A DNA stretch of 64,000 nt from a phage. The stretch lies in sequence record PZ445526.1. The stretch is one strand, 5' to 3'. Shown piece after piece: positions 1-64,000 of the stretch. The notes below the pieces were generated by a model. It searched no databases and was not told the DNA's origin. It was given only the letters and a program-made list of their open reading frames with translations. The translations under genes and the position numbers were made by a program. Every line of letters starts with the position of its first letter. Positions within the stretch are counted from its first letter, which is position 1.

Positions 1-432
1 GCACGCTTTGAATCTGTCGCCCTGGAACAACTCCAGATAGTTCATATATCATCTGAGGCAGACTTTAGTGCGGTGTATTCTTTCCGCCCTAAAAACTTAA
101 ACTATTTTGTTGATATTATAGCATACGAAGGAAAATTACCTTCAACAATAAGTGAAAAATCACTTGGAGGATATCCTGTTGATAAAACTATGGATGAATA
201 TACAGTTCATTTAAATGGACGTCATTATTATTCCAACTCAAAATTTGCTTTTTTACCAACTAAAAAGCCTACTCCCGAAATAAACTACATGTACAGTTGT
301 CCATATTTCAATTTGGATAATATCTATGCTGGAACAATAACCATGTACTGGTATAGAAATGATCATATAAGTAATGACCGCCTTGAATCAATATGTTCTC
401 AGGCGGCCAGAATATTAGGAAGGGCTAAATAA
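1..432 (+). CDS. t: holin T, C-terminal portion (5' end lies upstream of window)
   Basis: Frame-1 ORF open from base 1 to TAA at 430-432; C-terminus ...ESICSQAARILGRAK matches remembered T4 holin; convergent with asiA as in T4. Confidence 0.8.
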   Translation, partial: ARFESVALEQLQIVHISSEADFSAVYSFRPKNLNYFVDIIAYEGKLPSTISEKSLGGYPVDKTMDEYTVHLNGRHYYSNSKFAFLPTKKPTPEINYMYSCPYFNLDNIYAGTITMYWYRNDHISNDRLESICSQAARILGRAK

Positions 433-705
433 TTATTTGTTCGTATACATCTCTAGATATCGATATACACCCTCAAAACCCTCGTTGAATTCATCGATGA
501 GGGTTTTCTTATCTTCCTGAGTTAATTCAGAAACAATTTTACGGAATGAATTCTGATTTAATTTTCTACCTTCATGTGTTACTCCAATCTCATTCAGAAA
601 TGCAATAAAATTAGCACGATTCTCAACAATATCTTCTCTGGAAAATTTAATCAAAATAGACGCAACAGTAATAATTTCACGAACTGTATCAATATTTTTA
701 TTCAT
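433..705 (-). CDS. asiA: anti-sigma70 factor AsiA
   Basis: 90 aa, MNKNIDTVREIITVASILIKF...; length and sequence match remembered T4 AsiA; ATG start. Confidence 0.85.
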   Translation of the reverse strand: MNKNIDTVREIITVASILIKFSREDIVENRANFIAFLNEIGVTHEGRKLNQNSFRKIVSELTQEDKKTLIDEFNEGFEGVYRYLEMYTNK

Positions 706-717
706 TAACTATACCAC

Positions 718-870
718 TCAATTAGTTGACTTTGTTATAATATCATCAGACGCTTGATTTGTAAACTGGTCTGTGTTATTTTCTTCAAAAATTTTTTCTA
801 CGAATTCCTTGAACGACTCACGTTCCTGAGCTACATTATGCTCGATTACCTTTTCAAGATTATGACTCAT
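718..870 (-). CDS. hypothetical 50-aa protein (not in ORF track)
   Basis: ATG overlaps stop of upstream ORF (ATGA); hydrophilic MSHNLEKVIEHN...; contains the asiA promoter, so coding status uncertain. Confidence 0.25.
   Translation of the reverse strand: MSHNLEKVIEHNVAQERESFKEFVEKIFEENNTDQFTNQASDDIITKSTN
737..766 (-). promoter_or_regulatory. early promoter upstream of asiA
   Basis: minus strand GTTTACA-N18-TATTAT. Confidence 0.45.
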
Positions 871-1145
871 TCGAAATAATCTTCAATTTCATAATCATGG
901 ACATAAATCATTATAGTTTTTAATACATCATCAATACTTTTTCCTGGAGCTGGAATTACGTAAAAATATCCTGCTTTTGAGAGGTCTTTATAAGTTCCAA
1001 TCAAGAAATCATTATTCTCAAGATGTAGTTCTTCAACTAATTCATTAACAATTGAATGGTATAGGTTTGGTAGAAACTTATATAGCTTTTCTAGAATATC
1101 AATTTTGATTGTGTATTGAACCACGGACTGAGAATCAATAATCAT
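867..1145 (-). CDS. hypothetical 92-aa acidic protein, possible Arn (anti-restriction nuclease) equivalent
   Basis: 92 aa, position just beyond asiA as for T4 arn; assignment by size and synteny only. Confidence 0.45.
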   Translation of the reverse strand: MIIDSQSVVQYTIKIDILEKLYKFLPNLYHSIVNELVEELHLENNDFLIGTYKDLSKAGYFYVIPAPGKSIDDVLKTIMIYVHDYEIEDYFE

Positions 1146-1228
1146 AGACCTTCCCCTTATGTTTCTGTTTGCGATTAGATTCTTTAAACGCTTTCTTCTT
1201 ATCTTTATGGACAGAAGCTTTATTAAAA

Positions 1229-1447
1229 TTATGTTTTGCGACTAAATTGTTCATAGTGCTGAATTACCTCTCTCAAACATTTGCATGTGAATGAAAACTT
1301 TTTAGCTACACCACATTCAAATATATGTTCTCTTAAATCGCGTGTATCGGTATATCCCATCTCAACAATAAAATGCCGTATTAGATTTTTATCTTTATCA
1401 TTGAGAGAATTAAAATAGTCAGATTTTGAATTAATTTCCCTGGCCAA
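1229..1447 (-). CDS. hypothetical protein (72 aa)
   Basis: ORF track; start codon is TTG, true start uncertain; overlaps upstream ORF by 17 nt. Confidence 0.35.
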   Translation of the reverse strand: MAREINSKSDYFNSLNDKDKNLIRHFIVEMGYTDTRDLREHIFECGVAKKFSFTCKCLREVIQHYEQFSRKT

Positions 1448-1727
1448 ATTGAATCACCTTCAGTTGACGTTTTAACTCTTTTATCATTTCTTCGTTCATC
1501 GCAATATAAAGATCGCGTAAAGCAGGTTTTAGCATTCCATTTACCGGAGAACTAAATGGGCATACATAATCTTTTCCTACGAGCTTTTTAGTGAATTCCA
1601 TATTACAGAACTGAAATGCCGGTTCATTGGCATAAATTCCCCAATTAGTTGACATCATTTTATTGGCATATTCTAGTGCCTGGATTTGATTCATAATTCC
1701 ATCAATTTGAAACTTTTTAATATTCAT
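1431..1727 (-). CDS. hypothetical protein (98 aa)
   Basis: ORF track, ATG start, tightly packed in asiA-motA interval. Confidence 0.5.
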   Translation of the reverse strand: MNIKKFQIDGIMNQIQALEYANKMMSTNWGIYANEPAFQFCNMEFTKKLVGKDYVCPFSSPVNGMLKPALRDLYIAMNEEMIKELKRQLKVIQFGQGN

Positions 1728-2188
1728 TAGTAAAGGTCCTCAGAGTAAAGTTCTTTTTCACTACCACCACGTTCAATACGTACTTGTCCAGCGTAAGTTG
1801 CAATAATCATTGCTTCTTCGCGAGTCCAATAATTACTATATTGGTCAATAAATCCTTGGTCATCATCACAAACTTGCTGAGTAACTAATTGAGGTTTAAC
1901 TACATCTAAAACTTCTGCCATATCTTTAGAATAATGACGAGCACCTGGAATAATAAGAGTTCGTCCATCTTTTAATTTAAAACGATTAGCTGCACAGACA
2001 ATTCGTCGTTGATACTTTTGGTTTTCATCCCAGTATGCAGGCTGCCAACAGATTTCAGGAACTTCTTTCAGAATATCTTCTTCTGCGCATTTATAACCGT
2101 GTGCTTTAAATTTTTGAACAAGACTTTCTGGAGTCTCACGAGATAAAGGAACATTCAGCATTTTTAAACGATTAATAAATGGATTCAT
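1727..2188 (-). CDS. hypothetical protein (153 aa)
   Basis: ORF track, ATG start, stop/start abutting neighbours. Confidence 0.55.
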
Positions 2189-2514
2189 TTAAACCATCCT
2201 TTAATACGCTGCCACAAAGTTTTCTGTTGAGCTTTGTTAACACCAATTGAACGAATAACCGGTTGAGATTCCTGGAATTCTTTATAATCGGCAAGGTAAA
2301 TTTCGTAAGCTGCATCTGTAAAGGAACTTATCGCTGCCATGAAATTATTGCGAATACCTACTGGAGCATCTTTACTTTCACGAATAATCATGTATTTACC
2401 AGTCTTAATCTTTACAATAGTTCCAAGATAAGCTCCATGGTACCAAATATCCCAACCCTCTTGAGTAGGTTCTGCACAACGACGAAGTTCATTGACAATT
2501 TCTAACTTGTTCAT
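2185..2514 (-). CDS. hypothetical protein (109 aa)
   Basis: ORF track, ATG start, 4-nt overlap with downstream ORF. Confidence 0.55.
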
Positions 2515-2524
2515 TATTTATTCC

Positions 2525-3160
2525 TCATAGTTCAGATGCTACAGTGATTACAGCTTCAATGTTTTCTACTGAGCGTTTAATGTCAAGATACACATTACCG
2601 TTTTTAGCGATTTTACATGACATTCCGATGTCAGTAAATTTCTGAATATGATGTTCCATCATTTTGTATCCAAAAATTCGCATATTTCCATTGTTGTTAA
2701 TTTCAAAATTACGAATTCCGTGAGTGCGTTTTTCTAAAATAGCGAGATAGTTACTGCGATAAGTTTCAACCTTTTTAAGAACAAATCCATTTTCATCTAA
2801 AAGTTTTAACATGAAGTCTTTATCTTCTTCCATATCAGAAGTAATCTCACGAGCTTTACGAGTTGCTCGTTTTTTCAGCAGTTCCGGAGCATTTTCTTGT
2901 GCGTATAAAGTTGCTGCATTTGAAATAATATCCTGAGCTTCACCAGTAATGATTAATCCATCACCAGATTTCTCCACCAGGCCTTTTTTAATCAATACCC
3001 CAATATTACTATTAACTACTGCGTTACCTAAATCTGGATGCACCTCACGAACTTCTGCAGCTGTAATGAAATCTTTCTTAGCAATGGTAATTAAAATCGC
3101 AGCAGTTTTTTCATTCAGAACATCGTTAGAAGCTTTGATGATGTAAGTTACTTTAGACAT
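2525..3160 (-). CDS. motA: middle-transcription activator MotA
   Basis: 211 aa, MSKVTYIIKASNDVLNEKTAAILITIAKKDF...; matches remembered T4 MotA length and sequence; early promoter 3202-3231 upstream. Confidence 0.9.
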   Translation of the reverse strand: MSKVTYIIKASNDVLNEKTAAILITIAKKDFITAAEVREVHPDLGNAVVNSNIGVLIKKGLVEKSGDGLIITGEAQDIISNAATLYAQENAPELLKKRATRKAREITSDMEEDKDFMLKLLDENGFVLKKVETYRSNYLAILEKRTHGIRNFEINNNGNMRIFGYKMMEHHIQKFTDIGMSCKIAKNGNVYLDIKRSVENIEAVITVASEL

Positions 3161-3201
3161 TTTCTAATCTCCGTAATTCTGTATCAGTAGTTGATAGTTG
3201 T

Positions 3202-3231
3202 ATAGTACCATAGAATGCTTTGGTTGTAAAC
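3202..3231 (-). promoter_or_regulatory. early promoter for motA
   Basis: minus strand GTTTAC-N18-TACTAT with TGG extension; conserved leader. Confidence 0.6.
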
Positions 3232-3251
3232 AGTTTTGTGAAAAAATTTTT

Positions 3252-3282
3252 GAAATAAAAAAGGGAGAGCCGAGGCTCTCCC
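3252..3282 (-). terminator. rho-independent terminator
   Basis: GGGAGAGC-CUCG-GCUCUCCC followed by UUUUUUAUUU. Confidence 0.6.
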
Positions 3283-3287
3283 TAAAA

Positions 3288-3437
3288 TTACTGCATGACT
3301 GTGATAACTGTCATGATAACACGTTGAATTCCGAACGCAAGAAGACCTCCTGCTACGGCTGGAACAACACCTAAACCCGCCAGTAAAATGCTACCGGATA
3401 CTAATGCAGCGCTTGTAATACCTATGAATGGACTCAT
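3288..3437 (-). CDS. 49-aa hydrophobic membrane peptide (not in ORF track)
   Basis: ATG overlaps gene 52 stop (ATGA); MSPFIGITSAALVSGSILLAGLGVVPAVAGGLLAFGIQRVIMTVITVMQ; followed at once by terminator hairpin. Confidence 0.4.
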   Translation of the reverse strand: MSPFIGITSAALVSGSILLAGLGVVPAVAGGLLAFGIQRVIMTVITVMQ

Positions 3438-4762
3438 TTGATTTCCTCTAAATCTTTGGTGTATTCTGTAACTACATCAGTAGTTTTCCAATATTCGTTT
3501 TCTTCTTTTTTAGCTTTAGCTTCTTCGGCAAGTTTCTTTGCTTCATCAGAAGTCATGTGAAAAATATTCATTCCAACTAGTTTATCAACATAAGAAGAAT
3601 ACATATCGATTTTCGAAAGTTCTTCGGTCAGTTCTTTACGAGTTTTACCCTGCACAATGATTTCACCTGAAATTACTTTCTTAATGAAATGTGCCTTGGC
3701 AAAGGCTAAACGAAAAGCTGATTCAGTTTCTTTAATTTTGTTATCAATTCGTTTTTGAACATAAGTTTTACGAACTTCAACAAAGTCTTTAATTAAATCA
3801 ACTACGTTATCGTAAACTTGTAGTTTTCCTTTCTCATTAATAACCGTAATATTCTGAGAACGACGCTCAATCAACCCGAAGTCTTTCATAATTTTTGCAT
3901 GGCGTTCTTCTTCGTTATCGCTCAAAGAATATTCTTTGCGGAATTTAACTTTGAATCCAAAACCGTGCTCACCACAAGCATCATCCCATGTAATGAAGCC
4001 TTTATCTTCAAGTGGGTCTAAGATTTTACTCACATAAGTTTCACGATCATACTTATACGGAATCTCAGTGATATTCATTTGAGTTCGTGAAGTAAACTTG
4101 TACGTTCCACGAATTTCATATTGACCGTCAATCTCAACGACTTCACCACGAAATTCTGGGAATTCTACCTTCGGTTTAGTTACTTTCTTTCCTTGAAGAG
4201 CTTGCAGTACAGCTTTCTTGACAGAAGAAACACTATGAGGAAGAATGTAAGTTGCATAACCAGTTGCAATACCGGAAACGCCATTAAGAAGAACAGTAGG
4301 AATAATAGGCAAATAGAAAGCAGGCGGAATGTGTTCTTTATCTTGATGTACCGGAGCATATTCAGTATCTTTATATACGTTATAGAAATTTTTACTTACA
4401 CGAGCAAAAATATAACGACTTGCCGCTGCTTTTTGAACGGTACGAGAACCGAAGTTTCCTTGACCATCTAACAGAGGAAAGTTATTATTCCAAGTGTTAG
4501 CCATCAAAGCTCCCGCATCTTGCGCAGAGTTTTCGCCATGGTGATATCCAAGGTCCGCTACACCACCTGCGATAGAAGCTAGCTTATGAAACTTATCTTT
4601 ATTTCCTCGTGCCAAATCAAGAGCTCGAGCAATAACAAATCGTTGAACTGGCTTAAATCCATCAATCATATTTGGGATAGCACGATTTTCAACCGTGTAC
4701 ATAGCATAAGCCAATGCTTCATTATCAATGATACTTTTTAAATCGCGATTATTCAGTTGCAT
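3434..4762 (-). CDS. 52: DNA topoisomerase II medium subunit gp52 (GyrA-like)
   Basis: 442 aa, MQLNNRDLKSIIDNEALAYAMYTVENRAIPNMIDGFKPVQR...; matches remembered T4 gp52 length and N-terminus. Confidence 0.95.
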   Translation of the reverse strand: MQLNNRDLKSIIDNEALAYAMYTVENRAIPNMIDGFKPVQRFVIARALDLARGNKDKFHKLASIAGGVADLGYHHGENSAQDAGALMANTWNNNFPLLDGQGNFGSRTVQKAAASRYIFARVSKNFYNVYKDTEYAPVHQDKEHIPPAFYLPIIPTVLLNGVSGIATGYATYILPHSVSSVKKAVLQALQGKKVTKPKVEFPEFRGEVVEIDGQYEIRGTYKFTSRTQMNITEIPYKYDRETYVSKILDPLEDKGFITWDDACGEHGFGFKVKFRKEYSLSDNEEERHAKIMKDFGLIERRSQNITVINEKGKLQVYDNVVDLIKDFVEVRKTYVQKRIDNKIKETESAFRLAFAKAHFIKKVISGEIIVQGKTRKELTEELSKIDMYSSYVDKLVGMNIFHMTSDEAKKLAEEAKAKKEENEYWKTTDVVTEYTKDLEEIK

Positions 4763-4766
4763 AAAT

Positions 4767-4907
4767 TTACCATACTAGTGAATGTAGTGCCATAATAACA
4801 TCAGAAATGAAAAGCACGACTTGAATTAATCCGAACATTACTCCATAATATAGTGCTACTAATAAAGTAGCAAGGGCTAATGAATAGCCCAAGATTTTCT
4901 TAATCAT
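4767..4907 (-). CDS. 46-aa hydrophobic peptide (not in ORF track)
   Basis: MIKKILGYSLALATLLVALYYGVMFGLIQVVLFISDVIMALHSLVW; start overlaps stop of upstream micro-ORF (ATGATTAA); stop 5 nt before gene 52 ATG. Confidence 0.4.
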   Translation of the reverse strand: MIKKILGYSLALATLLVALYYGVMFGLIQVVLFISDVIMALHSLVW

Positions 4908-5058
4908 TAGTAGATAACAACACAAATGTTAAATATGCACACATACCCTGAGCTAAAGCTTGCGAAAACACACTGCTGGCATCAATACAGATAGTTAAAA
5001 CACATGCTACTATCCAACAAATAAATGAAATAACTCCTAATAATTTTGCAATATTCAT
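4900..5058 (-). CDS. 52-aa hydrophobic peptide, possible ac equivalent (not in ORF track)
   Basis: MNIAKLLGVISFICWIVACVLTICIDASSV...; SD GAGGAAA 7 nt upstream; position between stp and 52. Confidence 0.4.
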   Translation of the reverse strand: MNIAKLLGVISFICWIVACVLTICIDASSVFSQALAQGMCAYLTFVLLSTND

Positions 5059-5065
5059 ATTTTCC

Positions 5066-5146
5066 TCACTGGCGTCCGAAGACGCCTTTAGTTTTAAGAT
5101 TATTACGATAGAACTGCATCACGTGTTCGTTGTGGAAATTACTCAT
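5066..5146 (-). CDS. stp: Stp peptide (26 aa)
   Basis: [26 protein letters not shown] matches remembered T4 Stp; ATG overlaps ndd stop (TAATG). Confidence 0.7.
5071..5086 (-). other. UUCG-tetraloop hairpin inside the 3' end of stp
   Basis: GGCGUC-UUCG-GACGCC; no U-tract. Confidence 0.4.
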
Positions 5147-5604
5147 TAATATGCCTGCAAAACGAATTTAAAATTATCAGCCAACATACGGTTCATTTCT
5201 TCAAGTGTTTGATACTCAGAATGATGATTACGAGTAAACGCTAAAGCTAACTGTCCTTTTCCAAATCCCGTCGTCAGAGGTTTCATCTTAGAAGCAGGCA
5301 GATAAAATACTGTGTATGGAACATTGTTATTTGCAATAGTACGTGCAAGCTGAGACCGACGTTGACGAATATGACTTAGAACTGCACTGAATCCTTGCTT
5401 AGAACGCTGATTACCTACATAAAATCGTGCTGACACACATGGATTACTAAATGGACGACCATCTAATTTACTTACTAAAAAGTAAAATCCAGGTTTAGAT
5501 AAAATATCTTTATGCGGAGTTCCCAAAAACCATTCACCGCCCTTGATTGTACCAATAACAGTTGCGCCTGCATTGTTCAGATCAGTAACAGTCATGTATT
5601 TCAT
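5146..5604 (-). CDS. ndd: nucleoid disruption protein Ndd
   Basis: 152 aa from internal ATG with SD GAGGAAA ([13 protein letters not shown]...), matching remembered T4 Ndd; track start 5658 lies inside an upstream hairpin. Confidence 0.8.
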
Positions 5605-5636
5605 ATTAATTTCCTCTAAATTATTTTCTACTCCAA

Positions 5637-5656
5637 GGCCGCATGAATACGCGGCC
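5637..5656 (-). other. intercistronic stem-loop upstream of ndd
   Basis: GGCCGC / GCGGCC stem with 8-nt loop. Confidence 0.35.
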
Positions 5657-5662
5657 ATTAAA

Positions 5663-5878
5663 TTAATCGTCGCAGTCGACGCTCAATTCCCAAAACTCTT
5701 CTACGGTATAAGTTTCAGTATCATTTTCAATACAGAAACGTTCATTACTGTTATTTGCTAAAGTAGCATTAACTGTCGGTTTCTCGCTAGTGCTCTTAAG
5801 AGGTGAAATACGAATTAACTGATCACCGTTATCTAAACAGAAAATTTCACCAACTTTTACATCTTTAAAACTTTTCAT
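5663..5878 (-). CDS. hypothetical protein (71 aa)
   Basis: ORF track, ATG start with SD GAGGTGA. Confidence 0.5.
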
Positions 5879-5886
5879 AATTCACC

Positions 5887-5997
5887 TCAAGGAGTATAAA
5901 ATCCAAATGCAGTTGTTGACCATCCCATCCAATACGGAAAATTTGCACCAATGTAAAACATGAGAATATAAAACCAACCGCTCAGCAAATTCATCAT
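5887..5997 (-). CDS. 36-aa hydrophobic peptide (not in ORF track)
   Basis: ATG overlaps stop of upstream ORF (ATGA); MMNLLSGWFYILMFYIGANFPYWMGWSTTAFGFYTP. Confidence 0.3.
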   Translation of the reverse strand: MMNLLSGWFYILMFYIGANFPYWMGWSTTAFGFYTP

Positions 5998-6191
5998 TTT
6001 ACACCATTCCAAATTGTTTCAATCACGGATTTTAAACCATTTTGATGAATATCAATTCCGACAACTGCCATCAAATAGATTCCAACTACAACTGAACCCA
6101 AGGCGAAAATCAGCATGAAAATGAATAAAGCCGGAAAAATATTATCGAAAAACCATTCAATAAATGTAAAAGCACTACGTTTACGCTTCAT
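5994..6191 (-). CDS. hypothetical membrane protein (65 aa)
   Basis: Track ORF starts at TTG 6212; internal ATG at 6191 has SD GAGGAAA; one long hydrophobic helix. Confidence 0.5.
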   Translation of the reverse strand: MKRKRSAFTFIEWFFDNIFPALFIFMLIFALGSVVVGIYLMAVVGIDIHQNGLKSVIETIWNGVK

Positions 6192-6198
6192 ATTTTCC

Positions 6199-6312
6199 TC
6201 ACATAAATCCAAAATAAGCGTTTAATACATCAATCATTAAAACGATTGGGAATATACTCAAAACTATTAGTATTATAACTACATTCCATATAGCTTTAAC
6301 AATCTTTTTCAT
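6199..6312 (-). CDS. 37-aa membrane peptide
   Basis: Track ORF 6199..6408 runs through promoter 6341-6370; ATG at 6312 follows leader SD GGAGGA; MKKIVKAIWNVVIILIVLSIFPIVLMIDVLNAYFGFM. Confidence 0.45.
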   Translation of the reverse strand: MKKIVKAIWNVVIILIVLSIFPIVLMIDVLNAYFGFM

Positions 6313-6340
6313 TTTCTGTTCCTCCGTAGTTGATAGGGTA

Positions 6341-6370
6341 ATAATACCACAGAGGAACAGTCTTGTAAAC
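6341..6370 (-). promoter_or_regulatory. early promoter cassette
   Basis: GTTTAC-N18-TATTAT, TGG-extended; near-identical to cassette at 58078-58107. Confidence 0.55.
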
Positions 6371-6376
6371 AACTTT

Positions 6377-6475
6377 TTAAAAATATTCGTAATAAATGTG
6401 AATACCAATCACCACTGCCGAAACTTGTGCAACCCACCACGCACAAGCAATAAGTACAGAATTAAAAATTTTCAT
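6377..6475 (-). CDS. 32-aa hydrophobic peptide (not in ORF track)
   Basis: MKIFNSVLIACAWWVAQVSAVVIGIHIYYEYF; SD GAGG; start overlaps stop of another 28-aa micro-ORF. Confidence 0.25.
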   Translation of the reverse strand: MKIFNSVLIACAWWVAQVSAVVIGIHIYYEYF

Positions 6476-6554
6476 AATAACCTCATCACAAAAGTAAATG
6501 TTAAACAAATTAATGGAATACTAATTAACCAAACAAAACACCACCATAATGAAC

Positions 6555-6818
6555 TCATAGCTCAATCTCAGCGATTTTCATTTCATTACTATTAATAGCC
6601 GCTTTAAGACTATCTGAAAGAATTACATTCCAGTGGTCATTCATATGACCATTAACTAAGCGTGTAATTTCTTCAGGAGTTGAAAAATAAGGCTGATCAG
6701 ACTCCCAATGCGATAATCCTAAGCGAGTATAAATCATGCCTTCATCATCGCTAGAATATTCAACTGACACAAACTCATCAGTTATTTTATGCTTAGCATA
6801 ATAAAATTTAAATTTCAT
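6555..6818 (-). CDS. hypothetical protein (87 aa)
   Basis: Track ORF trimmed to ATG at 6818 behind leader SD GGAGAG; upstream early promoter 6853-6882. Confidence 0.5.
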   Translation of the reverse strand: MKFKFYYAKHKITDEFVSVEYSSDDEGMIYTRLGLSHWESDQPYFSTPEEITRLVNGHMNDHWNVILSDSLKAAINSNEMKIAEIEL

Positions 6819-6852
6819 TTTACTCTCCAAATCCATATCAGTTGATAGTTGT

Positions 6853-6882
6853 ATAGTACCACGGTCCTTGTGGTATGTAAAC
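6853..6882 (-). promoter_or_regulatory. early promoter cassette
   Basis: GTTTAC-N18-TACTAT, TGG-extended. Confidence 0.6.
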
Positions 6883-6897
6883 TGTTTTGTGAAATTT

Positions 6898-7455
6898 TTA
6901 AATGGAAAGATACCATCCGTTGTAGTTGCTTTTTCTTACAACTTTACGAAGGTCTTCTCTGTCACCGATGAACTTCGGAGTGTACTGGATGACACCTGGA
7001 TGAATTTCTTTAGTGTTGAATATAATTATACAGTCAGCGACTTGATGATTTAGAATGGGCCCTAGATTTATTCCAGAACCGTATGGATACTCTCCGCTGC
7101 ATCCTGTTGTTACAGAAATCCAACGTGAGTCAGTTTGGTGTGTCTTAACTTCTACACGAAGCCCGCAGTATCTTGGATGCGCCAATACATCCCATGCGTA
7201 TGTATACGGGTCATTAACATCCTCTTGGCCTTTATTGACATATCCGCTTAGCCAATCTGCTACAAAAAATTCTGCGTACACAGCGATACGACATCTTTCG
7301 ATAACTTCTGCCTTATCCTGATTTGGGTTTTGTTTTAAAGAGTATCTTGCTGTATCAGCAATTTTGACCTTCATTTCACTAGTCAAGTCACTGTTCGATA
7401 GGGTAAATGTCGGAATCTGAAATAGTCTCTGTAAACCCGGATTCGTTTTCTGCAT
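6898..7455 (-). CDS. denB: endonuclease IV DenB
   Basis: 185 aa, matches remembered T4 DenB length and position between ndd region and rIIB; SD AAGGAAAG. Confidence 0.75.
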   Translation of the reverse strand: MQKTNPGLQRLFQIPTFTLSNSDLTSEMKVKIADTARYSLKQNPNQDKAEVIERCRIAVYAEFFVADWLSGYVNKGQEDVNDPYTYAWDVLAHPRYCGLRVEVKTHQTDSRWISVTTGCSGEYPYGSGINLGPILNHQVADCIIIFNTKEIHPGVIQYTPKFIGDREDLRKVVRKSNYNGWYLSI

Positions 7456-7510
7456 TTAGACTTTCCTTTATGTCGGAATCACTGATATTCATATAATAAA
7501 TCATAATTTC

Positions 7511-7537
7511 TCTTAAAACAAAAGGGCCGAAGCCCTT
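7511..7537 (-). terminator. UUCG hairpin, terminator-like
   Basis: AAGGGC-UUCG-GCCCUU then UUGUUUUAAGA. Confidence 0.5.
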
Positions 7538-7539
7538 AT

Positions 7540-7734
7540 TTATTTGAATTGTGCAATTCTTTTCTCTAGACATTCAGCATAAGATTTCATTGAGATGAAC
7601 TGTGAAAGCAGCAGTTCTTGCTCAACTGCACTAACCGTTAGAAACTTTGTGCTTTCTAAAAATTTGCTCAGTGCATTAATTTTGAGCATTAATTGATCGT
7701 ATTCTTCTTTTACTCGTGCTTGATAACCTAACAT
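7540..7734 (-). CDS. hypothetical protein (64 aa)
   Basis: ORF track, ATG with SD AAGGAAAA; bracketed by two UUCG hairpins. Confidence 0.5.
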   Translation of the reverse strand: MLGYQARVKEEYDQLMLKINALSKFLESTKFLTVSAVEQELLLSQFISMKSYAECLEKRIAQFK

Positions 7735-7748
7735 AATTTTCCTTAGTT

Positions 7749-7764
7749 AAGGGCCGAAGCCCTT
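7749..7764 (-). other. UUCG hairpin overlapping the rIIB stop codon
   Basis: AAGGGC-UUCG-GCCCUU; no U-tract. Confidence 0.4.
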
Positions 7765-8701
7765 ATTTAAATTGTTCAGTAACGTCTTCAACTACTTCGT
7801 ATTGGCAGGTACGCATTTTAGCATCGTTGTAATCAATCGGAATTGATACTACATCACGCGGATGTACTTTAACTTTTACAACTCGGCTAGTTGAACTGCC
7901 AAAGTGACGAATATAAGATTTAGAACACACATGTAGACCACGAGAACAAGTTTGTGTATCATCGTCATTCACACGAGTACGCGGCATTTTAACTACTTTA
8001 CCAGGACTGTTATCAAAGGTATTTGAGTGACAGTCAAAGTAATTACTACGAACTACTTTCCAAGCATAGAAGTAACCATCTTCTGTAATTTCAATATCGT
8101 TTGCTACCAAGAAATCAAAAAGTCGAGATACCGCTTTCTGGCTTGGGTTTTCCAGCAGATTTTCCAAGAACGGAAAATAAAATTCAAAGTTTTCGCCTTT
8201 TTCCATCGAATCAAGAATACGATCAACCAAACCAGACCGCAATTCAATATTTTGATAGAATAAGCTTCCACCTTCAATTCGAACATCGCCGGAAATATAT
8301 TTTTCAACAGCGCGACGAACATTAATTTTTTGTGCCGCTTCTTCTAACTTATCTGCTACGAGCAGATTAAGAATTTCCTGGAAGTTTGAATGAGTATTAG
8401 GAGTTGCGTTATAAGTTACACCGTCAACAGTAATTGAAATGAATTTTTTAGAAGCATTCCAAATAATATCAGATTTAGCAGCTGGAGCAATAACTGCATC
8501 GCTATTAACTTTAACTGTAATATCACCGCTAATAGTAACTGTAGAGCGTTCTGCTTCTTCAGCATTTTTCAAAACACGACGGATTGTGTCAACCGATACA
8601 CCTTGCCAATCAGCCAATTCCTGCTGAGTGTAATTACCACTTGAATACAGTTTAACAATTTCAGCTTGTTCGTTTTTGGTCAGGCATTTAATATTGTACA
8701 T
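7763..8701 (-). CDS. rIIB: rIIB protein
   Basis: 312 aa, immediately downstream of rIIA; size and synteny match T4 rIIB. Confidence 0.9.
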   Translation of the reverse strand: MYNIKCLTKNEQAEIVKLYSSGNYTQQELADWQGVSVDTIRRVLKNAEEAERSTVTISGDITVKVNSDAVIAPAAKSDIIWNASKKFISITVDGVTYNATPNTHSNFQEILNLLVADKLEEAAQKINVRRAVEKYISGDVRIEGGSLFYQNIELRSGLVDRILDSMEKGENFEFYFPFLENLLENPSQKAVSRLFDFLVANDIEITEDGYFYAWKVVRSNYFDCHSNTFDNSPGKVVKMPRTRVNDDDTQTCSRGLHVCSKSYIRHFGSSTSRVVKVKVHPRDVVSIPIDYNDAKMRTCQYEVVEDVTEQFK

Positions 8702-8712
8702 AATTTTCCTTA

Positions 8713-10890
8713 TTAGGCCGCAAGGGCCTTCATAGTTTTAGCGATTTGGGAAACTTCATCATCACTTAAAGAGTTGCGATAACCGATGAAGTCGGAAACA
8801 ATGCGGAATTTCTTGGTAAACTCAGCAACCATTTTATCACTGTTTTTTGAAGCATTATTTGATAATACATCAAAAAGATTAGTTACTGTCCAGATGTCAT
8901 GACCGATGGTATCTTTTCCACCATTAAAATATACACCCTGTAATGAACTAACCATATTAGCAAGTCGTGTATATTCTTCAGAAACTTCATCTACACTGAA
9001 GTACTTCATCATAAAATCTAATTCAGGATACTTGATAATTTTATCAATATATCGTTTAGCTGAACTTGAATAACCTACATACTTATCATAATCTACATCA
9101 TCAAAAGCATCTACATATAAATCACGCAAAGCTTCAAAAATACATTGGCACTGACCGAGTTCTTTTACCTTTTTCTGTAAAAGCGGACGAATAACATAAA
9201 ATTCATTAATGCCAATAAGATTAGCCATACGAATCAAAATATTCATAGATGGATTACAAAGAGATGTAGTACCATCCATAGAGAAAATATCAGAACGATG
9301 CATATACGCTACATAACCAGTAATTTCATCTGCTTCTGACGTAAGTGTAAATAGTTCCTCTTTTTCCCAGCGCCCGTCTTTAATTTCAAACTTAAATGCT
9401 GTAGCAGCTTTAGGACGAGGAGCTTTACTTTTAACTACCTTTGGAATATAGTTTTTAACTAAAGCTTCAATTTCTGACAAATAATGAATGTTAACTTCAT
9501 CACTTTCAAACATCGCCATAATATCAGGAAGCAAATCAATCTGCGATTCTACTTCTGGATTAATAAACAGAAGGCGTTCGTTGTGATGAATATTCAAAGT
9601 GTTATTAAATTCACTATCATCTAACGCACGTGCTAATCCACGGACAATATTAACACGATTTTTAATATTATCAATAACAATATTAATTTTTGTTGTATTA
9701 ATACCAAACAGACGATAACTTGATGCAACGGCTGAAGTTTCATGACTTTGCTTAATGCGCTTCAGTCGAGGGTCAAGATTTACTTCATACACAACTCCTG
9801 CATTACATAACTTACTATCAGGTTCAAACATGCTCTGCATCTTCTTATATGACAGATTTTTAGTCGTGAATTTGACTGAATTACTAATCATATAATCTCG
9901 AGCAGAATACCCCATCTTCATTAATTCGCGATATGTATGACGAGGAGATGTAGATTCTTTAAATCGTTTTACATCTTCATTAAATGCTTTCTCACTGAGT
10001 TCTTTAACTCGTTCAATAATATTTTTACGAGTACGATCATCCAATGAAAGAGCCTCACGAGATGGAGCAATATCAAGTGAACCCATTGGAAACTTAATGT
10101 AATTCACTTCATTACGGATGCTTAGCCAGTTACGGTCTCTAATAACACCATCGATAGGATAAACAATACCGCCATAGATAGCATATAATCCACCGCGATC
10201 AGGCCAGTATCTTTCTGGATTTACGCCGTAATAATCATCAAAATCCGGAAAATAGTCAATTTCACGGTCAAGGCCATTAATGATAGCCAAATCTTTGAAC
10301 GGTCGCATGATATAAGAAACTTCATAAGCAAAGTTTCTAAAGTCTTTTTCTTCAACTGGAACTACGATTTCAATACCAGTTTTATCATCTGGACCCATTT
10401 CTTTTACGAATGTAGGTTTAATCTGTGGGCCATCACCATCCATGTAAGCTACATAACCACGAATTTCACCTTTATGGTATGAAGTAATACTAAACGTATC
10501 AGTATAACTAAACGGAGATTTAGAACCTAAACCAAATCCACCAATAAAATCATTAGATTCAGCTTTAGATGAACTGAAGTATGAATTATACAGCCCAGGA
10601 GAATTATCATCACCCTGAATATCAAAATCACTCATACCCGGACCAAAATCTCGACAAACAAATCGCGGATCTAATCGTCCTGGAACTTGAATGATAAATT
10701 TTTCAGGATTTCCATTGAGAGCATGGGCATCAATCATGTTGGTAATCAATTCACGGACTACTGCGCGAATCTTGTTTGTATACAAATCAGATGACAGAAT
10801 TTTAAATACTTTAGGAGATGCTGTGATGCTAAATGCTTTTGATTTAGAACCATTACCAAGAATTGTTTCTTTTTCAGTGGTGATAATCAT
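8713..10890 (-). CDS. rIIA: rIIA protein
   Basis: 725 aa, N-terminal GHKL-like ATPase motifs ([16 protein letters not shown]); size and synteny match T4 rIIA. Confidence 0.9.
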
Positions 10891-10900
10891 AATTTCCTCA

Positions 10901-11104
10901 TTAATTCATATTACGCTTAATAACTTCAGCAACTTCTAGTAATTCATCTTTAGTTGCGGTGTCGGATTGAATTTTATCTCTAATATCCTTAAAGCGGTTT
11001 TTAAATTCTTCGGCTTCTCCCATATCGAAAAAGCGTTGAATGATTCTATATTCTCGATGAACTGCTTTATCAAAAAGTTCTAAATTTACTCTATATGATT
11101 TCAT
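10901..11104 (-). CDS. hypothetical protein (67 aa)
   Basis: ORF track, ATG with SD GAGGA, driven by early promoter 11130-11159. Confidence 0.5.
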
Positions 11105-11129
11105 TTCAATATCCTCATTTGCCCAATTA

Positions 11130-11159
11130 ATTATACCACATCCTTGTGGTAAAGTAAAC
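11130..11159 (-). promoter_or_regulatory. early promoter cassette
   Basis: GTTTAC-N18-TATAAT, TGG-extended; near-identical to 55101-55130. Confidence 0.6.
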
Positions 11160-12976
11160 TACTGGCTCATCCATTCTTTACGAAGGTCAGCATTATCTCC
11201 CATGAGCATTTCAAAAAGCTCTTTCCAGTTCTCAGGAAGTTTAACAACATCATATACTGGATTTTGAATCATTTCACGATATTCAGATTTTTCCAAAGAG
11301 CCAAGTCCTTTAATATAACGGATGCTATGTTTAGGTAGAGCATCTTTGGCACTCTCATATTCAGCGACTGTATAAAACCATTCTTGTTTTTTACCGACCT
11401 GAGCGATGATTACAGGAGTTTTGACAAAGCGAATTCGTCCTTGCTCAAACAATTCTGGCCAATTACTAAAAAACCCGAGCAGAGAAGGATAAATGCTTCC
11501 TAGACCATCATGGTCAGCATCAGTCATAATAGCAATATTGCGATAATTCAAGTTTTCAGCTTTTTCACCAAGAACTAGACCAGTGATTGCGCAAATATCA
11601 AATAGTTCTTTGTTTTTAAGCATATCGGCATATGACATACCCCAGCTATTAAGAACTTTACCACGCAATGGATAACCACCATGAAGTTCTTTATCGCGAA
11701 CATCAATAAGATATCCGATAGCAGAATCACCCTCAGTCAAGAAAAGAGTAGTATCAGCATCTTTACCACAAAGGTTCGCTTTGATATGTTTATGAACCTT
11801 AGCTTTAGAAGCCTTTTTAGCTGCTTTAGTTTCAGCTGCTTTTTCTGCTGCCAATTTACGGGCCAAGGCAGCTTCAATAATTGGCATCAAAATAGCTTCA
11901 TTATTTAGAATAGCGCGTGAAATCTTTTTAGCATCAAGCTGAATATGACTACGAATTTCGCCAAATGGAGAAGTCAAACGCTCTTTAGTTTGAGAATCAA
12001 ATCGCATGTTTTTCATATCACGAACAAACATAACGATAGTCAAACATTCTTTAACACGTGCTTTAGTCACATCAATTTTGAACTTACGTTTGATTTGTGG
12101 AATAAGGTCTTCACAAATATCATCCATAACACAATCAATGTGATGGCCACCATTCTTAGTATGAATGTTATTGACGTACGTCAACTGACGAAAACCATCC
12201 GGTGAACGACCAACCGCAATAGAACAATTTTCTTGTTCTTGAACAATAGCATGTTCATCATACTGTCGTGCATATTTCTTAAAATTGCCCTGAACCTTTT
12301 TACCATTAAAGGTAAATTGAATATCAGGATAAACAACAGCAAGTGTCTGGAGACGATCTAGTGTAATGTCAAGATAAACTTGGGACAGCTCATTAGTTTC
12401 AAATGACATAAAATCAGGAATGAAAGTAACACGGGTTCCTTTCCATTTTCCAGGAATATCTTCCCATGATTTATTTTCCATGCCATTTGAACAACGAACT
12501 ACAATATTATTTTGACCATCACCAGTTTCACCAACAAACATCACAGAAAAAATGTTTGTCAAACTAGAACCAACACCATTCATACCGCCAGTGACGCGTT
12601 CTTTATCATCGCCGAAGTTACCACCTGCTTTTGGAATAGTCCAAGCAGCAACTGGACCAGGAATTTCTTCACCGGTAGGTGTTTTAACCATAGCCTGTGG
12701 AATACCACGACCGTTATCTTCAACTGTTACTTGATTGTTTTTAATAGTAACATTAATTTTATTTGCGAATTTAAACTTAGTACGAATACCTTCATCGACT
12801 GAGTTATCGATAATTTCATCAATAAGCTTAACAAGACCAGGTACATACTGAACACTTTCCCATTTACCAAACAGAAAGCGCTCATGCATTTCATTAGCAG
12901 AAGAGCCAATATACATGCCGCTACGCTTTTTGATATGTTCAATATCGCTCAGAATTTTAATTTCATTCTTAATCAT
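11159..12976 (-). CDS. 39: DNA topoisomerase II large subunit gp39 (GyrB-like), unsplit
   Basis: 605 aa from ATG at 12976; GHKL ATPase motifs (EIIDNSVDE, DNGRGIP, GGMNGVGSS) and Toprim (EGDSA, DADHDG) in one ORF. Confidence 0.9.
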   Translation of the reverse strand: MIKNEIKILSDIEHIKKRSGMYIGSSANEMHERFLFGKWESVQYVPGLVKLIDEIIDNSVDEGIRTKFKFANKINVTIKNNQVTVEDNGRGIPQAMVKTPTGEEIPGPVAAWTIPKAGGNFGDDKERVTGGMNGVGSSLTNIFSVMFVGETGDGQNNIVVRCSNGMENKSWEDIPGKWKGTRVTFIPDFMSFETNELSQVYLDITLDRLQTLAVVYPDIQFTFNGKKVQGNFKKYARQYDEHAIVQEQENCSIAVGRSPDGFRQLTYVNNIHTKNGGHHIDCVMDDICEDLIPQIKRKFKIDVTKARVKECLTIVMFVRDMKNMRFDSQTKERLTSPFGEIRSHIQLDAKKISRAILNNEAILMPIIEAALARKLAAEKAAETKAAKKASKAKVHKHIKANLCGKDADTTLFLTEGDSAIGYLIDVRDKELHGGYPLRGKVLNSWGMSYADMLKNKELFDICAITGLVLGEKAENLNYRNIAIMTDADHDGLGSIYPSLLGFFSNWPELFEQGRIRFVKTPVIIAQVGKKQEWFYTVAEYESAKDALPKHSIRYIKGLGSLEKSEYREMIQNPVYDVVKLPENWKELFEMLMGDNADLRKEWMSQ

Positions 12977-13003
12977 CACTTATCCTCGTTTGGTTTCGGG
13001 AAT

Positions 13004-13029
13004 ATTATACTCCGGTAATCATAAAGCTA
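13004..13029 (-). promoter_or_regulatory. candidate middle-type promoter for gene 39
   Basis: TATAAT preceded at 11 nt by MotA-box-like AGCTTTAT, directly after a UUCG hairpin. Confidence 0.35.
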
Positions 13030-13046
13030 AAGGCCCGAAGGCCTTT
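13029..13046 (-). terminator. UUCG hairpin downstream of lipoprotein gene
   Basis: AAAGGCC-UUCG-GGCCUUU. Confidence 0.45.
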
Positions 13047-13306
13047 TATTTAAAACGGATAGTCGAATCCTTGAAGAATAGACCAGAACATACTGTTCCT
13101 TCTACTTTCTGCCCAGTAGGTCCAACAGCACGAAATCCAGTGTGTTGGAAATCATTTTCAGAGCAACCGAACCAGTTATATCCAGTGATTTCAATATTAG
13201 TAAAACCACTTGAAGACAAAACTTTGGTTGCATTATCAGCATCAGTACATCCTACTAAAGACACTGCTAATACTAATGCTGCGATAGAACGATTAATATA
13301 TTTCAT
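13046..13306 (-). CDS. putative lipoprotein (86 aa)
   Basis: Track ORF starts at GTG; ATG at 13306 gives signal peptide ending LVGC (lipobox). Confidence 0.55.
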   Translation of the reverse strand: MKYINRSIAALVLAVSLVGCTDADNATKVLSSSGFTNIEITGYNWFGCSENDFQHTGFRAVGPTGQKVEGTVCSGLFFKDSTIRFK

Positions 13307-13311
13307 AATTT

Positions 13312-13683
13312 TCACTTAAATTTAATGGCTTGAAGAAGACTAATAACTCTCAAGCGACTTCTTTCATCTTTAACTGTAAAGGAAAGAGGGTCACCAGATT
13401 TCATAGTGATAGTGCATCCAAAATCAAAATTTTCGGGAACTTCTTCGAAGAAGTCAAATTCTTCAGCATAAATTAGAACATTACTCTGCATACTGTGAAG
13501 AATTTTTCCATTATTTCCAGACGCTGTACTAATCATCGTAACATTATGACCTTTCATATCTTCAACGATAAATTCGCTTGAAGATATTACAGCATTAATA
13601 GAACCATTCCTATAAATAGCAGACATTAGATATTTCTTTTCTTCGCCTTCGCGAATACGATATTTCTTACCGATTTTAAACAT
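13312..13683 (-). CDS. hypothetical protein (123 aa)
   Basis: ORF track trimmed from GTG to ATG at 13683. Confidence 0.55.
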   Translation of the reverse strand: MFKIGKKYRIREGEEKKYLMSAIYRNGSINAVISSSEFIVEDMKGHNVTMISTASGNNGKILHSMQSNVLIYAEEFDFFEEVPENFDFGCTITMKSGDPLSFTVKDERSRLRVISLLQAIKFK

Positions 13684-13685
13684 AA

Positions 13686-13862
13686 TCACCCTTTAAGTAA
13701 GTCGTAAAATCCACCATTCACATGCTTAGGAGCAGAAGGCCGACGAGTAGACAAACGATGACATTTAGGACAAACATCATTTTCTCGTTCAGAAATCTTT
13801 TTAATTTTTTCATATTCATGCCCGCAGTCTTCAGATTGGCATTTATAATCATACATTGGCAT
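13686..13862 (-). CDS. 58-aa zinc-ribbon micro-protein (not in ORF track)
   Basis: MPMYDYKCQSEDCGHEYEKIKKISERENDVCPKCHRL...: CxxxxC ... CxxC; stop overlaps next ATG region. Confidence 0.45.
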   Translation of the reverse strand: MPMYDYKCQSEDCGHEYEKIKKISERENDVCPKCHRLSTRRPSAPKHVNGGFYDLLKG

Positions 13863-13864
13863 AA

Positions 13865-14269
13865 TTATTCCTTAAAATGAGCTTTCAGCATCTGATACAA
13901 AGACCATGCTTGTTCATTATTTTCAATAGTAACTTTCATGACCGGGAATTCTGTGAAATCTTCTATCTGTTCTTGCTCTTCAGAAGCTTGGTATGGATTT
14001 TCCACTTCATCAAAGAACTCTGCTTCATTCGTGGAGAGCCAGATAAAGTTTTCGTCAAGGATATCAGCGCCGGCACAACGTTTGAGTACACCTGTGGATG
14101 TCACAATTTTAGTAGGACGACTTAGATGGTCAGCATCTAAAATTTTAAAAGGCTCCATACCTAAACGTCGTGCATAGATTCCGTTATCAGTATGGTCTTT
14201 AATAAAATTTTCTTGTGCTTGTTTATTTTTAAATTGATACCATTTATTAACTTCAAATTTAATAGCCAT
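13865..14269 (-). CDS. hypothetical protein (134 aa)
   Basis: ORF track, ATG start; stop abuts next ATG. Confidence 0.55.
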
Positions 14270-14484
14270 TAATAAATTTCCTTCCAGTAAGTTGTGCCGT
14301 CTTCAGTAATTTCACGAAATACACCGTAAATTGGCTGTTTATCACCGACTTTCTCATACACATAAACCGAAGTCAAGTGAGTAAACTTAACGGTATGTTC
14401 CTTTTGAACCACTACCAAATCTGGATCAAATAATACATCTTCAAATTCGTCATTAGTGCAATTCTGAACAATTTTACGTTTCAT
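14269..14484 (-). CDS. hypothetical protein (71 aa), possible cef equivalent
   Basis: ORF track, ATG start; size and position only. Confidence 0.5.
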
Positions 14485-14497
14485 TACAATTTCCTCA

Positions 14498-14770
14498 TTA
14501 ATTAAATAGTGGAGCGATACGTTTCAGAAGAGTAGCAACACCTTTAGCGAATTTTACATCATGAAAAACAGTTTCTTCTTCTGTAACAACACGAACTTTA
14601 ATATTTTCGCAATCCCAATTTTTGCGAACAATCTTCAAAAGCTGTAGTAAATCTTTACATTCAGCAATATCAATAACACATCCACGAGAATCTTCCATTA
14701 TCGCACGATAACCGTAAGCCATACCATAATCGTTGAAAGATTGTTCGATGATGATGATTAAGTTTTCCAT
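14498..14770 (-). CDS. hypothetical protein (90 aa)
   Basis: Track ORF starts at TTG inside leader; ATG at 14770 follows SD GGAGAA. Confidence 0.5.
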   Translation of the reverse strand: MENLIIIIEQSFNDYGMAYGYRAIMEDSRGCVIDIAECKDLLQLLKIVRKNWDCENIKVRVVTEEETVFHDVKFAKGVATLLKRIAPLFN

Positions 14771-14794
14771 TTTATTCTCCAAGTTGTTTTCTGT

Positions 14795-14837
14795 ATCAGT
14801 AGTTGATATTGATATAGTACCATAATCAACTACTGAT
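14795..14837. repeat. perfect 13-bp inverted repeat with 17-bp spacer
   Basis: ATCAGTAGTTGAT (14795-14807) / ATCAACTACTGAT (14825-14837); spacer contains TGGTACTAT -10-like element. Confidence 0.7.
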
Positions 14838-14867
14838 GTATATAGTTTTATGAAAAAATTTTAAACT

Positions 14868-15359
14868 TTATGCACAGCGAGCTTTGCTATAGTGTTTAAT
14901 CCAACTTTCAGGAATGACTTTGTATGTTCCTAAAAATACCACATTATACAACTTAACACCGTCTTCTACCCATTGATCGGTAATGTATGCACACATAGCG
15001 CGAGTACGATTAACAACACCTTCCTCACCTTCAGTAAATTCAAACTCATAAGGAGCAACGAACTTGATAGCTTGACCGAGTTTCCACTTAAAGTCTACGC
15101 CTACATGCGAAGTATCAATCGTTTCAATTCCTTTAGCAGGAACAGCTTTCAAAAACGCAGACTCAAGAAATTTCGCACGAACATAGCCAAACTGGGGTTT
15201 AGACTTTCCATCTTTAGGAATGATACGAACTTTTACTTCAGAATCTTCATCTTTAACACCATGCTTAAGCTGAATGCTTACAACTTCGACCAATTTTCCT
15301 GCTGCTTTAGAGCGGGATTTATCAGATACACGAGCTAATTCACCAATATTAATAATCAT
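14868..15359 (-). CDS. hypothetical 163-aa protein, probable MotB equivalent
   Basis: Size (T4 MotB ~162 aa) and position between gene 39 and dexA; early promoter 15403-15432 upstream. Confidence 0.5.
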   Translation of the reverse strand: MIINIGELARVSDKSRSKAAGKLVEVVSIQLKHGVKDEDSEVKVRIIPKDGKSKPQFGYVRAKFLESAFLKAVPAKGIETIDTSHVGVDFKWKLGQAIKFVAPYEFEFTEGEEGVVNRTRAMCAYITDQWVEDGVKLYNVVFLGTYKVIPESWIKHYSKARCA

Positions 15360-15402
15360 AGTTATCTCTCACTTGTTAAAAGATTTTATACTCCACGGGA
15401 CC

Positions 15403-15432
15403 ATTATACTCTGGTCCCAAAAGTTTGTAAAC
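15403..15432 (-). promoter_or_regulatory. early promoter for MotB-like gene
   Basis: GTTTAC-N18-TATAAT. Confidence 0.55.
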
Positions 15433-15866
15433 TAGCTTACACGAACATTAATCACTGCGCTACGAGGAACTACAGAGTATTCTCCAGCATGAACTACGTT
15501 CAGAAGTTCAACGCCATCTTCAATCCACTGGTCAGTTACCCAACCACCAATCGGATTCGCGAATGGACGACGAATGTAAACCGCCTTACACAACAAATCA
15601 GTCGGATCTTCAGGTTTTTCAATTTCTGTCAATAGATTAAAATCTTCTTCATAGATGATGAATGATGATACCCTTCCATAATAGTTTCTAATTTCCATGT
15701 ACACTGTACCAATGAGAATTCCGCTATTAACACTAATAACAGTAAAAGGATATCCGCCAGTTGTACCAAGAAGTTCCCAAAACTTGCTATCAGTCGTATT
15801 TGACATTGTCTGGAAATCAATTTCAGATGGTTTTTTCATTTGATACGCAGTATTAATTTTAATCAT
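15432..15866 (-). CDS. hypothetical 144-aa protein, paralog of the MotB-like ORF
   Basis: C-terminal motif TDQWIEDGVELLNVVHAGEY parallels TDQWVEDGVKLYNVVFLGTY in 14868..15359. Confidence 0.55.
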   Translation of the reverse strand: MIKINTAYQMKKPSEIDFQTMSNTTDSKFWELLGTTGGYPFTVISVNSGILIGTVYMEIRNYYGRVSSFIIYEEDFNLLTEIEKPEDPTDLLCKAVYIRRPFANPIGGWVTDQWIEDGVELLNVVHAGEYSVVPRSAVINVRVS

Positions 15867-15876
15867 GATTTTCTCT

Positions 15877-16377
15877 TTAATCTAAAGTAATAAAGCCTTT
15901 TAATTCGGCATGTGATTTGCGGAACATTACTTGGTGCCCGCCAATGATAACTTGATCATCTGGAACTTCGTATACAGCGAGATAAAATCCTTTAGAAGAT
16001 AATTCTTCACGCTCTTCTCGTGTGAACCATCTCATCATATCATATTCGCTAGCGAAAGCAAAATGATAAAGAGCTATAAACCATCCTGGAATATGATATT
16101 CTACTCCAACATAATCTTTCTTGAACTTAATATTAATTGCTATATTAGCATTTTTAACTAATAATTTGTCTTCGTGCGGAAGAGGAATTCTTTTATTATC
16201 ATTACTATGATGCATAAAATTAGGTCTGTCATAACCTACGTGTAATAACCACTCTTCGCTCCATGAATCTATTATACTCCTGTATGGCGTTATTTGAACA
16301 CAAAGATTTCGACGTATTGTTATAGCATCTTCATAATTAAGAATACTAAACGATGATTCAACACGATAAATTTTCAT
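15877..16377 (-). CDS. hypothetical protein (166 aa)
   Basis: ORF track, ATG start, early promoter 16405-16434 upstream. Confidence 0.55.
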   Translation of the reverse strand: MKIYRVESSFSILNYEDAITIRRNLCVQITPYRSIIDSWSEEWLLHVGYDRPNFMHHSNDNKRIPLPHEDKLLVKNANIAINIKFKKDYVGVEYHIPGWFIALYHFAFASEYDMMRWFTREEREELSSKGFYLAVYEVPDDQVIIGGHQVMFRKSHAELKGFITLD

Positions 16378-16404
16378 TTTATTATCCTCAGTAGCTATGG
16401 TGTT

Positions 16405-16434
16405 ATAATACCATAACTAACCGAGGAAGTAAAC
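16405..16434 (-). promoter_or_regulatory. early promoter cassette
   Basis: GTTTAC-N18-TATTAT, TGG-extended. Confidence 0.6.
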
Positions 16435-16440
16435 AACTTT

Positions 16441-17124
16441 TTATCGTTTTGTTGGAAGAGATAGAGGATCGCAATCTTCCTCTGATGGAGCATCTTCAAG
16501 ACCCATAGCATATCGCAAAGCGTACTTCATCATCAGGATGTCTTTCGCACAGTCATGAATAGAATCATGTGCAACGAATCCATCTAAAGTTCCCTTTGGA
16601 AGAGGACATGTGGTCATATCACGAACAAGGAGAAGTGCTTCAATTCTGGTACGAATATCACGCTGATTCCAGAATTTACATGGTTCTAGCTTAAATGTGT
16701 CAAGTTCATTCTCAGAAACACCATTAAGACGTTGAATATCACGAATTAGATCGACTAAAATTGGAAAATCAAACGACATTCCACGGCACCAGCCTTGAGA
16801 TTTCCAAGGATCGATATTATGCGCATTGATGTAATCATTAAATTTTGCAATACCATCGATGGTGCTTACATCTTCATCTGATGGTGCAATATTTTTTCGA
16901 GCTTCAGGAGATTGATTCTTCCACCATTCGATAGTACTTTTAGTAAAAAGACGATGTCCTTTTTGGCTTTTTAAATCAAATTTGATTTTAATGCCGCGTG
17001 AAACTAATTCATCAAATGTTTCAACTACTTCTGGGTTAGGGTCAAAAGCAATTACAGCTAAATCAATAACAGCTGCTTTTTCACCACTTCCCATTGTTTC
17101 AAAATCTATAATAAAATCAAACAT
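16441..17124 (-). CDS. dexA: exonuclease A (DnaQ-like 3'-5' exonuclease)
   Basis: 227 aa; DEDDh motifs (FDFIIDFETMG, HDSIHDCAKD); size matches T4 DexA. Confidence 0.85.
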   Translation of the reverse strand: MFDFIIDFETMGSGEKAAVIDLAVIAFDPNPEVVETFDELVSRGIKIKFDLKSQKGHRLFTKSTIEWWKNQSPEARKNIAPSDEDVSTIDGIAKFNDYINAHNIDPWKSQGWCRGMSFDFPILVDLIRDIQRLNGVSENELDTFKLEPCKFWNQRDIRTRIEALLLVRDMTTCPLPKGTLDGFVAHDSIHDCAKDILMMKYALRYAMGLEDAPSEEDCDPLSLPTKR

Positions 17125-17366
17125 TAAATTTTCCTTGCTAAATCGCGAATTTGACCTACAGTATAGTCTTGAATATAAACTTTATTAATAGGTTCATCAA
17201 TAAATTTTGCCATAGATTCAATATCTTTTTGCATCTCTTCAAGACTGTATATTATCTTTAAAGCTTTTTCGCGAATAGTAATATTTTCAGGACCAGAATT
17301 TTTCTCAATGACAGCTTTAACATTTGTCATAAGAGATTTAAACTGACACCAACTTAATTCAATCAT
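17124..17366 (-). CDS. hypothetical protein (80 aa)
   Basis: Track ORF starts at GTG 17399; internal ATG at 17366 chosen; true start uncertain. Confidence 0.4.
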   Translation of the reverse strand: MIELSWCQFKSLMTNVKAVIEKNSGPENITIREKALKIIYSLEEMQKDIESMAKFIDEPINKVYIQDYTVGQIRDLARKI

Positions 17367-17619
17367 TAATAACCGCCTTATAAAGATGGCTAATTTCACC
17401 TAAAATGTAATCACCGATTGTAACAGTTTTTACTTCACCACAAAAGAATTCTAACGCAATTAAATCTCGTTCAATTTCTTCCAATTGAAGCATTAACTTG
17501 CCTGATTCAGTTTTCACATTTTTGCGATTTTTGCTATAAGCTATTTCATAAATTTCGCTTACTTTATCTTGAAGAAGATAAAACTGATCTTTAGTTATTT
17601 CCACGAATAGCTTCCTCAA
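17359..17619 (-). CDS. hypothetical protein (about 86 aa)
   Basis: ORF track (TTG start); GTG 15 nt downstream has SD GAGGAAG; true start uncertain. Confidence 0.4.
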   Translation of the reverse strand: MRKLFVEITKDQFYLLQDKVSEIYEIAYSKNRKNVKTESGKLMLQLEEIERDLIALEFFCGEVKTVTIGDYILGEISHLYKAVIND

Positions 17620-17625
17620 ATTTAA

Positions 17626-18945
17626 TCATACATAAAATACATCATAACGACCACGGGTGACACCAACATAAAGAAGTTGTTGAGCCAATTCAGCATCTGC
17701 ATAATGAATACAAGGCGTATAAATGAAAGCACGGTCTACAGACATACCCTGTGCTTTATGGAATGTTGATGCAGGAAGTGCTTTCACTTTACTAAACTGT
17801 GATTTAGCATCCCAAAAATCACTCCACGGAGCTTTTCCACCTTTATTCCAGTTTTTATAAGTTTCTGCTGTTTTACCTAAAAATAGGTTAAACTTATATA
17901 GCTCTTCATCAGATGAAATTATTTTAATCTTTTCACGATAATATTCATCATCGCCGTAAGTTTCTACTGTTAAATCCCAATGACGAATTAAGTATTCTCC
18001 AGGAACACCACGAGCTTTAACAAACGTTGATGTATACTCTGCTTCTATAATACGAACTAACTGTCCGTTATTAAAAATAATTTCTGACACAGGCTTTCCA
18101 TCAATTTTATATGTTTTAATTAATGGTTCCTGCATTACAATAATTTCACCGACAATAAAATCTTTATCAGTTTCAAAAATCTTTTTACGAATAATGCTAT
18201 TTAACTTGTCAACAGATTTATTCGTAAATGCCATTACGCGATTTTCAAACAAATCATCTAGTGATTTGACGATTGAAAAATAATTTACCATAAAATCGCG
18301 TAAAGCGGTATCACCAGTAAATCCACGTACTCCATGCCCGTCAACAACTTTATCATAAATCCACTTACCGTTGCGAACATCAGTAGCTACATCAATAATA
18401 GGAGCATTACTGCGTTTAACTTCAGTAAGTTCACACTGATAAAAATCTTTGTGTGTAAAGAATGGACTGATATAAGCAGTATTTTCTCCTGGGTCAACAG
18501 GTCTAATTTGCTTATTATCACCTATTCCAATTATAGTACACCAAGGTGGGATAGTTGAAAGCAGAATTTTAAATAGCTTTCTATCATACATTGATACTTC
18601 GTCGCAGATTAATACCCTGCATTTAGCTAAATCTGGTACTTCCTTCTGTTCAAAAAGAACATTTTCTTCATATGTTACTGGGTTAATTTTAAGAATACTA
18701 TGAATAGTACTCGCTTCTTTCCCTGATAGTTTTGAAAGAATCTTTTTAGCTGCATGAGTAGGAGCTGCTAAAATAATACCAGTTTCACCCGTAGATATTA
18801 AAGCTTCAATGATGAACTTAGTAAGAGTAGTCTTACCGGTACCGGCAGGTCCATTAATAGTTACATGGTGTTTCTTTTCTTTAATAGCCTTCATAACAAT
18901 GTTAAAAGCATTTTTCTGGCCTTCGGTCAAATCATCAAATGTCAT
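17626..18945 (-). CDS. dda: Dda DNA helicase (SF1)
   Basis: 439 aa, Walker A GPAGTGKT near N-terminus; size and position match T4 Dda. Confidence 0.9.
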   Translation of the reverse strand: MTFDDLTEGQKNAFNIVMKAIKEKKHHVTINGPAGTGKTTLTKFIIEALISTGETGIILAAPTHAAKKILSKLSGKEASTIHSILKINPVTYEENVLFEQKEVPDLAKCRVLICDEVSMYDRKLFKILLSTIPPWCTIIGIGDNKQIRPVDPGENTAYISPFFTHKDFYQCELTEVKRSNAPIIDVATDVRNGKWIYDKVVDGHGVRGFTGDTALRDFMVNYFSIVKSLDDLFENRVMAFTNKSVDKLNSIIRKKIFETDKDFIVGEIIVMQEPLIKTYKIDGKPVSEIIFNNGQLVRIIEAEYTSTFVKARGVPGEYLIRHWDLTVETYGDDEYYREKIKIISSDEELYKFNLFLGKTAETYKNWNKGGKAPWSDFWDAKSQFSKVKALPASTFHKAQGMSVDRAFIYTPCIHYADAELAQQLLYVGVTRGRYDVFYV

Positions 18946-19253
18946 CGTAAATTCCCTGCAATTGGTATACTAACAATACGCCCAGTATCTAAAATTCGCT
19001 GATATAATCTTTGTGTGTCTACGTCAGGCTTAACATGTTTAACTTCTATTTTATTAAACCAAAACTTGCGTGGAGTCTCAACTAATCTTGGAATTCCCTT
19101 ACCTAAAGCTAGTTGATACTGCTCTTTAAGAGTGGTAAATACTTTATCAGCAATCTTCCATTCAAAAAATACAGCAGGACGATGTTCATCAAGCGGAACT
19201 GGCGCCGTAAATCCGTCTTTGTCTCGGTAAACTATCGCATATACATAAACCAT
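18942..19253 (-). CDS. hypothetical protein (103 aa)
   Basis: ORF track, ATG start, 4-nt overlap with dda. Confidence 0.5.
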   Translation of the reverse strand: MVYVYAIVYRDKDGFTAPVPLDEHRPAVFFEWKIADKVFTTLKEQYQLALGKGIPRLVETPRKFWFNKIEVKHVKPDVDTQRLYQRILDTGRIVSIPIAGNLR

Positions 19254-19254
19254 A

Positions 19255-20001
19255 TTATCCTCGGATAAGTTTAAAAATTGAACAATTTAGCGGATATCCT
19301 CTTTTCAGTTTAAGTTTATCAATAAAAGACAAATTTTGATACCGCTCTACACCTTGAATAATTTTATCACACATATCATATTGCATTTCTGCTTCTGACA
19401 ACTTTTTCACAATTTTCCAATCCGAACCTTTAAGAAGAACGTTCAATTTAACAACTTCAGCGCCTTCTGCTATACGAGAACCATCAATACGAGCTTTAAG
19501 TGCTATAATTCTTAGCTTAATGTCAGAGGTCTGTTTTGATTTAGAAAGCTGAGAAATGTGTTCAATTCGATTTTCACGTTTTTTCTGTATAGCTTTAATT
19601 TGATTATAAGTCTTTTTGATTTTAGCCCATTTCTTTTCATCTAAATTTAGTTTATGAACTTTTTTCGCAGATGAACGACCAATTCGCAAAGCAAATAAAT
19701 CCCGTTTTTCAATCAACTCCTCTAAAGTATAATCAGAACGAAATGTATTATACTTTTTCTTTACTGCAATAACATTCCCTTTAATGTATCCAACGTTATT
19801 ATCAAAACGTTCTAATGATAATTTCTCTCCTTCAATACGATTATCAAAAGGTTCTCCCGAGTAAGCACAAACTTTTTGATCTAAAATGTTCTTAATGTAA
19901 TTGAAGTCTAAGTTAAAATCTTTAGAACGTCTTTTTGCAGATGCCTGAGTATGCTCTAAACGACGTTTAATTTTACGAATTTGGTTATTAGACAGCTTCA
20001 T
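19255..20001 (-). CDS. hypothetical basic 248-aa protein, possible Srd equivalent
   Basis: Size and position between dda and modA; no sequence-level recognition. Confidence 0.45.
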   Translation of the reverse strand: MKLSNNQIRKIKRRLEHTQASAKRRSKDFNLDFNYIKNILDQKVCAYSGEPFDNRIEGEKLSLERFDNNVGYIKGNVIAVKKKYNTFRSDYTLEELIEKRDLFALRIGRSSAKKVHKLNLDEKKWAKIKKTYNQIKAIQKKRENRIEHISQLSKSKQTSDIKLRIIALKARIDGSRIAEGAEVVKLNVLLKGSDWKIVKKLSEAEMQYDMCDKIIQGVERYQNLSFIDKLKLKRGYPLNCSIFKLIRG

Positions 20002-20037
20002 ATTTTTCTCACATCTTACGGACGGTTAACTACTTAT

Positions 20038-20070
20038 ACTATAACATTTTTACTTTAACTTTTGTAAACA
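20038..20070 (-). promoter_or_regulatory. possible early promoter for srd-like gene
   Basis: GTTTACA present but spacing to TATAGT is 21 nt rather than 18. Confidence 0.3.
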
Positions 20071-20126
20071 ACTTTATGTAAAAATGCTTTAAAAATTTCA
20101 TGGTATAATGAATCTAAGTCCTTCCA

Positions 20127-20729
20127 TTATAGATTAAATCCTTCAAAATCAAGAGTATAGATAGTGTATGTTGAATACTTTTTGTACTCATATCTATCTG
20201 CAATTCTAAATACACTTCCAGCTGGTATCATTACTTCTTGTTCATCTGAAACTAATTCCATATTACGATAACGATGGCTATCCGGAAACTTAAAGTTTGG
20301 ATTGTATTCTTTACAGCGTAGAGCTTTTATAGCATACTCCTGGAAATTGAATACCATAGGAGCTTTGAATTCAAAGATAACTTGTGTGTTATACTCTAAA
20401 CCGGAAGCAAAATGTAGAGCTATATTTTTATCATATGAAGCTGATACGACTTTATCAAATGTAATAATATCAATTCCTTGATTTAATACTTGTTTAGTCT
20501 CAGCTGGAACACCTCTCCAAAGAGGTTTATCGTTTGGAACCAAACGAGATTTGATTATTTCATTTAACCAAGAATGATCGTCTGGTTTATTAGTAATACA
20601 ATGAATTAAAAGTTCAATTTCAGATAAATTAAACCCTTCAGAAAGTAATTCTTCACGAATAGAAGCACGCACCGATGCATCCATTGATTTTATTTTAAAA
20701 TCTTTTAGTTGCATTACTGAGTATTTCAT
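20127..20729 (-). CDS. modA: ADP-ribosyltransferase ModA
   Basis: 200 aa; R-S-EXE pattern (LWRGV ... SAS ... EQEVMIP); size matches T4 ModA. Confidence 0.8.
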   Translation of the reverse strand: MKYSVMQLKDFKIKSMDASVRASIREELLSEGFNLSEIELLIHCITNKPDDHSWLNEIIKSRLVPNDKPLWRGVPAETKQVLNQGIDIITFDKVVSASYDKNIALHFASGLEYNTQVIFEFKAPMVFNFQEYAIKALRCKEYNPNFKFPDSHRYRNMELVSDEQEVMIPAGSVFRIADRYEYKKYSTYTIYTLDFEGFNL

Positions 20730-21349
20730 TCAACTACCTCAATATCATAAACTTTAAATGTTCCAAATGAATCGTGTAATTTTTCTTTTGAAATAGAAGT
20801 TATTCTATACTTTCCAATTGGAATCATCCATTCTTGTTCACGCACAATCATCATTAAGTTATCAGTACGCTCTGAATCTAGCCCATCAGTATCTTCATAC
20901 GTGTACTTAAACTCAGTATTAGGAGAAGAAAGTATAATATCGCTGATATGGTCAGAATAATTAAAAGCTTTATCAGTTTTTAAGCGAAATATTATTTCAG
21001 TGAAATATTCAGCATAAGAAAAAGAACACGCTGTATGCAAACTAGTAGTAAATGAATCTACCCTGTTCGTTGAAAACACTTCTCCAACTTGTAAATCTTT
21101 AATAAGTTCTTCTGTTGATTTTGATATACCACGATATAACTGATATGGTGATTTAGTTAAATGCTTTTTAATGATTTTATTCAATTGCCGATGAAGAGCT
21201 TCATTCTTTTTGGCTTCCATACATTGCCAAAGAATTGACTGTTCAAAGTCAGTAAATTTTTCACAGACCTTTTTATACATATCATATTGAAAATCAACGC
21301 TTTCAGCTTTTATAGATAACTGTTCAACATCTGCAGGATTAATAATCAT
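20726..21349 (-). CDS. modB: ADP-ribosyltransferase ModB
   Basis: 207 aa; R-S-EXE pattern (LYRGIS ... EQEWMIP); paralog of ModA, 4-nt overlap; early promoter 21376-21405. Confidence 0.8.
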   Translation of the reverse strand: MIINPADVEQLSIKAESVDFQYDMYKKVCEKFTDFEQSILWQCMEAKKNEALHRQLNKIIKKHLTKSPYQLYRGISKSTEELIKDLQVGEVFSTNRVDSFTTSLHTACSFSYAEYFTEIIFRLKTDKAFNYSDHISDIILSSPNTEFKYTYEDTDGLDSERTDNLMMIVREQEWMIPIGKYRITSISKEKLHDSFGTFKVYDIEVVE

Positions 21350-21375
21350 GATAGCCTCCGTATACTTCAGAAGCT

Positions 21376-21405
21376 ATCATATCATCGTTAGAAAGGAAAG
21401 TAAAC
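21376..21405 (-). promoter_or_regulatory. early promoter for modB-modA
   Basis: GTTTAC-N18-TATGAT, TG-extended. Confidence 0.5.
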
Positions 21406-21416
21406 AACTTTTTGAA

Positions 21417-21599
21417 TTATTTTGCCCAGGGAGCCCAAGGCGGAGGGTCAAGATGGTATGAAGCTAGTTCTTCTAGAAGAGCATCTGGGGCTTCAATTCC
21501 ATAATTCTGTAATACTATACGGTACTCTTTCTTATAATCACTAGAATCATTCTGGTTATTCGTAGAATGATTATCTTCTAACATCTCAAATAAATCCAT
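21417..21599 (-). CDS. hypothetical protein (60 aa)
   Basis: ORF track. Confidence 0.4.
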   Translation of the reverse strand: MDLFEMLEDNHSTNNQNDSSDYKKEYRIVLQNYGIEAPDALLEELASYHLDPPPWAPWAK

Positions 21600-21607
21600 A
21601 TTAATTC

Positions 21608-22078
21608 CTAGCGATAAAAACCAAAGTGACGATTAGCTTCAACAATCTTTCTTTCTTCTTCGGACATTCTCCAGCGTAGTCCAACATCAAAATGAGCCCA
21701 GACCATCTTAACAAATGCGTTTATATCTTTAATATCTTCAATAATGAATGTTTTACTTTTAGAAGGTTGACTCGCTAATTTAACTTTATCATCTTCAAAC
21801 AGGTCAAAAAGACCATATTCATGAGCTCTTTTATAGCCTTTAATAGTTAAAGCTTCAGAAGAAGAAAACGGTGAATCAGTATTCTGCAAAATATCTTCAG
21901 TATGCTTTATAATTAGAATAACATTTTCTGGATATTTTCTTTCTTTTATATCTTTAATTAAAAAATCCGGATTTTCTGCTAAAGGAATAATCAATGAGCA
22001 ATTTTTATCAAGCGTATTTACTGATTTACCTTCTTTAGACATAAATTCTATTGAATAGTGTTTTGCTACTTCAATCAT
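21608..22078 (-). CDS. hypothetical protein (156 aa)
   Basis: ORF track, ATG start. Confidence 0.5.
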
Positions 22079-22231
22079 GTGATTTCCTTTTGCCTACTAA
22101 TGGACCGTCGGGAATTTTGTTTTCCTGGATATATTTCTCGTTTTCTTCCATCATTTTACTACCAATTTTAAGAAGCAAATCCATTGCTTCATTTGCTTTA
22201 GCTTTAGCCTCTTCTAACGTCATATCTTTGT

Positions 22232-22435
22232 TCATGATTTATCGCCATAGATGTCTCTCATCAATTTAAGCGCTGAGCGTTCTAATTTCTTTTCTTTCTC
22301 AGCACTAATCATTGATTTCATCCATTCTTCTGATTCATTCTGCATTTCTTTATTTGCTTGTTCAACCCAACCATCATCAATATACATTGAGTTTGGTCTA
22401 TTGAACCATTCAAGTATTTTCTTCAGAACTTTCAT
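22232..22435 (-). CDS. hypothetical protein (67 aa)
   Basis: ORF track, ATG start. Confidence 0.45.
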
Positions 22436-22895
22436 TTGTTTTACCTAAAACAATAGTAGGAGCATCGTCAAATTCATGAATTTTTAGCAATTTTGGATTT
22501 AAATTATTCCATACATAATAAATAAAGTATGATAAAGCATCTTCACTCGCAATTATAAATTTATTTCCTTCATTTATTTTCCAGTCATATACTGAATCGT
22601 ACGAATAAAAAGATAAAGGATTACCATTATATTGTTCTGCGCTAACATTAATGTATTCGGATTTAGTAAATGCTTCAATTGCTCTAAACGGACTATTTGG
22701 CACAGTTTCAATAATTCCGATCTTTTTAAGTTTTATTTCAACATCTTCTGGAACTGGCATTGAAACGAAATTTTCTACGAGATACATAGGGTTACAATAA
22801 CCCTTATCAATCACTACGGCTACAGTAATTGGAACATCTTTAGCAAACGACATGCTATTACTGCTAATATACATTTCAAACAAAATTGCTTCCAT
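22410..22895 (-). CDS. hypothetical protein (161 aa)
   Basis: Track ORF starts at TTG; ATG at 22895 has SD GAGGAAA. Confidence 0.5.
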
Positions 22896-22903
22896 AATTT
22901 TCC

Positions 22904-23236
22904 TCAATCACAAGATGTAGATGAACAGCTAGAATCACAAGAACTTCCACATGAATCGCCCGCCCATACATGAACAGGAACATTCGTATCATATGAATCA
23001 GAACTAGACTGTGTATTAGATGATGTAGTAGGTGTTGACCAGCGCCAAGGATTTTTATAATATTCTTGGGCTTCTTCATAAGTCATAGTAACTGCTTCTA
23101 CTGTTCCATCTCCCATATAAACATATTCAACTACAGTTAAAGGAAGATAGTCATTTGAAATAGGAACTACACCTTCCCCAGGAGTCGTAGAGAAAAAATC
23201 CGTAAAGAAACTTTTAAACCAATTAAAGATAAACAT
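22904..23236 (-). CDS. hypothetical protein with Ser/Cys-rich C-terminal tail (110 aa)
   Basis: ORF track, ATG start; C-terminus ...[20 protein letters not shown]. Confidence 0.5.
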
Positions 23237-23442
23237 TACAAAAAGCCTCTCTTGAATTCGACTTGCTTCTCACCATAATCGTATCGAATTTCTGCATTAA
23301 ATTCAACAGAACCATCTGCGTACATCATAAATGAATGTACAATAACTTCTGTAGACCATGGCTGTAGTTCATATTTCTTCATTACATGCCGTGAAATGAT
23401 AATATCTAAATCTTCATTCGGTTTAATCCAACGATTTAACAT
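23236..23442 (-). CDS. hypothetical protein (68 aa)
   Basis: ORF track, ATG start; early promoter 23469-23498 upstream. Confidence 0.5.
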   Translation of the reverse strand: MLNRWIKPNEDLDIIISRHVMKKYELQPWSTEVIVHSFMMYADGSVEFNAEIRYDYGEKQVEFKRGFL

Positions 23443-23468
23443 AGCGCTCTCCTCTATAAGATAATTCT

Positions 23469-23498
23469 ATTATACCATACTCATTTTGATATGTAAAC
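23469..23498 (-). promoter_or_regulatory. early promoter cassette
   Basis: GTTTAC-N18-TATAAT, TGG-extended; directly after soc terminator. Confidence 0.6.
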
Positions 23499-23504
23499 CG
23501 TTTA

Positions 23505-23536
23505 AATGAAAAAAAAGGACTCCCGAAGGAGTCCTT
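23505..23536 (-). terminator. rho-independent terminator after soc
   Basis: AAGGACUCC-UUCG-GGAGUCCUU followed by eight U. Confidence 0.65.
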
Positions 23537-23540
23537 GAAT

Positions 23541-23786
23541 TTATTCACCAGTTACTTTCCACAAATCTTCATTTGCAGTAATCCATTCAGTACGTTGATT
23601 TTCTTCATATACTGTAGAATATGCTGCTTTTTCTGAAGGGAATGTCTGGTAATGAGCACCAGAAATTTTGTGAACGTCAGAATAAAGAGGGAAAGCTACG
23701 GAAATTTCCTTTCCTTCAATTTTCTTATTTCCATCTAATTTCTGCTCAAATGTTTTGATATTAACATAACCGCGAGTACTAGCCAT
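23541..23786 (-). CDS. soc: small outer capsid protein Soc
   Basis: 81 aa, MASTRGYVNIKTFEQKLDGNKKIEGKEISVAFPLYSD... matches remembered T4 Soc; TATAAATA late promoter upstream, strong terminator downstream. Confidence 0.9.
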   Translation of the reverse strand: MASTRGYVNIKTFEQKLDGNKKIEGKEISVAFPLYSDVHKISGAHYQTFPSEKAAYSTVYEENQRTEWITANEDLWKVTGE

Positions 23787-23802
23787 GTAATTCTCCTTTT
23801 AT

Positions 23803-24012
23803 TTAAATTACATGATTATTTATAATAAATTCTCGCGGAACGTTAAAATACCCAATTTTAGTTAATATAACAACATCGCCGTTAATAATTACCGGAGAAT
23901 AATCGGCTGGAGCATTAAATTTCCAATGGGCTCTAATATTATATCCATCAGAACCAAATGCTCGACTAGCCGGTCTCCCGGCTTTTTGCCATGCATAAAA
24001 ATCAAATTTCAT
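23803..24012 (-). CDS. hypothetical protein (69 aa)
   Basis: ORF track. Confidence 0.45.
   Translation of the reverse strand: MKFDFYAWQKAGRPASRAFGSDGYNIRAHWKFNAPADYSPVIINGDVVILTKIGYFNVPREFIINNHVI
23817..23824 (-). promoter_or_regulatory. late promoter for soc
   Basis: exact TATAAATA on minus strand about 30 nt upstream of soc ATG. Confidence 0.5.
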
Positions 24013-24209
24013 TTTGAATGCTCTATAATTAATTTTAAAGCTTCTTCACGCACCAACTTGCCTGGTATATGCCCAGTTTTAATTGTGTAAACTTTGTGGA
24101 GCTGATTAGATAAGAGCTCACATACGAGCTCCTTGTCATAATCTTTAAATAGCTGGTCAATACGCTTCTTGTGGGCTTTCTTGAGCTGGCGTTTATTTAA
24201 ACGAGCCAT
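24009..24209 (-). CDS. hypothetical basic protein (66 aa)
   Basis: ORF track; Lys/Arg-rich N-terminus. Confidence 0.45.
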   Translation of the reverse strand: MARLNKRQLKKAHKKRIDQLFKDYDKELVCELLSNQLHKVYTIKTGHIPGKLVREEALKLIIEHSK

Positions 24210-24727
24210 TAATAGCCTCGATCTTGACGAGCGAAGTTTTCAGCATTTTTCAGATAATAAAGTTTAAAGATTTCCTCAGCTGACATTCCAAGAGCAATGA
24301 ATTTATTCATGAAAAAGTGAAATTGATCAATCAGTTCAAATTTAATTTCAAGTTGATCTTCAGGAGATAAATCTTGAATTTTCTTGGATTGCATTTCAGA
24401 ATAACGTTTTTTCCAAGGTTTCCATACAGCAGAAGCTTCTTTTTCACCATTACTCATACCACCAAGAGAAGTATATAGCTCGCGAGTTTCATCTGCGATA
24501 TAATCGTCTTGGTTTCGCAGCCAAGCAAGAACTTCTCCTGCAGTTTCAAGTGAATCAGGATGACGATTTGTTTCTGGTTTATCATTAGCCAAACGAATCT
24601 GTAAATGCCGCTGCATGTCAAGCATAACCTGTAGTGGGTCAATATTGTGCATAATATTCTCAGCATATGCACGATTTGCTTTATCAACACCTTCGATCAA
24701 ATGAGCACATTCATTAAAGTGAGCCAT
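24209..24727 (-). CDS. 56: dCTP pyrophosphatase gp56 (MazG-like)
   Basis: 172 aa from internal ATG (MAHFNECAHLIEG...) with SD AAAGGAAAAA; size and position match T4 gp56; track start extended 31 codons. Confidence 0.8.
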   Translation of the reverse strand: MAHFNECAHLIEGVDKANRAYAENIMHNIDPLQVMLDMQRHLQIRLANDKPETNRHPDSLETAGEVLAWLRNQDDYIADETRELYTSLGGMSNGEKEASAVWKPWKKRYSEMQSKKIQDLSPEDQLEIKFELIDQFHFFMNKFIALGMSAEEIFKLYYLKNAENFARQDRGY

Positions 24728-24798
24728 TATTTTTCCTTTCAATTCATGGGTTAGTAGATTAATTATACAATAAATATATAAAGCAATAAGGAGGACAT

Positions 24799-24999
24799 AT
24801 GGTACAAAAATTAATGGCACTTGTTAATGCCATCAAAGGTAATAAAAAGCGTATAGCTTTTACTATTTCTGCTATGGTAGGAATTTTACTCTGGAACTTT
24901 ATTTTATCACCTGTTGCAATTGCACATGGTATTAATATTCCAGTAGTTACTCTTGATACATTCGTAGATTTAGCATTTGCTTTAGTTGGGTTAATTTAA
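24799..24999 (+). CDS. 66-aa predicted membrane protein on the plus strand
   Basis: Strong SD TAAGGAGG 4 nt before ATG; two hydrophobic segments; convergent with and overlapping the primase stop. Confidence 0.5.
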   Translation: MVQKLMALVNAIKGNKKRIAFTISAMVGILLWNFILSPVAIAHGINIPVVTLDTFVDLAFALVGLI

Positions 25000-26024
25000 A
25001 TCTTAGCATATTTAGATAGCCGCATTTTAGCCATCAACCCCTGGGCAATATTATTTTTCATATATTCCATAATTTGTTCAGGGGTTGCACCTTCCTTTTT
25101 AATCATATCATTAACATCTTTTGATTTCCAGGGAGATTTATCCCAAAACATAACCCTTTCTCCTGCATCAACTAATTTAGTCATTCGCTTAATAGTGTCA
25201 GGATGACGAGGTTCATTATCTAAAACCCACACACGTCTATCTTTAAATGGAACAACTTCTAGGTCTAATTGACCACCCGTAATAGCTATACCATTTTCAA
25301 TAAAAAGTGAATCTATAGGTCCTTCTAGAACATATACATCACCATCTTTAACTCGTTCGACTCCATAGATTTTTGTTGCCTCAGGATAAGCTTTGATGGT
25401 TATATATTTTTGAGGAGCATCTTTCTTTAATGCACGTCCTTGAAAAGACTCAGCTTTTCCATTAGCATTATAAATTGGAATAACAAGACGAGGCTCAGGT
25501 ATTTCCTTTTTATATGTTCCGGGTGCTATACTATTAACTAATTTAGGCCATTCGGTTGTAAACCAAAGATATTTCCATTTATCCTTTGGAATACAACGAG
25601 CTTTTACATATTTTATAATTGGATGGTCTTCCGCCAGTTTATCTAATCTAACACATGACGGAAGAGATTTAATTATTTTCTTCTCAGGTTGTTTAGGAAG
25701 TTCTTTAGGTTTTTCTACTGGACGACTTTTACCTTTTTCTTTTCTTATTTCAAAGATATACTCACGATATAAATCAGGTTCAAACTCCTTTAAATATATT
25801 CCGATTGGTGCATGATAGTTACAGTTATAACAATGAATATTTCCTTCATTATTATCACCATAATACCATCCACGAGCTTTATTCTGGTCGGTTTTTGAAT
25901 CTCCACAAACAGGGCATCTAAACCGCAATTTAAAAGTTGAACTATTATTTACTTGTGTGAATTTAGGTAAATGAGCTAATGCACGGTATGCAAACTCATT
26001 ATCAATCCAAGGTATTGATGACAT
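24996..26024 (-). CDS. 61: DNA primase gp61
   Basis: 342 aa; N-terminal zinc ribbon (CPVCGDS ... CYNC); size matches T4 gp61. Confidence 0.9.
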   Translation of the reverse strand: MSSIPWIDNEFAYRALAHLPKFTQVNNSSTFKLRFRCPVCGDSKTDQNKARGWYYGDNNEGNIHCYNCNYHAPIGIYLKEFEPDLYREYIFEIRKEKGKSRPVEKPKELPKQPEKKIIKSLPSCVRLDKLAEDHPIIKYVKARCIPKDKWKYLWFTTEWPKLVNSIAPGTYKKEIPEPRLVIPIYNANGKAESFQGRALKKDAPQKYITIKAYPEATKIYGVERVKDGDVYVLEGPIDSLFIENGIAITGGQLDLEVVPFKDRRVWVLDNEPRHPDTIKRMTKLVDAGERVMFWDKSPWKSKDVNDMIKKEGATPEQIMEYMKNNIAQGLMAKMRLSKYAKI

Positions 26025-26026
26025 TT

Positions 26027-26191
26027 TTACTCTTCTTTTTCTTTAGATTCCTCTTTTTTCTTTTTAGGAATCTGTTCAGGACCTTTATTTACTACAGCGC
26101 CTGACGTTGTTCCAGTAGAGATATTTTCAGGATTACCACCTGAATCTCCAGCTACCATATCTTCTTTAATAAATTCTTTATATGTTTTCAT
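26027..26191 (-). CDS. 54-aa Lys-rich hydrophilic protein (not in ORF track)
   Basis: MKTYKEFIKEDMVAGDSGG...KKKKEESKEKEE; SD AGAGGT; stop 2 nt before primase ATG. Confidence 0.35.
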   Translation of the reverse strand: MKTYKEFIKEDMVAGDSGGNPENISTGTTSGAVVNKGPEQIPKKKKEESKEKEE

Positions 26192-26192
26192 A

Positions 26193-26819
26193 TTAACCTC
26201 TATTCATAAAAGCATTAAAAATTTGGTCATCAATAGAAACATTTACTTTAGACTGTTTTTCAGATGGCAATTCATATCCACATATTACAATTTTATGATC
26301 AATATCAAAATACACAGAAGCAATATGATTAATGATATTTTCAGTGAAGTCTAAATCAACATCAATGTCTTTTTGACCAAAGCCCAAAGGATAAATAATG
26401 CGAGTAATTCGATTATCTTTAACAAAGATTCCACCGACATACTCTGTGCTGCGTTTAAAGTCTACACGCCGACGAAATGAAAAATATTCAGGCTCTTTAT
26501 GAGCTCGGCTCATAGGGCACAACGAATAACTAGAATAAGAGATGTCAAATCCTACGCCTTCAATATGAACTAAATTGTCATGATTAAACCAATTATAATC
26601 ATATGCCAAGTCCATTAGATTGTCATATGTGAAAGGCACCGGATTAACATCATTGGTCACAAGCATATAATTAGCAACTGCTATAATTTCATTATTTTTA
26701 ACGAATACAAACCGTGATTGATGCGAATGACCTGGACCTGCGTTTTCACGATTAATGATATAACACTGGGCACCTTTATATTTGTACGTGTCTTTACACT
26801 TGTGCATTTGATAAAGCAT
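26193..26819 (-). CDS. hypothetical protein (208 aa), 61.2-position accessory gene
   Basis: ORF track, ATG start; between primase and sp. Confidence 0.55.
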   Translation of the reverse strand: MLYQMHKCKDTYKYKGAQCYIINRENAGPGHSHQSRFVFVKNNEIIAVANYMLVTNDVNPVPFTYDNLMDLAYDYNWFNHDNLVHIEGVGFDISYSSYSLCPMSRAHKEPEYFSFRRRVDFKRSTEYVGGIFVKDNRITRIIYPLGFGQKDIDVDLDFTENIINHIASVYFDIDHKIVICGYELPSEKQSKVNVSIDDQIFNAFMNRG

Positions 26820-27112
26820 TATTCACCTACCACTTCAGCGATGATATTTTTATTATTAAAGTTTTTATCGCAATACAGAACATAATTATACTGCATTACA
26901 CCACCAGACTTAAGTTGTTTTTGAACTTCAGCTTTCATTTCAGGACGATCACGCTCAACGATATTCATAATATCTGCTTCAATTTGAGTTTCAACCTCAG
27001 TCTGATCTGCAGTCATAGACCATTCACACAAATCTTTATCATAACCTGCCATAGCAGGCTGAGCAGCACAAGAAGCTAAAGCAAAAATTGTAGCAAAGAT
27101 AAATTTTTTCAT
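26819..27112 (-). CDS. sp: spackle periplasmic protein Sp
   Basis: 97 aa with signal peptide MKKFIFATIFALASCAAQPAMA; size and position match T4 sp (61.3). Confidence 0.75.
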   Translation of the reverse strand: MKKFIFATIFALASCAAQPAMAGYDKDLCEWSMTADQTEVETQIEADIMNIVERDRPEMKAEVQKQLKSGGVMQYNYVLYCDKNFNNKNIIAEVVGE

Positions 27113-27173
27113 GATAATCTCCTCAGTAATTTATGTTTATATAGTATCTCAATTTCTAATAAAAAGTAAACAG

Positions 27174-27473
27174 TTATTTTAAAACTTTTGCATAATCACA
27201 TGTTACAAACTGTTTCTCTAGCTTGACGATTTTACGAAAGTATCTTTTGCATTGGCGAATCTGCCGCTTCGTAGGGCGAACAACAAACTTAATAAATTCC
27301 ACTCGACCAAATGGAGGACTTTCTTCTGCTGGAATATCTAACACCAATTCCCACGTATCTGCAATAAGTGCTTTGAATTGTGTATTTTTCCTGACGTTAT
27401 ACGGAGTAGGTTTAAATAAAACAATATGCATATTATCCTCGGCAATCCACTTCACATACTTTCTTGTCATCAA
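27174..27473 (-). CDS. hypothetical basic protein (99 aa), 61.4-position accessory gene
   Basis: ORF track; strongly basic; between sp and dmd. Confidence 0.5.
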   Translation of the reverse strand: MMTRKYVKWIAEDNMHIVLFKPTPYNVRKNTQFKALIADTWELVLDIPAEESPPFGRVEFIKFVVRPTKRQIRQCKRYFRKIVKLEKQFVTCDYAKVLK

Positions 27474-27615
27474 TGAAAGCTTTAACTAATGCTTTATTAA
27501 CTTCAGCATATTGAGCAGTAGCCCATTGAACGTCATCTTTCATCATTGTAGTTTCTTTAGTAAACATGCTTTCATTCTTAAACCACCCCATAAAAACTAC
27601 CTTTACCAATTCCAT
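27433..27615 (-). CDS. dmd: Dmd (discriminator of mRNA degradation, antitoxin against RnlA/LsoA)
   Basis: 60 aa, MELVKVVFMGWFKNESMF...; size and position (next to gene 41) match T4 dmd; SD GAGGAG. Confidence 0.75.
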   Translation of the reverse strand: MELVKVVFMGWFKNESMFTKETTMMKDDVQWATAQYAEVNKALVKAFIDDKKVCEVDCRG

Positions 27616-27644
27616 AACAATCTCCTCATTTAACCAACAAGACT

Positions 27645-27674
27645 ACTATACCATAGTCCTGTCAGCTTGTAAAC
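27645..27674 (-). promoter_or_regulatory. early promoter for dmd
   Basis: GTTTAC-N18-TATAGT, TGG-extended. Confidence 0.6.
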
Positions 27675-29101
27675 TAAAATTTTAATTCATTTGCCAAAGC
27701 ATCTAACTGAGCTCGAGTCGATTCATTTCTTTGATAGCGATTCTGTTCAGCCTGAATCTGTTGTGAACCTGCTACTTCACTCACTTCAGTTGGAGTAGAA
27801 TCTTGTTCAATTTCTACCCATTTCTGATTTCCTTTTTGAACACCCATCAAAAACTTATTCCATTTGTTCTTATCGCCATATCGTGATTTGATTTGCTTAA
27901 TGAGTTGTTGTTCAGCAGCTGCTAGCTCCTCGGTTTCAATGACCGCAAGCATAAAATCGGCTGTTGCTGGAAGACCGGCAGATTCTGCAATATCGCTCAT
28001 GTTAACATCGGAAGAGTCCCAAGCTTGTTTACCAACCTGTGCTGCAGTCCAAAGAACAGTTTCGGTTTCAACAGCCAGAGCACGCAATTCCTCTGCAATA
28101 GCTTTAACAGTTGTGTAACTATTTTCTGAATAAACTCTAATGCGGCAAGATTTACAAATACCTAGATAATCGACAATAATGATTGTTGGAACAAAATTCT
28201 TTTTGAGCTTCAATTCGTTTAAAAGTGATCGAAACGTATTAGCATCTGCTCCACCGGTAGGATACTGTTTAACGATTAAACGACCGAGAGTAGATTTCTC
28301 ACGCCATTTTTCCATTTTTCCTTTATACTCAGCGTAAGAAATATGCCCATCATCAATGTCATCAAGAGAAACATCAAGCATATTAGCATCAATACGCTTA
28401 GCACAGACTTCTTCTGCCATTTCCATGGAAATGTAAAGAACATTATGTCCGAGCTGTAAATAATCTGCTGCCAATGAACACAGACCTAATGACTTACCAA
28501 CGTTAACGCCAGCCATTAAAACGTTCAGTGTTCCAGTCTCAGCTCCGCCTTTAGTAATTTTGTTCAGAATTCTGAGTTTAAATGGAACCTTACGAGCTTT
28601 ATTCATATAAGATAGCCAACGTGCTTCGTAGTCATCCATCCAGTCATGACCAACGTAACTATCAAATGAAATTGATAATGCTTGGCGCATGATGTCAGGA
28701 ATAGCACCAACATCCGGCATTTTCTTATTTCGTTTTTCCGGAGGAAGCTCAGCATTAGTTTGAATTTCGATTATTTTAGACGTAGCATTAAACATCGCCC
28801 TTTGCTGAACATATTTTTCTGTTTCTTTTATTAACCAACTGTGGTCTTCCGGAGAATCAGCCAGTTTTGAAATAAGTGTTTTTACACCAGAATATTCTGT
28901 TTCAGTAAATGAACTATTTTCTAATGCAACATTTAACGCATTAATAGATGGAACGCTATGATACTCATTAACATGAGATTTAATTAATTTGAATGTATTT
29001 TTAGCTGGGCCACTTTCAAAATATTCTGAATCCATATATGGCCAAACTTTTGAAAAATAAGCTTGATCAAATATGAGATGAGAAAGAATAATTTCTACCA
29101 C
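27674..29101 (-). CDS. 41: replicative DNA helicase gp41 (DnaB-like)
   Basis: 475 aa; Walker A GVNVGKS; GTG start with SD AAGGAG 6 nt upstream; size matches T4 gp41. Confidence 0.9.
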   Translation of the reverse strand: MVEIILSHLIFDQAYFSKVWPYMDSEYFESGPAKNTFKLIKSHVNEYHSVPSINALNVALENSSFTETEYSGVKTLISKLADSPEDHSWLIKETEKYVQQRAMFNATSKIIEIQTNAELPPEKRNKKMPDVGAIPDIMRQALSISFDSYVGHDWMDDYEARWLSYMNKARKVPFKLRILNKITKGGAETGTLNVLMAGVNVGKSLGLCSLAADYLQLGHNVLYISMEMAEEVCAKRIDANMLDVSLDDIDDGHISYAEYKGKMEKWREKSTLGRLIVKQYPTGGADANTFRSLLNELKLKKNFVPTIIIVDYLGICKSCRIRVYSENSYTTVKAIAEELRALAVETETVLWTAAQVGKQAWDSSDVNMSDIAESAGLPATADFMLAVIETEELAAAEQQLIKQIKSRYGDKNKWNKFLMGVQKGNQKWVEIEQDSTPTEVSEVAGSQQIQAEQNRYQRNESTRAQLDALANELKF

Positions 29102-29110
29102 ACTTACTCC

Positions 29111-29473
29111 TTAAAAGAATTTAAATTTTTTCTTTGACCTTTTATTAAATGCATCTTGCAGTTGCATTGTAATACATTTTTCTACATGAGGAGCTAACTC
29201 AGCTTTTCTTTCTTGGTCAAGAACAGCAAAGTCCATTACAACCTTTCCATCAACCCAATCCAGTTTTGTTACATACACTATATGTGTAGAACCATCTTCT
29301 AGTTTAATGACAATCTCCTGGATAACATTTTCCATGGCAGATTTAATTATCTTAAGAGACTCATTAAAAAGACGTTCTTTTCTTTCTTCTTCCCCCTCCG
29401 AAGAGGGGGATTCATCGATAATTTCTAGATCTAAATCTAAATCATCTTTATTCATTAAATTCTTCCATATCAC
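29111..29473 (-). CDS. hypothetical acidic protein (120 aa), possible gp40 equivalent
   Basis: Position between 41 and uvsX; track start is GTG, internal ATG at 29455 possible. Confidence 0.45.
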   Translation of the reverse strand: MIWKNLMNKDDLDLDLEIIDESPSSEGEEERKERLFNESLKIIKSAMENVIQEIVIKLEDGSTHIVYVTKLDWVDGKVVMDFAVLDQERKAELAPHVEKCITMQLQDAFNKRSKKKFKFF

Positions 29474-30629
29474 TTAACTGTTCTAGGTCAGTTTCTAAAT
29501 CAGCTGCTGATTTACTTTTACTTTCTGGAGATTTAAATTTTTCAACCTTTGAGTTAATCAATTCATCAACTTCAGCTTCAACAATTTCATTACTATCAAT
29601 AGCACCTAACTGATAAGCACGTTTAATAGCATCTCGGAATGGTTGATGCTTAAATAAAGGACCCCAGAATGTAGTACAGTTGGTATCTTTTGCACGCCAA
29701 GATTTTTCTTCGCGAATCATCTCGCCGGTTTCTTCATCAAGAAATTCACGAGCATACCAGCCATTTTTAGGTTTTACTACAAATCCTAATTCTAGAGCCA
29801 TATCTAACAATCCAGAATAAGGATCGATACCACCGTCAAATTTAACATCAATAAAGAATTTACTTTTTTCTTTAACGGTACGAGATTTTTCTACATTTAG
29901 AACAAATTGATACCCCTGAAGATCAGAACCATCTTTAATCTGACGTTTACCAATAATGAATACAGTATCAGCCGAATACATTACGCCTGTACCACCTGTC
30001 ATCACGGTTTTACTAAACATTTCAATTGTTTCAATTGTATGGTTAACCGCAACGCATGGAATGTTTTTAATGCTAAAATAAGGAGTAACAATACGGAATA
30101 ATGACTTCAGTGATTTAGCACGAGTCATATCTGCCACAGATTTTTCATTCAAGGCATCTTCAGTTTCTTTCTTAGAAGCCATATTACCGATTGAGTCGAT
30201 GAATACAATAACCTTTTCACCACGCTCAATAGCTTCAAGCTGATTCACCATATCAATTTTCAGCTGTTCAACTGACTGAATTGGCGTATGAATTACTCGT
30301 TCCGGGTCAACTCCCATGGATCGCAAATAAGCTGGAGTAATACCAAATTCGCTATCATAGAATAGACAAACCGCGTCAGGATACTTGTTCAAATATGCCG
30401 CAACCATAGTCAAAGACATATTTGATTTAAAGTGTTTAGAAGGCCCTGCGAAAATAGTTAAACCAGACTGCATACCACCATCAATCGCACCGGAAATAGC
30501 GATATTAAGCATTGGAATTTTTGTACGGATTACATCCTTTTCATTAAAGAATTTAGATGTAGTCAGTTCAGCAGTCATTTTAGAAGTGGAAGCTTTAATC
30601 AAACGGGATTTTAAATCTGCAATAGACAT
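29448..30629 (-). CDS. uvsX: UvsX recombinase (RecA-like)
   Basis: 393 aa; MSIADLKSRLIKASTSKMTAELTTSKFFNEKDV..., Walker A GPSKHFKS; matches remembered T4 UvsX. Confidence 0.9.
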   Translation of the reverse strand: MSIADLKSRLIKASTSKMTAELTTSKFFNEKDVIRTKIPMLNIAISGAIDGGMQSGLTIFAGPSKHFKSNMSLTMVAAYLNKYPDAVCLFYDSEFGITPAYLRSMGVDPERVIHTPIQSVEQLKIDMVNQLEAIERGEKVIVFIDSIGNMASKKETEDALNEKSVADMTRAKSLKSLFRIVTPYFSIKNIPCVAVNHTIETIEMFSKTVMTGGTGVMYSADTVFIIGKRQIKDGSDLQGYQFVLNVEKSRTVKEKSKFFIDVKFDGGIDPYSGLLDMALELGFVVKPKNGWYAREFLDEETGEMIREEKSWRAKDTNCTTFWGPLFKHQPFRDAIKRAYQLGAIDSNEIVEAEVDELINSKVEKFKSPESKSKSAADLETDLEQLSDMEEFNE

Positions 30630-30682
30630 TCATTTTTTCCATAGGCATCATTATATTTTCCTCACTGGTTAAAGATAGAGTA

Positions 30683-30712
30683 ATTATAACACAATAAATT
30701 TAGGCATTAATC
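30683..30712 (-). promoter_or_regulatory. candidate promoter for uvsX
   Basis: extended -10 TGTTATAAT with imperfect MotA-like box ATGCCTAAA 11 nt upstream. Confidence 0.3.
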
Positions 30713-31549
30713 AACTGCTATTGGATGAATAGCATTAAACTTATGAAATGCTTCTGATTTTTCTTTACGCGAAACACACATGCGAAGAACCTTTAATGGC
30801 TCATCTTCTTCACCCAACGATTTTCGTTTTTCAATATTAGAAGTTTTCCAACGAGCTTGCTCTGGAAACTCTCTATTGATTTGCTCAAGCGCTCTATTAT
30901 GTTTAGAATTACTACGAATTGAACTGCACCCGCCAGGAGCTTGTGCTTTTCCAGATACAACCAGATATTTGAACAAGGCCAAATGCGGATAACCTTGATT
31001 AATTAAATTGAGAAATGCATACATATCTTCACATAAATCAATTTTTCCATACCCAATTTGTTCTGTCGTAAGTTTTCCAAGGTCATACCATGTATTCGTG
31101 AATCCATATGAATTTTCACGATAATTACCCCAAGATGAAGTAATTTTAAAAATAGGTAGACGAGCATGGCCATGATAATACCCGCAATCCATGGCATCCT
31201 CAACATATTGAATCAATTCATAGAACTGTTCACGAGTTAATTGATTAATTTTATCTACACATCGGCGATCATCTCTTTTTCGCATTGAACTCATACGAAT
31301 AGTAGTATCATCGTCAATCATCCAGATTCGTTGACCTGCATACATGTCAGTAATTGCTTTACGAGTACCGGCAATTCCATTTACATCATCAGGAATAGTT
31401 ACAATTTTAGCTCTAGACCCATAGGCATCATAATAAGCTTTTTCTTCGTGTTCACGCACTACAATATGCGGTTCATAATCAGTCGGAAACATATCAAGGG
31501 CAAAAACTGCCCCTACACGTTGATAGCTTGGAATTACGAATTGAATCAT
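30707..31549 (-). CDS. GT-A type (DXD) glycosyltransferase, probable DNA glucosyl-modification enzyme
   Basis: 280 aa from ATG overlapping gene 42 stop (ATGA); DXD-like motif WMIDDDT; occupies the slot where T4 has beta-gt. Confidence 0.5.
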   Translation of the reverse strand: MIQFVIPSYQRVGAVFALDMFPTDYEPHIVVREHEEKAYYDAYGSRAKIVTIPDDVNGIAGTRKAITDMYAGQRIWMIDDDTTIRMSSMRKRDDRRCVDKINQLTREQFYELIQYVEDAMDCGYYHGHARLPIFKITSSWGNYRENSYGFTNTWYDLGKLTTEQIGYGKIDLCEDMYAFLNLINQGYPHLALFKYLVVSGKAQAPGGCSSIRSNSKHNRALEQINREFPEQARWKTSNIEKRKSLGEEDEPLKVLRMCVSRKEKSEAFHKFNAIHPIAVD

Positions 31550-32286
31550 TTCCACTCACCGTTATAATCTTTTTTCACAATATGAGTTTCGCCAGTATTC
31601 CACCAGTGATCAACCAAGTAAAAATGACGAGAATATACATGAAGACTTCCAACATTCCATATAATAGAACCTGCTTTATACTGACGAGTTGAATCGCCTG
31701 CATTCAAATCAGATACTAATTTATCTAATACGTATTTTTGCCATGCATAATCATTACGGAATCCGAAGACCACGTCATTTGAGCGCATGCTTACTACTGC
31801 ATTGACTTTCTTATCACGAATCAGGTACTGTACTGTATTCGTACACATGAAATCTGACATACCATCTTTATTGTAGTCAAATTGCATGGATGGACGAGTA
31901 TAAATCATGATACCACGTCGAGAATCAGGATTTTGACCAAGTTCAGCTAAACACATATCATACTGGGCATAGTTATCTTCTGACCAAATAGCCCAACCAT
32001 AATTCGAGTTAATTTCGCCTTTAGAAGATGCTACCTGCTGCCAAATCTTTGGTGTTTCACCTGGAATATCTTTAACAAACAAGCTCTTAGATTTATACCA
32101 TTCAAGTTCGCGCTGAATGTATTCATCATTAAGAGCGCCAAAAATAAACGGTTCATCTGCTACAAATGATGCGCCAATAATTTCAATAGTTTTAACACCA
32201 GTTTTATCAACTACGAAATCTTTTTCTTTTAATGCAAGCCCCAAATGAAGACGGATTTCTTCAACTGTCATAGAGTCACTAATCAT
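31546..32286 (-). CDS. 42: dCMP hydroxymethylase gp42
   Basis: 246 aa, thymidylate-synthase-like; size and position match T4 gp42. Confidence 0.9.
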   Translation of the reverse strand: MISDSMTVEEIRLHLGLALKEKDFVVDKTGVKTIEIIGASFVADEPFIFGALNDEYIQRELEWYKSKSLFVKDIPGETPKIWQQVASSKGEINSNYGWAIWSEDNYAQYDMCLAELGQNPDSRRGIMIYTRPSMQFDYNKDGMSDFMCTNTVQYLIRDKKVNAVVSMRSNDVVFGFRNDYAWQKYVLDKLVSDLNAGDSTRQYKAGSIIWNVGSLHVYSRHFYLVDHWWNTGETHIVKKDYNGEWK

Positions 32287-32439
32287 TTAAACCTCAGTTG
32301 ATACATTCATATTTAACTTGTAACAGTAATAAACCCCAACCTAAAATAATAGTTGGAATCATAAGAGGAACCGTTACACTATAGTATATACTTATTATAA
32401 CCATCAAGATTAAAAGCAATGCTGCTATAATTTTGCTTT

Positions 32440-32691
32440 TCATTCCTTCTCTCTGATGATAATTACCTGATTTGGCTGTGCAGACTTTTTAGTTTCACCT
32501 GCAATTGACCAAATAAATGTAATAAACCAACCAATAATTGACCAGTTAAACAGTAAAGATGTGAAAAAGATTCCTACTGTCGATTTTGACCCACGCATCA
32601 AGGCGATAAACCATGGAAGCATGTATATAATAATAGCCAACACGCCTGAAACTAAAACCATAAAAATTGAACCTGCTACTAAAGTTTCCAT
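32440..32691 (-). CDS. imm: immunity (superinfection exclusion) membrane protein Imm
   Basis: 83 aa, two hydrophobic helices; size and position match T4 Imm. Confidence 0.8.
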   Translation of the reverse strand: METLVAGSIFMVLVSGVLAIIIYMLPWFIALMRGSKSTVGIFFTSLLFNWSIIGWFITFIWSIAGETKKSAQPNQVIIIREKE

Positions 32692-32698
32692 GTTTTCC

Positions 32699-33079
32699 TC
32701 ACTTAGTCAAATTTTTTACACATGAATTATAAGAATTCACTACATACTCCATCGGAGCATTTTTACCGGTACGCCACTGGTAATTATTAGCCCAATTTGC
32801 CCAAATTTCAGCGCAGTAGTTTTCAATTTTTTCTTCGCGTGTAATTACATCCGAATTACGATATGCTTGAGCAGATTCATCTGGACGAATAGCTTCGTCA
32901 AAATTCGCCTGCATTTGTTCTACTGTCTGTTTTGGAGCTTCTTTATAACACTTTACATTAGGATTATAAAACTTGCTTGAACAGTTTACAATTTTTCCTA
33001 CATCAGACTGATTTACTACCGGTCCTTGAGCTACACAACCAGTAAGACCTAATGCAATAACCAAAATAGCGATTTTCAT
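32699..33079 (-). CDS. putative lipoprotein (126 aa)
   Basis: Track ORF runs through promoter 33117-33146; ATG at 33079 gives MKIAILVIALGLTGC lipobox signal. Confidence 0.5.
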   Translation of the reverse strand: MKIAILVIALGLTGCVAQGPVVNQSDVGKIVNCSSKFYNPNVKCYKEAPKQTVEQMQANFDEAIRPDESAQAYRNSDVITREEKIENYCAEIWANWANNYQWRTGKNAPMEYVVNSYNSCVKNLTK

Positions 33080-33116
33080 TTCATTCTCCAAATCCGTATC
33101 AGTAGTTGATAGTTGT

Positions 33117-33146
33117 ATAGTACCATAGAAGAACAGGGATGTAAAC
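33117..33146 (-). promoter_or_regulatory. early promoter cassette
   Basis: GTTTAC-N18-TACTAT, TGG-extended; after gene 43 terminator. Confidence 0.6.
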
Positions 33147-33225
33147 AGTTTTGTGAAAAAAATTTTTAGGGAATCCAAAGGGTCCAGAATCATCTCTTTT
33201 TCATAAGTATAGATTTATATTACTT

Positions 33226-33251
33226 GTATGAAAAAGGGACCTGGAGGTCCC
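33226..33251 (-). terminator. rho-independent terminator after gene 43
   Basis: GGGACC-UCCA-GGUCCC followed by UUUUU. Confidence 0.6.
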
Positions 33252-33264
33252 TAGATTTATTCTA

Positions 33265-35961
33265 TCAGCCAAACAGGAAGTCTAACGAAGCTTTTTCTTC
33301 ATAGTCCATGCCAGCCGATTCACACATACCCGCAAGCGGTTTAACAAACGATTTTTGGAACAAAGTTGAGTGGTCAATCCAAGATAGCACATCAGAACGA
33401 ATTTCTTTTGGAAGTTCTGTACCCGATGGCCAAGCAATGCACTTGTCACCAAATGGATTTCCTTCACGTAATGGAAGAACCATTACTTTATTTCCATCCA
33501 AAATTGGAGCTACACCCAGACCACTAACAGCTCGACGATAAGTTAGCACACCGCGAATATGGAACGGGCATTTAAATCCTGGCCAACCTTTATCATCATA
33601 TTTCGCTATATCGTTCGCAGTTTTTACTTCAGCAATAACTTTATAGTCAAGTTGACGATATTCTTTCTCGAAGTTCTTGTAATATTCTTGGACAGACTCT
33701 TCACCTTCCTGAAGAATACGACGAATACTTTCTTCGAGAGCTTCTTGGACCGCTTTAGGCGTTGAACTCTGCTGAGTTTCCATACCCATGATTTTTAGAT
33801 GCGGTTCAGCAAATCGCTTATCTTCCATATCATATACGTTCAGAGCATAACGCTTTTTCGCTTTCCAAAATCCACCAACGCCCTTTGAACCAAGTGGAGG
33901 GCAAGAAATAGCTTCACGGTCCATATGCATCAGATGCTCGCGGTTATTCATATAATCACATAACTCACGATATGCAACATCAATCATAGGTTCCATCTTT
34001 TTCTTACCGAACTGATTCATGAATTCAACTAAATCGTTCTGCTCTTTGAATCGGTCAAGACCAACTTTTTCAATAACTTTATCTACACAAACATATACCG
34101 AATCAGTATCACCTGCTGCAATGAAATCTTCGCCATTAGTTCCGCATACTTTATTCAGATATTCATTAATTTTACGAGCAATCCACTGAATACCAACTTG
34201 GCCGAAAATTGTGATAGCAGTAGCATTTCGCAAATCATAGTAACGGAAATGAATATTACCAAGAGCACCATAAAGACTGTTAATAAGAATTTTACGGTTC
34301 AGCTGATTTGTATTAGCAAGTGTAGCCGCTTTTTCACATTCTTCAATCAAACTATTGAGAACAGATTCAGTATAATTCGATAGTTCATTTAAGAAATCAT
34401 CACTGAACTTAACATATCGTTCAACTTCAGGTTTAGTTGAACAAGACCCTGCGCCTTTCATAATAATCTTTTTAATAGCTTCGGCATTCATTTCTTCAGC
34501 GAACATTTTCTTTTTCCAATCTTTACGCTGGAAAAATACTTTAGCGATTTCCTTTGGAATGATACCTTCTTGATGCTTATCATACATCCATCCATTAGGA
34601 GAACAAGAATATTCATCACTCGGTTTAGGAGCTGTTCCTGCGATATATTCATGAATTGGATGAACTTTAAACTGACCACGAATAGTTTCAGGACTAATGT
34701 TAACCTGACGAATAATGCTCGGATACAGAGACGTCAAGTCAAAACTCATAATGTATCGACGTGCAATTGGTTTAGGTTCAAATACAAATGCACCCGGAAA
34801 ACTCTGTTTAACGTGCGAACCTTGTTGAGGAATAACCTTATGTTCACCTTTCAATGAGTTAAAAATAATAGCATCCCAAGTTTTAATAGGACTCATTACA
34901 CCAGAAAAAGGCATTTTAGCGTAATAAGACATACTTAAAACTAGATCGATAAACCCGCGAATTTTATCAATTGCTTGAACTGATTCTACGTCAATGATGT
35001 TATAACTAATGTATCGTTGATGATTAGTCTCACGAAGTTTATTAATAGGACCGTCGTATGGTAATTTACCTTTTTTGGTTTCATGTTGAGCAACTGATTC
35101 CAAAGAGAATGACGGCAAATTAGTAAAAGCAAATTTCTTGTACAAATCTAAATAATCAAGAATAGATACGCCATCAATAGAATAAATTTCTTTGCTGCCG
35201 TACATATTTTGAATTAGTTTAGATTTTACCCGACCGATTGGAGAGAAACGTTTCATACTGCGTTCGCCCAGAATCATTTTAACACGATTCATGATATACG
35301 GAACGTCAAACCCCTCAATATTCCAACCAGTAAAAATAGCAGGTCGTTTCTGTTCCCAGAGATTGATATATTCCATGAGCATATCACGCTCATTATCGAA
35401 TGGCATATAAATTACTCGGTCAAGAATTTCTTGAGGAACTTCATCACCACCTTCACAGTCAAGCTTAGCAGCTAACTTTGCATCCCATTTTGATACTGAA
35501 CCGTACATTGAATTCAAAAGGTCGAAAACATAAAAACGATCGTCAATTGAATCGTAATGAGTGATAGCATCAATTTCATATTCAGCTTTCATTGGGTCAG
35601 GAAATTTATCACCAGTAACCTCAATGTCACAGTTAGCTACACGAACAAATTTTCGGTCATAAACAATTTCTGAACCATATGTATCACTGATATAAGCGAG
35701 TTTAAAATCGTTCATACCGAGAGCTTCGAGACCGATGTCTTCCATTCGCTTCATCCAATCTCGAGCATCTTTCATTGATGGAAATTTTTGAGGAGCGCAG
35801 TTTTTACCATAGATGTCTTTGTATTTTGACTCTTCCTTACAATGCCTAAACATAGTTGGAAGATATTCTACTTCACGAGTACGTTCCTTTCCGTTTTCAT
35901 CAATATAACGTTCAACAATGTTATTTCCGACTGTTTCGATAGAGATATAAAATTCTTTCAT
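33265..35961 (-). CDS. 43: DNA polymerase gp43 (family B)
   Basis: 898 aa; exonuclease DIE motif, polymerase DTDS motif; C-terminus ...SLDFLFG; size matches T4 gp43. Confidence 0.95.
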   Translation of the reverse strand: MKEFYISIETVGNNIVERYIDENGKERTREVEYLPTMFRHCKEESKYKDIYGKNCAPQKFPSMKDARDWMKRMEDIGLEALGMNDFKLAYISDTYGSEIVYDRKFVRVANCDIEVTGDKFPDPMKAEYEIDAITHYDSIDDRFYVFDLLNSMYGSVSKWDAKLAAKLDCEGGDEVPQEILDRVIYMPFDNERDMLMEYINLWEQKRPAIFTGWNIEGFDVPYIMNRVKMILGERSMKRFSPIGRVKSKLIQNMYGSKEIYSIDGVSILDYLDLYKKFAFTNLPSFSLESVAQHETKKGKLPYDGPINKLRETNHQRYISYNIIDVESVQAIDKIRGFIDLVLSMSYYAKMPFSGVMSPIKTWDAIIFNSLKGEHKVIPQQGSHVKQSFPGAFVFEPKPIARRYIMSFDLTSLYPSIIRQVNISPETIRGQFKVHPIHEYIAGTAPKPSDEYSCSPNGWMYDKHQEGIIPKEIAKVFFQRKDWKKKMFAEEMNAEAIKKIIMKGAGSCSTKPEVERYVKFSDDFLNELSNYTESVLNSLIEECEKAATLANTNQLNRKILINSLYGALGNIHFRYYDLRNATAITIFGQVGIQWIARKINEYLNKVCGTNGEDFIAAGDTDSVYVCVDKVIEKVGLDRFKEQNDLVEFMNQFGKKKMEPMIDVAYRELCDYMNNREHLMHMDREAISCPPLGSKGVGGFWKAKKRYALNVYDMEDKRFAEPHLKIMGMETQQSSTPKAVQEALEESIRRILQEGEESVQEYYKNFEKEYRQLDYKVIAEVKTANDIAKYDDKGWPGFKCPFHIRGVLTYRRAVSGLGVAPILDGNKVMVLPLREGNPFGDKCIAWPSGTELPKEIRSDVLSWIDHSTLFQKSFVKPLAGMCESAGMDYEEKASLDFLFG

Positions 35962-36000
35962 AGATATTCCTTAGTTTATAGCCCGAGTTATTAGGCTCTT
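35962..36000 (-). promoter_or_regulatory. candidate gene 43 translational operator
   Basis: minus strand AAGAGCCUAAUAACUCGGGCUAUAAACUAAGGAAUAUCUAUG: short hairpin next to the SD of gene 43, as remembered for the T4 gp43 autoregulatory operator. Confidence 0.4.
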
Positions 36001-36020
36001 GATATATTATACTCCAAATA

Positions 36021-36036
36021 AGGGGCCGAAGCCCCT
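36021..36036 (-). other. UUCG hairpin upstream of gene 43
   Basis: AGGGGC-UUCG-GCCCCU followed by a TATAAT element. Confidence 0.4.
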
Positions 36037-36039
36037 TGC

Positions 36040-36261
36040 TTAAATTAGTACTATTTGTCGGTGAAAAATTGTCATTCCATCTGCATTAATTGACTTAACG
36101 ACTGCGGTAAAGTGTTTTTGTTCTGGATGAATTAATTTTTGAAATTCTACCTGAAATTTTAGTTGAAGGTTTTCTGGTAAATCAAAAAGTGTTTCTGTTG
36201 CAGAAAGATTATATTTTTCTTTAAGAGACGCCATGTATTCTTGTGGAGTTATAGCAGTCAT
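36040..36261 (-). CDS. hypothetical protein (73 aa)
   Basis: Track ORF trimmed to ATG 2 nt after regA stop. Confidence 0.4.
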   Translation of the reverse strand: MTAITPQEYMASLKEKYNLSATETLFDLPENLQLKFQVEFQKLIHPEQKHFTAVVKSINADGMTIFHRQIVLI

Positions 36262-36262
36262 A

Positions 36263-36631
36263 TTAATTACCAATCGTATATTTAGGAACGAGTTTCCATT
36301 CATGTTTTTGTTTAAAAGAGATAACTCGGAAGTTATTAGTTAAATCTTTCATAAAAGTTCTTTGACCGGGAACGATTTCAATCAGTCCCCAATCTTCTAA
36401 CAACCATGCAATCGAATCACGACGAACTTCATCTTCTTCTGTCATTTCAACTTGGCGACCATCCATACGAAGCATTTCTTTAAAATGAACGATATAGTAT
36501 AGTCCTTTTTTCTGAAGAATATGACAGGACTGATACAGAACTTTATCTTTATTATTAGCAATTCCCATACGAGTCAAAGTTTCTTTTACTTTCAGAAAAT
36601 CTTCAGGTTTTTTAAGAGTAATTTCAATCAT
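36263..36631 (-). CDS. regA: translational repressor RegA
   Basis: 122 aa, MIEITLKKPEDFLKVKETLTRMGIANN...; size and position match T4 RegA. Confidence 0.85.
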   Translation of the reverse strand: MIEITLKKPEDFLKVKETLTRMGIANNKDKVLYQSCHILQKKGLYYIVHFKEMLRMDGRQVEMTEEDEVRRDSIAWLLEDWGLIEIVPGQRTFMKDLTNNFRVISFKQKHEWKLVPKYTIGN

Positions 36632-36632
36632 T

Positions 36633-37196
36633 TTACCATTCCAATGCTAGTTTTTTGAGTTGTTTCTGTTCTTTTACGTTCTTAGTCACTTCTTTTAAAA
36701 AATCATCCGTGACTAAACCTTTTAGTTCTTTTAATACTAAAGGAAGTTTTCCATTTTTAGTAAGAATTGATTTATAGTTAATTGCATCATTTGTATTAAC
36801 TTGATACCGCTTAGCAAGTAACTTAATAATCAATACTTCGGTGGAATCTTCAACCAGTTTTGCCCATTTACCATATCTTTTACCACGAGGAACTGCAGCC
36901 ATCAGATAATTAAAATGAGCTTCATCACTTAAACCTGATCCAATTAAATTCATAGCATATACAGCTGGCATGCACTCTGGAAATTGTGATAATGCATTCT
37001 CAACCATGTATTTTGAATAATCTTTTTGAGCAATAGAGCATTTAGTTTTATTATTAATAGCTCCAATTATTTCAAAAAATTCATTTTCAGCTTTTTCTTT
37101 AAAAGAATCAGCAGCGGATTGGACAGCTGTCCAATCTTTTGAATACCAAGCAACTTGATGCTCGTTTAATTGAATATCATCTTCAAATAAGCTCAT
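36633..37196 (-). CDS. 62: clamp loader small subunit gp62
   Basis: 187 aa from ATG at 37196 (track starts at GTG); coupled to gene 44 stop. Confidence 0.85.
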
Positions 37197-37197
37197 A

Positions 37198-38157
37198 TCA
37201 CTTCCACTGCATTTCACATGCCAATTGAATGAAAAGATATGCTAAATGTAATTCAGTATTAGCTGCAATACCATGATACTGATTATTTTCACCAACAATT
37301 TCATACATACGAATAATACTTTGCGGAGTTACACGTGAATAGATTTCTTCGGCAAGTTTACCCACGAACCACGAATAATCAGCTGCATATTTTGGTGCTA
37401 AAGCTCTGAGTTGTTTAACATCTTTATTTTTGAGAGACTCAAGAACATCATCAATAGCACCACGATCGTTAGTAACCAGTGATAAAATACCAGCATCCAA
37501 AACACCTTTAGATGAATAACTATCGAGTTCGCCAATAGTTTTACGAAAATCAGGAAAATTCTTTTTAACCAAAGCTGCTACAACTTTCATATCAGCTATA
37601 GCAATTCCTTCATGCTTACAGATTTCAGTCAATCGACGAATCATCTGCTTCATCATTTCAATTTTATCTTCATCGGTCGGTTGACCGAATGTAATAACTC
37701 GGCAGCGTGACTGAAGAGGTTTAATAATACCATCAATATTGTTAGCAGTAATAATAATACTACAGTTTGAACTATAAGCTTCCATAAAGGAACGAAGATG
37801 TCGCTGAGACTCTGCTAATCCTGAACGGTCAAATTCATCAATAACGATTACTTTTTGACGACCATCAAATGAAGCTGCACTGGCAAAATTAGTCAAAGGA
37901 CCACGAACGAAATCAATTTTACAGTCTGATCCATTCACAAACATCATATCAGCATTTACATCATGACACAATGCTTTCGCTACAGTTGTTTTACCTGTTC
38001 CTGGAGAAGGAGAATGAAGAATAATATGTGGAATCTTACCTTTACTTGTAATAGATTTAAAGGTTTCTTTATCAAAGGCGGGAAGAATACATTCATCGAT
38101 AGTAGATGGACGATATTTCTGTTCAAGAATGTGTTCTTTTTCATTTACGGTAATCAT
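37198..38157 (-). CDS. 44: clamp loader ATPase gp44
   Basis: 319 aa from ATG at 38157 with SD GAGGAAA (track starts at TTG); Walker [11 protein letters not shown]. Confidence 0.9.
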
Positions 38158-38189
38158 AATTTCCTCATTCAAGTTTTAGTGTAAATTAT

Positions 38190-38207
38190 AAAGGGCCGAA
38201 GCCCTTT
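38190..38207 (-). terminator. UUCG hairpin just after gene 45 stop
   Basis: AAGGGC-UUCG-GCCCUU. Confidence 0.45.
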
Positions 38208-38208
38208 A

Positions 38209-38895
38209 TTAAAAATCGTGGGTAGAATCAGCTTCAAGAGCTACTACATAATTCGCATGTTCACCTTCAAATTTAGCAGCACCTTGTTTACCTTTTGCCC
38301 AGAGCAGAAGTTTATAATTTCCTGGTTGCATTTTCATATTTGCCATATTGATAATGAAATTAAATGTATTTTCACCATCATAATCACCAAGAGTCAAAGA
38401 ATATTTAACACGGGTCAGAGCAGAATCTTCTACTTTATTAAAACCGTTAATTACGATTTTACCTTCTTTTACCGTGATAGCAATTGTATCAATTTGCAGA
38501 CCACGAGATACACGCAACAGTTGTTGAAGGTCTTCAGCTTTAATTTCAGTAACAACAGATGCTACCGGGAATGGAATTGGTTTATTAGGAGCAACTACTG
38601 TGCTCGGATCGGCTGCTGGCCAAAAAATTGTTGAGCGGGCATCAGCAATTTTAATATTTCCATCTTCTGACTGGGAAATTTCTGCATCATCATTAACTAG
38701 AGACAGAATACCGAGAAAACCGTTCAAATCGTAAATTGCTACATCAAAATCAATAACGTCAGAAATATTTGCTTCCGCATAAGTTGTACCATTAACTGCG
38801 CGAGTCATAATAAATTGACCGGATTTAAGCATAATACCGGAGTTAATAGTAGCGAAATTTTTAAGCAGAGCAGTAGTATCTTTAGACAGTTTCAT
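38209..38895 (-). CDS. 45: sliding clamp gp45
   Basis: 228 aa; size and position match T4 gp45; MotA-box middle promoter upstream. Confidence 0.9.
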   Translation of the reverse strand: MKLSKDTTALLKNFATINSGIMLKSGQFIMTRAVNGTTYAEANISDVIDFDVAIYDLNGFLGILSLVNDDAEISQSEDGNIKIADARSTIFWPAADPSTVVAPNKPIPFPVASVVTEIKAEDLQQLLRVSRGLQIDTIAITVKEGKIVINGFNKVEDSALTRVKYSLTLGDYDGENTFNFIINMANMKMQPGNYKLLLWAKGKQGAAKFEGEHANYVVALEADSTHDF

Positions 38896-38924
38896 GTAAT
38901 TTCCTTCAATTCAAATGAGATTTA

Positions 38925-38951
38925 ATTTTATAACTAATTTAATAAAGCAAT
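38925..38951 (-). promoter_or_regulatory. MotA-dependent middle promoter for gene 45
   Basis: MotA box ATTGCTTTA, 12-nt spacer, -10 TAAAAT. Confidence 0.55.
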
Positions 38952-39340
38952 TAACGATTAAAATCAGCCGCAATTGTTTCCGCAACAATTTGAGCAGCAA
39001 CAATTAAACGTTCATCTGCATTACCGCAATAATCATCTTCAAGGCGTTCACCACATGAAGTCATAATAAATTTAGCACCGGCGTTTAGGGATTCTGCAGT
39101 ATGTTTGCGCATTAGTTCAATCCATTTATTACTTACTTCACGATCGATAGCTTCATAATACGCATGACGAGCAGGTGCAGATTTAATTTTATTCTGAATA
39201 ACTTCCATTGCGTTATCAGAAAGAGACAAAACCCATGCTCGACGAATTTTATTTTGGTTTTGTGGATTTGATTCAGAACGCACGTGTTTTGGCTGAATAT
39301 CTTTTACATCAACAGTATAATTCACAGTAATTTTAGTCAT
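38951..39340 (-). CDS. rpbA: RNA polymerase binding protein RpbA
   Basis: 129 aa between genes 45 and 46; size and position match T4 RpbA. Confidence 0.7.
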
Positions 39341-39349
39341 AATACACCT

Positions 39350-39538
39350 TTAGTCATAATAATCAGTAACAGTCCAAGCTTCATTTCTATTGGACATTAT
39401 TTTTGTATATTCTGCTTTAAATGCATTCCTAAGCATAGATTCAGTAACTATATGCTCTTCATTAGAAAAATTATTTCTCAGAATATATCGTTTTATTTCA
39501 GGAATGGTTAATAGATGCTGTCCGGTTGAATATTCCAT
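39350..39538 (-). CDS. hypothetical protein (62 aa)
   Basis: ORF track, ATG with SD GGAGGAAAA; own middle-type promoter. Confidence 0.45.
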   Translation of the reverse strand: MEYSTGQHLLTIPEIKRYILRNNFSNEEHIVTESMLRNAFKAEYTKIMSNRNEAWTVTDYYD

Positions 39539-39555
39539 GTTTTTCCTCCATAGAG

Positions 39556-39580
39556 ATTATACTCTAATAAATTAAAGCAT
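39556..39580 (-). promoter_or_regulatory. MotA-dependent middle promoter
   Basis: MotA box ATGCTTTA, 11-nt spacer, -10 TATAAT; inside an 8-bp inverted repeat. Confidence 0.5.
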
Positions 39581-39593
39581 AATCTCTTATAAA

Positions 39594-41276
39594 TTAAACC
39601 ATTACAGTAAATCGACCAACTTTCTTCATTTGAAGATGCTGACCGTATGCTTGTGGGTCATGGTCTCTATGCGAAATAACAAAAACATTAGTATTTTTTA
39701 AACTATCTAAAATAGTTGAAATAGCTTTTACACCTTCAACGTCGGTCGCTGAATCAAAAACTTCATCAAGAATCAGTGTGTTTATTTTAACACCTGAAAC
39801 TTTTTCAGCAATATCACGCCAAGTAAATAAAAGAGCAATATCAATTCGCGCTTTTTCACCTTGACTAAATGAAGCATAACTAAAATCTTCACGACCACGG
39901 GATTTAATTGTCTCATTAAATTCTTCATCTAATGTAAACACATAATCCGCTTCCATTATTTTAAGATAATGGTTAATCTGCTTATTAAATAATGGAATGT
40001 ACTTTTTAATAATAGCACCTTTAATACCAGAATCTTTGAGCATATCAGTCAAAATTCCTCGGTGGTATTTTTCCATTACTAAATTAGTTTTTGTCTTAAC
40101 AATTTTATCAAGTTCTTCTTGAAGCAGTGCTATTTCATCAGCATGGTCAATAAACTCAGAAGATGCTTTTTCTATAGCTGCTTTAACTTTTTTAGCTTTA
40201 TCTACCGTCGTGATTAGAGATTGCTTTTTATTGCGAATATCATTTGCCAACGACTGTTGGGTTTTAATATTATCTCGGTATTCATCAACAAGAACTTTTA
40301 AATTATCACGATGTGTTGAAAGCTGTTCAAACGAATGCGTACATTCAGAAACTTTATCTTTAATTTTAGAAACAACTTTATCACCGGAACTTAATTGTGA
40401 CAAACAGGTTGGACATAATCCACCTTCGTGATACATATTAATGACTTTATTATACGAGTCAATTTTTGATTTAATTAAAACTGCTTCTTGACCGATTTTA
40501 TTAAATGCATCAGTCGGGTCTTCATCCAAAACAATATTAACTAATCTTTCATTAGCTTCTTCTATTTCCGATTTTAGCGTTCTAGCTTCCTTTGCCAAAT
40601 CGTCATACATATTCTGCAGACGAGTAAGGTTGTCACCAGACAATTTTTTCTGGCGTTCAACGTTATCATTATATATTTTAATTTGTTGGATAATACTATC
40701 TTTTTTAACATCAAGCACTTGGTTCTGCGAATTTAATTCACGTATTAGTGCTTTATTAAGCTTATCCATTTCAGCTAATGTTCCTACCTCGAGCAGGTCT
40801 TCCACAAGCTTTCTTCGCGCAGGGGTCGACAAACCCATGAAAGGGGTATACCCTGCTGTACCAAGGACAACAATCTGCTTGAAACTGGCATATGACATTC
40901 CGATAAGCTGTTCAAATTCTGCTTGGAAATCTTTACTGCTGGCAGATTCATTAAGACGTGTACCGTTAACGGTGATTTCGAAAACGTTTGGTTTTTGTCC
41001 TCTTTTGATATAGTACTTTTTCTCATCATATTCCATCCACAGTTCAACTAAAAGTTCTTTCTTATTTGTGCTGTTTATTAATTGACCTTTCTTTACATCA
41101 CGGAATGGCTTGCCAAAAAGCCCAAATGTGATGGCTTCTAACATAGTAGACTTACCACCGCCATTTCGTCCAGTAATAAGAGTTTTTTGAACCTTATCTA
41201 ATTGAATGTCAATAGGATTTCCACCTACTGACATTATATTTTGATACCTAACTCGGTTTAGTTTAAAATTCTTCAC
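39594..41276 (-). CDS. 46: recombination nuclease subunit gp46 (Rad50/SbcC-like)
   Basis: 560 aa; Walker A GRNGGGKST, zinc hook CPTC, signature FSQGEKARID; GTG start with SD AAGGAA. Confidence 0.9.
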   Translation of the reverse strand: MKNFKLNRVRYQNIMSVGGNPIDIQLDKVQKTLITGRNGGGKSTMLEAITFGLFGKPFRDVKKGQLINSTNKKELLVELWMEYDEKKYYIKRGQKPNVFEITVNGTRLNESASSKDFQAEFEQLIGMSYASFKQIVVLGTAGYTPFMGLSTPARRKLVEDLLEVGTLAEMDKLNKALIRELNSQNQVLDVKKDSIIQQIKIYNDNVERQKKLSGDNLTRLQNMYDDLAKEARTLKSEIEEANERLVNIVLDEDPTDAFNKIGQEAVLIKSKIDSYNKVINMYHEGGLCPTCLSQLSSGDKVVSKIKDKVSECTHSFEQLSTHRDNLKVLVDEYRDNIKTQQSLANDIRNKKQSLITTVDKAKKVKAAIEKASSEFIDHADEIALLQEELDKIVKTKTNLVMEKYHRGILTDMLKDSGIKGAIIKKYIPLFNKQINHYLKIMEADYVFTLDEEFNETIKSRGREDFSYASFSQGEKARIDIALLFTWRDIAEKVSGVKINTLILDEVFDSATDVEGVKAISTILDSLKNTNVFVISHRDHDPQAYGQHLQMKKVGRFTVMV

Positions 41277-41536
41277 AAAAGATTCCTTTTAATGTATCTT
41301 TTAGACCATTCTATCATATCATCATAATCTAAAAAGTATTCATCAAATTCAGCCATGCAAACAACACCTTGTGCTGTTTTTGATGTAATATAAATTATTC
41401 CAACATATCTAGAATCTTCTTCGGTATAATCAATGTTTGCTATGAATTCATCATTAATGTCAAATGTCGAAAACTTCACAGTATGCATCCTTAATACAAG
41501 ATACAGCCATATCTCGTAATGATTTAGGTGTGTCAT
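41273..41536 (-). CDS. hypothetical protein (87 aa)
   Basis: ORF track, ATG start; overlaps next ORF by 77 nt. Confidence 0.4.
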   Translation of the reverse strand: MTHLNHYEIWLYLVLRMHTVKFSTFDINDEFIANIDYTEEDSRYVGIIYITSKTAQGVVCMAEFDEYFLDYDDMIEWSKRYIKRNLL

Positions 41537-41723
41537 TATCTAAAATGTTGAAGTTAAAAGATACAGCCCAGTCAGTGCAGACCGTGACCTTTTTAATACA
41601 ATTATCTTCAACCTCTAACGGTTCAAACCAATATTCAATAATTTCTTTATGTCCAATATCATCTTTTACTTCGCATTCAAAATGCTGACTCATCATAACA
41701 TTTTTAAATTCATCAAAAGTCAT
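41460..41723 (-). CDS. hypothetical protein (87 aa)
   Basis: ORF track, ATG start, 4-nt overlap with gene 47. Confidence 0.45.
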   Translation of the reverse strand: MTFDEFKNVMMSQHFECEVKDDIGHKEIIEYWFEPLEVEDNCIKKVTVCTDWAVSFNFNILDNDTPKSLRDMAVSCIKDAYCEVFDI

Positions 41724-42739
41724 TGTGTTGCCTCTACATATAACTGATTTGCATATTGAATAAGTGCTTCGCGATCAGAATCAGTGATGTCTGGAATTGC
41801 ATTAATGTATTCTTCCATCAATGTCTGAAGAGATTGAACTTCAACTTCTTCACTGTCATCTGACTCGACAGAGTTATCAATCTTTGACACAACTCGTAAC
41901 GAATGCACAACTTTTTCTAGTTCAGATTCGAACTTCGTCAGATTTTTGTCTACTTCAGTTACTATAACACGTACTGATAGATTTGTAAAATCTTTATAGT
42001 CAATTTTTCCTTTAAATGGATAATGAATTCTACGATGCCAGGTAGTATTGTTTGGAATAAATTCCATTCGTTCTGTTTCTGTATCAAACACCCAGAACCC
42101 ACGAGGGTCATTCTCGTCACCTGCAGTTAGTGTCCATGGTGTCCCAATATATCTGACGTTTGCAGCCTCAGAGATAGTATGGAAGTGACCAGACCACACT
42201 TCTTTATAAGTCTTAAGGAAATCAGGTTCAAGACCGTGAGATTTCATTCCTTTATAAAAATAAAATCCATTCAGTTCCCAGTGACCAACACAAAAAGAAG
42301 CAGATGAAGTTTTGATGTGCTCAAGAATTTCACCAGTATTTTCTTCACACATCCAAGGAATTAAATCAATTAAACATCCGTCAAAATCTACCGTAGTAGG
42401 CTTATCATATACTTTAACATTAGGATATTTAGCCAAAAGCTCAGTAGAGGCATTTGGATGCATTACATTTTTGTAGTGGAGATCGTGATTTCCTACAACA
42501 GTATGTAGGGTAATACCAGCATCATCAAGCATTTGAACTATTTCACGGGCGAACTCCATAGTTTTATGCGTGATTGCTTTTCGCACATCAAAAATATCAC
42601 CGTATTGAATCCATACCGTAATTCCATTTTTCTTAGAATATTCTATCGCTTGCTTAATTCCATCAATTTGAATACCGCGAATCCACTCATCATCAGCTTT
42701 AACGCCTAAATGCCAATCACCTAAATTTAAAATTTTCAT
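41720..42739 (-). CDS. 47: recombination nuclease subunit gp47 (Mre11/SbcD-like)
   Basis: 339 aa; phosphoesterase motifs GDWHLG, GNHD, GHWE, GHFH. Confidence 0.9.
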   Translation of the reverse strand: MKILNLGDWHLGVKADDEWIRGIQIDGIKQAIEYSKKNGITVWIQYGDIFDVRKAITHKTMEFAREIVQMLDDAGITLHTVVGNHDLHYKNVMHPNASTELLAKYPNVKVYDKPTTVDFDGCLIDLIPWMCEENTGEILEHIKTSSASFCVGHWELNGFYFYKGMKSHGLEPDFLKTYKEVWSGHFHTISEAANVRYIGTPWTLTAGDENDPRGFWVFDTETERMEFIPNNTTWHRRIHYPFKGKIDYKDFTNLSVRVIVTEVDKNLTKFESELEKVVHSLRVVSKIDNSVESDDSEEVEVQSLQTLMEEYINAIPDITDSDREALIQYANQLYVEATQ

Positions 42740-42884
42740 ATATCAAGAACCGTCATTGAAATGCAAAATAAAATTATTGAAATAAATCCATCTAGAGTGC
42801 TAAAGAACCCAATCCAACATGCTCTAGTGAATAGATAAAATGCAAGAAAAAGTATCACATATCCAAGAAATATCATTATATCAA

Positions 42885-42899
42885 ACTCCGTATAAAGCT
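42885..42899 (-). promoter_or_regulatory. candidate middle-type promoter upstream of gene 47
   Basis: AGCTTTATA, 12 nt, TATAAT directly after UUCG hairpin; same layout as gene 39 candidate. Confidence 0.35.
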
Positions 42900-42900
42900 A

Positions 42901-42916
42901 AAGGGCCGAAGCCCTT
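42901..42916 (-). other. UUCG hairpin overlapping the alpha-gt stop codon
   Basis: AAGGGC-UUCG-GCCCUU. Confidence 0.4.
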
Positions 42917-44118
42917 TATTTTGTAATAATGTCAAACTGTTCTTTAAAGCAGAAGCTTGAATCTTGGTGCTGATACAAAAATTCATATGCTTTTTCTCGC
43001 TCACGGTCATAAAGAGCTCGGTCAGATGACAGTTCTTTAATACGCTCGAGTGTTGATTCCATATCATTTTCATCAAACCAAATGATACCGCTATCATGCG
43101 AGGTCAAAGGAGTATTATCAACACGGAATTTTAAATTTTCGCCAGTAGATTTCCAAAATACCGGAATTGTTCCACATGCACCAAGCTCGAGATGAGTATA
43201 TTCTAAAGAACGTTGTAGATATTTTTTGTCCAACTTACTCAGCTGATAACCAAATCCGGATTTACTCATGCGTTCAAGCATTTCGCTATTTACATAACGG
43301 TCAAGAATTTGCGTTGGCAAATTAGGAGCAATTTTAATTTGGTCTACTTGATGAAGACGATAATACTCGTATGGAATTCCTTTTTCTTTAATAGGAATGA
43401 ACGCTGGAGAACGTTCCAGACCTTCCATAATAGTACTTAGTCCTGCAGGTTTAAGATGTTTTTCGTGAAAATCAAACATCTGGTAAAAACCTTTCCATGT
43501 AGTCGTACGACCAATCCAACGGTTGATATTCATGTTAATTTCAGAAACATCTTTCCAGTAGGTTGATCGAACCTTCGCAATATCCATAGGAGGCTGAAAG
43601 TTGTATACGGTCGGTGCTTCTTCAATATCATCAAACAGAGAAACTGTTTCTGGATACCATTCTTTCATCAAAACTTTATTAAAGTCACCATTATCAGAAT
43701 GGCTAAAAATAACATCAGCTCGACGAACAGTTTCTTCTAATCCCAAATTTCGACGCAAAGAAAGAGAAGAATGGTCATGTTGATAAACTACAACACGAAC
43801 CGAAGGTTTAATGTTATCAATAATTTTTTTATAGTTATTAATAGTGTCTTCTTCAACTGAAGTAGCAGGAACTGAATTGATAATTAGAATATCACAATCA
43901 TTTACCAGCTTAAGTGTTTTATCGTATTCTTTTGCCAATAAAACCGGAATTGAAAATGATTTATAATCATGTGCACAGTTACGAGTAAATGATTTATCTT
44001 TAGCATAAACCAAAGTTACTTCATGACCATTTTTAATAAACCAATCACGTTGCTCAAGAGAAAATTTAGTTACACCGCAACCTTCAAGACCTCGAGCCAT
44101 AAAAATACATACTTTCAT
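42916..44118 (-). CDS. agt: DNA alpha-glucosyltransferase
   Basis: 400 aa, MKVCIFMARGLEGCGVTKFSLEQRDWFIKNGHEVTLVYAKDKSF... matches remembered T4 alpha-gt. Confidence 0.9.
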   Translation of the reverse strand: MKVCIFMARGLEGCGVTKFSLEQRDWFIKNGHEVTLVYAKDKSFTRNCAHDYKSFSIPVLLAKEYDKTLKLVNDCDILIINSVPATSVEEDTINNYKKIIDNIKPSVRVVVYQHDHSSLSLRRNLGLEETVRRADVIFSHSDNGDFNKVLMKEWYPETVSLFDDIEEAPTVYNFQPPMDIAKVRSTYWKDVSEINMNINRWIGRTTTWKGFYQMFDFHEKHLKPAGLSTIMEGLERSPAFIPIKEKGIPYEYYRLHQVDQIKIAPNLPTQILDRYVNSEMLERMSKSGFGYQLSKLDKKYLQRSLEYTHLELGACGTIPVFWKSTGENLKFRVDNTPLTSHDSGIIWFDENDMESTLERIKELSSDRALYDREREKAYEFLYQHQDSSFCFKEQFDIITK

Positions 44119-44142
44119 TTAATATCCTCTTTGTTTTGGTTT

Positions 44143-44168
44143 ATTTTACCAAAAATTTATAAAGCAAT
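44143..44168 (-). promoter_or_regulatory. MotA-dependent middle promoter for alpha-gt
   Basis: MotA box ATTGCTTTA, 11-nt spacer, -10 TAAAAT. Confidence 0.55.
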
Positions 44169-44169
44169 A

Positions 44170-44187
44170 TAGGAGCCGAAGCTCCTA
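44170..44187 (-). terminator. UUCG hairpin upstream of alpha-gt middle promoter
   Basis: UAGGAGC-UUCG-GCUCCUA. Confidence 0.45.
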
Positions 44188-44358
44188 TCCACATAATACG
44201 CCATACAGAGGCTCGTTAGAACTTCTAAATTTTCTGCGCTTATATGTTATAGTTCCTTCTGCTTTAGCTTTATCATGAGACTCTTTAAAGCGTCTCATCA
44301 TTTCCTCTTTAGAGGAACTAATTTTATTATAATCTATTTCAGAAGTCTGGGTGTTCAT
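44185..44358 (-). CDS. 57-aa basic protein (not in ORF track)
   Basis: MNTQTSEIDYNKISSSKEEMMRRFKESHDKAKAEG...; stop lies inside UUCG hairpin. Confidence 0.35.
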   Translation of the reverse strand: MNTQTSEIDYNKISSSKEEMMRRFKESHDKAKAEGTITYKRRKFRSSNEPLYGVLCG

Positions 44359-44361
44359 CTT

Positions 44362-44568
44362 TCATAACTGCCACCATTTTTTAACTTGATAAGAATCAAC
44401 CCACACTTTCATATTAGGGTCTGCTCTTACAATAGGAGGATTAACTTCTTTAATTGAACTATCACGGTATTCTTTTTCAGAAATTTTCACACAAAGATGA
44501 CCATTCAAAGATTCAGTAAATCCTGCATTAATTTTAAGACGCTTGAATTTTACGTGTGTAAGCATCAA
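44362..44568 (-). CDS. hypothetical protein (68 aa)
   Basis: ORF track. Confidence 0.4.
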   Translation of the reverse strand: MMLTHVKFKRLKINAGFTESLNGHLCVKISEKEYRDSSIKEVNPPIVRADPNMKVWVDSYQVKKWWQL

Positions 44569-44851
44569 TCATATCCTCAATCTGCGATCTAGTAGTCTTC
44601 CAAAGAATACTAATGAGTTCATCGTTATATGGCTGTTTTAGAATATCCCGACTTTTCTTGATAGCATATTCGTATTGAGCAAAATTATTATTTTCAGCTG
44701 CAATCTGAGCGTGCTTATAAAGACGATTCAGTTCGCGTTTGTTTTTAGACAATAACTTATTTGCTTTTCTTTCTGCTTCAAGACGGTTCTTTTCTTCAAT
44801 AGAAGAAATAAGCTTTTCCACTTCATCATTAATTTCGGGTTTATCAGTCAT
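44534..44851 (-). CDS. hypothetical protein (105 aa)
   Basis: ORF track. Confidence 0.5.
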   Translation of the reverse strand: MTDKPEINDEVEKLISSIEEKNRLEAERKANKLLSKNKRELNRLYKHAQIAAENNNFAQYEYAIKKSRDILKQPYNDELISILWKTTRSQIEDMIDAYTRKIQAS

Positions 44852-44852
44852 A

Positions 44853-45071
44853 TTATTTCTCTAATATAAAATAAAAATCATCATCTGTTAAATGATACCG
44901 ATAGTTTAATTCTACACCATTAGATTTAAAAGCGGTATCATACGGATTTTCTGGATCAATATCAATGTCAAGAGCTAAAACTTCCCTGAGATACATTTTA
45001 AGTAAATAGGGAATAGCTTCAACTTCAGGTATTTCTTCCAAGAATCCGGAGAGGTTAATCGTTAGCCTCAT
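44853..45071 (-). CDS. hypothetical protein (72 aa)
   Basis: ORF track. Confidence 0.5.
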
Positions 45072-45612
45072 ATAAAAAATCCAAACTAGGAGAATCGTCT
45101 ACAACACTTTTCTTTTCAGCCCCCGGTGTTCTATAGGTTGATTCTTCGTAATGCGTCATTTTATCGTAGATGTCTTGAATAAAAGTTTCATCTACTAACG
45201 CAACCATATCGTCGTCACGGCTGTCATAGACATTGTGAACGAAGTAACTATATTTCTTTGCAACTTCCTTACGTTCTTTTTTAATACGTTGGACGAATGC
45301 ATTAAAACAAGCTTGAGTTATATACGCATGTGGATTTTTATATTTCGTTTCATCAAAATTATGAAGCCCCTTAATAGAAGCTTCTATACCATCTGCAATC
45401 ATTTCTTGTTTCCAAGACTGGGTGTATCCTGAAAAGTTGAAACGTTTAGATAAGCCTTCTGCAATAAGCATAATGGCTAATCCGATAGTATCATTCTGAC
45501 GAACTACTTTATTTGGGTCTTTATTATTTGCTAATTCTGTTTTCCAATCAATAATAGCTTGTAAAAGCTCTTTATTGTTTACGTAATTATATTTAGGCTT
45601 AGTTTCTGACAT
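45055..45612 (-). CDS. 55: late-transcription sigma factor gp55
   Basis: 185 aa from ATG at 45612 ([17 protein letters not shown]...), track begins at GTG two codons upstream. Confidence 0.85.
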
Positions 45613-45690
45613 TTTCACCTCTTAGCTTAATTCATAGATCTATTATATCATAATATTTGAAGATCTATCTTAAAGCATAGAGGATATCAG

Positions 45691-45960
45691 TTATCTAAGT
45701 AAACAGTATGCTTGGAATACTTTTTCCATCATCTTTTTAAATTCATGAATATCTATATAATGACTAGTTAAATCAGCATGATATAAAAAGTCTAAAAACT
45801 TTTCATGTGTATTAACATATTCGCTTTCATTTAATTCAGAAACATGGCTTTCCCAATATCCAACACCAGTCTTATTTGGGAAAAATGAAATTTTCATGTA
45901 TTGGTCAACATAGAAAATGCCATAATTTTCAATAGTAATAGAAATATTAATAAATTTCAT
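45691..45960 (-). CDS. hypothetical protein (89 aa)
   Basis: ORF track. Confidence 0.5.
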   Translation of the reverse strand: MKFINISITIENYGIFYVDQYMKISFFPNKTGVGYWESHVSELNESEYVNTHEKFLDFLYHADLTSHYIDIHEFKKMMEKVFQAYCLLR

Positions 45961-46172
45961 ACATTCATCAACTTAGCCGCTCCAAGAGCTGTATCTAGTG
46001 AATCAAATTGATCAACATATTCAATCAATTCGCCGTAATTGGCATATAACCACCATTGGCTAAATTCATACTCAAGGATGAATCCATTTCCTTCAATTTG
46101 AGTTAAACCATTGCCGTTTGTATTTACTTCATATCCGGCAAGACGCAAATCGTTAATAAGAGTTTCGTTCAT
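45957..46172 (-). CDS. hypothetical protein (71 aa)
   Basis: ORF track, 4-nt overlap. Confidence 0.5.
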   Translation of the reverse strand: MNETLINDLRLAGYEVNTNGNGLTQIEGNGFILEYEFSQWWLYANYGELIEYVDQFDSLDTALGAAKLMNV

Positions 46173-46174
46173 AA

Positions 46175-46501
46175 TTATACCTTAGTAATTTTCAGGTCTG
46201 CAAATTTTTTCTTGCGTTGATTTTTCATGCGACGAATAGTTTTATCGGAAATTTCATGCTTTTGATAAGCTTTAGATTCTACACCAAAAGCTTTAACATC
46301 AAATTCTGACAAGATATATTGAACCATCAATTCGCGGACAGTGTTGCGTCCAATTTTCTGATCATTCTGTTTCATCGTCTGATGAAGCTCTTTTTCCCAT
46401 TTATCCAAAATTTGAGGAGTTACAATATCGCCTTTTTCTAGCAAAGAAACTACTTTATCATATGCGTAAGAATTGATGGCGTTTTTAATTTGAATAGTCA
46501 T
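46175..46501 (-). CDS. hypothetical protein (108 aa)
   Basis: ORF track. Confidence 0.5.
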   Translation of the reverse strand: MTIQIKNAINSYAYDKVVSLLEKGDIVTPQILDKWEKELHQTMKQNDQKIGRNTVRELMVQYILSEFDVKAFGVESKAYQKHEISDKTIRRMKNQRKKKFADLKITKV

Positions 46502-46529
46502 ACATTATCCCCAATTACGTTAAAATTTT

Positions 46530-46555
46530 ATTATCCAAAAAGGGCCGAAGCCCTT
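46530..46555 (-). terminator. UUCG hairpin terminator-like
   Basis: AAGGGC-UUCG-GCCCUU then UUUUGGAUAAU. Confidence 0.45.
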
Positions 46556-46754
46556 AGCTAAACTTTTTTGCACCCTTCCAGCCTTCGTACATCATTGCGA
46601 CTGACAATGACAAAGCTCCTTCACATGCTGCATACTTATTATTCCAGAACCAATTTAGAAAAACTTCATCCTCAATACCATTGTGTTTCATGTTCTGGAA
46701 AAATTTGGCGCGTTCTTCAGCAATTCGCTGCGATAATTTAGATTCAGGATTCAT
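46554..46754 (-). CDS. hypothetical protein (66 aa)
   Basis: ORF track; followed by hairpin terminator. Confidence 0.45.
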   Translation of the reverse strand: MNPESKLSQRIAEERAKFFQNMKHNGIEDEVFLNWFWNNKYAACEGALSLSVAMMYEGWKGAKKFS

Positions 46755-46886
46755 TTAAATTTCCCAATTGCCATTTTCATCAATAAATTTAATCCAGTCA
46801 TTTACTGACCACTTAGTTGTATCGCCTTTTGGAGTAACATTTAAAGTATATAGCCCTTGCTTAAAAAGCATTCGTTTGATATTCAT
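46755..46886 (-). CDS. hypothetical protein (43 aa)
   Basis: Track ORF trimmed to ATG with SD GAGGAAA. Confidence 0.35.
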   Translation of the reverse strand: MNIKRMLFKQGLYTLNVTPKGDTTKWSVNDWIKFIDENGNWEI

Positions 46887-46893
46887 ATTTTCC

Positions 46894-47187
46894 TCAGCTG
46901 TAACGATAACACTCGTTTGATTTACGTTTAGCAACTCGTTGAGAAGTATTATAATCAAAATCATCATCAATGTAAACTGATTTTTTCAACTTTCTTACTT
47001 CACCGCGTAATTGACGATTTAACTCATCTTTAACTTCTGAATCAATACCTTTCATTCTACGCCATTTATCTGAGCGAAAAATGTTTTCAACCATATCTTT
47101 ATGACTTACACCATCAGGAGCTTTACGCTTTCCGAAATAGTCATAATCACGCACTTTTAAGTCTTTACGACGATACGTTTTACCCAT
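46894..47187 (-). CDS. hypothetical basic protein (97 aa)
   Basis: Track ORF starts at GTG; internal ATG at 47187 with SD AAGGA. Confidence 0.45.
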   Translation of the reverse strand: MGKTYRRKDLKVRDYDYFGKRKAPDGVSHKDMVENIFRSDKWRRMKGIDSEVKDELNRQLRGEVRKLKKSVYIDDDFDYNTSQRVAKRKSNECYRYS

Positions 47188-47362
47188 GGAGTTTAATTTC
47201 CTTAGCAACTGAACTAAATGCAGCACGATCGCAAATCATGCGTTTATGTAACTTGAGTATAATATAGCAAACTTCAAAACTATTTACATGAGTAACACGA
47301 ACAGCATTACCATTAATGAGATAATACTGTCCCTTTTTAATTTCTTTATCAACCATAACCAT
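47180..47362 (-). CDS. hypothetical protein (60 aa)
   Basis: ORF track, ATG with SD GAGGAA; early promoter 47393-47422. Confidence 0.45.
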   Translation of the reverse strand: MVMVDKEIKKGQYYLINGNAVRVTHVNSFEVCYIILKLHKRMICDRAAFSSVAKEIKLHG

Positions 47363-47392
47363 ATCAATTCCTCAAAGGTAATTCATATGTTA

Positions 47393-47422
47393 ATAATACC
47401 ATAGTTTGAACTTGTTGTAAAC
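47393..47422 (-). promoter_or_regulatory. early promoter cassette
   Basis: GTTTAC-N18-TATTAT, TGG-extended. Confidence 0.6.
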
Positions 47423-47489
47423 AACTTTGTGAAAAATATTTTAGGGAATGATAAGAAAGGAACGATAGCTTAGAATGGTAATATACAGA

Positions 47490-47516
47490 ATGTGAGAAAG
47501 AAAGGCCCAGAGGGCC
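47490..47516 (-). terminator. rho-independent terminator after nrdH
   Basis: GGCCC-UCU-GGGCC followed by UUUCUUUCUC. Confidence 0.5.
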
Positions 47517-47520
47517 CGTC

Positions 47521-47829
47521 TTAATCTTCTATGATATCTCTATCATATCCAAGTGAAATGAGAGTTTCTTTGAAGTGTTTAATGTTCTTTTGTCTAGAAT
47601 CATTAATGAAAATGACTGGATAACGAATGTTAAGAGATGTGAATCCAGCGCGTTTAGCAAGAGATACAATCAGCGGACGATCATACTCAATCTTACCATT
47701 ATTTGTAAGAACTTTATAGAAAGTAAAAGGAGCATTGAGCTCCTTTAGAAGTTTTGTAACTGATTGACATCCAGGACAACGACCTACTTCATCTGGAATT
47801 CCATAGACTTCAATCTTATTTTGTTTCAC
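47521..47829 (-). CDS. nrdH: glutaredoxin-like protein NrdH
   Basis: 102 aa, CPGC redox motif; GTG start with SD AAGGAA. Confidence 0.8.
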   Translation of the reverse strand: MKQNKIEVYGIPDEVGRCPGCQSVTKLLKELNAPFTFYKVLTNNGKIEYDRPLIVSLAKRAGFTSLNIRYPVIFINDSRQKNIKHFKETLISLGYDRDIIED

Positions 47830-47831
47830 AA

Positions 47832-48044
47832 CTATTCCTTACTAAGAGCAGCATTCAGCTTGTTAGTAATTTTATCCAGACGCTCACTGAACTCACTTGA
47901 AGATAAGCCCTTTTCTGGAGAAATTAAACTAATCACGAAAAATATAGCAATAAAAGGAATAAGGAAAATAGCTCCAACTGCCATAAACAGAAAGAATGTT
48001 ACAGTTGTAAGAAAATCAGCTAAACCTTTACGAAATTTATACAT
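47832..48044 (-). CDS. hypothetical membrane protein (70 aa)
   Basis: ORF track; hydrophobic core LFMAVGAIFLIPFIAIFFVISLI. Confidence 0.5.
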   Translation of the reverse strand: MYKFRKGLADFLTTVTFFLFMAVGAIFLIPFIAIFFVISLISPEKGLSSSEFSERLDKITNKLNAALSKE

Positions 48045-48162
48045 TTACCTTTACCTTTAATTGATTAACCAAGCATTAATAAGCACTAAACTATATTGTG
48101 AATAAAATTCTGGACCAAAATGAAAAATCATATCATTTATAGTATCCATAATATAATTCAAT

Positions 48163-48633
48163 TTAATCATGTTTCCACACCCCATCGGTATTTGACCAAA
48201 GTCGCTGATTATCTGATCCTCGCCACAGCTTTTTAGTCGGAAGATTTTTCTCATACTTCCCATCAATAATAACATCAACATATTTAAGCATTTCTAGTTG
48301 TTTAATATCTTCAAACTTATATCCTGTCCACAACCAAATGCTTTTATTGGGATAAAGATTTTTTACTGTTTGAACAATGCAATGAACAACATCTCGATTG
48401 TCAGGATAGAGAGGGTCTCCTCCAGTTATAGTTAATCCTTCTATATAATCATTATTCAAACATTCAATCAATTGTTCTAGTGTTTCACCAGTGAATGGAA
48501 TACCATTTCTAGCATTCCATGTTGATTTATTATAACACCCTTCGCATTTATGCAAACAACCTGTAACGAAAAGAACGACCCTGCATCCAGGGCCATTCAC
48601 AAAATCACAAGGATAAAATCTATCATAATTCAT
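48163..48633 (-). CDS. nrdG: anaerobic ribonucleotide reductase activating enzyme NrdG (radical SAM)
   Basis: 156 aa; CLHKCEGC cysteine cluster; 4-nt overlap with nrdD. Confidence 0.9.
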   Translation of the reverse strand: MNYDRFYPCDFVNGPGCRVVLFVTGCLHKCEGCYNKSTWNARNGIPFTGETLEQLIECLNNDYIEGLTITGGDPLYPDNRDVVHCIVQTVKNLYPNKSIWLWTGYKFEDIKQLEMLKYVDVIIDGKYEKNLPTKKLWRGSDNQRLWSNTDGVWKHD

Positions 48634-50447
48634 TGGTGTTTAACCCTATGCATGATTTCTTTATTTTTACCGAGATTAAATCCGCGTTCGTTCGGATTTC
48701 CCAAATAACCACATGTTCTTCTTATTGTGTTCATCTTTTTAGGATCAGTTTCTCCACAAATAGAACAAACAAATCCGTTTTCAGTAGGAGTCATTTCATG
48801 GGTACTTCCACATGTAAAACATTTATCTACTGGCATATTAACACCAAAATAATCTAAATGTTGTGCAGCATAATCCCATACGGCCTCAAGACCCTTTAAG
48901 TTATTTTTCATATCAGGAAGTTCAACATAAGAAATGTGACCACCTGTCGCAATGAAATGATATGGTGCTTCACGAGAAATCTTTTCAAACGGAGTAATAT
49001 TTTCTTCTACTGAAACATGGAAACTGTTAGTGTACCAGCCTTTATCGGTAACATCTTTTACGCTTCCATATTTTTCTGTATCGAGTTTACAGAAGCGATA
49101 ACAAAGGTTTTCAGCAGGAGTCGAATATAAACTAAAAGCAAATCCAGTTCTTTCAGTCCACTGTTTAAGATGAGCATTCATTTTAGTTAAAATTTCCTGT
49201 CCAATATCACGACCGACAAGAATATTCAATTCATGAATACCAATGTATCCTAGGGACACTGAACTTCTACCGTTTTTAAATAACTCAATTACGTCGTCAT
49301 CAGGTTTAAGACGAACCCCGAATGCACCTTCTTGGTAAAGAATAGGAGCAACAGTCGCTTTAACTCCTTTTAAGGAACTAATTCTACACATCAAAGCTTC
49401 AAAACACAAATCCATTCGTTCATTGAATAATTCAACAAATTTATGTTCATTGAACTGTGTTCCAATATAAGAATCTAACGCGATGCGAGGAAGATTCAGT
49501 GTTACAACACCAAGATTATTACGTCCATCAAGAATTTCATTACCAGTCGAATCTTTCCATACGCTCAAGAAACTACGGCAACCCATTGGAGAAACAGGAA
49601 CAGATGAACCAGTGATAGCTTTATTATTCTTAGCTGAAATAATATCAGGATACATCCTTTTGCTTGCGCACTCTAGAGCAAGCTGCTTAATATCATAGTT
49701 CGGATCGTCTTTATAAAGATTAACGCCTTCTTCGACGAACATAACAAGCTTAGGAAAAATAGGAGTTATCCCATCACGACCGAGACCTTTAATACGATTT
49801 TTCAGAATTGCTTTCTGAATCATTCGTTCAGTCCAGTCAGTTCCCGTACCAAATGTAATTGTTACAAAAGGAGTCTGTCCGTTTGAACTAAAGAGAGTAT
49901 TTACTTCATATTCATAAGCTTGGAATGCATCGTATACGTCTTTTTCTGTTTTAGATTGAGCATAATTCAACGCATCAGCGATTTGCCATTTTTCTGCATC
50001 CTCAATATGTTTTGCATAGGTGCGTTTAACATAAGGAGAAAGTACTTTATCTACATTCGCAAAAGTCGTTCCGCCGTATTGGTGAGAAGCAACCTGTGCA
50101 GTAATTTGTGCCATAATTGCAGTAGCAACACCGATTGATTTAGGAGTTTCAATCTGTGCATTACCAAGCTTAAATCCATTCTCAAGCATTCCTTTTAAAT
50201 CTACTAAACAACAATTAGTAAATGGAAGAGCAGGGGAATAATCAATATCGTGGAAATGGATAATTCCGCTTTCATGCGCTTTCATAATAAAAGACGGGAC
50301 CATATTTTTGGCAATGTGTTTAGACACAATACCAGCCATAAGGTCCCGTTGAGTTGGAAAAACACGAGAATCTTTATTAGCATTCTCGTTTAAAAGGTCT
50401 TTATTAGTTTTATGAATCAATCCTTCAATTTCTTTTTCAATTGTCAT
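48630..50447 (-). CDS. nrdD: anaerobic ribonucleotide reductase NrdD, uninterrupted
   Basis: 605 aa continuous ORF; C-terminal zinc ribbon and glycyl-radical motif RRTCGYLG. Confidence 0.9.
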   Translation of the reverse strand: MTIEKEIEGLIHKTNKDLLNENANKDSRVFPTQRDLMAGIVSKHIAKNMVPSFIMKAHESGIIHFHDIDYSPALPFTNCCLVDLKGMLENGFKLGNAQIETPKSIGVATAIMAQITAQVASHQYGGTTFANVDKVLSPYVKRTYAKHIEDAEKWQIADALNYAQSKTEKDVYDAFQAYEYEVNTLFSSNGQTPFVTITFGTGTDWTERMIQKAILKNRIKGLGRDGITPIFPKLVMFVEEGVNLYKDDPNYDIKQLALECASKRMYPDIISAKNNKAITGSSVPVSPMGCRSFLSVWKDSTGNEILDGRNNLGVVTLNLPRIALDSYIGTQFNEHKFVELFNERMDLCFEALMCRISSLKGVKATVAPILYQEGAFGVRLKPDDDVIELFKNGRSSVSLGYIGIHELNILVGRDIGQEILTKMNAHLKQWTERTGFAFSLYSTPAENLCYRFCKLDTEKYGSVKDVTDKGWYTNSFHVSVEENITPFEKISREAPYHFIATGGHISYVELPDMKNNLKGLEAVWDYAAQHLDYFGVNMPVDKCFTCGSTHEMTPTENGFVCSICGETDPKKMNTIRRTCGYLGNPNERGFNLGKNKEIMHRVKHQ

Positions 50448-50917
50448 TTTAAACTCTTTCTAAGCTGCTTCTTGAATGAAGCTATTAATTGTGTTTTGGT
50501 GTCAGATTCATTATATTCAAATCCTCTTTGAAGCATCTCAGCCATCATTTCCTCTTTTCCTAAACGAGAAAATTCCTTTGATTTATCTCCAACGAAGTTA
50601 GGGTGAATATTATTTTGGGTGTAATCGGATTTTAAATAAGTAAGTAAATTTTCTAACCATTCAAGATAATCAACACCTTGTCCCTTTAAGCCAGAACGAT
50701 TAAATTTATGCTTCATTTGACCTTCTGCGGCATTGCAGAGATTACAAAGCAATCCACGTACCTTTCCTGCTTTTGGTCCATTTAATTCATGGTCATGGTC
50801 GAGGTGATTAGCTTGAACGTCAGGATTTAGTTCTCGTTGGCAAATTAAGCATTTACCGTTTTGTGCATCATAAAATTTCTGTTTTTCTTCTTTATATAAT
50901 TTGCCAGTCAATAACAT
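50444..50917 (-). CDS. 49: endonuclease VII gp49 (Holliday junction resolvase)
   Basis: 157 aa, MLLTGKLYKEEKQKFYDAQNGKCLICQRELNP...; matches remembered T4 endo VII. Confidence 0.85.
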   Translation of the reverse strand: MLLTGKLYKEEKQKFYDAQNGKCLICQRELNPDVQANHLDHDHELNGPKAGKVRGLLCNLCNAAEGQMKHKFNRSGLKGQGVDYLEWLENLLTYLKSDYTQNNIHPNFVGDKSKEFSRLGKEEMMAEMLQRGFEYNESDTKTQLIASFKKQLRKSLK

Positions 50918-50958
50918 AATAAACCCTTACCTTAAATAGATAAGGGTATTTATTATTT

Positions 50959-51462
50959 TCAAGTATTGTAAAACATTTGATGCAATCGCTTATATTGCCG
51001 AATCTTTTGGTCAGAAAAAGAAATTTGAGTTTCAAGCCATTCAATGTACTCTGCGGCAGCTTGCATTAAATTTCCTTCATAACCATCGTTATTTTCTTGT
51101 GCAGCTAATTTAGCTAATGCATATGAAATGCGTTCACCTTGAAAAGCGGCTTTAGGTTTATGAATAGCTTGATCAACTCGTTCTACGACTTCTTCAATTT
51201 CGCCATTTTCTACTGATTCAGTATTCCACAAACACCAATACGTAATTGGCTTATCGTAGATGTTAATAATCTTTCCATCAGAAAGTTCAATTTCAATAAT
51301 TCCAGTATCAGGTTCTATATCATCTTCACATTCTTTTGCAAGTTCACGAACTTTAAAGACAGTACCTGCACTAAGTTCCGGCCAGTAATTACATAGCCCT
51401 GTATCAGCACGATTAATTCTAAACCACTTATCTACTGTAATCATGTCCCATCTCCATATCAA
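50959..51462 (-). CDS. hypothetical protein (167 aa), possible Pin (protease inhibitor) equivalent
   Basis: Position just beyond gene 49 and similar size to T4 Pin; no sequence recognition. Confidence 0.4.
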   Translation of the reverse strand: MIWRWDMITVDKWFRINRADTGLCNYWPELSAGTVFKVRELAKECEDDIEPDTGIIEIELSDGKIINIYDKPITYWCLWNTESVENGEIEEVVERVDQAIHKPKAAFQGERISYALAKLAAQENNDGYEGNLMQAAAEYIEWLETQISFSDQKIRQYKRLHQMFYNT

Positions 51463-51567
51463 TTAAGTCATTTATCGTTGGTTCATTATATACTGTTTCT
51501 TCATCAGTGTAAACCGGTTCTTCCGGCTCTGGCTCTACAGTTTCCCATCTAGCCGCCCACCAAGGTT

Positions 51568-51888
51568 TTATAGCGTAATCCATTCTCGTACTGTCTGAAT
51601 TACTACACGTTCTCGAAGCTCAACCAGTTCAACAGTAGGAACTGCATAATACCAGTCAGAATGGTAAGAACCTGAGCGAGATTCATTTACGGAAACATAT
51701 ACGTGGTGTTTTGAGCTAAAGTAAATTACTCGACGATATTGGCATTTGCCTTGTTGAGTCCATTCTTCGGATTCAATCGGAATAAGATAGTCGGAAAAAT
51801 CGAAATCATAGTTTTCCGAAAATGCATCATGGTCTTCGATGATTTCACTCAGAATTGCATCAACATCTAATTTATTTTCAATAGTCAT
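51568..51888 (-). CDS. hypothetical protein (106 aa)
   Basis: ORF track. Confidence 0.5.
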   Translation of the reverse strand: MTIENKLDVDAILSEIIEDHDAFSENYDFDFSDYLIPIESEEWTQQGKCQYRRVIYFSSKHHVYVSVNESRSGSYHSDWYYAVPTVELVELRERVVIQTVREWITL

Positions 51889-51899
51889 TTTTTCACCAA

Positions 51900-52109
51900 T
51901 TAATTTCGCAATTTATTAAGTTCTTCATAATCAATCCAGGATTCTAATCCTGATGGCAAATCAGATTCAATTTCCCAAAGAAGCTCTTCAATTTTCTGAA
52001 GACGATCTAGTTCTTCAGCTGGAATAGTAACCATTGATGGAGTTCTTGATACACTAATATCGTAAATCATATTTACCCCAGTTTGACCATGCAATCGCCG
52101 TATTTCCAC
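51900..52109 (-). CDS. hypothetical protein (69 aa)
   Basis: ORF track. Confidence 0.45.
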   Translation of the reverse strand: MEIRRLHGQTGVNMIYDISVSRTPSMVTIPAEELDRLQKIEELLWEIESDLPSGLESWIDYEELNKLRN

Positions 52110-52288
52110 TTAGAAATAGACTTTTCACCATTAGAATAATAAACTTCGAGTTTAGCACGATTATTTTTAATTTGAATAACCTTGGCTGTCATCAAAGTTC
52201 CATACCCATAGTAAACTGCAACTTCATCACCTACATATACCGCGCTTCCGCGGTAATCATGGATATAATCAGTTCCTTCAAGCATCAT
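52073..52288 (-). CDS. hypothetical protein (71 aa)
   Basis: ORF track. Confidence 0.45.
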   Translation of the reverse strand: MMLEGTDYIHDYRGSAVYVGDEVAVYYGYGTLMTAKVIQIKNNRAKLEVYYSNGEKSISKWKYGDCMVKLG

Positions 52289-52548
52289 TTAAAGTATTCC
52301 CGCAATTGGTCAAATCCACCAATATGACTTCCATCAGGAGCAAATACCTGAGGCATCGTCAGTCCAATTTGAGTATCACGACCTAGTTTAGTCAGAAGCT
52401 CAGCGATTTTCTCATCATCAAAAACACCTTTTTCCGGCATAATGTTGATAAATTCAAATGGCTGTTTCTTCACGGTCAAAAGACGTTTTGCATTATCGCA
52501 ATACACACATTTATGGATGTTGCTATCATAACCATATACTTTAAACAT
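52285..52548 (-). CDS. nrdC: thioredoxin/glutaredoxin NrdC
   Basis: 87 aa, CVYC redox motif; size matches T4 NrdC. Confidence 0.85.
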   Translation of the reverse strand: MFKVYGYDSNIHKCVYCDNAKRLLTVKKQPFEFINIMPEKGVFDDEKIAELLTKLGRDTQIGLTMPQVFAPDGSHIGGFDQLREYFK

Positions 52549-52549
52549 A

Positions 52550-52792
52550 TTATTCCTTAATTCCTAGTACTTGTTTAAAAGTCTCGTCGTAATCAAGACT
52601 TTGGCCCGTTTGTTCTTTATGTTTGTATATAATATCACTTACTTCTGATAGCATATTTTTATATGAACGAGTTAAAGCAGATTTAAGCACGCTGTATCTA
52701 TCAGGAAATTTACCATGTTCATTATAATAAGCTATTGCTAATTCACGGACTGCCTTTTCAGCAGTCTCCATATATTCTTTACGCTTGGTCAT
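52550..52792 (-). CDS. hypothetical protein (80 aa)
   Basis: Track ORF trimmed to internal ATG; upstream part overlaps neighbouring ORF in another frame. Confidence 0.4.
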
Positions 52793-53093
52793 TTTCTTCT
52801 CGGTCAAATCGGTGTTTACAATGGCGACATTTATAACGAAGATTATTAGTCTGCCAATGGACCAATTGCACCTGTTCAGTTCCACATTCAGGGCAATTAG
52901 GAACGTTTTTAGAAGCCCTTTCGCGACGTTCAACCATGACCATTACAGAATCCCAATTAATAGGGCTGCTATAATCATCACAACCGTGAATCTTTCCACG
53001 CATTTCCAGATCGTCTTCTTCACCAGCCATAATAATTTTAATTAGACTAGAATTACTTGAAGCTGCAATGTCTTCTAATAGACGCTTTTTCAT
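52779..53093 (-). CDS. hypothetical zinc-ribbon protein (104 aa)
   Basis: CPECG ... CRHCKHRF cysteine pairs. Confidence 0.5.
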
Positions 53094-54016
53094 TTCAATA
53101 CCTCAATAGCATTACGTAAACCATTTGCTTTTGCATTAAGAGCTTTTAACAATTTGGTGTGTTCTGCAATTTGGGCTTCAACTTCAATCAAACGAGCATT
53201 GAGATATTCGCGTTCTTCTTTCATAGTATCATTCCCATGATTGGATTTTGGTGTAGGTTTAAATTCACTAGGGTCCTTTAATTTAATAACAAATTTAGTT
53301 TCAAACAGTGAAAGACCATAATTCGTATTATCATCAAAGGATTTGACTACATCCATATCAGATAATAACACGCGTAAATTATAAGCCAAAGAACTAATAG
53401 TTTCATTGTGTTTATTAGCTTCGCGTGGTTTCATATACGGAAGATTTTTATATATCTCGTGCGGAGCACAAATGATAATTGACAATTCAAATTGCCCATT
53501 CTGGGACGATGGAGTGAATTTAGCCGTAACCCAGTCTTTTACATTCACATTAATAGTACGGTTATCACCATGACAAAACAGTCTACGAGAATGCTTAAAA
53601 AGCATATTCACGTTATTATTGAATTCGTGTGAAAATTCACTAGCAAATTTTTCTTTACTATCTTTAGAAAACCATTCTTCTAAATAAGTTCTTTTCACGT
53701 CGTTAATAATATTAAATGTAACAACACTAGCATTTGATACATTAGTCTCAATGTAGCTTGGATACATAAATTTTTTAACATTATTAACAGCTATCACAGA
53801 AGATAGTAATCGGGAACGTTTGAACCACTCGAGCAAAGAACCAAGAGAATGTGAATACGCATTTTGTGTATCTTTACAAATATGGTTTTCCCATCCAATA
53901 TAGTCTAAAAAATCACGAAGAATATTATTGATTACTGCTCTGTGTCCTATCTGATAATTACGATGTTTAGTAATAAGACTGTCAAAATAATCAATATAAT
54001 GTTTACGAGTTTTCAT
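53090..54016 (-). CDS. coiled-coil family protein A (308 aa)
   Basis: ORF track; N-terminal motifs shared with 54071..55072; C-terminal predicted coiled coil. Confidence 0.6.
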   Translation of the reverse strand: MKTRKHYIDYFDSLITKHRNYQIGHRAVINNILRDFLDYIGWENHICKDTQNAYSHSLGSLLEWFKRSRLLSSVIAVNNVKKFMYPSYIETNVSNASVVTFNIINDVKRTYLEEWFSKDSKEKFASEFSHEFNNNVNMLFKHSRRLFCHGDNRTINVNVKDWVTAKFTPSSQNGQFELSIIICAPHEIYKNLPYMKPREANKHNETISSLAYNLRVLLSDMDVVKSFDDNTNYGLSLFETKFVIKLKDPSEFKPTPKSNHGNDTMKEEREYLNARLIEVEAQIAEHTKLLKALNAKANGLRNAIEVLK

Positions 54017-54070
54017 GTTCTTCTCACTTGGTTAATGATTTATACTCCGAGCCATCCTTGGCTTTAAATT

Positions 54071-55072
54071 TTACTTAATTAACTGTAAAGCTTGTTCCAG
54101 ACGATCAAGACGATTAACAGATTCTTCCCAAATCCTTTTAGCCTGCTCATATTCTTTCTGCGCTTTATTAGAAATTTCTAGAACTTCTTTATAAGCTTTT
54201 TCTAATGCAATAACTTCTGGACGAATTTCTATCGGTTCAGGTGAATCATCAAGACATTCCATTAGTTCCTCAAGGGTAGTTTCTTCTTTAGGAGTATTCA
54301 CAATTTCATCACATTTTTGTTGGTAAATTTCTTTATCAGTAGGTGAGTACGCGCACTTTACTTCACGAAGACTAATTACAATTTTATATCCTTCCCAACC
54401 GCATATATTCTTAAAAGGATAAGTATGAATATTTTCTACTGTTTCCATACAAAGTAATGCGGTCTCTAATTGACGAGTTATAGTGCTAGCAATTGAGAAA
54501 AATTTATTAATATTCTTTTGGTTAGTTTCTGGTGTAAAAAATCCATAATTCACAAAAATAGATACTTTATTTTTATCAAGTTCATATTCTTTTATGATAA
54601 TCATATCAGAAGCCAAAGGATGAATTTGACGATAATCGCCATAACATAATTTAGAAGCTGATTTTAGAATCTGTCCTTTGAAAAGTCTGAAATTACTAAT
54701 CCAACGACGAGTAAAAATATTCTCAGGGTCTTCTTTATTATTAAGATGATAAGAATTAACATCACCGAACCAATTATATCCTACTACATCTTTGGTTCGT
54801 TTAATTTCTTTCCCAAAATTACCAAGAATATCCCGATTAACCAAATATGAAAGAAGACGAGACTCTTTAAAGGTTTTCTTGATAACATCTTTATCTACAC
54901 GGCTAGAAATTTTACGAATTTCATGAATAAATTTAGTAGAAGAAACAATACTTGCATCAACACTATTGAGCCATTGATTGATAATAGAAAGAACGCTATT
55001 TTGGCCAAACATCGGTATAGCTTTATCATCAATAACGCTATTGAATGATTTGATATATTCGTTACGAGTCAT
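54071..55072 (-). CDS. coiled-coil family protein B (333 aa)
   Basis: Track ORF trimmed to ATG with SD GAGGAG (upstream part is promoter DNA); paralog of protein A; C-terminal coiled coil. Confidence 0.6.
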   Translation of the reverse strand: MTRNEYIKSFNSVIDDKAIPMFGQNSVLSIINQWLNSVDASIVSSTKFIHEIRKISSRVDKDVIKKTFKESRLLSYLVNRDILGNFGKEIKRTKDVVGYNWFGDVNSYHLNNKEDPENIFTRRWISNFRLFKGQILKSASKLCYGDYRQIHPLASDMIIIKEYELDKNKVSIFVNYGFFTPETNQKNINKFFSIASTITRQLETALLCMETVENIHTYPFKNICGWEGYKIVISLREVKCAYSPTDKEIYQQKCDEIVNTPKEETTLEELMECLDDSPEPIEIRPEVIALEKAYKEVLEISNKAQKEYEQAKRIWEESVNRLDRLEQALQLIK

Positions 55073-55100
55073 ATTAATCTCCTCAGTAGAAAGTAAGAAC

Positions 55101-55130
55101 ATTATACCACATCCTTGTGGCAAAGTAAAC
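55101..55130 (-). promoter_or_regulatory. early promoter cassette
   Basis: GTTTAC-N18-TATAAT, TGG-extended; near-identical to 11130-11159. Confidence 0.6.
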
Positions 55131-56158
55131 TAGTTCAGTGCATTTAGTGCATTGTTCAGTTTAGAACGTTGCTTTGTCAGATTTTGAACCCTTGACTGAG
55201 CTTGTTTTAACACCTTTTCAGCTTCTAACACTTCATTAGTTGCTTTAACGAGTTCAGCATCTACTGCTTTAAGAGACTTCTCAATCGCATCTGCATGCCA
55301 TTTTTCAACAGGTTTAAGACTCGGATTTTCAATAGGAAGAAAATTCACTTTATTGAATTTCCATGCATCCTTATTACCTGAACTATACATCCAAAATTTA
55401 GGATCGTTTGATAAGTAATTGGATAAATTTAAATTTAAGTTATCTTGTACTTCTTGCTTTTTCTCTTGTGTAACTTCGTCCTTTCTCAAAAAATCATATT
55501 TAAATGAAACAATCATATCAAGTTCATATGATGTTGTATCTAACTTAAATCGTTCAAAACGAGGTAAAATCTTAGATTGAACAGCAGCAACAACATCCAT
55601 ATACTTAAATGCTTCTGTCAACTGTGATTTAAGGCATTCACAAATTGAAAGAGAATTTTTTGTATTAGGTTTAAAGCTAATTCGTGCAGTTCTATTATTT
55701 TCTTTTAACGGTCTTACTTCCATCTGAAGAGTATAACCATCAAATTTCAGGTTCTTTAAGTTAATATCAGAACCTTTTAATCGACTTGCTGTGGACAAAA
55801 TTTGCTTTAATTGTTTACGGAATAGAGCAATAAATCTCCATTCAAGACGATAATGATTTGGATTAAAAAATCCTGTTGATAAATCGACCTTACTTTGACC
55901 AACGCCTTGAACAAATAGAGGATTTTTATAATCAATAGTTTTACAGAAATCGGTGAGCTGTTCACGAGCAGTCATTTGCGTAATATACCCTGCTTTACTA
56001 AAATTACGCACCCATTCACTGCTATTCGTATACTTAAAGTGATGAATAACACGATTAACTTTATCAGGGTCTAAATTATTTTCACACAAAAATGTCATAA
56101 CATCACGAGTATAGCTGGCATTACGAACCATATCTTCAATTTGAGAACGAGTTTTCAT
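55130..56158 (-). CDS. coiled-coil family protein C (342 aa)
   Basis: ORF track; N-terminus MKTR... like protein A; C-terminal coiled coil. Confidence 0.6.
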   Translation of the reverse strand: MKTRSQIEDMVRNASYTRDVMTFLCENNLDPDKVNRVIHHFKYTNSSEWVRNFSKAGYITQMTAREQLTDFCKTIDYKNPLFVQGVGQSKVDLSTGFFNPNHYRLEWRFIALFRKQLKQILSTASRLKGSDINLKNLKFDGYTLQMEVRPLKENNRTARISFKPNTKNSLSICECLKSQLTEAFKYMDVVAAVQSKILPRFERFKLDTTSYELDMIVSFKYDFLRKDEVTQEKKQEVQDNLNLNLSNYLSNDPKFWMYSSGNKDAWKFNKVNFLPIENPSLKPVEKWHADAIEKSLKAVDAELVKATNEVLEAEKVLKQAQSRVQNLTKQRSKLNNALNALN

Positions 56159-56166
56159 GGTGTTCC

Positions 56167-57072
56167 TTAAGATTTAAGTAAATCAACAATTTTAATTAAT
56201 TTTTCACGTTCAGATTTAGCTTTACTACTCAATCCGGATAGTCTAAAGATTTCATCGTCATATTGTTGAATAGAAATATTCAGCTCTTCAATTTGCTTAT
56301 TAAAATAATCAATTTGTTCAGAATGTTTTTCGTTACTACGAACTGGTACATGGTTTGTAGGCAATTTAGTTAAACTGGATTCATCCGGGCGATAAATTAA
56401 AATACAACTTGAACCAATCGGACATTTAGCACCAGACACATATTCTAATGTTCCAGCTTCTTTTAAAATTTCAAAAGCTAAACAGAGATGATGACCCATA
56501 TTGGCATAATCTGTAGAGTGAGCTCTGACGTAATAATCATCTCCACGAGTGCTAAATTTAAAGCATTTAAGGTCTTCTGTATTATTAGTTTTAAAAATCA
56601 TTTGTTTATCTAGACCTTTAGCCAATCGAGCGCCTAATGCTAATAATCGTCGTTGATTTTCCCACAAATCCGCAATCATTTGATCGAATGATAATTTCGG
56701 CATTAGTCGGCCATAAAGGTCATATCCTTTATTATAATTGCGAAGGATTTCACTCGCATTAATGCGAGACAACGCTCCAATTTTATTAAGGGCTTTCATG
56801 ATGCGATTAGATAAACTCATTCCAGACCCGTTTGTTCGCTGTAAATGTTTTTCTAATCCAAATCCAATATCAACTTTAAATTTATCTAAAATTTTGGCAT
56901 GAACGTCTCTGTCAATAACATTCAAATCCAAAGTTGGGTTAAATCTATGAAAAAATTTATCTGGCTCTCCACGACGAAATACAGTCCATTCATTCATCAT
57001 TTTTTTATTAACTAAAGATTTAATTACTGCATTGACATTATTAATTACTACTGACATATTTTCCTCACTCAA
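56167..57072 (-). CDS. coiled-coil family protein D (301 aa)
   Basis: ORF track; similar length and C-terminal coiled coil. Confidence 0.55.
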   Translation of the reverse strand: MSEENMSVVINNVNAVIKSLVNKKMMNEWTVFRRGEPDKFFHRFNPTLDLNVIDRDVHAKILDKFKVDIGFGLEKHLQRTNGSGMSLSNRIMKALNKIGALSRINASEILRNYNKGYDLYGRLMPKLSFDQMIADLWENQRRLLALGARLAKGLDKQMIFKTNNTEDLKCFKFSTRGDDYYVRAHSTDYANMGHHLCLAFEILKEAGTLEYVSGAKCPIGSSCILIYRPDESSLTKLPTNHVPVRSNEKHSEQIDYFNKQIEELNISIQQYDDEIFRLSGLSSKAKSEREKLIKIVDLLKS

Positions 57073-57466
57073 TTTTACTAATTACGCGGAATAAGATTGA
57101 ACAGACTATATAAGTACCACATATAGATTGAACTAATGCCATTCCAAAGAACCAAACAATATTATCAAACCATGTCTGTTTTACGTCGAAAGGACGTAAA
57201 CTTACAGTAATATTATCACCTTTTTCTATTGAAGAATACATCTCTGGTGAAATATATTCACTAAATCTATAACCGTCTTTGAGTTCATATACAGCAATAA
57301 ACGATAAACTAGACCCCTTTCCTTGAGTTCCTGTAAGGGTATTAACTACAGTAACATCATAATCTTTATAATGCATATAATCATTAATTGCGTAATAACC
57401 ATATGCAATTACTATACATAAACAACATATCAATAAATTCAATCTTTTAATTATCAACTGTTTCAT
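57065..57466 (-). CDS. hypothetical membrane protein (133 aa)
   Basis: ORF track; hydrophobic helices at both ends. Confidence 0.55.
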   Translation of the reverse strand: MKQLIIKRLNLLICCLCIVIAYGYYAINDYMHYKDYDVTVVNTLTGTQGKGSSLSFIAVYELKDGYRFSEYISPEMYSSIEKGDNITVSLRPFDVKQTWFDNIVWFFGMALVQSICGTYIVCSILFRVISKIE

Positions 57467-57495
57467 AATAATCTCAATTAAAAGGGCTTAGAACC

Positions 57496-57525
57496 ATTAT
57501 ACCATCCTTGGTATAAAGCGGTTAT
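57496..57525 (-). promoter_or_regulatory. candidate middle-type promoter
   Basis: TGG-extended TATAAT with CGCTTTA box 12 nt upstream. Confidence 0.35.
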
Positions 57526-58049
57526 GCGAGTACCGTCTTTAACCGTTCTTCAAACTTCCGAAGAGTATTTTGGCGTTCAGCTCTTTGCTTTTTGTAAGTT
57601 TCAATACGCTCTGAAATGAGAGTGTATCGTTCATTTACTGATTCTTTCATAAAATCAGGAATTTCACGAGAAGCTTTAATCTCGTCAAATTTATCAATAA
57701 CAGCTTGCTCTTCAGCAATTAAGTTATCATACATCAAAATATCTTTCTTGATGAACTCAATATCTTCTTGAGTTACGCGAGATAATTTAGATGCTTTATC
57801 CTTTTTGTACTGTTCGTTAGTATCACGAGACCAGTGTAATGTACGATTTTTATTCGTATTCTTGTAAATTTCTACAATACCAATCTCATCAATAATAACG
57901 ATCCAATTCCAACGGGATTTGTAAATTTGTCCTCCGTCAACCGTGATTTCACCTCCGATTGAGATGTCATTAAAGAACTTGCTTTGTGCTTCAGATTTAA
58001 ATTTACCATCATTGTAGTTTACCAAGTTGAAAATATCTTTAGCATTCAT
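57522..58049 (-). CDS. hypothetical protein (175 aa)
   Basis: Track ORF trimmed to ATG after leader SD GGAGGA; early promoter 58078-58107. Confidence 0.55.
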   Translation of the reverse strand: MNAKDIFNLVNYNDGKFKSEAQSKFFNDISIGGEITVDGGQIYKSRWNWIVIIDEIGIVEIYKNTNKNRTLHWSRDTNEQYKKDKASKLSRVTQEDIEFIKKDILMYDNLIAEEQAVIDKFDEIKASREIPDFMKESVNERYTLISERIETYKKQRAERQNTLRKFEERLKTVLA

Positions 58050-58077
58050 TTTCTGTTCCTCCGTAGTTGATAGTTGT

Positions 58078-58107
58078 ATAGTACCACAGAGGAACGGTCT
58101 TGTAAAC
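58078..58107 (-). promoter_or_regulatory. early promoter cassette
   Basis: GTTTAC-N18-TACTAT, TGG-extended; near-identical to 6341-6370. Confidence 0.6.
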
Positions 58108-58109
58108 AA

Positions 58110-58424
58110 CTAAAAGAAACTTCTTTCACAATTTTTTCCACTAAACCATGCGCTAACCGCTTTCTTAGTCTCAGGAGCAGTGTTATCCATAAACCATTCA
58201 AAAGCAGCCTTTTTATGATTCTGGAGGGCTTCTCGGGCTTTAATCTGCTCACGGTCTATTAACACTAACATATGAGCCTTTCTTGTCACCAGGGGCTTCT
58301 TATGATTTTTTGAATATTCCCAATCATTTGTCCATCGCATCGTTGTTGCGAATTGAAGTACAGCTTCTTTAATCTTAGTTTCGTAAATTTCACGAGCCTT
58401 TGAGTATAACATCATTACCTCCAT
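58110..58424 (-). CDS. hypothetical protein (104 aa)
   Basis: ORF track. Confidence 0.5.
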   Translation of the reverse strand: MEVMMLYSKAREIYETKIKEAVLQFATTMRWTNDWEYSKNHKKPLVTRKAHMLVLIDREQIKAREALQNHKKAAFEWFMDNTAPETKKAVSAWFSGKNCERSFF

Positions 58425-58513
58425 TTACTAGTTTAATTCTAGTCATCTTTTTGATGGCAGTCCATATAATCTATTTCTGAACTGCCTTTTTGTCATAGAA
58501 GTCCTCTTATGAA

Positions 58514-59482
58514 TTATTTCAGAAGAGTAACCTCAGCGATTTCTTCCCAACCGTTTTTGTCGGTCATAATAAAGTCAGCAAGATAAAGAGCAGTACGCAG
58601 TGAAACATTGCGTAAACGATTAACATTGACTTTCATCCATGATAATGCTTTATAAGTTTCTTCATCAGAAAGACCGCGCTTTTGCATCATGTCGGTTGAA
58701 AGAATAACATCTTCAACCCTGACCATAATTTCTTCATTAGTGTGAACACCCAAATCCAAATAAACTGAGCGGGACACTAATGCTTGTAAATGTGGAGCAA
58801 GTTTAGTACCACGGTCTAATTCGCGGTCAATGTCAACGTTTGTGATAAAAACAATCGTTCCTTTAAATTCAAACTCACGCTCAATGCCTTTTTCTTCTAA
58901 GTAAGAAGATGCAGTGCTCCAGCAGACTTTACGGGTCTCTCCAGTGTCCAGAGCAGCTTTCAGAAGATTAAGAATGTCCATATCAGAGAAAACATCCACA
59001 TCATCAATCAAAAGGACAGAATTCTCTTCACGATTATTCCAAAGCTGTTCATAAAGACCAATACCAGAGATTTTACCATTAATGCTTTTATATTCAATGT
59101 ATCCAATATCATTTGCTTTATTTAAAGCTTTATCTAAAGAATACGTTTTACCAATACCCGCCGCACCAGAGATAATTAATGAACGAATGTTTCCGTTAAT
59201 AATACCATTCGTCATCATTCCCATAACATTAAATCTTTTATTAATGCGGGTTTTCATATCTTCATATGATTCTTTAACTTCTTCAACTTTTACACCATCA
59301 TATGAAATGTCTGATTTGTAAACCCAAACACCGCGACGTTTACCGTCAATTTCAACAAAAACTTTACCATCTCCTTGTGCATCTACCGGAGCATTATCTG
59401 GGAACCATTCACCTAAGAGCTCAAAAGTTCCAGAGATTTCTTTACCGAAGTAGATACCCTTATTGATAGTTACAGTTTTCAT
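58514..59482 (-). CDS. AAA+/P-loop ATPase (322 aa)
   Basis: Walker A GAAGIGKT, Walker B LLIDDVD, sensor-1-like FITN; trimmed to ATG behind leader; early promoter 59517-59546. Confidence 0.6.
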   Translation of the reverse strand: MKTVTINKGIYFGKEISGTFELLGEWFPDNAPVDAQGDGKVFVEIDGKRRGVWVYKSDISYDGVKVEEVKESYEDMKTRINKRFNVMGMMTNGIINGNIRSLIISGAAGIGKTYSLDKALNKANDIGYIEYKSINGKISGIGLYEQLWNNREENSVLLIDDVDVFSDMDILNLLKAALDTGETRKVCWSTASSYLEEKGIEREFEFKGTIVFITNVDIDRELDRGTKLAPHLQALVSRSVYLDLGVHTNEEIMVRVEDVILSTDMMQKRGLSDEETYKALSWMKVNVNRLRNVSLRTALYLADFIMTDKNGWEEIAEVTLLK

Positions 59483-59516
59483 TTTATTCTCCAAATCCGT
59501 ATCAGTTGATAGTTGT

Positions 59517-59546
59517 ATAGTACCATAAAGCTTTATGCTTGTAAAC
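59517..59546 (-). promoter_or_regulatory. early promoter for AAA+ ATPase gene
   Basis: GTTTAC-N18-TACTAT, TGG-extended; directly after terminator 59566-59593. Confidence 0.6.
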
Positions 59547-59565
59547 CGTTTTGTGAAAAAATTTT

Positions 59566-59593
59566 GAAATAAAAAGGGAGCCCGAAGGCTCCC
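59566..59593 (-). terminator. rho-independent terminator after nucleotidyltransferase gene
   Basis: GGGAGCC-UUCG-GGCUCCC followed by UUUUUAUUU. Confidence 0.6.
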
Positions 59594-59595
59594 TA

Positions 59596-60609
59596 TCATT
59601 TATAATAACTTCGGTGGTTTTCAAGATAGACCTTCTCAAGGAAGTCATCCCAGAAACCCATGTCTACTTTTTGCTGCATACCGTTCTTAGAAGCTTCAGT
59701 AGATGCTGCTTCTACTTGATCGACCACATCTTCCAAAAACTCTTGAACTGTTTTAAATGGATGTTTACCCAACTTCACGTCGAGAATAAATGGAGCATCT
59801 TGGAGTGGATAAACCAAGTCACCAGTTTTGTAAATTTCCAATAGTTGAAGTCCACCACGACAAGCATGGCTCAGAGCTTTCCAGTCAATACCTTCATTGG
59901 CTTCGGCCTTACGAGCACGTTCACCGTATTCAGCATCTAATTTGTTCAGTGACTGCTTAAGCTCAATAAGAGAAAGCGTTGTCTGATATTTACGACCCAA
60001 CACAGTGTAGAACGTTTGTGGGCCTGTTTTCTCATGATTATGGAACACCCATTCACAGAATTCGTTTTCTGGAAGACGATGCTTAATATCTTCAACTTTA
60101 GTACGACGCTGCTTAATGGAACCGTCTTCTTGGTAATCAACCCATTGCTCAGGGATTTGATTAACTACTTTCAATACATCGCGTAATGCAGCCAAACGAG
60201 AACCCTTGACACCGTATTTAGAAGCTTGCTTGCGAACATATCCTAAATAGGATTTCATGTTAGTCGTATAAAAACGAGAACGGTTGTCTTGAATAAACTT
60301 CCACACATCAGGCAAATCAGATTTAACCACTAGTTCAGGTGGAGTGTGAAGCATATCCAATGCTACAGTTTCACCATCTGCTGCTAATTTAAAGAAATAT
60401 TTAAGACTGTATAGTTCATGGTCAATATCATCTTTAGTGTTTTTAGATGATGTGTTGTTAGTGTTTTTACTCATGTGCTCTTTAACATTTCCAATAAGAA
60501 TATCACGAGCAGGAGGAACAAAGATTTCTTTAAAATCTACATCAGATTCTAGAGTAGAAGTTCCATAAAGATGACTACCAAAATAGCTTTTCATTACTGT
60601 TTTCATCAT
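59596..60609 (-). CDS. Pol-beta superfamily nucleotidyltransferase-like protein (337 aa)
   Basis: N-terminal signature YFGSHLYGTSTLESDVDF (G-S ... D-x-D) with third acidic residue in VALDMLH. Confidence 0.6.
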   Translation of the reverse strand: MMKTVMKSYFGSHLYGTSTLESDVDFKEIFVPPARDILIGNVKEHMSKNTNNTSSKNTKDDIDHELYSLKYFFKLAADGETVALDMLHTPPELVVKSDLPDVWKFIQDNRSRFYTTNMKSYLGYVRKQASKYGVKGSRLAALRDVLKVVNQIPEQWVDYQEDGSIKQRRTKVEDIKHRLPENEFCEWVFHNHEKTGPQTFYTVLGRKYQTTLSLIELKQSLNKLDAEYGERARKAEANEGIDWKALSHACRGGLQLLEIYKTGDLVYPLQDAPFILDVKLGKHPFKTVQEFLEDVVDQVEAASTEASKNGMQQKVDMGFWDDFLEKVYLENHRSYYK

Positions 60610-61067
60610 TCAGCCTTATATTCAATAACAGGACATACTTTAGCTTTACGAGCTTTTAAAAATTCAACGATAACCGATTTCTTGGGTTGAATAGGAGGTA
60701 AACCTTTATACGCCCTATCAATATTTTCTACGTGTAAAGCATAATCCTTTTTCCATTTATAATCTTTATATTTTTCACGCAAATGTGCAGGAATAACAAA
60801 TGAACCGATAATAAGTAAAACAACCAAAAGCGCAAGTATAAATGCTGATGGAAGCAAAGTCCATAAACTACCAAAAATAATCCAACGCTGTAGGCTTTCT
60901 GCACAAATAATTGTTAGCCCTACGAGTATAGCACATCCAAAAATAGAAACGAAAAATGTAGGAATGGCAATAGACCAAAAATATGCGCATAGTGTCTTAG
61001 GTCGTTGCCATTCATCGTTAAACAATTTGAATAATTTATAGTGCCAAGAGTTTTCATTAATAATCAT
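60606..61067 (-). CDS. hypothetical membrane protein (153 aa)
   Basis: ORF track; about three hydrophobic helices. Confidence 0.55.
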   Translation of the reverse strand: MIINENSWHYKLFKLFNDEWQRPKTLCAYFWSIAIPTFFVSIFGCAILVGLTIICAESLQRWIIFGSLWTLLPSAFILALLVVLLIIGSFVIPAHLREKYKDYKWKKDYALHVENIDRAYKGLPPIQPKKSVIVEFLKARKAKVCPVIEYKAE

Positions 61068-61069
61068 AA

Positions 61070-61591
61070 TTATCCTTTCATTGAAGGCGTAACGGTTGTT
61101 AAATACTTAATCATAGCTTCAGCTTCTGATTTTGATAATGAAATTTCTCCATTGTTTTGACGAATAGAAATAAAATCCGGATGACGGTCACCACCAGCTT
61201 TTAAAACACACATATAAGTATCAACTTCGCCTTCAATATTTGAAATGATTGAAGCAGTTCCACATGAATGCGGTTTTTGATAAATCAATACAGCTTTTCT
61301 TCCGCCATTTGACTGCTCATAGGCTTTTAATACATCAAACAAATCAGTTCTTTTATCAATAGCTAAAATGTTATTTTCATCTTCAATGTTAAATCCTTCG
61401 GATACTTCATAAAGCGTTACCCATAAATCACCAATGTCAATAACAGCATTTACTTTTCCACGGCTTTCAAGGGTATGACAAATTTTCTTGATTTCGTCAT
61501 AACTCATTTTAATAATATCATCTCCTTGAATAAGGAAGATGTCATTTTTAAATTCAACACGAATTAAACCGCTTCCACTTGAAATAAACAT
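61070..61591 (-). CDS. hypothetical protein (173 aa), tandem paralog E
   Basis: Shares GFNIEDEN and ...EAEAMIKYLTTVTPSM motifs with 61598..62143. Confidence 0.55.
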   Translation of the reverse strand: MFISSGSGLIRVEFKNDIFLIQGDDIIKMSYDEIKKICHTLESRGKVNAVIDIGDLWVTLYEVSEGFNIEDENNILAIDKRTDLFDVLKAYEQSNGGRKAVLIYQKPHSCGTASIISNIEGEVDTYMCVLKAGGDRHPDFISIRQNNGEISLSKSEAEAMIKYLTTVTPSMKG

Positions 61592-61597
61592 ATTTCC

Positions 61598-62143
61598 TCA
61601 CTTTGAAATCATAGTTGGAATAACAGAATCAAGATAAGTCTTTAGCGCAATAGCTTCGTCTTTGGTAAATGTGACAATATGTGCTCGAAAATCATCAATT
61701 TGACGAATAGTTAAGACATCTCCATCTTCATAACATTTTGATACGTTTAAAACAGTTTCATCATTCTGATCGCAAGCGTTAGTAATAATAGCATTGCAAT
61801 TTTTAAGCCATTTTAAACTATGTTTTCTTTCATTAGAATAATAAAAATATTTAATCTTAGTTATAAAATTATCCCAATTATTAATTGATAAGCATATTGA
61901 CTCGCTTTCAATATTAAATCCTGGGCATAAAGAATAAAAATGAATTTTATGCTCATCATTAATGCTTACAATTTTATCAGTATAAGAATTTTCAATTTGG
62001 GTTAAATGAATAATTTCGTTAGGCGTAAAATATAACATATCGTCTTCTTGTGTCAAACGATACATATTATTTACTTTTTCTATAGCCAATTCACCAAAAA
62101 GTGAACTAACTTCTAATACTAATCGTTTCGCCTCGCCCATCAT
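61598..62143 (-). CDS. hypothetical protein (181 aa), tandem paralog F
   Basis: Shares GFNIESES and ...DEAIALKTYLDSVIPTM motifs with 61070..61591; SD GAGGAG. Confidence 0.55.
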   Translation of the reverse strand: MMGEAKRLVLEVSSLFGELAIEKVNNMYRLTQEDDMLYFTPNEIIHLTQIENSYTDKIVSINDEHKIHFYSLCPGFNIESESICLSINNWDNFITKIKYFYYSNERKHSLKWLKNCNAIITNACDQNDETVLNVSKCYEDGDVLTIRQIDDFRAHIVTFTKDEAIALKTYLDSVIPTMISK

Positions 62144-62247
62144 TACATACTCCTCTGAATCATATCAATAATGTTGTTCACCAGATTATAAGTAAACATT
62201 GGGTAATTATATTGAATCATCACATACACAACAAACAAAACTTTCAT
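62143..62247 (-). CDS. 34-aa leader micro-ORF (not in ORF track)
   Basis: ATG with strong SD AAGGAGAAGAGA just downstream of promoter 62276-62305; stop overlaps next ATG (TAATG). Confidence 0.3.
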   Translation of the reverse strand: MKVLFVVYVMIQYNYPMFTYNLVNNIIDMIQRSM

Positions 62248-62275
62248 TCTCTTCTCCTTGGCAGTTGACAAGATT

Positions 62276-62305
62276 ACTATACCATAACCTTGCCAACTTG
62301 TAAAC
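62276..62305 (-). promoter_or_regulatory. early promoter cassette
   Basis: GTTTAC-N18-TATAGT, TGG-extended. Confidence 0.55.
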
Positions 62306-62470
62306 CATTAAATGACGTTTTCGATAAAATTCTGAAGCTTTGTGTGAGCATCAACCATGATTTTCATTTCTTCTTTGGCGAAAGCTATACCTCTTTCCCG
62401 AGAAGAACATTCATAGTCAGAAACTGCATTAGCATATTCTTCAATTAGCTTCATTAAAAACATCTGCTTT

Positions 62471-62665
62471 TCAGTTTTCATTATTCCACCTAATCATTTC
62501 AAGATATTGAACTAACTTAGCTTTAGATTTATCCAAATCCTTTTTAGCTGCTTCTATACCGTCGTATGAATATCCTTCACAATGCTCAACTGCTAATTGA
62601 TATGAATCTATTTCAATATCACGTGCTAATTTAATGATTTTTTCAAACTGTTCACGTGTTAGCAT
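62471..62665 (-). CDS. hypothetical protein (64 aa)
   Basis: ORF track. Confidence 0.45.
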   Translation of the reverse strand: MLTREQFEKIIKLARDIEIDSYQLAVEHCEGYSYDGIEAAKKDLDKSKAKLVQYLEMIRWNNEN

Positions 62666-62667
62666 AA

Positions 62668-62886
62668 TTAAACTCTCGTATTATGATCGATAATTTCATC
62701 AAGAAACATATCTAACGCTTCTAAAGCATTATCAACTTTAGCTTCAAATTCTTCAATACCTGATAAGGCAAAGTTAATGCGTTCCTCATCTGCTTTACGA
62801 ATTAAAGCTACCAATTCCTTAATTTTATCCGCTTGTTCGATACTAATCATTATTCCACCACATATGAAAGAGAGAATATTGCACAC
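62668..62886 (-). CDS. hypothetical protein (72 aa)
   Basis: ORF track. Confidence 0.45.
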
Positions 62887-63038
62887 GCCATGTGAGTTGC
62901 AACTTCATCACACATATTATAACGTTTCTTGAGAAGTTCTACAAGTTCTTCACTAGTAACTTCATCCATGTCGACGAAAAAATCACCATTAATGATGACG
63001 TAGATATTTCCTTCTTGATTGAGTGCTTCAATTTTCAT
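62850..63038 (-). CDS. hypothetical acidic protein (62 aa)
   Basis: Track ORF trimmed to ATG with SD GAGGAGAA; upstream part is promoter/leader DNA. Confidence 0.45.
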
Positions 63039-63066
63039 GATGTTCTCCTCTTTATCCGATAGTTGT

Positions 63067-63096
63067 ATAGTACCACAGCTCAAACGGAAAGTAAAC
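63067..63096 (-). promoter_or_regulatory. early promoter cassette
   Basis: GTTTAC-N18-TACTAT, TGG-extended; directly after terminator 63104-63129. Confidence 0.6.
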
Positions 63097-63103
63097 CGGT
63101 AAA

Positions 63104-63129
63104 ATGAAAAAAGTCTCCCGAAGGAGACT
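63104..63129 (-). terminator. rho-independent terminator
   Basis: AGUCUCC-UUCG-GGAGACU followed by UUUUUUC. Confidence 0.6.
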
Positions 63130-63133
63130 AATG

Positions 63134-63520
63134 TTATTCGAGGGAAAGAAGATACTTACTCTGGTAAAACATTCCAGTAATATCATCTATCGTGCTTTGG
63201 ATGGCTGGAGGCATTTCTTTATAAATGCTGTTAGATTGGTCTAGTATGTGATCAATCATTTTAATTGTGTCGGTAGGAAGTTTACTGGCATCTGGAATTG
63301 AAGGCGTGTATTTTCTACCAGAATACCCCAAATATTGCTCACCAAATTTATCAATCAAATCTGGCAACTCGGAGAAAATAAAATCGTATGCTTTGTGTCT
63401 AGCATAACTTTTAGTTTCAAAATGCGCAGAATGAAAATAAGCTTGTGCAGCCATTAATAAACCTAAGTATTCATCTGCCTTTGAAGGTTTTCCACTTTGT
63501 GAAAAGTCGCTGAATTTCAT
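63134..63520 (-). CDS. hypothetical protein (128 aa)
   Basis: ORF track; immediately downstream of rI. Confidence 0.5.
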
Positions 63521-63810
63521 TCAGTCTCCAATTTAATTTTCATAATTCTAGCGTATGATTGTGCCATCTCCGCGCCTCGCTCTATACATTCAAAATCAGA
63601 AGAGCACGGGTCATTTTTATAGGTCGTTCTCATAAAACTATAGAATTGTTCAGACGATTCTACGCTTTTATTTTCAAAAAGCATATAAACGTGCCTAATA
63701 CCAGATTCCATAAATTTATCAAAATGAGGATCGACATTCGCTTCAATCGATGGAGATAAAACAAATGACAATCCTAGCATGGCAAATAGTGCCGTTGCTT
63801 TTAAGGCCAT
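63517..63810 (-). CDS. rI: lysis-inhibition regulator RI
   Basis: 97 aa, MALKATALFAMLGLSFVLSPSIEANVDPHF... matches remembered T4 RI; SD GGAGG. Confidence 0.8.
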   Translation of the reverse strand: MALKATALFAMLGLSFVLSPSIEANVDPHFDKFMESGIRHVYMLFENKSVESSEQFYSFMRTTYKNDPCSSDFECIERGAEMAQSYARIMKIKLETE

Positions 63811-63822
63811 AAAGGCCTCCTA

Positions 63823-64000
63823 TCATTTTTGTCCTGTATTTACTTTATGCCGATGCACGGCCTTAACTTTATCAAGGTATTTTTCAAAATTTCGCAATCT
63901 AGTATAGTCTGCCGGAGATTGGTTGAGTGATACTTCTCGACGCAAAGCTGAAATGATATTTCCAACTTCCCTACGAATTTCATCTAATTGAAGCACAGTA
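63823..64000 (-). CDS. 3' end of a gene whose start lies beyond the window
   Basis: Open frame from window edge to TGA at 63823-63825 (...[17 protein letters not shown]). Confidence 0.4.

What the first reader, a model, noticed from the sequence alone, without database searches (positions are those of the whole stretch)
24728..24999. Lone plus-strand ORF with a strong ribosome-binding site between genes 56 and 61
Inside roughly 60 kb of minus-strand genes, a 66-aa plus-strand ORF (24799..24999) has a near-consensus SD (TAAGGAGG, 4 nt, ATG) and encodes two hydrophobic helices. Its stop overlaps the primase stop, so the two are convergent. From memory the T4 map has the dam methyltransferase gene between 56 and 61; here that interval is only about 270 bp, so dam is not at this position. 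Convergent transcription into the primase 3' end could also act as an antisense or terminator element.
Basis: partly seen in the sequence, partly recalled or inferred. Interest (0 to 1): 0.55.

Follow-up and report, generated by a model that had tools for sequence, protein, structure and literature searches.

The report
Conserved T4 late small membrane gene
The lone plus-strand ORF between the dCTPase and primase genes is a real, conserved T4-family gene for a 66-residue membrane protein, probably expressed late in infection; other phage records already annotate it (dam.1, RB69ORF029w), and its function is still unknown.

Summary
A 66-codon plus-strand ORF lies at 24799..24999. It follows TAAGGAGG plus a 4-nt spacer, and its stop overlaps the stop of primase gene 61.

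It is not peculiar to this phage. T4 carries the same ORF (2 aa different), unannotated in RefSeq but named dam.1 in T4T and RB32ORF030w/RB69ORF029w in RB14. tblastn finds it in 697 phage records. In every locus examined it is the lone plus-strand gene, convergent on primase or, in one lineage, on an ORF inserted after it.

It is coding: dN/dS is about 0.15-0.25, and the frame stays open where synonymous sites are saturated. A late-promoter-like NATAAATA octamer sits 15-33 nt upstream in every T4-like lineage examined. Here it is AATAAATA, the commonest T4 variant.

The product has a basic N-terminus, one clear membrane helix with a conserved W-N-F motif, and a short hydrophobic C-terminal helix.

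The minus strand of the same 268 bp carries a predicted gene-61 terminator hairpin and a predicted MotA-type middle promoter for gene 56.

dam is absent here, as in about 65% of Tequatrovirus records. No holin or other family membership is supported. The gene is an ordinary known hypothetical; only its function is open.

The parts
24769..24776 (+). Predicted gp55-type late promoter octamer AATAAATA (A at -13 variant). The transcription start is inferred near 24782.
   Evidence: locates it. WATAAATA is depleted in the window (7 found against 24.8 +/- 5.1 expected), and one of the other six copies is TATAAATA 30 nt upstream of soc. An ATAAATA heptamer lies 15-33 nt upstream of the ATG in all nine T4-like upstream contexts examined. 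The T4-type copy is annotated 'promoter' in MT682714. PMC2988020 reports that 9 of 50 T4 late promoters have A at -13.
24787..24794 (+). Shine-Dalgarno sequence TAAGGAGG, 4 nt before the ATG.
   Evidence: A GGAGG, AGGAG or GGAG core precedes the ATG in every orthologue examined.
24799..24999 (+). CDS for a 66-aa small membrane protein, the orthologue of T4T dam.1 / RB32ORF030w / RB69ORF029w and a member of phrog_2024.
   Evidence: Searches identify it. dN/dS is about 0.15-0.25. Synteny holds in distant relatives.
24801..24836 (-). Intrinsic-terminator-like hairpin (stem-loop 24836..24811, T-run 24810..24806), about 160 nt downstream of the gene 61 stop and embedded in codons 1-13 of the plus-strand ORF.
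   Evidence: One search finds it by pattern scan. The equivalent site is annotated 'terminator' in fPS-90. RNAfold shows the hairpin in Tequatrovirus only, not in the F2-type, Gaprivervirus or Kanagawavirus loci.
24762..24788 (-). Predicted MotA-dependent middle promoter for gene 56: MotA box TATTGCTTTA at 24788..24779, an 11-nt spacer, and -10 TATAAT at 24767..24762. It overlaps the plus-strand late octamer and 2 nt of the SD.
   Evidence: The sequence is. A 'predicted middle promoter' is annotated at the same place in fPS-90. The same architecture is annotated upstream of gene 56 in T2 AF374619.
24209..24727 (-). Gene 56 (dCTPase/dUTPase), the left flank of the interval.
   Evidence: compared with T4 gp56.
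24996..26024 (-). Gene 61 (DNA primase), convergent with the ORF and overlapping it by 4 nt (TTAA).
   Evidence: 342 aa, near-identical to T4 gp61.

Best explanation
The ORF is the local copy of a gene found across the enterobacterial T4-like phages searched (subfamily Tevenvirinae). It is called dam.1 in T4T and RB69ORF029w in RB69.

Inferred expression: early in infection the region would be read on the minus strand, as the 3' untranslated tail of the primase message. That tail ends at a hairpin terminator lying inside the ORF's first 13 codons. The MotA-type middle promoter of gene 56 follows immediately. After replication starts, gp55-RNA polymerase would initiate on the plus strand at AATAAATA (24769-24776). 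This gives a short-leader mRNA whose strong SD drives translation of a 66-residue protein.

Inferred topology: the five basic residues at the N-terminus stay in the cytoplasm. Residues about 19-42 span the inner membrane. The hydrophobic, acidic C-terminal segment (HG-x3-P-x3-L-D/E, then a 12-residue helix) lies at or in the periplasmic face.

Inferred mode of action, with low confidence in the specific role: the near-invariant W-N-(F/Y) and Pro inside the membrane helix suggest that it works by helix-helix association, with itself or with another membrane protein. The most plausible setting is an envelope event late in infection, such as lysis timing or lysis inhibition, or membrane integrity.

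Shown: the gene is real, under purifying selection, syntenic and membrane-type. Inferred from sequence only: late timing, topology, terminator and promoter activity. Guess: the cellular role.
For: Coding:
- Pairwise dN/dS is about 0.1-0.25 among 13 distinct Tequatrovirus alleles. Variable sites by codon position are 10/2/15.
- The frame stays open, with 33-55% aa identity to the window protein, in the F2-type, Gaprivervirus and Kanagawavirus copies, where pS is 0.6-0.87.

Distribution and synteny:
- 697 phage records match by tblastn.
- Searches with two distant relatives reach Klebsiella T4-like phages, Salmonella STP4-a, RB69, JS10 and T2.
- A profile search of 1.84 billion representatives finds only 14 clusters, all 45-70 aa.
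- In the T4-like contigs the gene is always the lone plus-strand gene, with a 4-nt tail-to-tail overlap on the primase gene or on the ORF that follows it. In Q7622 the overlap is 24 nt.

Late promoter:
- The ATAAATA heptamer is kept 15-33 nt upstream of the ATG in nine upstream contexts whose flanks show no obvious similarity.
- It sits on different sides of the opposite-strand MotA box in different clades, so the middle promoter does not explain it.
- The octamer is 3.5-fold depleted in the window, and one of the other copies precedes soc.
- The A(-13) variant is common in T4 (PMC2988020) and in relatives (PMC1524935).
- Other annotators marked the T4-type copy as a promoter.

Membrane protein: AF2 model with pLDDT 85.7, hydropathy and charge of +5 at the N-terminus against -2 at the C-terminus, and published TMHMM for RB69ORF029w.
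Against: - No transcript, ribosome-footprint, proteomic or mutant evidence was found. Literature searches for dam.1, RB69ORF029w and T4 small-ORF studies returned nothing relevant.
- The one T4 dRNA-seq transcription-start table located was not held.
- T4 itself and several lineages have G or C, not T or A, at -13, and the strength of such variants in vivo is unknown.
- No homology to any protein of known function was found, so the role is conjecture.
- The reference T4 annotators did not call this ORF.
- Two distant family members sit in non-T4 phage-like contexts (one beside bacterial genes, one beside a recombinase) without this promoter. Late T4-type expression is therefore not a property of the whole family.
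Confidence: 0.8

Rival explanations
1. The ORF is a chance reading frame. On this view the interval is conserved only as the primase 3' UTR, terminator and gene-56 promoter on the minus strand.
For: The terminator hairpin and the middle promoter do overlap the 5' end of the ORF and its upstream signals. Antisense ORFs of at least 100 aa occur by chance in this window. RefSeq T4 does not annotate the ORF.
Against: dN/dS is about 0.2, with changes concentrated at third positions. The frame, the SD and the protein motifs persist in genera where the hairpin is absent and the DNA is saturated with substitutions. Distant relatives at 20-31% identity keep the same position and length.
Confidence: 0.03
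2. It is a holin, pinholin or antiholin-like lysis protein that forms holes in the inner membrane late in infection or modulates them.
For: It is small, has at least one TM segment and carries a late-type promoter. UniRef and BFVD label one orthologue 'Holin'. Two relatives give weak hits to the same part of Pfam GTA_holin_3TM (E about 0.1). One distant relative lies about 1.5 kb from a phage lysozyme gene.
Against: Only 2 of 24 members hit PF11351, at 13.9 bits against a cut-off of 24.8, no better than their noise hits to Syndecan, Ldr or Mlo. It lacks the charged hydrophilic C-terminal tail typical of holins, ending in ...ALVGLI. From established knowledge, T4 already has the holin T, the antiholin RI and RIII. 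The gene is not next to lysis genes in any T4-like genome examined. The 'Holin' label is a database name with no evidence attached.
Confidence: 0.12
3. The main role is RNA-level. Late plus-strand transcription from the octamer would run antisense through gene 61 and help shut off primase and upstream early genes, with the peptide being secondary.
For: The ORF ends inside the primase stop codon. The pattern scan finds no plus-strand terminator-like site before about 29188 (weak) or 33235. From PMC2988020, T4 is known to transcribe both strands at some sites at different times.
Against: Purifying selection acts on the amino-acid sequence. An RNA-only role would not need the conserved SD or protein motifs. 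Rho-dependent termination cannot be assessed with these tools. No expression data exist.
Confidence: 0.1
4. It is a membrane-level superinfection-exclusion or immunity factor, working like T4 Imm or prophage Sie proteins.
For: It is a small bitopic membrane protein. Two distant family members lie in non-T4 phage-like contigs, one next to bacterial genes and one near a recombinase, where accessory genes such as exclusion genes often sit. The spackle gene lies nearby.
Against: From established knowledge, T4 exclusion genes (imm, sp) are expressed early. This gene sits on the late-transcribed strand, with a late-type octamer and no sigma-70-like plus-strand promoter within 24000..25600 apart from one downstream of the ORF. 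It has no PADLOC, Pfam or NCBIfam match.
Confidence: 0.08

Closest known systems
T4T dam.1 (ADJ39749) / RB32ORF030w (RB14 ACP30675) / RB69ORF029w; PHROG family phrog_2024 (unknown function)
   Same: Orthologue. It is 98.5% identical to the T4T copy by tblastn and identical in protein sequence to the RB14 copy. It matches phrog_2024 over its full length (E 1.4e-31). It has the same strand, the same 4-nt overlap with the primase stop and the same upstream octamer and SD.
   Different: Nothing of substance. In T4 and T4T, dam lies between this gene and gene 56, and the octamer is GATAAATA. Here gene 56 and its middle promoter abut the gene directly, and the octamer is AATAAATA.
soc, a late gene of the same window inside the mainly early-transcribed region
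   Same: A short gene preceded by a late-type octamer about 20-30 nt before the ATG. soc has TATAAATA at 23824-23817, with its ATG at 23786.
   Different: soc is on the minus strand like its neighbours and encodes a capsid decoration protein. This gene is on the opposite strand and encodes a membrane protein.
Small phage holins and pinholins (class II type, e.g. phage 21 S68) and Pfam GTA_holin_3TM (PF11351)
   Same: Similar size (57-70 aa), hydrophobic helices, predicted late expression, and a sub-threshold profile hit for two relatives.
   Different: It has no charged C-terminal tail, no significant profile match and no lysis-cassette context. T4 has its own unrelated holin T. Membership is not supported.
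T4 Imm and other small T4 inner-membrane proteins
   Same: A short, phage-encoded, helical inner-membrane protein with no enzymatic domain. It probably acts through membrane protein contacts (inference).
   Different: No sequence similarity was detected. Imm is an early gene on the minus strand, whereas this gene has late-type signals.

Membership tests
dam.1 / RB69ORF029w family (phrog_2024) | Full-length sequence match to the family profile | tested here: met
   phrog_2024 E 1.4e-31, residues 2-66 against profile positions 1-65 of 65. By tblastn it is 98.5% identical to the T4T copy, and the RB14 protein is identical.
dam.1 / RB69ORF029w family (phrog_2024) | Syntenic position: lone plus-strand gene, tail-to-tail with the primase gene and upstream of gene 56 | tested here: met
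dam.1 / RB69ORF029w family (phrog_2024) | Conserved motif: basic N-terminus, then a TM with W-N-(F/Y)...P, then ...G...P...(D/E) | tested here: met
   Alignment A3: P38 is invariant, and W32, N33, G44 and P48 are at least 90% conserved.
T4 late genes (gp55/gp33/gp45-dependent) | TATAAATA-type octamer at -13 to -6, with single deviations (notably A at -13) tolerated | tested here: met
   AATAAATA at 24769-24776, 22 nt before the ATG. The heptamer is conserved in all nine T4-like upstream contexts examined. The variant is documented in PMC2988020.
T4 late genes (gp55/gp33/gp45-dependent) | Replication-coupled, gp55-dependent transcription in vivo | not testable with these tools
   No expression data could be retrieved. 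The TSS table of bioRxiv 10.1101/2024.04.04.588121 is not held.
Holins | At least one transmembrane domain in a small protein | tested here: met
Holins | Highly charged, hydrophilic C-terminal tail | tested here: not met
   The C-terminus is ...LDTFVDLAFALVGLI, with a KD mean of 1.86-1.99 and no basic residues.
Holins | Significant match to a curated holin family | tested here: not met
   The window protein has no Pfam or NCBIfam hit. Only 2 of 24 relatives hit PF11351, at E about 0.1 and below the cut-off.
Holins | Genomic linkage to endolysin or spanin genes | tested here: not met
   The neighbours are replication and nucleotide-metabolism genes in all T4-like loci examined.
Holins | Timed lethal permeabilisation of the inner membrane | not testable with these tools
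   Needs expression experiments.
Dam methyltransferase at the 56-61 locus (as in T4) | A Dam-homologous ORF between gene 56 and gene 61 | tested here: not met
   The interval is 268 bp. tblastn with T4 Dam finds nothing in the window. 328 of 508 related records share this dam-less state.
Rho-independent terminator (minus strand, after gene 61) | GC-containing hairpin followed by a T-run | tested here: met
   11-bp stem at 24836..24811 followed by TTTTT, stable in RNAfold, and annotated as a terminator in fPS-90. Activity was not tested.
MotA-dependent middle promoter (for gene 56) | MotA box (a/t)(a/t)(a/t)TGCTT(t/c)A, about 12 +/- 1 nt upstream of a TAnnnT -10 element (consensus from established knowledge) | tested here: met
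   TATTGCTTTA, 11 nt, then TATAAT on the minus strand at 24788..24762. The same site is annotated in fPS-90 and in T2. Activity was not tested.

The most novel reading that the evidence does not exclude
dam.1 would be a so-far overlooked, widely conserved late membrane component of T-even phages. It is missing from the reference T4 annotation. Through its conserved W-N-F membrane helix it would bind a phage or host inner-membrane protein and tune an envelope event late in infection, for example holin triggering or lysis inhibition, or it would protect the infected cell's membrane. Its packing against the primase gene could add antisense control of primase mRNA.
Probability: 0.2. Interest if true: 0.55.

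Novelty: already known. Interest (0 to 1): 0.25.

Why it matters
For the scan, this is a correct gene call on something already present in hundreds of GenBank records as a hypothetical protein.

Its residual value is modest but real:
- The reference T4 record (NC_000866) lacks this gene.
- It is conserved across the enterobacterial T4-like phages searched, under purifying selection.
- It has late-type expression signals and no known function.
- The 268-bp interval shows how tightly T-even phages superimpose signals on both strands: a coding sequence, a terminator for the opposite strand, a middle promoter and a late promoter.
- It also marks a recurrent insertion/deletion site for dam and homing-endonuclease cassettes.

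Tried and rejected
- Pfam, NCBIfam and PADLOC scans of the protein and of divergent relatives gave no significant hit.
- The weak GTA_holin_3TM hits (2 of 24 members, E about 0.1) were judged to be noise.
- A profile search of PDB sequences gave only chance TM matches to the acetylcholine receptor M4 helix.
- Foldseek against viral models returned only family members, and the 'Holin' name there is an unsupported label. The afdb50 library was unavailable.
- Literature searches for dam.1, RB69ORF029w/RB32ORF030w, T4 Ribo-seq or unannotated ORFs, and late promoter plus membrane protein found nothing on this gene.
- Miller et al. 2003 (PMC150520) is not held. The T4 dRNA-seq TSS table is not held.
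- Whole-interval RNA folding on either strand is not unusually stable (z -1.4 and -1.2). Apart from the terminator hairpin, there is no sign of a structured RNA element.
- The other plus-strand WATAAATA copies (13611, 22517) have no SD or ATG after them.
- The idea that dam moved elsewhere was rejected for the related records, because each dam-less record has only one matching place. It cannot be excluded for the unseen part of this genome.

Full report
**What is at the coordinates**

The window is a Tequatrovirus (T4-like) genome segment. It is 96.8% identical over 24 kb to RB18, and 99.6% identical over the 551 bp around the finding to phage teqhad.

The plus-strand ORF runs from ATG 24799 to TAA 24997-24999, giving 66 codons. 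TAAGGAGG (24787-24794) and the spacer ACAT precede it. The primase gene (24996..26024, minus strand, 342 aa, near-identical to T4 gp61) ends at 24996-24998, so both stop codons lie in one TTAA. Gene 56 (dCTPase) starts at 24727 on the minus strand. The interval is therefore 268 bp and cannot hold dam.

**It is not special to this phage**

T4 has the same ORF, with 2 amino-acid differences, at NC_000866 17738..17938 (+). It lies in the 309-bp gap between dam and gene 61. RefSeq does not annotate it.
- The T4T record names it dam.1.
- RB14 calls it RB32ORF030w, 'similar to RB69ORF029w'.

tblastn finds it in 697 phage records. Identity is at least 90% in Tequatrovirus, about 50-55% in the F2-type and Gaprivervirus copies, and 38% in a Kanagawavirus. 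Searches with two distant relatives extend the family to Klebsiella T4-like phages, Salmonella STP4-a, RB69, JS10 and T2.

A profile search of 1.84 billion representative proteins finds only 14 clusters, all 45-70 aa.
- Four distant relatives sit on T4-like contigs in the same place: the lone plus-strand gene, overlapping by 4 nt the end of the primase gene or, in L021, of a 124-aa ORF inserted after it.
- Two more distant members lie in non-T4 phage-like contexts.
- All of the relatives scanned match phrog_2024, which has no known function.

**It is a coding gene**

Among 13 distinct Tequatrovirus alleles, pairwise dN/dS is mostly 0.1-0.25. Variable sites fall 10/2/15 on codon positions 1/2/3. 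Between genera pS is 0.6-0.87 (saturated) while pN is 0.32-0.49, and the frame stays open. One allele (OE5505) has a clean 3-codon deletion. A strong SD precedes the ATG in every lineage examined. The chance-ORF explanation is therefore rejected.

**Expression signals**

Every T4-like lineage examined has an ATAAATA heptamer 15-33 nt upstream of the ATG, while the flanks show no obvious similarity:

| Lineage | Octamer |
|---|---|
| Window, RB14, F2 | AATAAATA |
| T4, Lutter, L021 | GATAAATA |
| Gaprivervirus, L024, L027, L028 | CATAAATA |
| Kanagawavirus | TATAAATA |

The T4 late promoter is TATAAATA at -13 to -6. Of the 50 listed T4 sites, 32 are perfect and 9 have A at -13 (PMC2988020). In related phages T/A at -13 is poorly conserved (PMC1524935).

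The octamer WATAAATA is 3.5-fold depleted in this window: 7 copies against 24.8 +/- 5.1 in shuffles. One of the other copies is TATAAATA 30 nt upstream of soc. A copy at the right distance from an SD and ATG is thus unlikely to be accidental.

The heptamer lies downstream of the opposite-strand MotA box here, but upstream of or overlapping it in the F2-type and Gaprivervirus loci. The middle promoter therefore does not explain its conservation. The annotators of phage Lutter marked the T4-type octamer as a promoter. I conclude, from sequence only, that this is a late gene, on the strand opposite to the surrounding minus-strand genes.

**The other strand of the same 268 bp**

About 160 nt after the primase stop, the minus strand forms an 11-bp hairpin (24836..24811) followed by TTTTT. 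The equivalent site is annotated as a terminator in fPS-90. It lies inside codons 5-13 of the plus-strand gene. It is present in Tequatrovirus but not in the other genera. It is therefore a clade-specific overlay, not the reason the ORF exists.

Directly after it comes TATTGCTTTA, then 11 nt, then TATAAT (24788..24762). This fits the MotA-dependent middle-promoter pattern for gene 56. The same site is annotated as a predicted middle promoter in fPS-90 and in T2.

No plus-strand terminator-like site follows the ORF for more than 4 kb. Late antisense transcription into gene 61 is therefore possible but untested.

**The protein**

AlphaFold2 with an 18-sequence alignment (pLDDT 85.7) gives three helices, at 2-12, 16-42 and 52-63. 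Net charge is +5 before residue 19 and -2 after residue 42. Both 19-42 and 47-66 pass the Kyte-Doolittle threshold. TMHMM, as published for RB69ORF029w, calls one TM at 21-41.

Family-wide conserved residues are W32, N33, P38, G44, P48 and an acidic residue at position 52. The likely picture is:
- an N-terminus on the cytoplasmic side;
- one membrane-spanning helix with a polar Asn in mid-membrane, a feature known to drive helix association (established knowledge);
- a short hydrophobic, acidic C-terminal helix at the outer face, or a marginal second span.

**Function**

Nothing links the family to a characterised protein:
- Pfam, NCBIfam and PADLOC gave no significant hit.
- A profile search of PDB sequences gave only chance hits.
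- Foldseek against viral models gave only family members.

The 'Holin' label on one UniProt entry is unsupported. Only 2 of 24 members give sub-threshold hits to GTA_holin_3TM, the charged C-terminal tail is absent, and the gene is never next to lysis genes. My best guess is a late-acting inner-membrane accessory protein that works through helix-helix contacts in an envelope or lysis-related process. That guess is inference, with low confidence.

**dam**

No Dam homologue is in the window. Of 508 related records matching the T4 56-dam-61 segment, 180 contain dam at this locus. The other 328 match only the flanks and have a single matching place. The dam-less state is therefore the majority and a known polymorphism.

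The same site carries other cassettes elsewhere: dam plus a 186-aa ORF in OE5505 and Lutter, and a homing endonuclease in fPS-90. Whether this phage has dam outside the 64-kb window cannot be determined.

**Verdict**

The finding is real but ordinary. It is an already annotated, conserved hypothetical gene, with predicted late expression and a membrane product, overlaid on standard T4 regulatory signals. Novelty: already known. Interest is low to moderate. What remains open is its unknown function and its absence from the reference T4 annotation.

Noticed in passing
whole window: GATC is strongly under-represented: 71 sites against 233 +/- 14 in dinucleotide-preserving shuffles. The window encodes no Dam methyltransferase.
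   Followed up: partly
whole window; copies at 2515(-), 7537(-), 13611(+), 22517(+), 23817(-), 24769(+), 50947(-): The late-promoter octamer WATAAATA is depleted about 3.5-fold: 7 copies against 24.8 +/- 5.1 expected. The copy at 23824-23817 (-) precedes soc. The plus-strand copies at 13611 and 22517 lie inside minus-strand genes, with no SD or ATG after them.
   Followed up: partly
L001 3239-3439 (T4 NC_000866 17738..17938, + strand): The RefSeq T4 record leaves this conserved 66-codon gene unannotated, although T4T (dam.1), RB14 and hundreds of other records annotate it.
   Followed up: yes
window 24728-24798 and the equivalent sites in L001, L003, L017, L030 and L021: The junction between gene 56 and the small gene is a recurrent insertion/deletion site. 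It is empty here and in RB14. It holds dam in T4, dam plus a 186-aa ORF in OE5505 and Lutter, and a homing endonuclease in fPS-90. In metagenomic L021 a 124-aa ORF sits between primase and the small gene.
   Followed up: partly
window 24009-24209 (-), just downstream of gene 56: A 66-aa minus-strand ORF occupies the place where T4 has the homing endonuclease segF. RB14 has a 201-nt hypothetical ORF (RB14ncORF029c) at the corresponding position, but the two were not compared. This is another cassette difference from T4.
   Followed up: no
L025 4001-4213 and L026 4001-4210: Distant phrog_2024 members (P0087, P0088) occur outside T4-like phages. One is in a phage-like gene cluster that borders bacterial genes, about 1.5 kb from a phage lysozyme gene. 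The other lies between tail genes and a serine recombinase. Neither has the late octamer.
   Followed up: partly

Follow-up and report, generated by a model that had tools for sequence, protein, structure and literature searches.

The anti-toxin-antitoxin island of a T4-like phage and a possible capsid-targeting sequence in its gene 61.1

A previous study on phage T4 suggested that the interval dmd-tifA-sp-adfA-61.1 is a possible "anti-TA island" (Srikant, Guegler and Laub 2022; PMC9391042). Gene 61.4 of this interval is tifA, whose 85-aa protein product inhibits ToxN, the toxin of toxIN. The gene is transcribed together with dmd, and in T4 the two genes are driven by an early promoter upstream of dmd, with a promoter downstream of tifA also being mentioned (PMC9391042). 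A T4-type tifA in single copy fails against plasmid-borne toxIN (PMC9391042). The mutant used for the RNA-binding cluster of TifA carries K55A, R56A and R59A (PMC10853763). Gene 61.2 is adfA, which codes for a DarT inhibitor (PMC9391042). T4 without adfA still resists DarTG1, as most of the work is done by AdfN (gp30.3), and T4 AdfA binds DarT1 weakly, yet rescues RB69 when over-expressed (PMC11825919). Binding and neutralisation of DarT1 require a histidine at the position equivalent to residue 164 of RB69 AdfA (PMC11825919). Deletion experiments on this interval have largely been done already in T4, with nuanced results (PMC11825919, PMC9391042).

We report herein on the corresponding interval of a phage from which a 64,000-nucleotide stretch of DNA (sequence record PZ445526.1; the window in what follows) was analysed. 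Very probably, what this T4-like phage carries here is the anti-toxin-antitoxin island of T4, organized as two packed early transcription units. The assignments of the island genes are published knowledge (Srikant 2022, Guegler 2023, LeRoux 2022, Nat Commun 2025), and finding them here amounts to identifying again, in a phage closely related to T4, a counter-defence locus that has already been published. The gene identities, their order, their start sites, the dmd promoter and the retention of key residues are established here for this phage.

Organization and transcription of the interval

The phage is a Tequatrovirus, with about 98% DNA identity to T4 over the interval. When 1.9 kb were compared, identity was 97.9-98.0% with T4 and 97.9-98.4% across T4, FL33 and many Tequatroviruses, and the gene order was identical to that of T4, FL33 and the other Tequatrovirus relatives. 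The cluster is bordered downstream by the primase gene, gene 61 (24996-26024, minus strand), and upstream by the helicase gene, gene 41 (27674-29101, minus strand). This is where the first-pass annotation had placed it, and every gene from primase to helicase lies on the minus strand. The same annotation counted six ORFs, whereas the interval contains five ORFs and a promoter. Coding junctions in the interval are overlaps or gaps of 1-2 nt. The genes, their order, strand and junctions, and the early promoter all match those of T4, and each island protein differs from its T4 counterpart by one to three residues. Beyond gene 61, the flank is T6-like and lacks dam, unlike that of T4. The equivalent interval of RB69 also holds imm, imm.1 and extra ORFs.

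An early promoter, foreseen for dmd in the first-pass annotation, was found directly upstream of dmd at 27673-27645 on the minus strand. This sigma-70-type element reads (G)TTTACA, a 17-nt spacer and TATAGT with an extended TG (10 of 12 matches plus the TG in a promoter scan), and it differs from that of T4 by a single spacer base. A second, promoter-like element precedes sp (27141-27171, minus strand). It was read by eye from the sequence as GTTTAC, 19 nt and TACTAT; its score fell under the threshold of the scanner, and its spacer exceeds that of T4 by 1 nt. The late promoter TATAAATA was absent from the coding strand in the 24.5-29.3 kb scanned, where the sole near-match was TATAAACA at 27141, upstream of sp. 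A repeat scan of the interval yielded short chance-level repeats and a ribosome-binding context common to sp and dmd, TGAGGAGATTnTnATG (repeat D3), and nothing else. An Rfam scan of the whole window gave zero matches. A first transcription unit would run from the early promoter through dmd and tifA, and a second from the promoter-like site through sp, adfA and 61.1, reading on into the primase gene.

Counter-defence proteins and Spackle

We infer the biochemical activities of the island proteins, by orthology, from the published T4 and RB69 experiments. The first-pass annotation took the products of adfA and tifA, there 208 and 99 aa in length, to be positional equivalents of T4 61.2 and 61.4 and prime candidates for counter-defence roles, and it tentatively linked 61.2/61.4 to counter-defence against toxin-antitoxin systems. 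That link was correct and the counter-defence role stands, but the proteins are true orthologues whose functions have already been assigned in the literature. The expected similarity was confirmed by comparison: AdfA shares 99% of its residues with T4 gp61.2, and TifA 96.5% with T4 gp61.4; both of these T4 products have since been characterised by experiment and renamed. GenBank records mostly still call these products "hypothetical protein", and PHROGs lists both families under "unknown function", as would suit uncharacterised proteins that are candidates for new counter-defence functions. Given such identities, a Pfam AdfA family that covers the 208-aa protein end to end, and a 99-aa length that is an artefact of ORF calling, it is very improbable that they are proteins of that sort.

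The tifA gene (27174-27431, minus strand) encodes a protein with a pI of 10.0, predicted to be an RNA-binding inhibitor of the ToxN endoribonuclease. It matches Pfam PF23945/DUF7279, a family that includes T4 gp61.4, with 73.3 bits (cut-off 24.5). A PDB sequence search gave no match. Its ATG at 27431 lies one base past the dmd stop codon, with GAGG (27440-27437) ahead of it, and the resulting 85-aa frame agrees with the annotation of T4 and FL33. The 99-aa reading, which begins at TTG 27473, is a mechanical ORF that overlaps dmd by 41 nt and lacks a Shine-Dalgarno sequence; the protein is basic, in line with the earlier description, but the length given there was wrong. TifA differs from T4 gp61.4 by A50V, E82K and I83V, of which A50V is private, as it is carried by none (0/698) of the phage records. 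The RNA-binding residues K55, R56 and R59 are present and, in an alignment, invariant among this phage, T4 and RB69. The better-studied RB69 homologue, encoded in the equivalent interval, shares the basic helix KRQIRQ with this phage. However, RB69 TifA, a stronger ToxN inhibitor, has H41 and lacks a 15-aa C-terminal extension, whereas F41 and the extension are both found in the TifA of this phage. Phe at residue 41 marks a weak T4-type allele, and the Ser or His of strong inhibitors is not present. TifA would bind both ToxN and RNA, trapping ToxN as a ribonucleoprotein, so that phage transcripts are spared cutting. As F41 leads one to predict, the single-copy TifA of this phage should be weak on E. 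coli ToxN, as in T4.

Upstream of tifA lies dmd (61.5; 27433-27615, minus strand), whose 60-aa product was already recognized as Dmd in the first-pass annotation. It is an orthologue of T4 Dmd, as it matches Pfam PF17587 (E = 1e-44) and aligns over residues 1-60 with residues 1-60 of 5hy3_B, the solved, LsoA-bound "Antitoxin Dmd" (E = 5e-36). Two residues differ from T4 (I22T and T34A). Of 801 phage records, the best-matching one reaches 98.3% identity, and none has the exact allele (T22, A34). By orthology, Dmd would be an antitoxin-like inhibitor that binds and blocks the RNase toxins RnlA and LsoA, and it would replace the labile host antitoxin once host gene expression stops.

The product of adfA (26193-26819, minus strand) aligns over residues 1-208 with positions 1-211 of the 211-position profile of Pfam PF23813, "Anti-DarT factor A" (E = 5e-137; 454.5 bits, cut-off 27). 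It is identical (100%) to a protein of Yersinia phage fPS-90, and it differs from T4 AdfA by L62P and P190S. All representative homologues have P62 and most have S190, while the reference T4 protein carries L62 and P190. The core is conserved between this protein and RB69 AdfA, its better-studied homologue in the same interval. At the critical position, RB69 has R164 and is inactive until this residue is mutated to His, whereas this phage has His, since its H165 aligns with RB69 R164. AdfA would bind the ADP-ribosyltransferase DarT1 and thereby prevent ADP-ribosylation of phage DNA. With its permissive histidine, the AdfA of this phage, when well expressed, should therefore be able to neutralise DarT1; in this phage it is probably redundant with AdfN. 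AlphaFold2, given 16 homologues, produced a model of only moderate quality (pLDDT 70, pTM 0.53). Searching the PDB with this model by Foldseek retrieved nothing at E <= 0.001 (best E 0.11, with all TM-scores low), in agreement with the published statement that AdfA is without recognisable fold relatives, and a PDB search with the AdfA sequence gave no match.

The periplasmic protein Spackle inhibits the phage tail lysozyme and takes part in superinfection exclusion. Its gene, sp (61.3; 26819-27112, minus strand), overlaps the start codon of adfA with its stop codon (TAATG) and encodes 97 aa, which match Pfam PF25676 (E = 1.3e-44) and PDB 6x6o (E = 8e-62) and differ from T4 Spackle by K53E. The solved mature chain, 7cn6, begins at residue 23, after the signal peptide MKKFIFATIFALASCAAQPAMA. 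The exported protein would inhibit the tail lysozyme of a superinfecting phage in the periplasm. The first-pass annotation listed sp in a cluster described as flanked by known host-defence modulators; the gene is present and orthologous, but Spackle is no modulator of host defence.

Gene 61.1 and its possible capsid-targeting sequence

The T4 internal proteins IPI, IPII and IPIII carry a capsid-targeting sequence (CTS), are processed by the prohead protease gp21 and are injected from the head. Residues 4 and 7 of the CTS were reported to be important for targeting, and residues 8 and 10 for processing. The cleavage motif of gp21 is L/I-X-E (PMC9026906).

Gene 61.1 (26027-26191, minus strand) starts 1 nt past the adfA stop codon and encodes a protein of 54 aa. 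It had been described as Lys-rich, which is true of its tail, but the protein is net acidic overall (pI 5.5). Its first ten residues are CTS-like (MKTYKEFIKE) and are followed by a module like the N-arm of gp23* and then by a Lys/Glu tail. The N-terminus matches MKTYQEFIAE, with which T4 IPII and IPIII begin, at 8 of 10 positions, with Y4, F7, I8 and E10 retained relative to IPIII, and the N-terminus of T4 IPI equals the MKTFKEF of T4 61.1. When the N-termini of all 833 Met-initiated ORFs in the window were scored as CTSs, that of 61.1 ranked first with a score of 42, the runner-up reaching 20. Moreover, I8-K9-E10 fits the cleavage motif of gp21. Within the 61.1 family an (L/I/M)-x-E motif is conserved: the P1 residue is Glu in 49 of 55 members, with most of the others shifted by one residue, and 50 of 55 have L, I, M, F or V at P3.

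Downstream of the CTS-like segment, the protein resembles the N-terminus of gp23*, the mature major capsid protein. Residues 2-38 are 43% identical to residues 57-93 of T4 gp23 (BLASTP), with E10 opposite the P1 residue Glu65, and an HMM of the 61.1 family scored 50-56 bits on the gp23 N-termini of T4, Acinetobacter phage 133 and others. Through this alignment, gp23 F59, F62, L63 and E65 correspond to CTS positions 4, 7, 8 and 10, which links the CTS of the internal proteins to the pre-cleavage segment of gp23 and suggests an origin for the CTS. The alignment stops at about residues 93-101. Unlike gp23, 61.1 has no HK97-fold body; past the equivalent of GP93, a Lys-rich tail replaces the capsid domains.

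These features allow a reading, somewhat less likely than not, in which 61.1 is a small peptide that is carried into the prohead as cargo. Residues 1-10 would serve as the CTS, gp21 would cleave behind I-K-E10, and the freed 44-residue peptide would start like mature gp23* (the N-arm/N-fist segment). This peptide might join or tune head assembly, for example at sites that it has in common with the gp23 N-arm (scaffold core, protease or Soc-binding surface); alternatively, it might be a conserved internal peptide that is injected together with the DNA. Differences from the T4 internal proteins are considerable. 61.1 is much smaller, its gene is distant from the IP loci and belongs to an early operon without a canonical late promoter, and it is highly conserved whereas the IPs are hypervariable; its mature part resembles gp23* and no IP. 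An early-made 61.1 protein could persist until prohead assembly. A link to the Gol peptide/Lit protease system is speculation.

Two other explanations bear on the same gene. Srikant et al. proposed anti-toxin roles for "other genes in this region", and 61.1 could accordingly be a further cytoplasmic anti-toxin factor, an early small binder of some host toxin. It shares an early operon with adfA near three anti-TA genes, has no canonical late promoter nearby and, like many inhibitors, is small and without a confident fold; its AlphaFold2 model was of low confidence (pLDDT 61, pTM 0.19) and had short helices only. Arms-race genes are usually patchy, however, and 61.1 is conserved far more broadly and strongly than AdfA or TifA, matching 1397 phage records (from Escherichia, Klebsiella, Acinetobacter and Aeromonas phages) against 487 and 698, respectively. 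It is always found directly upstream of primase, even in phages without an anti-TA gene, and the sequence itself, with its CTS, protease motif and gp23-like module, points to the prohead. We therefore regard the anti-toxin role as unlikely. This constant position, seen in every related phage inspected, together with a stop codon only 2 nt ahead of the gene 61 ATG, would be well explained if 61.1 were an upstream frame that feeds ribosomes to primase by translational coupling and its peptide had no function. A pure coupling device needs no constraint on the peptide, yet 16 homologues agree without exception at sixteen positions, and the module MVAGDsGG...NIAsG..SGa...GP is retained in 51 clusters at 50% identity. 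Such conservation counts against coupling as the only role of 61.1 and makes that explanation quite improbable.

61.1 matches phrog_1823 and the C-terminus of phrog_2086, and in many related phages a module of the 61.1 type sits after a domain of about 100 aa. Were 61.1 cargo of the prohead, this domain of the long forms would equal a cleavable propeptide. No remnant of it was seen elsewhere in the window, since a family HMM run on the six-frame translation of the window matched 61.1 alone. A Pfam scan of 61.1 and its long-form homologues, up to E <= 10, returned no meaningful family. A literature search on the function of gp61.1/61.1, including any capsid-targeting signal, found nothing relevant, and 61.1 is not mentioned in the supplement text on T4 head mass spectrometry.

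Natural alleles and implications for T4-like phages

The alleles of this phage differ from those tested so far in TifA (A50V), Dmd (I22T and T34A) and AdfA (residues 62 and 190). The combination of F41 with the private A50V in TifA, and P62 and S190 in AdfA, provide natural variants with which to probe the potency of TifA and the weak binding of T4 AdfA to DarT1. As T4 AdfA is dispensable and weak, and TifA fails in single copy, the natural targets of these inhibitors may be other variants of the toxins. If 61.1 is capsid-targeted and processed by gp21, it would represent an overlooked, widely conserved head-internal peptide of T4 akin to the N-terminus of gp23, and a role of a different kind would fall to the one gene of the "anti-TA island" that is still unassigned.

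Gene content and layout between genes 41 and 61

All genes at 24.9-29.1 kb of the window lie on the minus strand, beginning in transcription order with the helicase gene 41 (27674-29101) and ending with the primase gene 61 (24996-26024). Between them are dmd (27433-27615; 60 aa), tifA (61.4, coding for a basic protein; 27174-27431; 85 aa), sp (26819-27112; 97 aa), adfA (61.2; 26193-26819; 208 aa) and 61.1 (26027-26191; 54 aa). Gene calls on the window reproduced the coordinates and gene order of the first-pass annotation; however, the six ORFs it counted are five ORFs and a promoter. The 99-aa protein that it had listed is a mechanical ORF from TTG 27473, which lacks a ribosome-binding site and shares 41 nt with dmd. 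tifA has its ATG at 27431, one base past the dmd stop codon, with GAGG (27440-27437) four bases upstream.

The early promoter it proposed for dmd is present, as the promoter scan found an early-type element, (G)TTTACA-17-TG-TATAGT, at 27673-27645 (minus strand), which differs from that of T4 by a single spacer base. A promoter-like element upstream of sp, GTTTAC-19-TACTAT (27171-27141, minus strand), was not called by the scanner; its spacer is 19 nt, compared with 18 nt in T4, and a promoter downstream of tifA is mentioned in a study on T4 (PMC9391042). The sequence TATAAACA, which nearly matches the late-promoter box of T4, overlaps the sp element (27141-27171), and TGAGGAGATTnTnATG is common to the start regions of sp and dmd. 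The sp/adfA junction is TAATG, the adfA/61.1 and dmd/tifA junctions are TAATATG, and the 61.1/gene 61 junction is TAAAAATG. Since coding junctions here overlap or are 1-2 nt apart, the genes form two compact early operons.

A Megablast search of 25900-27800 against 50,697 phage records gave full-length matches (97.9-98.4% identity) to T4, T6, FL33/FL34, RB55/59 and many other Tequatroviruses, and RB18 was 97% identical across a 25-kb piece spanning 26027-27615. These identities mark the phage as a T4-like coliphage that is distinct from T4. In the matching stretch of the T4 RefSeq record are 61, 61.1, 61.2, sp, 61.4, dmd and 41, all of the same lengths and joined in the same way; FL33 shares this arrangement.

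Beyond gene 61, the window (24725-24999) lacks the dam methyltransferase gene that T4 has between 56 and 61, and its 56-61 junction resembles that of T6, RB18 and phiD1 (97.9% identity). A hydrophobic, membrane-like ORF of 66 aa (24799-24999, plus strand; 56% identity to RB69 ORF029w) runs convergently toward gene 61 and shares 4 nt with the 3' end of that gene. Inside this ORF, ~160 nt downstream of gene 61, is the sole terminator-like hairpin in 24.7-27.8 kb (24811-24836, minus strand; an 11-bp stem followed by a T-run).

Counter-defense genes and their alleles

The interval is the anti-TA island of T4, carried here by a close relative of that phage, and as such is already known. Amplification of the dmd-61.4 locus lets T4 escape toxIN; the protein product of 61.4, a gene renamed tifA, neutralizes ToxN and co-precipitates with it, and 61.2 is adfA, a DarT toxin inhibitor, after LeRoux 2022 (eLife 2022; PMC9391042). 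TifA binds both ToxN and RNA, trapping the toxin in a ribonucleoprotein complex; its RNA binding was tested with a K55A R56A R59A triple mutant, and its potency is set by residue 41, where F, as in T4, gives a weak inhibitor and S or H a strong one (PMC10853763). AdfA requires a His at RB69 position 164; T4 AdfA has this His, yet binds DarT1 weakly. AdfN (gp30.3) reverses the modification, which keeps T4 resistant to DarTG1 even without adfA; T2 has no adfA (PMC11825919). Thus, the counter-defense roles that the first-pass annotation tentatively linked to 61.2 and 61.4 agree with these reports. Its finding holds, in location and in the outline of its interpretation, and the experiments suggested have largely been published. 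What is new here is confined to allelic detail and an observation on 61.1.

Pfam assigned the 208-aa protein along its whole length to PF23813, "Anti-DarT factor A" (E 5e-137), Sp to PF25676, the 85-aa protein to PF23945 (DUF7279) and Dmd to PF17587, while no family matched 61.1. The PDB holds structures of Dmd (5hy3) and Spackle, the sp product (6x6o and 7cn6); the same search found none of AdfA or TifA. Relative to T4, the changes are F4Y and I26T in 61.1, L62P and P190S in AdfA, K53E in Sp, A50V, E82K and I83V in TifA, and I22T and T34A in Dmd. Amino-acid change per nucleotide change is higher in the dmd-tifA operon (5 in 11) than in genes 41 and 61 (6 in 49), numbers too small to test.

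AdfA is 100% identical to the AdfA of Yersinia phage fPS-90, and its H165 aligns with R164 of RB69. All 16 family representatives carry P62 and a majority carry S190, and L62 and P190 of the T4 reference are the outliers; this difference might bear on the weak DarT1 binding reported for T4 AdfA. By orthology, the protein would be expected to have a capacity to neutralize DarT1, probably redundant with AdfN. TifA keeps K55, R56 and R59 and has F41; again by orthology, a single copy would be expected to act weakly against E. coli ToxN. Its K82 and V83 are found in ECML-134 as well; A50V (codon 50; 27282-27284) was absent from all 698 phage records that matched TifA. None of 801 records held an exact match to the Dmd allele (I22T plus T34A), and T4-like protection from RnlA and LsoA is expected of this ortholog.

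Distribution of the 61.1 family

In tblastn searches, 61.1 matched 1397 phage records, among them Klebsiella, Acinetobacter and Aeromonas T4-like phages, compared with 487 for AdfA and 698 for TifA. Among the phages inspected, a 61.1-family gene adjoins the primase gene on its upstream side in T4, RB69, a Klebsiella Jiaodavirus, Acinetobacter phage LemonAid and Aeromonas phage avDM1, the last of which has no other gene between 41 and 61. A single small ORF intervenes in Cronobacter phage SemperBestia. The rest of the 41-61 interval is variable cargo: RB69 has additional imm, imm.1 and four other ORFs, and in the Jiaodavirus the small genes are different.

A profile search of 1.84 billion proteins placed the family in 51 clusters. 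Many members are 130-165 aa long, with a conserved N-terminal domain of ~100 aa and the 61.1 module at the C-terminus (phrog_2086); T4 and the present phage retain only the latter. Long-form loci (~150 aa) occur in RB69 (local coordinates 2318-2784) and in two other related phages, L011 (2165-2641) and L008 (1174-1665). In RB69 the long form is divided between ORF032c (63 aa) and gp61.1 (92 aa), overlapping by 4 nt; a frameshift, pseudogene or sequencing error could account for this.

Capsid-like features of 61.1

Residues 2-38 of 61.1 are 43% identical to residues 57-93 of T4 gp23, the major capsid protein. An HMM of the 61.1 family, built without any capsid proteins, scored 50-56 bits on the gp23 N-termini of T4, Acinetobacter phage 133 and seven fragments. 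PDB chains of mature gp23* begin at residue 66, and V13 of 61.1 aligns with their residue 3; therefore, E10 corresponds to Glu65, the P1 residue of the maturation cut by gp21, the prohead protease. Past its first ten residues, 61.1 resembles the gp23* N-terminus (residues 66-93), a segment that after expansion forms the N-arm and N-fist and aids Soc binding (PMC9546572).

The first ten residues resemble the capsid-targeting sequence (CTS) of T4 internal proteins. They read MKTYKEFIKE in the window and MKTFKEFIKE in T4; in the T4 record, IPII and IPIII start with MKTYQEFIAE, sharing eight of ten residues with the former, and IPI starts with MKTFKEF. Every position reported to matter is retained (targeting, 4 and 7; processing, 8 and 10), as is I-x-E, in keeping with the gp21 cleavage motif L/I-X-E (PMC9026906). 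A CTS score of 42 put 61.1 first among the window's 833 Met-initiated ORF N-termini; the runner-up scored 20. In nearly all of 55 family members, a hydrophobic-x-Glu directly precedes the MVAGD module.

On the most economical reading of these sequence features, 61.1 would be directed to the prohead and cleaved there by gp21, a possibility that we hold tentatively and place somewhat short of probable. The product would be a 44-residue peptide that mimics gp23* at its N-terminus. Against this reading, 61.1 sits in an early operon; a scan around the gene found no canonical late promoter. Our literature search found no publication on 61.1, or on its likeness to the CTS or gp23*; some databases automatically label 61.1 homologs "major capsid domain-containing protein". 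Because T-even internal proteins are diverse defense proteins with the CTS as their sole common feature (Rao and Black; PMC3012670), 61.1 could, by analogy, be an injected anti-defense protein; however, its strong conservation points more to a role related to assembly. Prohead targeting and processing of 61.1, if true, would be of moderate interest.

Follow-up and report, generated by a model that had tools for sequence, protein, structure and literature searches.

A phage gene between uvsX and gene 42 very probably encodes a T2/T6-type beta-glucosyl-HMC-alpha-glucosyltransferase

In the 64,000 nucleotides of phage DNA analysed here (sequence record PZ445526.1; hereafter the window), the gene at 30707..31549 very probably encodes a beta-glucosyl-HMC-alpha-glucosyltransferase of the T2/T6 type, that is, an enzyme of GT-A fold with a DXD motif that belongs to the TAGT (TET-associated glycosyltransferase) family, PF20691. 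We refer to this gene as ba-gt. An earlier note on this DNA had placed a 280-aa protein between uvsX and gene 42 and had remarked on its WMIDDDT motif and on an ATGA overlap with gene 42. All three hold: the open reading frame is present as described, and we add that it lies on the minus strand; the motif makes up residues 76-82 of the 280-aa protein; and the overlap can be read directly from the sequence (Table 1).

Table 1. Coordinates of ba-gt, its sequence elements and the associated genes in the window.
Feature	Coordinates	Strand	Size, position or basis
ba-gt / ggt / TAGT CDS	30707..31549	minus	280 aa + stop; ORF listing, PHROG 842, PF20691, T2 identity
gene 42, dCMP hydroxymethylase	31546..32286	minus	246 aa; ORF, annotation of matched records and of T4
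uvsX	29448..30629	minus	77 nt downstream of ba-gt
ATGA overlap, gene 42 stop (TGA) / ba-gt start (ATG)	31546..31549	minus	sequence
WMIDDDT codons, residues 76-82	31304..31324	minus	
D79-D80-D81, putative DXD-type metal- and nucleotide-sugar-binding motif	31307..31315	minus	
alpha-gt, DNA alpha-glucosyltransferase	42916..44118	minus	400 aa; PF11440

The listing of open reading frames gave ba-gt as a longer frame (30707..31555, 282 aa) that opens with a GTG upstream of the ATG. Starting from the ATG at 31549 yields the 280-aa product MIQFVIPSYQR...AIHPIAVD, and this ATG is the annotated start in all homologous records compared (T2, RB18, Solly, NR1, EL and Geo). The gene 42/ba-gt junction has the minus-strand sequence GGTGAGTGGAAATGATTCAA, so that the TGA of gene 42 and the ATG of ba-gt overlap as ATGA. 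A Shine-Dalgarno-like element, GGTGAG, stands shortly 5' of the ATG, and the annotation of T2, RB18, Solly, NR1, EL and Geo shows the identical 4-nt overlap of the two genes.

The assignment to the T2/T6 type is carried by identity over the whole protein. The ba-gt product aligned without gaps with the beta-glucosyl-HMC-alpha-glucosyltransferase of phage T2, with 275 of 280 residues identical (98%), and shared 273 of 280 residues with the reading frame in T6 record MH550421. It matched PHROG 842, 'beta-glucosyl-HMC-alpha-glucosyltransferase', over residues 1-275 (E 3.8e-89), as well as PF20691 over profile positions 3-205 of 205 with 36.9 bits, which exceeds the gathering score of 27.5; NCBIfam had no matching model for either ba-gt or alpha-gt. 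Megablast found the gene in 479 phage records, mostly Tequatrovirus phages of Escherichia, Shigella and Yersinia, at 90-99% DNA identity. As it is long, conserved and full length in 475 of these records, ba-gt is no chance reading frame. With tblastn, about 200 further records appeared at 60-80% identity, from Klebsiella and Enterobacter phages and CC31, together with a Serratia phage homologue at 48% identity. The order uvsX - ba-gt - 42 is the same in T2, T6, RB18, Solly, NR1, EL and Geo, and RB18 is the closest relative of the surrounding 24.5 kb (97.7%).

No solved structure of any member of the ba-gt family was found by single-sequence or profile search. The fold is given here as a predicted model, based on an alignment of 10 homologous sequences with the window protein as reference. 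Searched against the PDB, the profile of this alignment returned a single match below threshold, the GT2 glucosyltransferase AvpGT (9jma, E 0.23), in which FVIPSYQR is paired with VIIPTYNR and WMLDDDT with FLDDDD. The AlphaFold2 model built from the same alignment had a mean pLDDT of 71.6 and a pTM of 0.73; the N-terminal, nucleotide-binding half was confident (82-93), and three C-terminal loops (129-140, 197-211 and 237-249) fell below a pLDDT of 50, so that details of the acceptor site in this model are unreliable. In a Foldseek search of viral models, the ba-gt of Klebsiella phage PKO111 came first (E 9e-32), followed by TAGT-domain proteins. A published, AF3-based assignment places the T6 TAGT within the GT-A superfamily and makes it the sister group of GT2 (PMC13216743), and the predicted window structure, with its GT-A fold and DXD motif, agrees with this assignment. 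The Pfam GT2 profile Glycos_transf_2 gave no match to ba-gt at E <= 1. Cellular inverting GT-A enzymes of the GT2 family (AvpGT 9jma, TarP 6h1j, BcsA 4p00 and SpsA 1h7l) share only 7-16% identity with ba-gt, so that the likeness, judged from the model, would be one of fold only; unlike theirs, the acceptor of ba-gt is a sugar on duplex DNA.

The alignment also points to candidate active-site residues. Its invariant positions, 40 in number and all of them kept in the window protein, include D79, D80, D81, D93, D121, D175 and E250. By analogy with other GT-A enzymes, D79 and D81 would bind a divalent metal and the diphosphate of UDP. The nearly invariant E174 and the invariant D175 (LCEDMYAF) stand at the start of a helix (174-185) in the model, and this pair is a candidate for the catalytic base. 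A donor in alpha linkage that gives a product in beta linkage would imply an inverting mechanism, as in other inverting GT-A enzymes.

In T4, the slot downstream of gene 42 is filled by beta-gt and then by segA. The note had described T4 beta-gt as a protein of about 351 aa, larger than and unlike the window protein, and had named a full-length alignment between the two as evidence against its reading. The length of 351 aa is confirmed, and BLASTP found no similarity between ba-gt and T4 beta-gt (best E 3.4 over 8 residues), let alone a full-length alignment. T4 beta-gt belongs to PF09198 and has a GT-B fold (PMC13216743), whereas the 280-aa window protein is of the GT-A type and did not match PF09198 at E <= 1. 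We thus rejected ba-gt as a T4-type beta-gt. Across the whole 64-kb window, tblastn detected neither a T4-type beta-gt (best E 1.6) nor segA, which lies between beta-gt and uvsX in T4 (1571-3456 of the compared T4 stretch, corresponding to 30630-31549 of the window) and is missing from T2, T6 and RB18 as well. The two genes also differ in their junction with gene 42, from which T4 beta-gt is separated by 23 nt and which ba-gt overlaps, and presumably in their acceptor, which is hmC itself for T4 beta-gt and would be alpha-glucosyl-hmC for ba-gt. Common to both are the neighbourhood, UDP-glucose as donor, the beta bond in the product and a role in completing the glucosylation of the DNA.

The T4-like alpha-gt that the note had reported was recovered as a 400-aa minus-strand gene (Table 1). 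Its product matched PF11440 (AGT) over the full profile (E 9.7e-237) and was identical to the RB18 enzyme at 397 of 400 residues; the alpha-gt proteins of Solly, NR1, EL and Geo share only 366-367 of 400 residues with it. Together, gp42 for hmC synthesis and alpha-gt for alpha-glucosylation make the supply of acceptor complete within the window. This suggests the following pathway. The product of gene 42, coupled directly upstream of ba-gt, would make hydroxymethyl-dCMP, so that the phage DNA would have hmC in place of C. Alpha-gt would then move glucose from host UDP-glucose to hmC in alpha linkage, and ba-gt would add a second glucose from UDP-glucose to the 6-OH of the first, in an inverting beta-1,6 transfer that would give gentiobiosyl-hmC. 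The last step is ascribed to the window enzyme from the literature on near-identical enzymes. DNA made in this way would be a mixture of naked hmC (~25-33%), alpha-glucosyl-hmC and gentiobiosyl-hmC, and the phage would be without beta-glucosyl-hmC.

Published chemistry on relatives is consistent with such a pathway. The gentiobiosyl-hmC of T2 and T6 has been attributed to ba-gt, which adds the second glucose beta-1,6 to alpha-glucosyl-hmC (PMC6024577; PMC13216743). It makes up ~5% of hmC in T2 and ~70-72% in T6, with ~25% of hmC left naked (PMC6024577; PMC13216743; bioRxiv 10.64898/2026.02.25.707755), and in T6 with g-gt deleted, DNA with ~75% alpha-glucosyl-5hmC replaces gentiobiosyl-5hmC (bioRxiv 10.64898/2026.02.25.707755). 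Tequatrovirus phages of the Durham collection carry alpha-GT and TAGT, with TAGT syntenic with T4 beta-GT. In the DNA of Solly, NR1, EL and Geo, gentiobiosyl-hmC (alpha-5-gentiobiosyl-mdC) was measured, in Solly by HPLC/MS, and no beta-glucosyl-hmC. The ba-gt synteny of these four phages is identical to that of the window, and their enzymes share 277 (Solly), 276 (NR1) and 274 (EL and Geo) of 280 residues with the window protein. The T2/T6-like glucosylation pattern proposed in the note is thus to be expected, both from the identity to the T2 enzyme and from these 274-277 shared residues with the enzymes of four phages that contain gentiobiosyl-hmC.

Other roles for the gene fit less well. As ba-gt occupies the beta-gt slot, it might be a primary transferase that acts directly on hmC, or one that transfers a sugar other than glucose, and so replace T4 beta-gt functionally; distant TAGT homologues stand alone in some phages that encode neither alpha-GT nor beta-GT (PMC13216743), so that other acceptors may occur within the family. 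We consider such a role extremely unlikely for the window gene, as an enzyme 98-99% identical to those of T2 and Solly is very unlikely to have changed its specificity, phages with near-identical enzymes are without beta-glucosyl-hmC, and T6 deleted for g-gt is left with alpha-glucosyl-hmC (bioRxiv 10.64898/2026.02.25.707755). That ba-gt is an inactive remnant is hardly credible at all. Both public T6 records show apparent lesions in the gene, so that its loss may be tolerated in laboratory stocks, but in the window the reading frame is intact and full length, all 40 invariant residues are kept and so is the ATGA coupling to gene 42.

The extent to which a beta-glucosyl-HMC-alpha-glucosyltransferase of the T2/T6 type would modify the window DNA is a separate matter. 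Presence of the gene is no predictor of extent, because T2 and T6 differ ~14-fold with enzymes that are ~97% identical. The window enzyme could therefore contribute only marginally, as in T2, and leave the DNA essentially alpha-monoglucosylated, in which case its restriction sensitivity would be like that of a T4 beta-gt mutant. The T2 gene is intact and its product 98% identical to that of the window, yet T2 has only ~5% gentiobiosyl-hmC, and the 1:2:2 pattern of EL, Geo and BGP is intermediate. We regard a marginal contribution as possible but doubtful. Among the proteins compared, the window ba-gt is nearest to that of Solly, and the Solly and NR1 group has about two-thirds gentiobiosyl-hmC. 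A dam-like gene between genes 56 and 61 is the mark of the EL/Geo group. The window, like the Solly and NR1 group, has no such gene, which may speak slightly against a marginal role, as may R11 and P251, positions at which T2 departs from the Solly/NR1 group (H11, S251). From the closeness of the ba-gt protein to those of Solly and NR1 and from the missing dam-like gene we lean weakly towards a T6-like rather than a T2-like extent of diglucosylation. The variable positions of ba-gt form a mosaic among the homologues compared.

A dam methyltransferase gene was absent between genes 56 and 61 of the window; T4, EL and Geo carry dam at this place, and EL and Geo have an additional gene of 186 aa. 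The window stretch from gene 56 (dCTPase) to gene 61 (primase), 24209-25000, contains only a 66-aa open reading frame on the plus strand (24799..24999), as it does in RB18.

T2 and the window have in common the 280-aa length, the slot between gene 42 and uvsX, the ATGA coupling, the alpha-gt partner and the DDD motif, and their ba-gt proteins differ by five substitutions, written here with the residue of the window in front: R11H, F16S, V50I, I101V and P251S. F16 is found in the window protein, whereas all 7 homologues compared have serine at this position; its effect is probably neutral. It is very unlikely that F16, V50 and I101 act together with the alpha-gt allele to give an extent of diglucosylation that differs from those of both T2 and T6. 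If they did, a comparison of natural ba-gt alleles could help to explain the puzzle of ~5% gentiobiosyl-hmC in T2 and ~72% in T6.

The window gene is a textbook T2/T6 gene in the majority state of its genus, and its combination with alpha-gt is not unusual. Winkler and Ruger reportedly described the cloning of the T2 and T6 genes in 1993. Gene, position, fold class and product have all been published, and as a discovery nothing here is new. Pairing of alpha-GT or beta-GT with TAGT is the usual arrangement, and the T4 pair of alpha and beta enzymes is exceptional, occurring in 6 of 753 genomes (PMC13216743). Two papers of 2026 have reported the GT-A fold, the shared synteny of TAGT and T4 beta-gt, and the pairing of alpha-GT with TAGT as the common state in Tequatrovirus (PMC13216743; bioRxiv 10.64898/2026.02.25.707755).

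Whether a host defence can act against a T-even phage depends on the kind of sugar that its hmC carries. Such defences include McrBC, GmrSD/BrxU, two glycosylases, Brig1 and Brig3, and BapA, a deglucosylating protein that releases no glucose from gentiobiosyl-hmC (bioRxiv 10.64898/2026.02.25.707755). Placing the window phage in the alpha-gt + ba-gt (T2/T6) type therefore helps to predict host range and to handle its DNA. The expected mixture of sugars would alter the set of type IV restriction enzymes, DNA glycosylases and deglucosylating defence proteins to which that DNA is exposed.

Several further features were seen in and around the gene. A GC-rich stem-loop (AGGGGCA-GUUUU-UGCCCUU; 31495..31515, minus strand) lies 35-55 nt into the ba-gt reading frame. 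It was terminator-like in our scan and is annotated as 'terminator' in the fPS-65 record; no run of T follows it. The surrounding 111-nt region had a folding z of -2.2. T2 and T6 have retained the stem, and the F16 codon (TTT; TCT in the others) falls within the loop. Around ba-gt, the scan for sigma-70 promoters and terminators found no excess of sites over shuffled sequence (17 promoter-like sites against 16.0 +/- 4.1 expected), and we therefore draw no regulatory conclusion from it. In T4, the middle promoters that depend on MotA have TGCTTA as their MotA box, near -30. In the 77-nt spacer before uvsX, the minus strand of the window (30683..30706) continues from the ba-gt stop codon with TGCCTA, 12 nt and TATAAT, identical in T2 and T6, which we take to resemble a MotA-dependent middle promoter placed for uvsX; as it has no -35 hexamer, the sigma-70 scan missed it.

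The public records compared showed peculiarities of their own. In contrast to the intact genes of the window and T2, both T6 records have an altered ba-gt. That of MH550421.1 (4138-4980 of the compared stretch) has a TAG (amber) at codon 10, and the annotated CDS starts as late as Met20 (261 aa), with no overlap with gene 42; that of AP018814.1 (4135-4974 of the compared stretch) has an in-frame deletion of 3 nt that turns WMIDDDT into WMIDDT and leaves 279 aa. The two lesions are apparently independent and, as T6 is the reference for ~72% gentiobiosyl-hmC, may be laboratory-stock mutations or sequencing errors. At 32699-33193 on the minus strand, the listing of open reading frames has a 164-aa frame, within which the imm.1 homologues (126 aa) begin at an internal Met. 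The Imm.1 homologue carries a lipoprotein-type signal, MKIAILVIALGLTGC, and from the internal Met the protein reads MKIAILVIALGLTGCVAQ..., in which a lipobox (LTGC) completes a signal peptide of the lipoprotein type. For imm.1 of T4 and RB18, the RefSeq name 'iduronate sulfatase' seems to be an artefact of annotation. Gene 42 itself measures 741 nt in the window, T2 and T4, whereas in the RB18 record NC_054906.1 (22903-23439 of the compared stretch) it is annotated with 537 nt (178 aa) and a gap of ~360 nt before imm, which points either to a frameshift in the record or to an annotation that is cut short.

Follow-up and report, generated by a model that had tools for sequence, protein, structure and literature searches.

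The nrdC.3 to nrdC.6 locus

The window, the whole 64,000-nucleotide stretch of phage DNA that was analysed (PZ445526.1), carries the Tequatrovirus genes nrdC.3, nrdC.4, nrdC.5 and nrdC.6 as four tandem, adjacent open reading frames on the minus strand, encoding the proteins lettered A, B, C and D in Table 1. The DNA of the region is 95.8% identical to T4T and 97.9% identical to phage BF15, with nrdC.3-nrdC.6 annotated under the match; as judged from these alignments, all four are already known T4 genes. The 'thioredoxin' label on these genes is a widespread misannotation, which we correct here. An earlier sequence-only reading had proposed four tandem genes at this position, and the four open reading frames stand; their strand is minus, however, and the nrdC.6 start had been placed at a TTG at 57072. 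GAGGAAA precedes the ATG at 57057, which is also the annotated start in T4T and most likely the true one, the TTG lying 15 nt too far upstream. Ahead of nrdC.4 there is a sequence that we take, from its consensus match only, to resemble the T4 early promoters, and it is followed by a GAGGAG ribosome-binding site.

Table 1. Positions of genes and protein segments in the window
Feature	Position	Strand	Basis
nrdC.3 (protein A, 308 aa)	53090..54016	-	ORF; 90.9% identical to T4T NrdC.3
NrdC.3 C-terminal coiled-coil segment (aa 264-308)	53093..53227	-	heptad score
nrdC.3 hypervariable central cassette (aa 75-265, α/β domain)	53222..53794	-	allele comparison
nrdC.4 (protein B, 333 aa)	54071..55072	-	ORF; 98.8% identical to T4T NrdC.4
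NrdC.4 long C-terminal helix (aa 285-333)	54074..54220	-	AF2
Early-promoter-like sequence upstream of nrdC.4	55101..55129	-	consensus match only: GTTTACT, 17 nt, TATAAT with upstream TG
nrdC.5 (protein C, 342 aa)	55130..56158	-	97.9% identical to T4T NrdC.5 (340 residues)
NrdC.5 C-terminal coiled-coil segment (aa 286-342)	55133..55303	-	heptad score
nrdC.6 (protein D, 296 aa)	56167..57057	-	95.9% identical to T4T NrdC.6
NrdC.6 C-terminal helices (aa 243-296, break at SGLSS)	56170..56331	-	AF2, heptad score
nrdC.8 (175 aa), neighbour gene	57522..58049	-	C-terminal heptad-rich helix

Each protein falls into an existing family. NrdC.3 and NrdC.4 match the whole PHROG 1435 profile (E 3.6e-101 and 6.6e-169, respectively), and homologs of NrdC.4 carry a precomputed assignment to Pfam PF26897. 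NrdC.5 scores 417.7 bits against Pfam DUF7235 (PF23882; cut-off 30), its residues 1-342 covering profile positions 1-307 of 307, and it matches PHROG 2351 with E 8.7e-169. NrdC.6 matches the whole PHROG 2257 profile (E 1.2e-149), and its homologs carry a precomputed assignment to PF26899. We found no paper on the Pfam accessions of these families. Searches of Pfam and NCBIfam returned no enzymatic family for any of the four, the remaining matches being sub-threshold hits to coiled-coil families, which agrees with the earlier statement that no enzymatic motif is visible. Likewise, sequence searches of the PDB with NrdC.3, the NrdC.3/NrdC.4 profile, NrdC.5 and the NrdC.6 profile gave nothing below E 0.3. 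The basic MK-TR-type N-terminus that had been noted in NrdC.3, NrdC.4 and NrdC.5 is present in all three and recurs, as M(K)TR, in distant orthologs.

Proposed common plan and ancestry of the four proteins

Do all four proteins end in a coiled coil, as had been claimed? We scored heptads with an ad hoc measure and compared each protein with 300 shuffles. NrdC.3 reaches 9.75 (residues 278-305), against a shuffle maximum that averages 7.2 +/- 0.7; NrdC.5 reaches 10.8, the highest score in the window; and NrdC.6 reaches 10.1 (residues 243-276). In none of these three long, proline-free stretches was the observed value attained by any of the 300 shuffles. The C-terminal segment of NrdC.5 additionally gives weak, sub-threshold matches to coiled-coil families, and the AF2 model of NrdC.6 places helices at 243-272 and 278-295. 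The claim is weaker for NrdC.4, whose heptad score is not significant, yet AF2 predicts one continuous 48-residue helix there (285-332). When the 73 window ORFs are ranked by C-terminal heptad score, the top eight include all four proteins together with the product of the neighbouring gene nrdC.8 (score 9.6), a placement whose chance is 4e-6 when all five are counted and 6e-5 when only the four are. The C-terminal helix is also the best-conserved part of each family, or nearly so: across genera it is 56% identical in NrdC.4, compared with 37-52% elsewhere in the protein, and 65% identical in NrdC.6, where the motif DDEIF is invariant.

The neighbour nrdC.8, conserved in all coliphage loci examined, was considered as a fifth member of the family and rejected. 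Since hhalign gave no link between it and any of the four proteins, we list it as no more than a neighbouring gene whose product ends similarly at the C-terminus.

The AF2 model of NrdC.4 (pLDDT 82) consists of helices in residues 3-84, an α/β domain in 88-235, a low-confidence linker in 236-284 and the terminal helix, and the model of NrdC.6 (pLDDT 77) has its helices and strands in the same order. NrdC.5 is linked to NrdC.3 and NrdC.4 by profile. We propose a common layout for the four: helices at the N-terminus form a first domain, an α/β domain of ~150 residues occupies the centre, and a flexible linker leads to a coiled coil of 45-55 residues at the C-terminus.

The relationship among the four is closest between NrdC.3 and NrdC.4. 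BLASTP alone finds it weakly (E 0.003, 23% identity over 173 aa) and gives nothing further among the four proteins, but hhalign aligns the two over 230 columns with 97.6% probability and E 3e-12, and both match PHROG 1435 strongly. By profile alignment, nrdC.3 and nrdC.4 are the clear paralogs that they had been taken to be. Profile comparison also joins nrdC.5 to this pair: the NrdC.3/NrdC.4 profile aligns with NrdC.5 locally over residues 67-222 (E 4.7e-5) and globally over 279 columns (E 2.1e-6; z 11.6-12.5 against shuffled columns). With NrdC.6, however, the direct hhalign comparison is statistically non-significant (E 0.035; z 2.6 against shuffles). This alignment still pairs exactly equivalent structural elements and motifs, and the Foldseek lists of the NrdC.4 and NrdC.6 models have seven full-length BFVD matches in common; two of these score about 1e-7 with either model, and the other five range from E 6e-7 to 7e-3. 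Furthermore, the protein PM2_092 of phage PM2 matches PHROG 26858 (9e-15), the NrdC.6 family (3e-4) and the NrdC.5 family (6e-4), and NrdC.4 also matches PHROG 26858 (E 7e-4). We propose that nrdC.6 belongs to the same superfamily, to which it would be tied by predicted structure, by the PM2 bridging protein and by marginal sequence statistics, and that nrdC.3-nrdC.6 together constitute one divergent superfamily. The four-fold family suggested previously is upheld to that extent, by sequence for the first pair, by profile for NrdC.5, and by predicted structure and a bridging sequence for NrdC.6.

We consider it very improbable that the four proteins are unrelated and acquired their coiled coils by convergence or chance. 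The single weak BLASTP match, the three separate families kept by Pfam and PHROGs, and the tendency of coiled coils to align spuriously would all accord with that explanation; against it, the profile, structure and bridging-sequence links fall outside the coiled coil, helices and strands follow one another in the same order, and the Foldseek lists overlap. An exhaustive HMMER search, run with the NrdC.3/NrdC.4 profile against 1.84 billion representative proteins, recovered just 9 proteins, all of that type or fragments, and reached neither the NrdC.5 nor the NrdC.6 family. Two Acinetobacter phage proteins, Acj61p120 and Acj61p121, gave no significant hhalign match to the family profiles and are tied to the family solely by Foldseek and genome position.

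Tail-terminator and tail-completion proteins (lambda gpU, 3fz2; T5 p142, 8bcp; GTA, 6tba; SPP1 gp17-like) compare with the nrdC proteins at 4-12% identity and Z below 8, and the nrdC proteins have, in addition, a helical domain at the N-terminus and a coiled coil. We give almost no credence to the idea that the four, as relatives of tail terminators, are themselves proteins of the virion or of its assembly: unlike tail terminators, they are non-essential in T4 and are encoded among early genes behind the early-promoter-like sequence, and nrdC.5 has been described as an early gene (PMC9391042).

Variation in copy number and in the nrdC.3 centre

We found members of the superfamily in T4-like phages (Straboviridae) alone, in every case immediately downstream of nrdC. 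Its copy number at this syntenic locus varies: one in PM2, two in Acj61, three in other coliphage T4-like phages, or four. Gene nrdC.4 is missing from some Tequatrovirus, and the loci outside Tequatrovirus (L008-L016) lack nrdC.3; as far as this distribution and the alignments indicate, nrdC.3 arose from the nrdC.4 lineage by a duplication specific to Tequatrovirus. Deletions, a frameshift and a fusion occur naturally among these genes. One protein that is part NrdC.5 and part NrdC.3 (P0119) was rejected as homology evidence; its two parts meet at a short VN match, where a deletion has joined them.

The nrdC.3 gene varies in a second way. Two alleles are 95-100% identical at their ends and only 32-57% identical in the centre; at the DNA level, comparison with two other loci (L006 and L007) shows identity falling to 48-77% between 53905 and 53192 and then returning to 99-100%. 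A tblastn search with the centre of the gene returned 140 records at 80% or above, hardly any between 60% and 80%, and 512 below 60%. The C-terminal segment also exists as separate alleles, which reassort independently of the central cassette. The allele comparisons characterise the nrdC.3 centre as a swappable hypervariable cassette, and the suggestion of diversifying duplication made from the sequence gains support both from these discrete alleles and from the range of copy numbers.

The genes are also dispensable. Transposon insertions are tolerated in T4 nrdC.3-nrdC.6, all four of which are non-essential in the HIDEN-SEQ supplementary table, and in the one HIDEN-SEQ host comparison none of them differs significantly. 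In another reading, the paralogs would join by way of their similar C-terminal helices in a single hetero-oligomer and work as one machine rather than as independent inhibitors. It would suit the side-by-side arrangement and probable co-expression of the genes, the conservation of the C-terminal helices, which is among the highest in the proteins, and the pattern [KR]-L-x-x-A-[LI]-x-x-L-K, common to the C-terminal ends. We nevertheless think it unlikely: a plasmid expressing nrdC.5 alone rescued a deletion phage (PMC9391042), and a copy number of one to four, together with natural phages that lack individual members, argues against an obligate complex.

A likely counter-defence role and a proposed mode of action

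What do these proteins do? Srikant, Guegler and Laub (2022, eLife; PMC9391042) found that T4 nrdC.5, provided in trans, allows plating again on MG1655 that carries dsr1. NrdC.5 of the window is the ortholog of this anti-Dsr1 protein (97.9% identity, same gene order), the two genes having locus and neighbours in common, and NrdC.3, NrdC.4 and NrdC.6 are its putative paralogs. NrdC.5 is the only tested member, and PMC9391042 gives neither a mechanism nor the paralog relationship. Two neighbouring genes, nrdC.1 (anti-Septu) and 49.2 (anti-OLD), are counter-defence genes as well, in a stretch from 49.1 to nrdC.x that is becoming recognised as a counter-defence island; unlike those of nrdC.3-nrdC.6, their products are small, and no relationship between them and the family was detected. 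The anti-defence role that had been suggested for the whole block is thus documented for NrdC.5 by its phenotype and is in keeping with its flanking genes; we infer it for the others. Because NrdC.5 counters Dsr1 and the other three are its paralogs by the comparisons above, NrdC.3, NrdC.4 and NrdC.6 are good candidates for anti-immunity factors, and the block is likely an anti-defence paralog family.

We propose that the four early, dispensable paralogs, members of a fast-evolving superfamily, are non-catalytic binders of host immunity proteins, a model in which we have somewhat more confidence than doubt. The proteins would act stoichiometrically and, early after infection, neutralise the immunity proteins with which the host resists phages. 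Their conserved coiled coil at the C-terminus may oligomerise them or contact a partner that is itself conserved, the choice of host protein would fall to the fast-diverging central domain, and tandem duplication and cassette exchange would broaden the range of targets. NrdC.5 would thereby cancel the protection conferred by Dsr1, a SIR2-domain protein thought to deplete NAD+, most likely by binding it directly. Binding is proposed by analogy with DSAD1 and DSR2, the NrdC.5 experiment having shown the phenotype, not binding. According to accounts of the SPbeta system, DSAD1 is a non-enzymatic phage protein that disables DSR2, an NAD+-depleting SIR2-domain protein (PMC10973363, PMC11087589, PMC11263360). 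The likeness of DSAD1 to the nrdC family lies in the mode of action proposed here, not in a comparison of sequence or structure, and the targets differ in that DSR2 is described as sensing the tail tube protein and Dsr1 the major capsid protein. NrdC.3, NrdC.4 and NrdC.6 would aim at other host systems.

Kinship need not mean a common function. It is conceivable, although we regard it as clearly the less probable case, that the family is one but NrdC.5 its only counter-defence member, the others having different host-takeover roles, such as the modulation of host proteins, or being what some defence systems detect. The genes nrdC.3, nrdC.4 and nrdC.6 have no recorded phenotype, paralogs at 15-25% identity often diverge in function, and some Tequatrovirus do without nrdC.4. 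On the other hand, the three have their architecture and locus in common with a proven anti-defence gene, the stretch holds at least three counter-defence genes, and the cassette-like hypervariability of nrdC.3 is typical of arms-race genes. A more speculative elaboration, to which we assign a low probability, returns to the tail terminators: the proteins might be a modular decoy platform in which a tail-terminator-like fold, recruited from a structural module, made early and fused to a coiled-coil handle for oligomerisation, would occupy or jam bacterial pattern-recognition sensors of conserved virion folds, such as Dsr1 or Avs-type proteins, with a paralog or cassette allele tuned to each sensor.

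Finally, T4 is a reference phage, yet the stretch from nrdC to mobD is mostly unexplained. Our analysis gives NrdC.5, a proven anti-Dsr1 factor, three adjoining putative paralogs, with further relatives at the corresponding locus of distant T4-like phages. The variable central domain and the conserved coiled coil suggest which parts to mutate or swap, and the natural cassette alleles of nrdC.3 are directly comparable. The block may offer a small-scale view of a counter-defence repertoire widened by tandem duplication and recombination.

The nrdC.3-nrdC.6 gene block

What are the four adjoining open reading frames of this block? They lie on the minus strand and encode proteins of 308, 333, 342, and 296 amino acids, and the DNA that carries them shares 95.8% identity with phage T4T and 97.9% with Escherichia phage BF15. 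The corresponding stretch of T4T contains nrdC.3, nrdC.4, nrdC.5, and nrdC.6, between nrdC.2 at one end and nrdC.7 and nrdC.8 at the other, and protein identity to T4T is 90.9% for NrdC.3, 98.8% for NrdC.4, 97.9% for NrdC.5, and 95.9% for NrdC.6. The four ORFs are the known, named nrdC.3-nrdC.6 genes of the best-studied phage. A sequence-only reading of this DNA had located them correctly overall, with the exception of the strand and of the nrdC.6 start; instead of TTG 57072, the most likely start is ATG 57057, which has the ribosome-binding site GAGGAAA ahead of it. Directly upstream of nrdC.4 stand GTTTACT, 17 nt, TATAAT, and then GAGGAG, a site that presumably resembles a T4 early promoter.

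The flanks and spacers have features of their own (see table). The nrdC.2 product is zinc-ribbon-like, and the overlap of its gene with nrdC.3 suggests translational coupling. The 54-nt spacer between nrdC.4 and nrdC.3 contains a short GC-rich hairpin that is followed by no T-run on the transcribed strand and that could serve in RNA processing or stability and not in termination. The label "thioredoxin" is widespread for nrdC.3-nrdC.8 in phage GenBank records, apparently inherited from the names "nrdC.x", and one 2026 paper places nrdC.8 among "nucleotide reductases" (PMC13275509); family searches of the block proteins gave no sequence support for either label. Nor did these searches give an enzymatic family match for any of the four proteins, in agreement with the earlier view that no enzymatic motif is visible.

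Features of the nrdC.3-nrdC.6 block, its products, and comparison loci
Feature	Position	Remarks
nrdC.2, minus strand	52779-53093	104 aa; two CxxC pairs (CPEC...CRHC)
nrdC.2/nrdC.3 overlap	53090-53093	4 nt
Four-gene block, minus strand	53090-57072	nrdC.3-nrdC.6
nrdC.3 coiled-coil segment, stretch compared	53102-53191	
nrdC.3 central cassette, stretch compared	53192-53905	
Hairpin, nrdC.4-nrdC.3 spacer	54047-54064	AGCCAAGGATGGCT, coding strand
nrdC.8, minus strand	57522-58049	175 aa
Promoter-like site, nrdC.8	58106-58078	possible
NrdC.4 helical N-domain	residues 3-84	AlphaFold2 model
NrdC.4 α/β domain	residues 88-235	AlphaFold2 model
NrdC.4 linker, low confidence	residues 236-284	AlphaFold2 model
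NrdC.4 terminal helix	residues 285-332	AlphaFold2 model
NrdC.6 C-terminal helices	residues 243-272, 278-295	AlphaFold2 prediction
NrdC.3 heptad segment	residues 278-305	above all 300 shuffles
NrdC.5 heptad segment	residues 286-342	above all 300 shuffles
NrdC.6 heptad segment	residues 243-276	above all 300 shuffles
Split nrdC.4, relative locus L007	6971-8003	ORFs of 193 and 158 aa
Gene pair, phage Acj61 (L017)	11228-13937	

Relatedness and predicted architecture of the four proteins

NrdC.3 and NrdC.4 match each other at E 0.003 by BLASTP alone and each match PHROG 1435 over its full length; this common family and the profile-profile comparison of the two (97.6% probability, E 3e-12, 230 columns) bear out the earlier suggestion that they are paralogs. 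When profiles were enriched with orthologs from 14 fetched loci and with database hits, the joint NrdC.3-NrdC.4 profile matched the NrdC.5 family locally at E 4.7e-5, pairing residues 67-222 with 52-200, outside the coiled coil, and globally at E 2.1e-6 over 279 columns. The observed score is 42.6; 40 column-shuffled NrdC.5 alignments score 14.4 +/- 2.3 (maximum 20.3), and the reversed NrdC.5 alignment scores 15.0. At the level of sequence profiles, the homology of NrdC.5 to NrdC.3 and NrdC.4 is established, and these three proteins are demonstrably paralogs.

Compared directly with NrdC.6, the joint profile gives a non-significant result (E 0.035, z 2.6); it is model topology, common Foldseek matches, a concordant hhalign pairing, and a bridging protein that connect NrdC.6. 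The AlphaFold2 models of NrdC.4 (pLDDT 82) and NrdC.6 (pLDDT 77) follow one order of elements, in which several N-terminal helices precede a long and then a short helix, a pair of strands, another long helix, a second pair of strands, a linker of low confidence, and the terminal helix. Where NrdC.6 has isolated bridge residues only, the NrdC.4 model has three strands, placed after the N-terminal helices and before the long helix. Against BFVD, the two models give overlapping full-length Foldseek matches to uncharacterized proteins of 300-370 amino acids from Enterobacter phage IME523, Pectobacterium phage PM2, Acinetobacter phage Acj9, Erwinia phage Cronus, Yersinia phage fHe-Yen9-01, Klebsiella phage Mineola, and Serratia phage PS2, the IME523 and PM2 proteins scoring approximately 1e-7 against both. 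In the hhalign alignment, non-significant as it is, the paired elements are exactly those made equivalent by the models (FKESRLLSYLVN with GALSRINASEIL, GYNWFGD with GYDLYGR, and LKSASKLCYGD with LALGARLAKGLD). Finally, the phage PM2 protein PM2_092 matches PHROG 26858 (9e-15), the NrdC.6 family over its own central domain (PHROG 2257, 3e-4), and the NrdC.5 family (PHROG 2351, 6e-4), while NrdC.4 matches PHROG 26858 (7e-4, 260 residues); PM2_092 acts as a bridge between NrdC.6 and the other families.

We propose, from sequence profiles and models together, that NrdC.3-NrdC.6 very likely form a single superfamily, in which the NrdC.6 link is not fully settled. The models display a common predicted architecture for NrdC.4 and NrdC.6, and for the four proteins we hold family and architecture with high confidence; that they are unrelated and came to look alike by convergence is highly improbable. 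PDB sequence searches found a related solved structure for none of the four. A possible likeness of the central domain to tail terminators appears to be new. In an NrdC.6 variant of 378 aa from Shigella phage Sf25 (database homologue P0121; BFVD A0A2K9VMF6), an internal tandem duplication of approximately 82 residues, from IRAHSTDY to FNKQIEEL, takes in the latter half of the α/β domain and the beginning of the C-terminal helix.

All four proteins had been read as ending in a coiled coil. By an ad hoc heptad-periodicity score (28-residue windows, each protein against 300 shuffles of itself), this holds for NrdC.3, NrdC.5, and NrdC.6, whereas NrdC.4 fails to exceed its shuffles and ends in what is predicted to be a single unbroken helix. 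NrdC.3, NrdC.4, NrdC.5, NrdC.6, and NrdC.8 all fall in the top eight C-terminal heptad scores among the 73 non-overlapping ORFs of the window, with a hypergeometric chance of 6e-5 for the four and 4e-6 when NrdC.8 is included. The extreme C-termini approximate the pattern [KR]-L-x-x-A-[LI]-x-x-L-K, present also in orthologs and distant relatives; because coiled coils align easily, we did not count it as evidence of homology. The nrdC.8 gene, two genes upstream of the block, encodes a heptad-rich terminal helix (score 9.6, third best of the 73) and is kept in all coliphage loci examined; hhalign gives no link between NrdC.8 and the four paralogs.

Conservation, recombination, and copy number

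Comparison across genera places the C-terminal helix first or nearly first in conservation in every family: 56% versus 37-52% in other regions of NrdC.4, 34% versus 14-27% in NrdC.5, and 65% versus 22-34% in NrdC.6, with the exception of the NrdC.6 central helix motif (69%). Within Tequatrovirus, nrdC.3 is mosaic. Two of its alleles are 95-100% identical over approximately the first 70 and the last 45 residues and 32-57% identical between; tblastn with the central 191 residues gave phage records in two groups, 140 with an identity of at least 80% and 512 below 60%, with almost none between, and identities near 49-51% and 43-46% among the low-identity matches listed. The central cassette of the window's nrdC.3 is identical in DNA to one relative locus (L004), and its coiled-coil segment is identical to two others (L006 and L007) and only approximately 80% identical to L004. 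Since the partners differ, the modules reassort by recombination, which makes nrdC.3 of the window itself a recombinant. This cassette polymorphism appears to be new.

The family has a narrow distribution. When 1.84 billion representative proteins were searched exhaustively with the joint profile (HMMER), nine matched, all of NrdC.3/NrdC.4 type or fragments, and word-indexed searches matched only proteins of T4-like phages of enterobacteria or of sequencing contigs that derive from such phages. Across T4-like loci the gene order is kept and copy number varies at a conserved position, upholding the earlier idea of diversifying duplication. Tequatrovirus loci carry all four genes; in the other T4-like loci of coliphages (L008-L016) a single NrdC.3/NrdC.4-type gene accompanies nrdC.5 and nrdC.6, and nrdC.3 is absent; in Acinetobacter phage Acj61, two members recognized by Foldseek only stand in tandem soon after nrdC; and PM2 has a single member immediately after its nrdC.2 homolog. 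Natural loss of nrdC.4 takes three different routes: the gene is cleanly missing from Tequatrovirus PD112, it is split in L007, and in the 299-aa database homologue P0119 a short VN match marks the point where the middle of NrdC.5 is fused with an NrdC.3 allele's C-terminal half. Separately, the Acj61 genome, with just two family members, carries adjacent genes annotated as nicotinate phosphoribosyltransferase and PRPP synthetase, a pair that resembles a phage module for NAD+ salvage or reconstitution.

Counter-defence and proposed mechanism

In T4, transposon insertions are tolerated at 91 of 94 sites in nrdC.3, 97 of 101 in nrdC.4, 82 of 82 in nrdC.5, and 79 of 82 in nrdC.6, and all four genes are classed as non-essential (bioRxiv 10.1101/2025.11.20.689424, supplement); a structural role for the proteins is exceedingly improbable. 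An evolved T4 clone with genomic deletions lost plating on ECOR17, disruption of dsr1 in ECOR17 restored it, and T4 nrdC.5, which the authors call an early gene, allowed plating on dsr1-carrying MG1655 again when supplied on a plasmid (Srikant, Guegler and Laub, eLife 2022; PMC9391042). Dsr1 has a SIR2 domain and is presumed to deplete NAD+ (PMC9391042), and its sensor domain is reported to recognize phage major capsid proteins (PMC13581612). It is doubtful that the NrdC central domain is a recruited virion-protein fold that acts as a decoy against bacterial structural-protein sensors. Reported inhibitors lie nearby in T-even genomes, nrdC.1 against Septu and gp49.2 against OLD, and the stretch that contains them and the block therefore behaves as a counter-defence island.

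The anti-defence role suggested by the sequence-only reading stands for NrdC.5 on the published plating rescue (PMC9391042) and reaches NrdC.3, NrdC.4, and NrdC.6 by inference; for all four, we judge the chances to be about even. The main rival, that NrdC.5 is the sole counter-defence factor of the four, is unlikely. A joint hetero-oligomeric complex of the paralogs, which fits poorly with rescue by nrdC.5 alone and with variable copy number, is less likely again. We propose instead that NrdC.3-NrdC.6 may bind host immunity proteins and act on them without catalysis. Specificity would lie in the central domain, because that is where divergence and cassette exchange fall, and the coiled coil would provide oligomerization or a conserved contact. 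Mechanistically, the nearest precedent is DSAD1, which is reported to suppress DSR2 NADase activity (PMC10973363, PMC11087589, and PMC11263360). Taken whole, as family, architecture, and binding of immunity proteins, this proposal is on balance probable.

The gene names and an anti-defence phenotype for one of the four are already known. Our literature search found no papers on nrdC.3, nrdC.4, or nrdC.6 beyond passing mentions, and none treating nrdC.3-nrdC.6 as one family; what appears to be new is that the four proteins and their same-locus relatives in distant Straboviridae constitute one family with one domain plan. To a specialist the result is unsurprising; it serves to generate hypotheses, the four proteins being paralogs of a known phage counter-defence protein.
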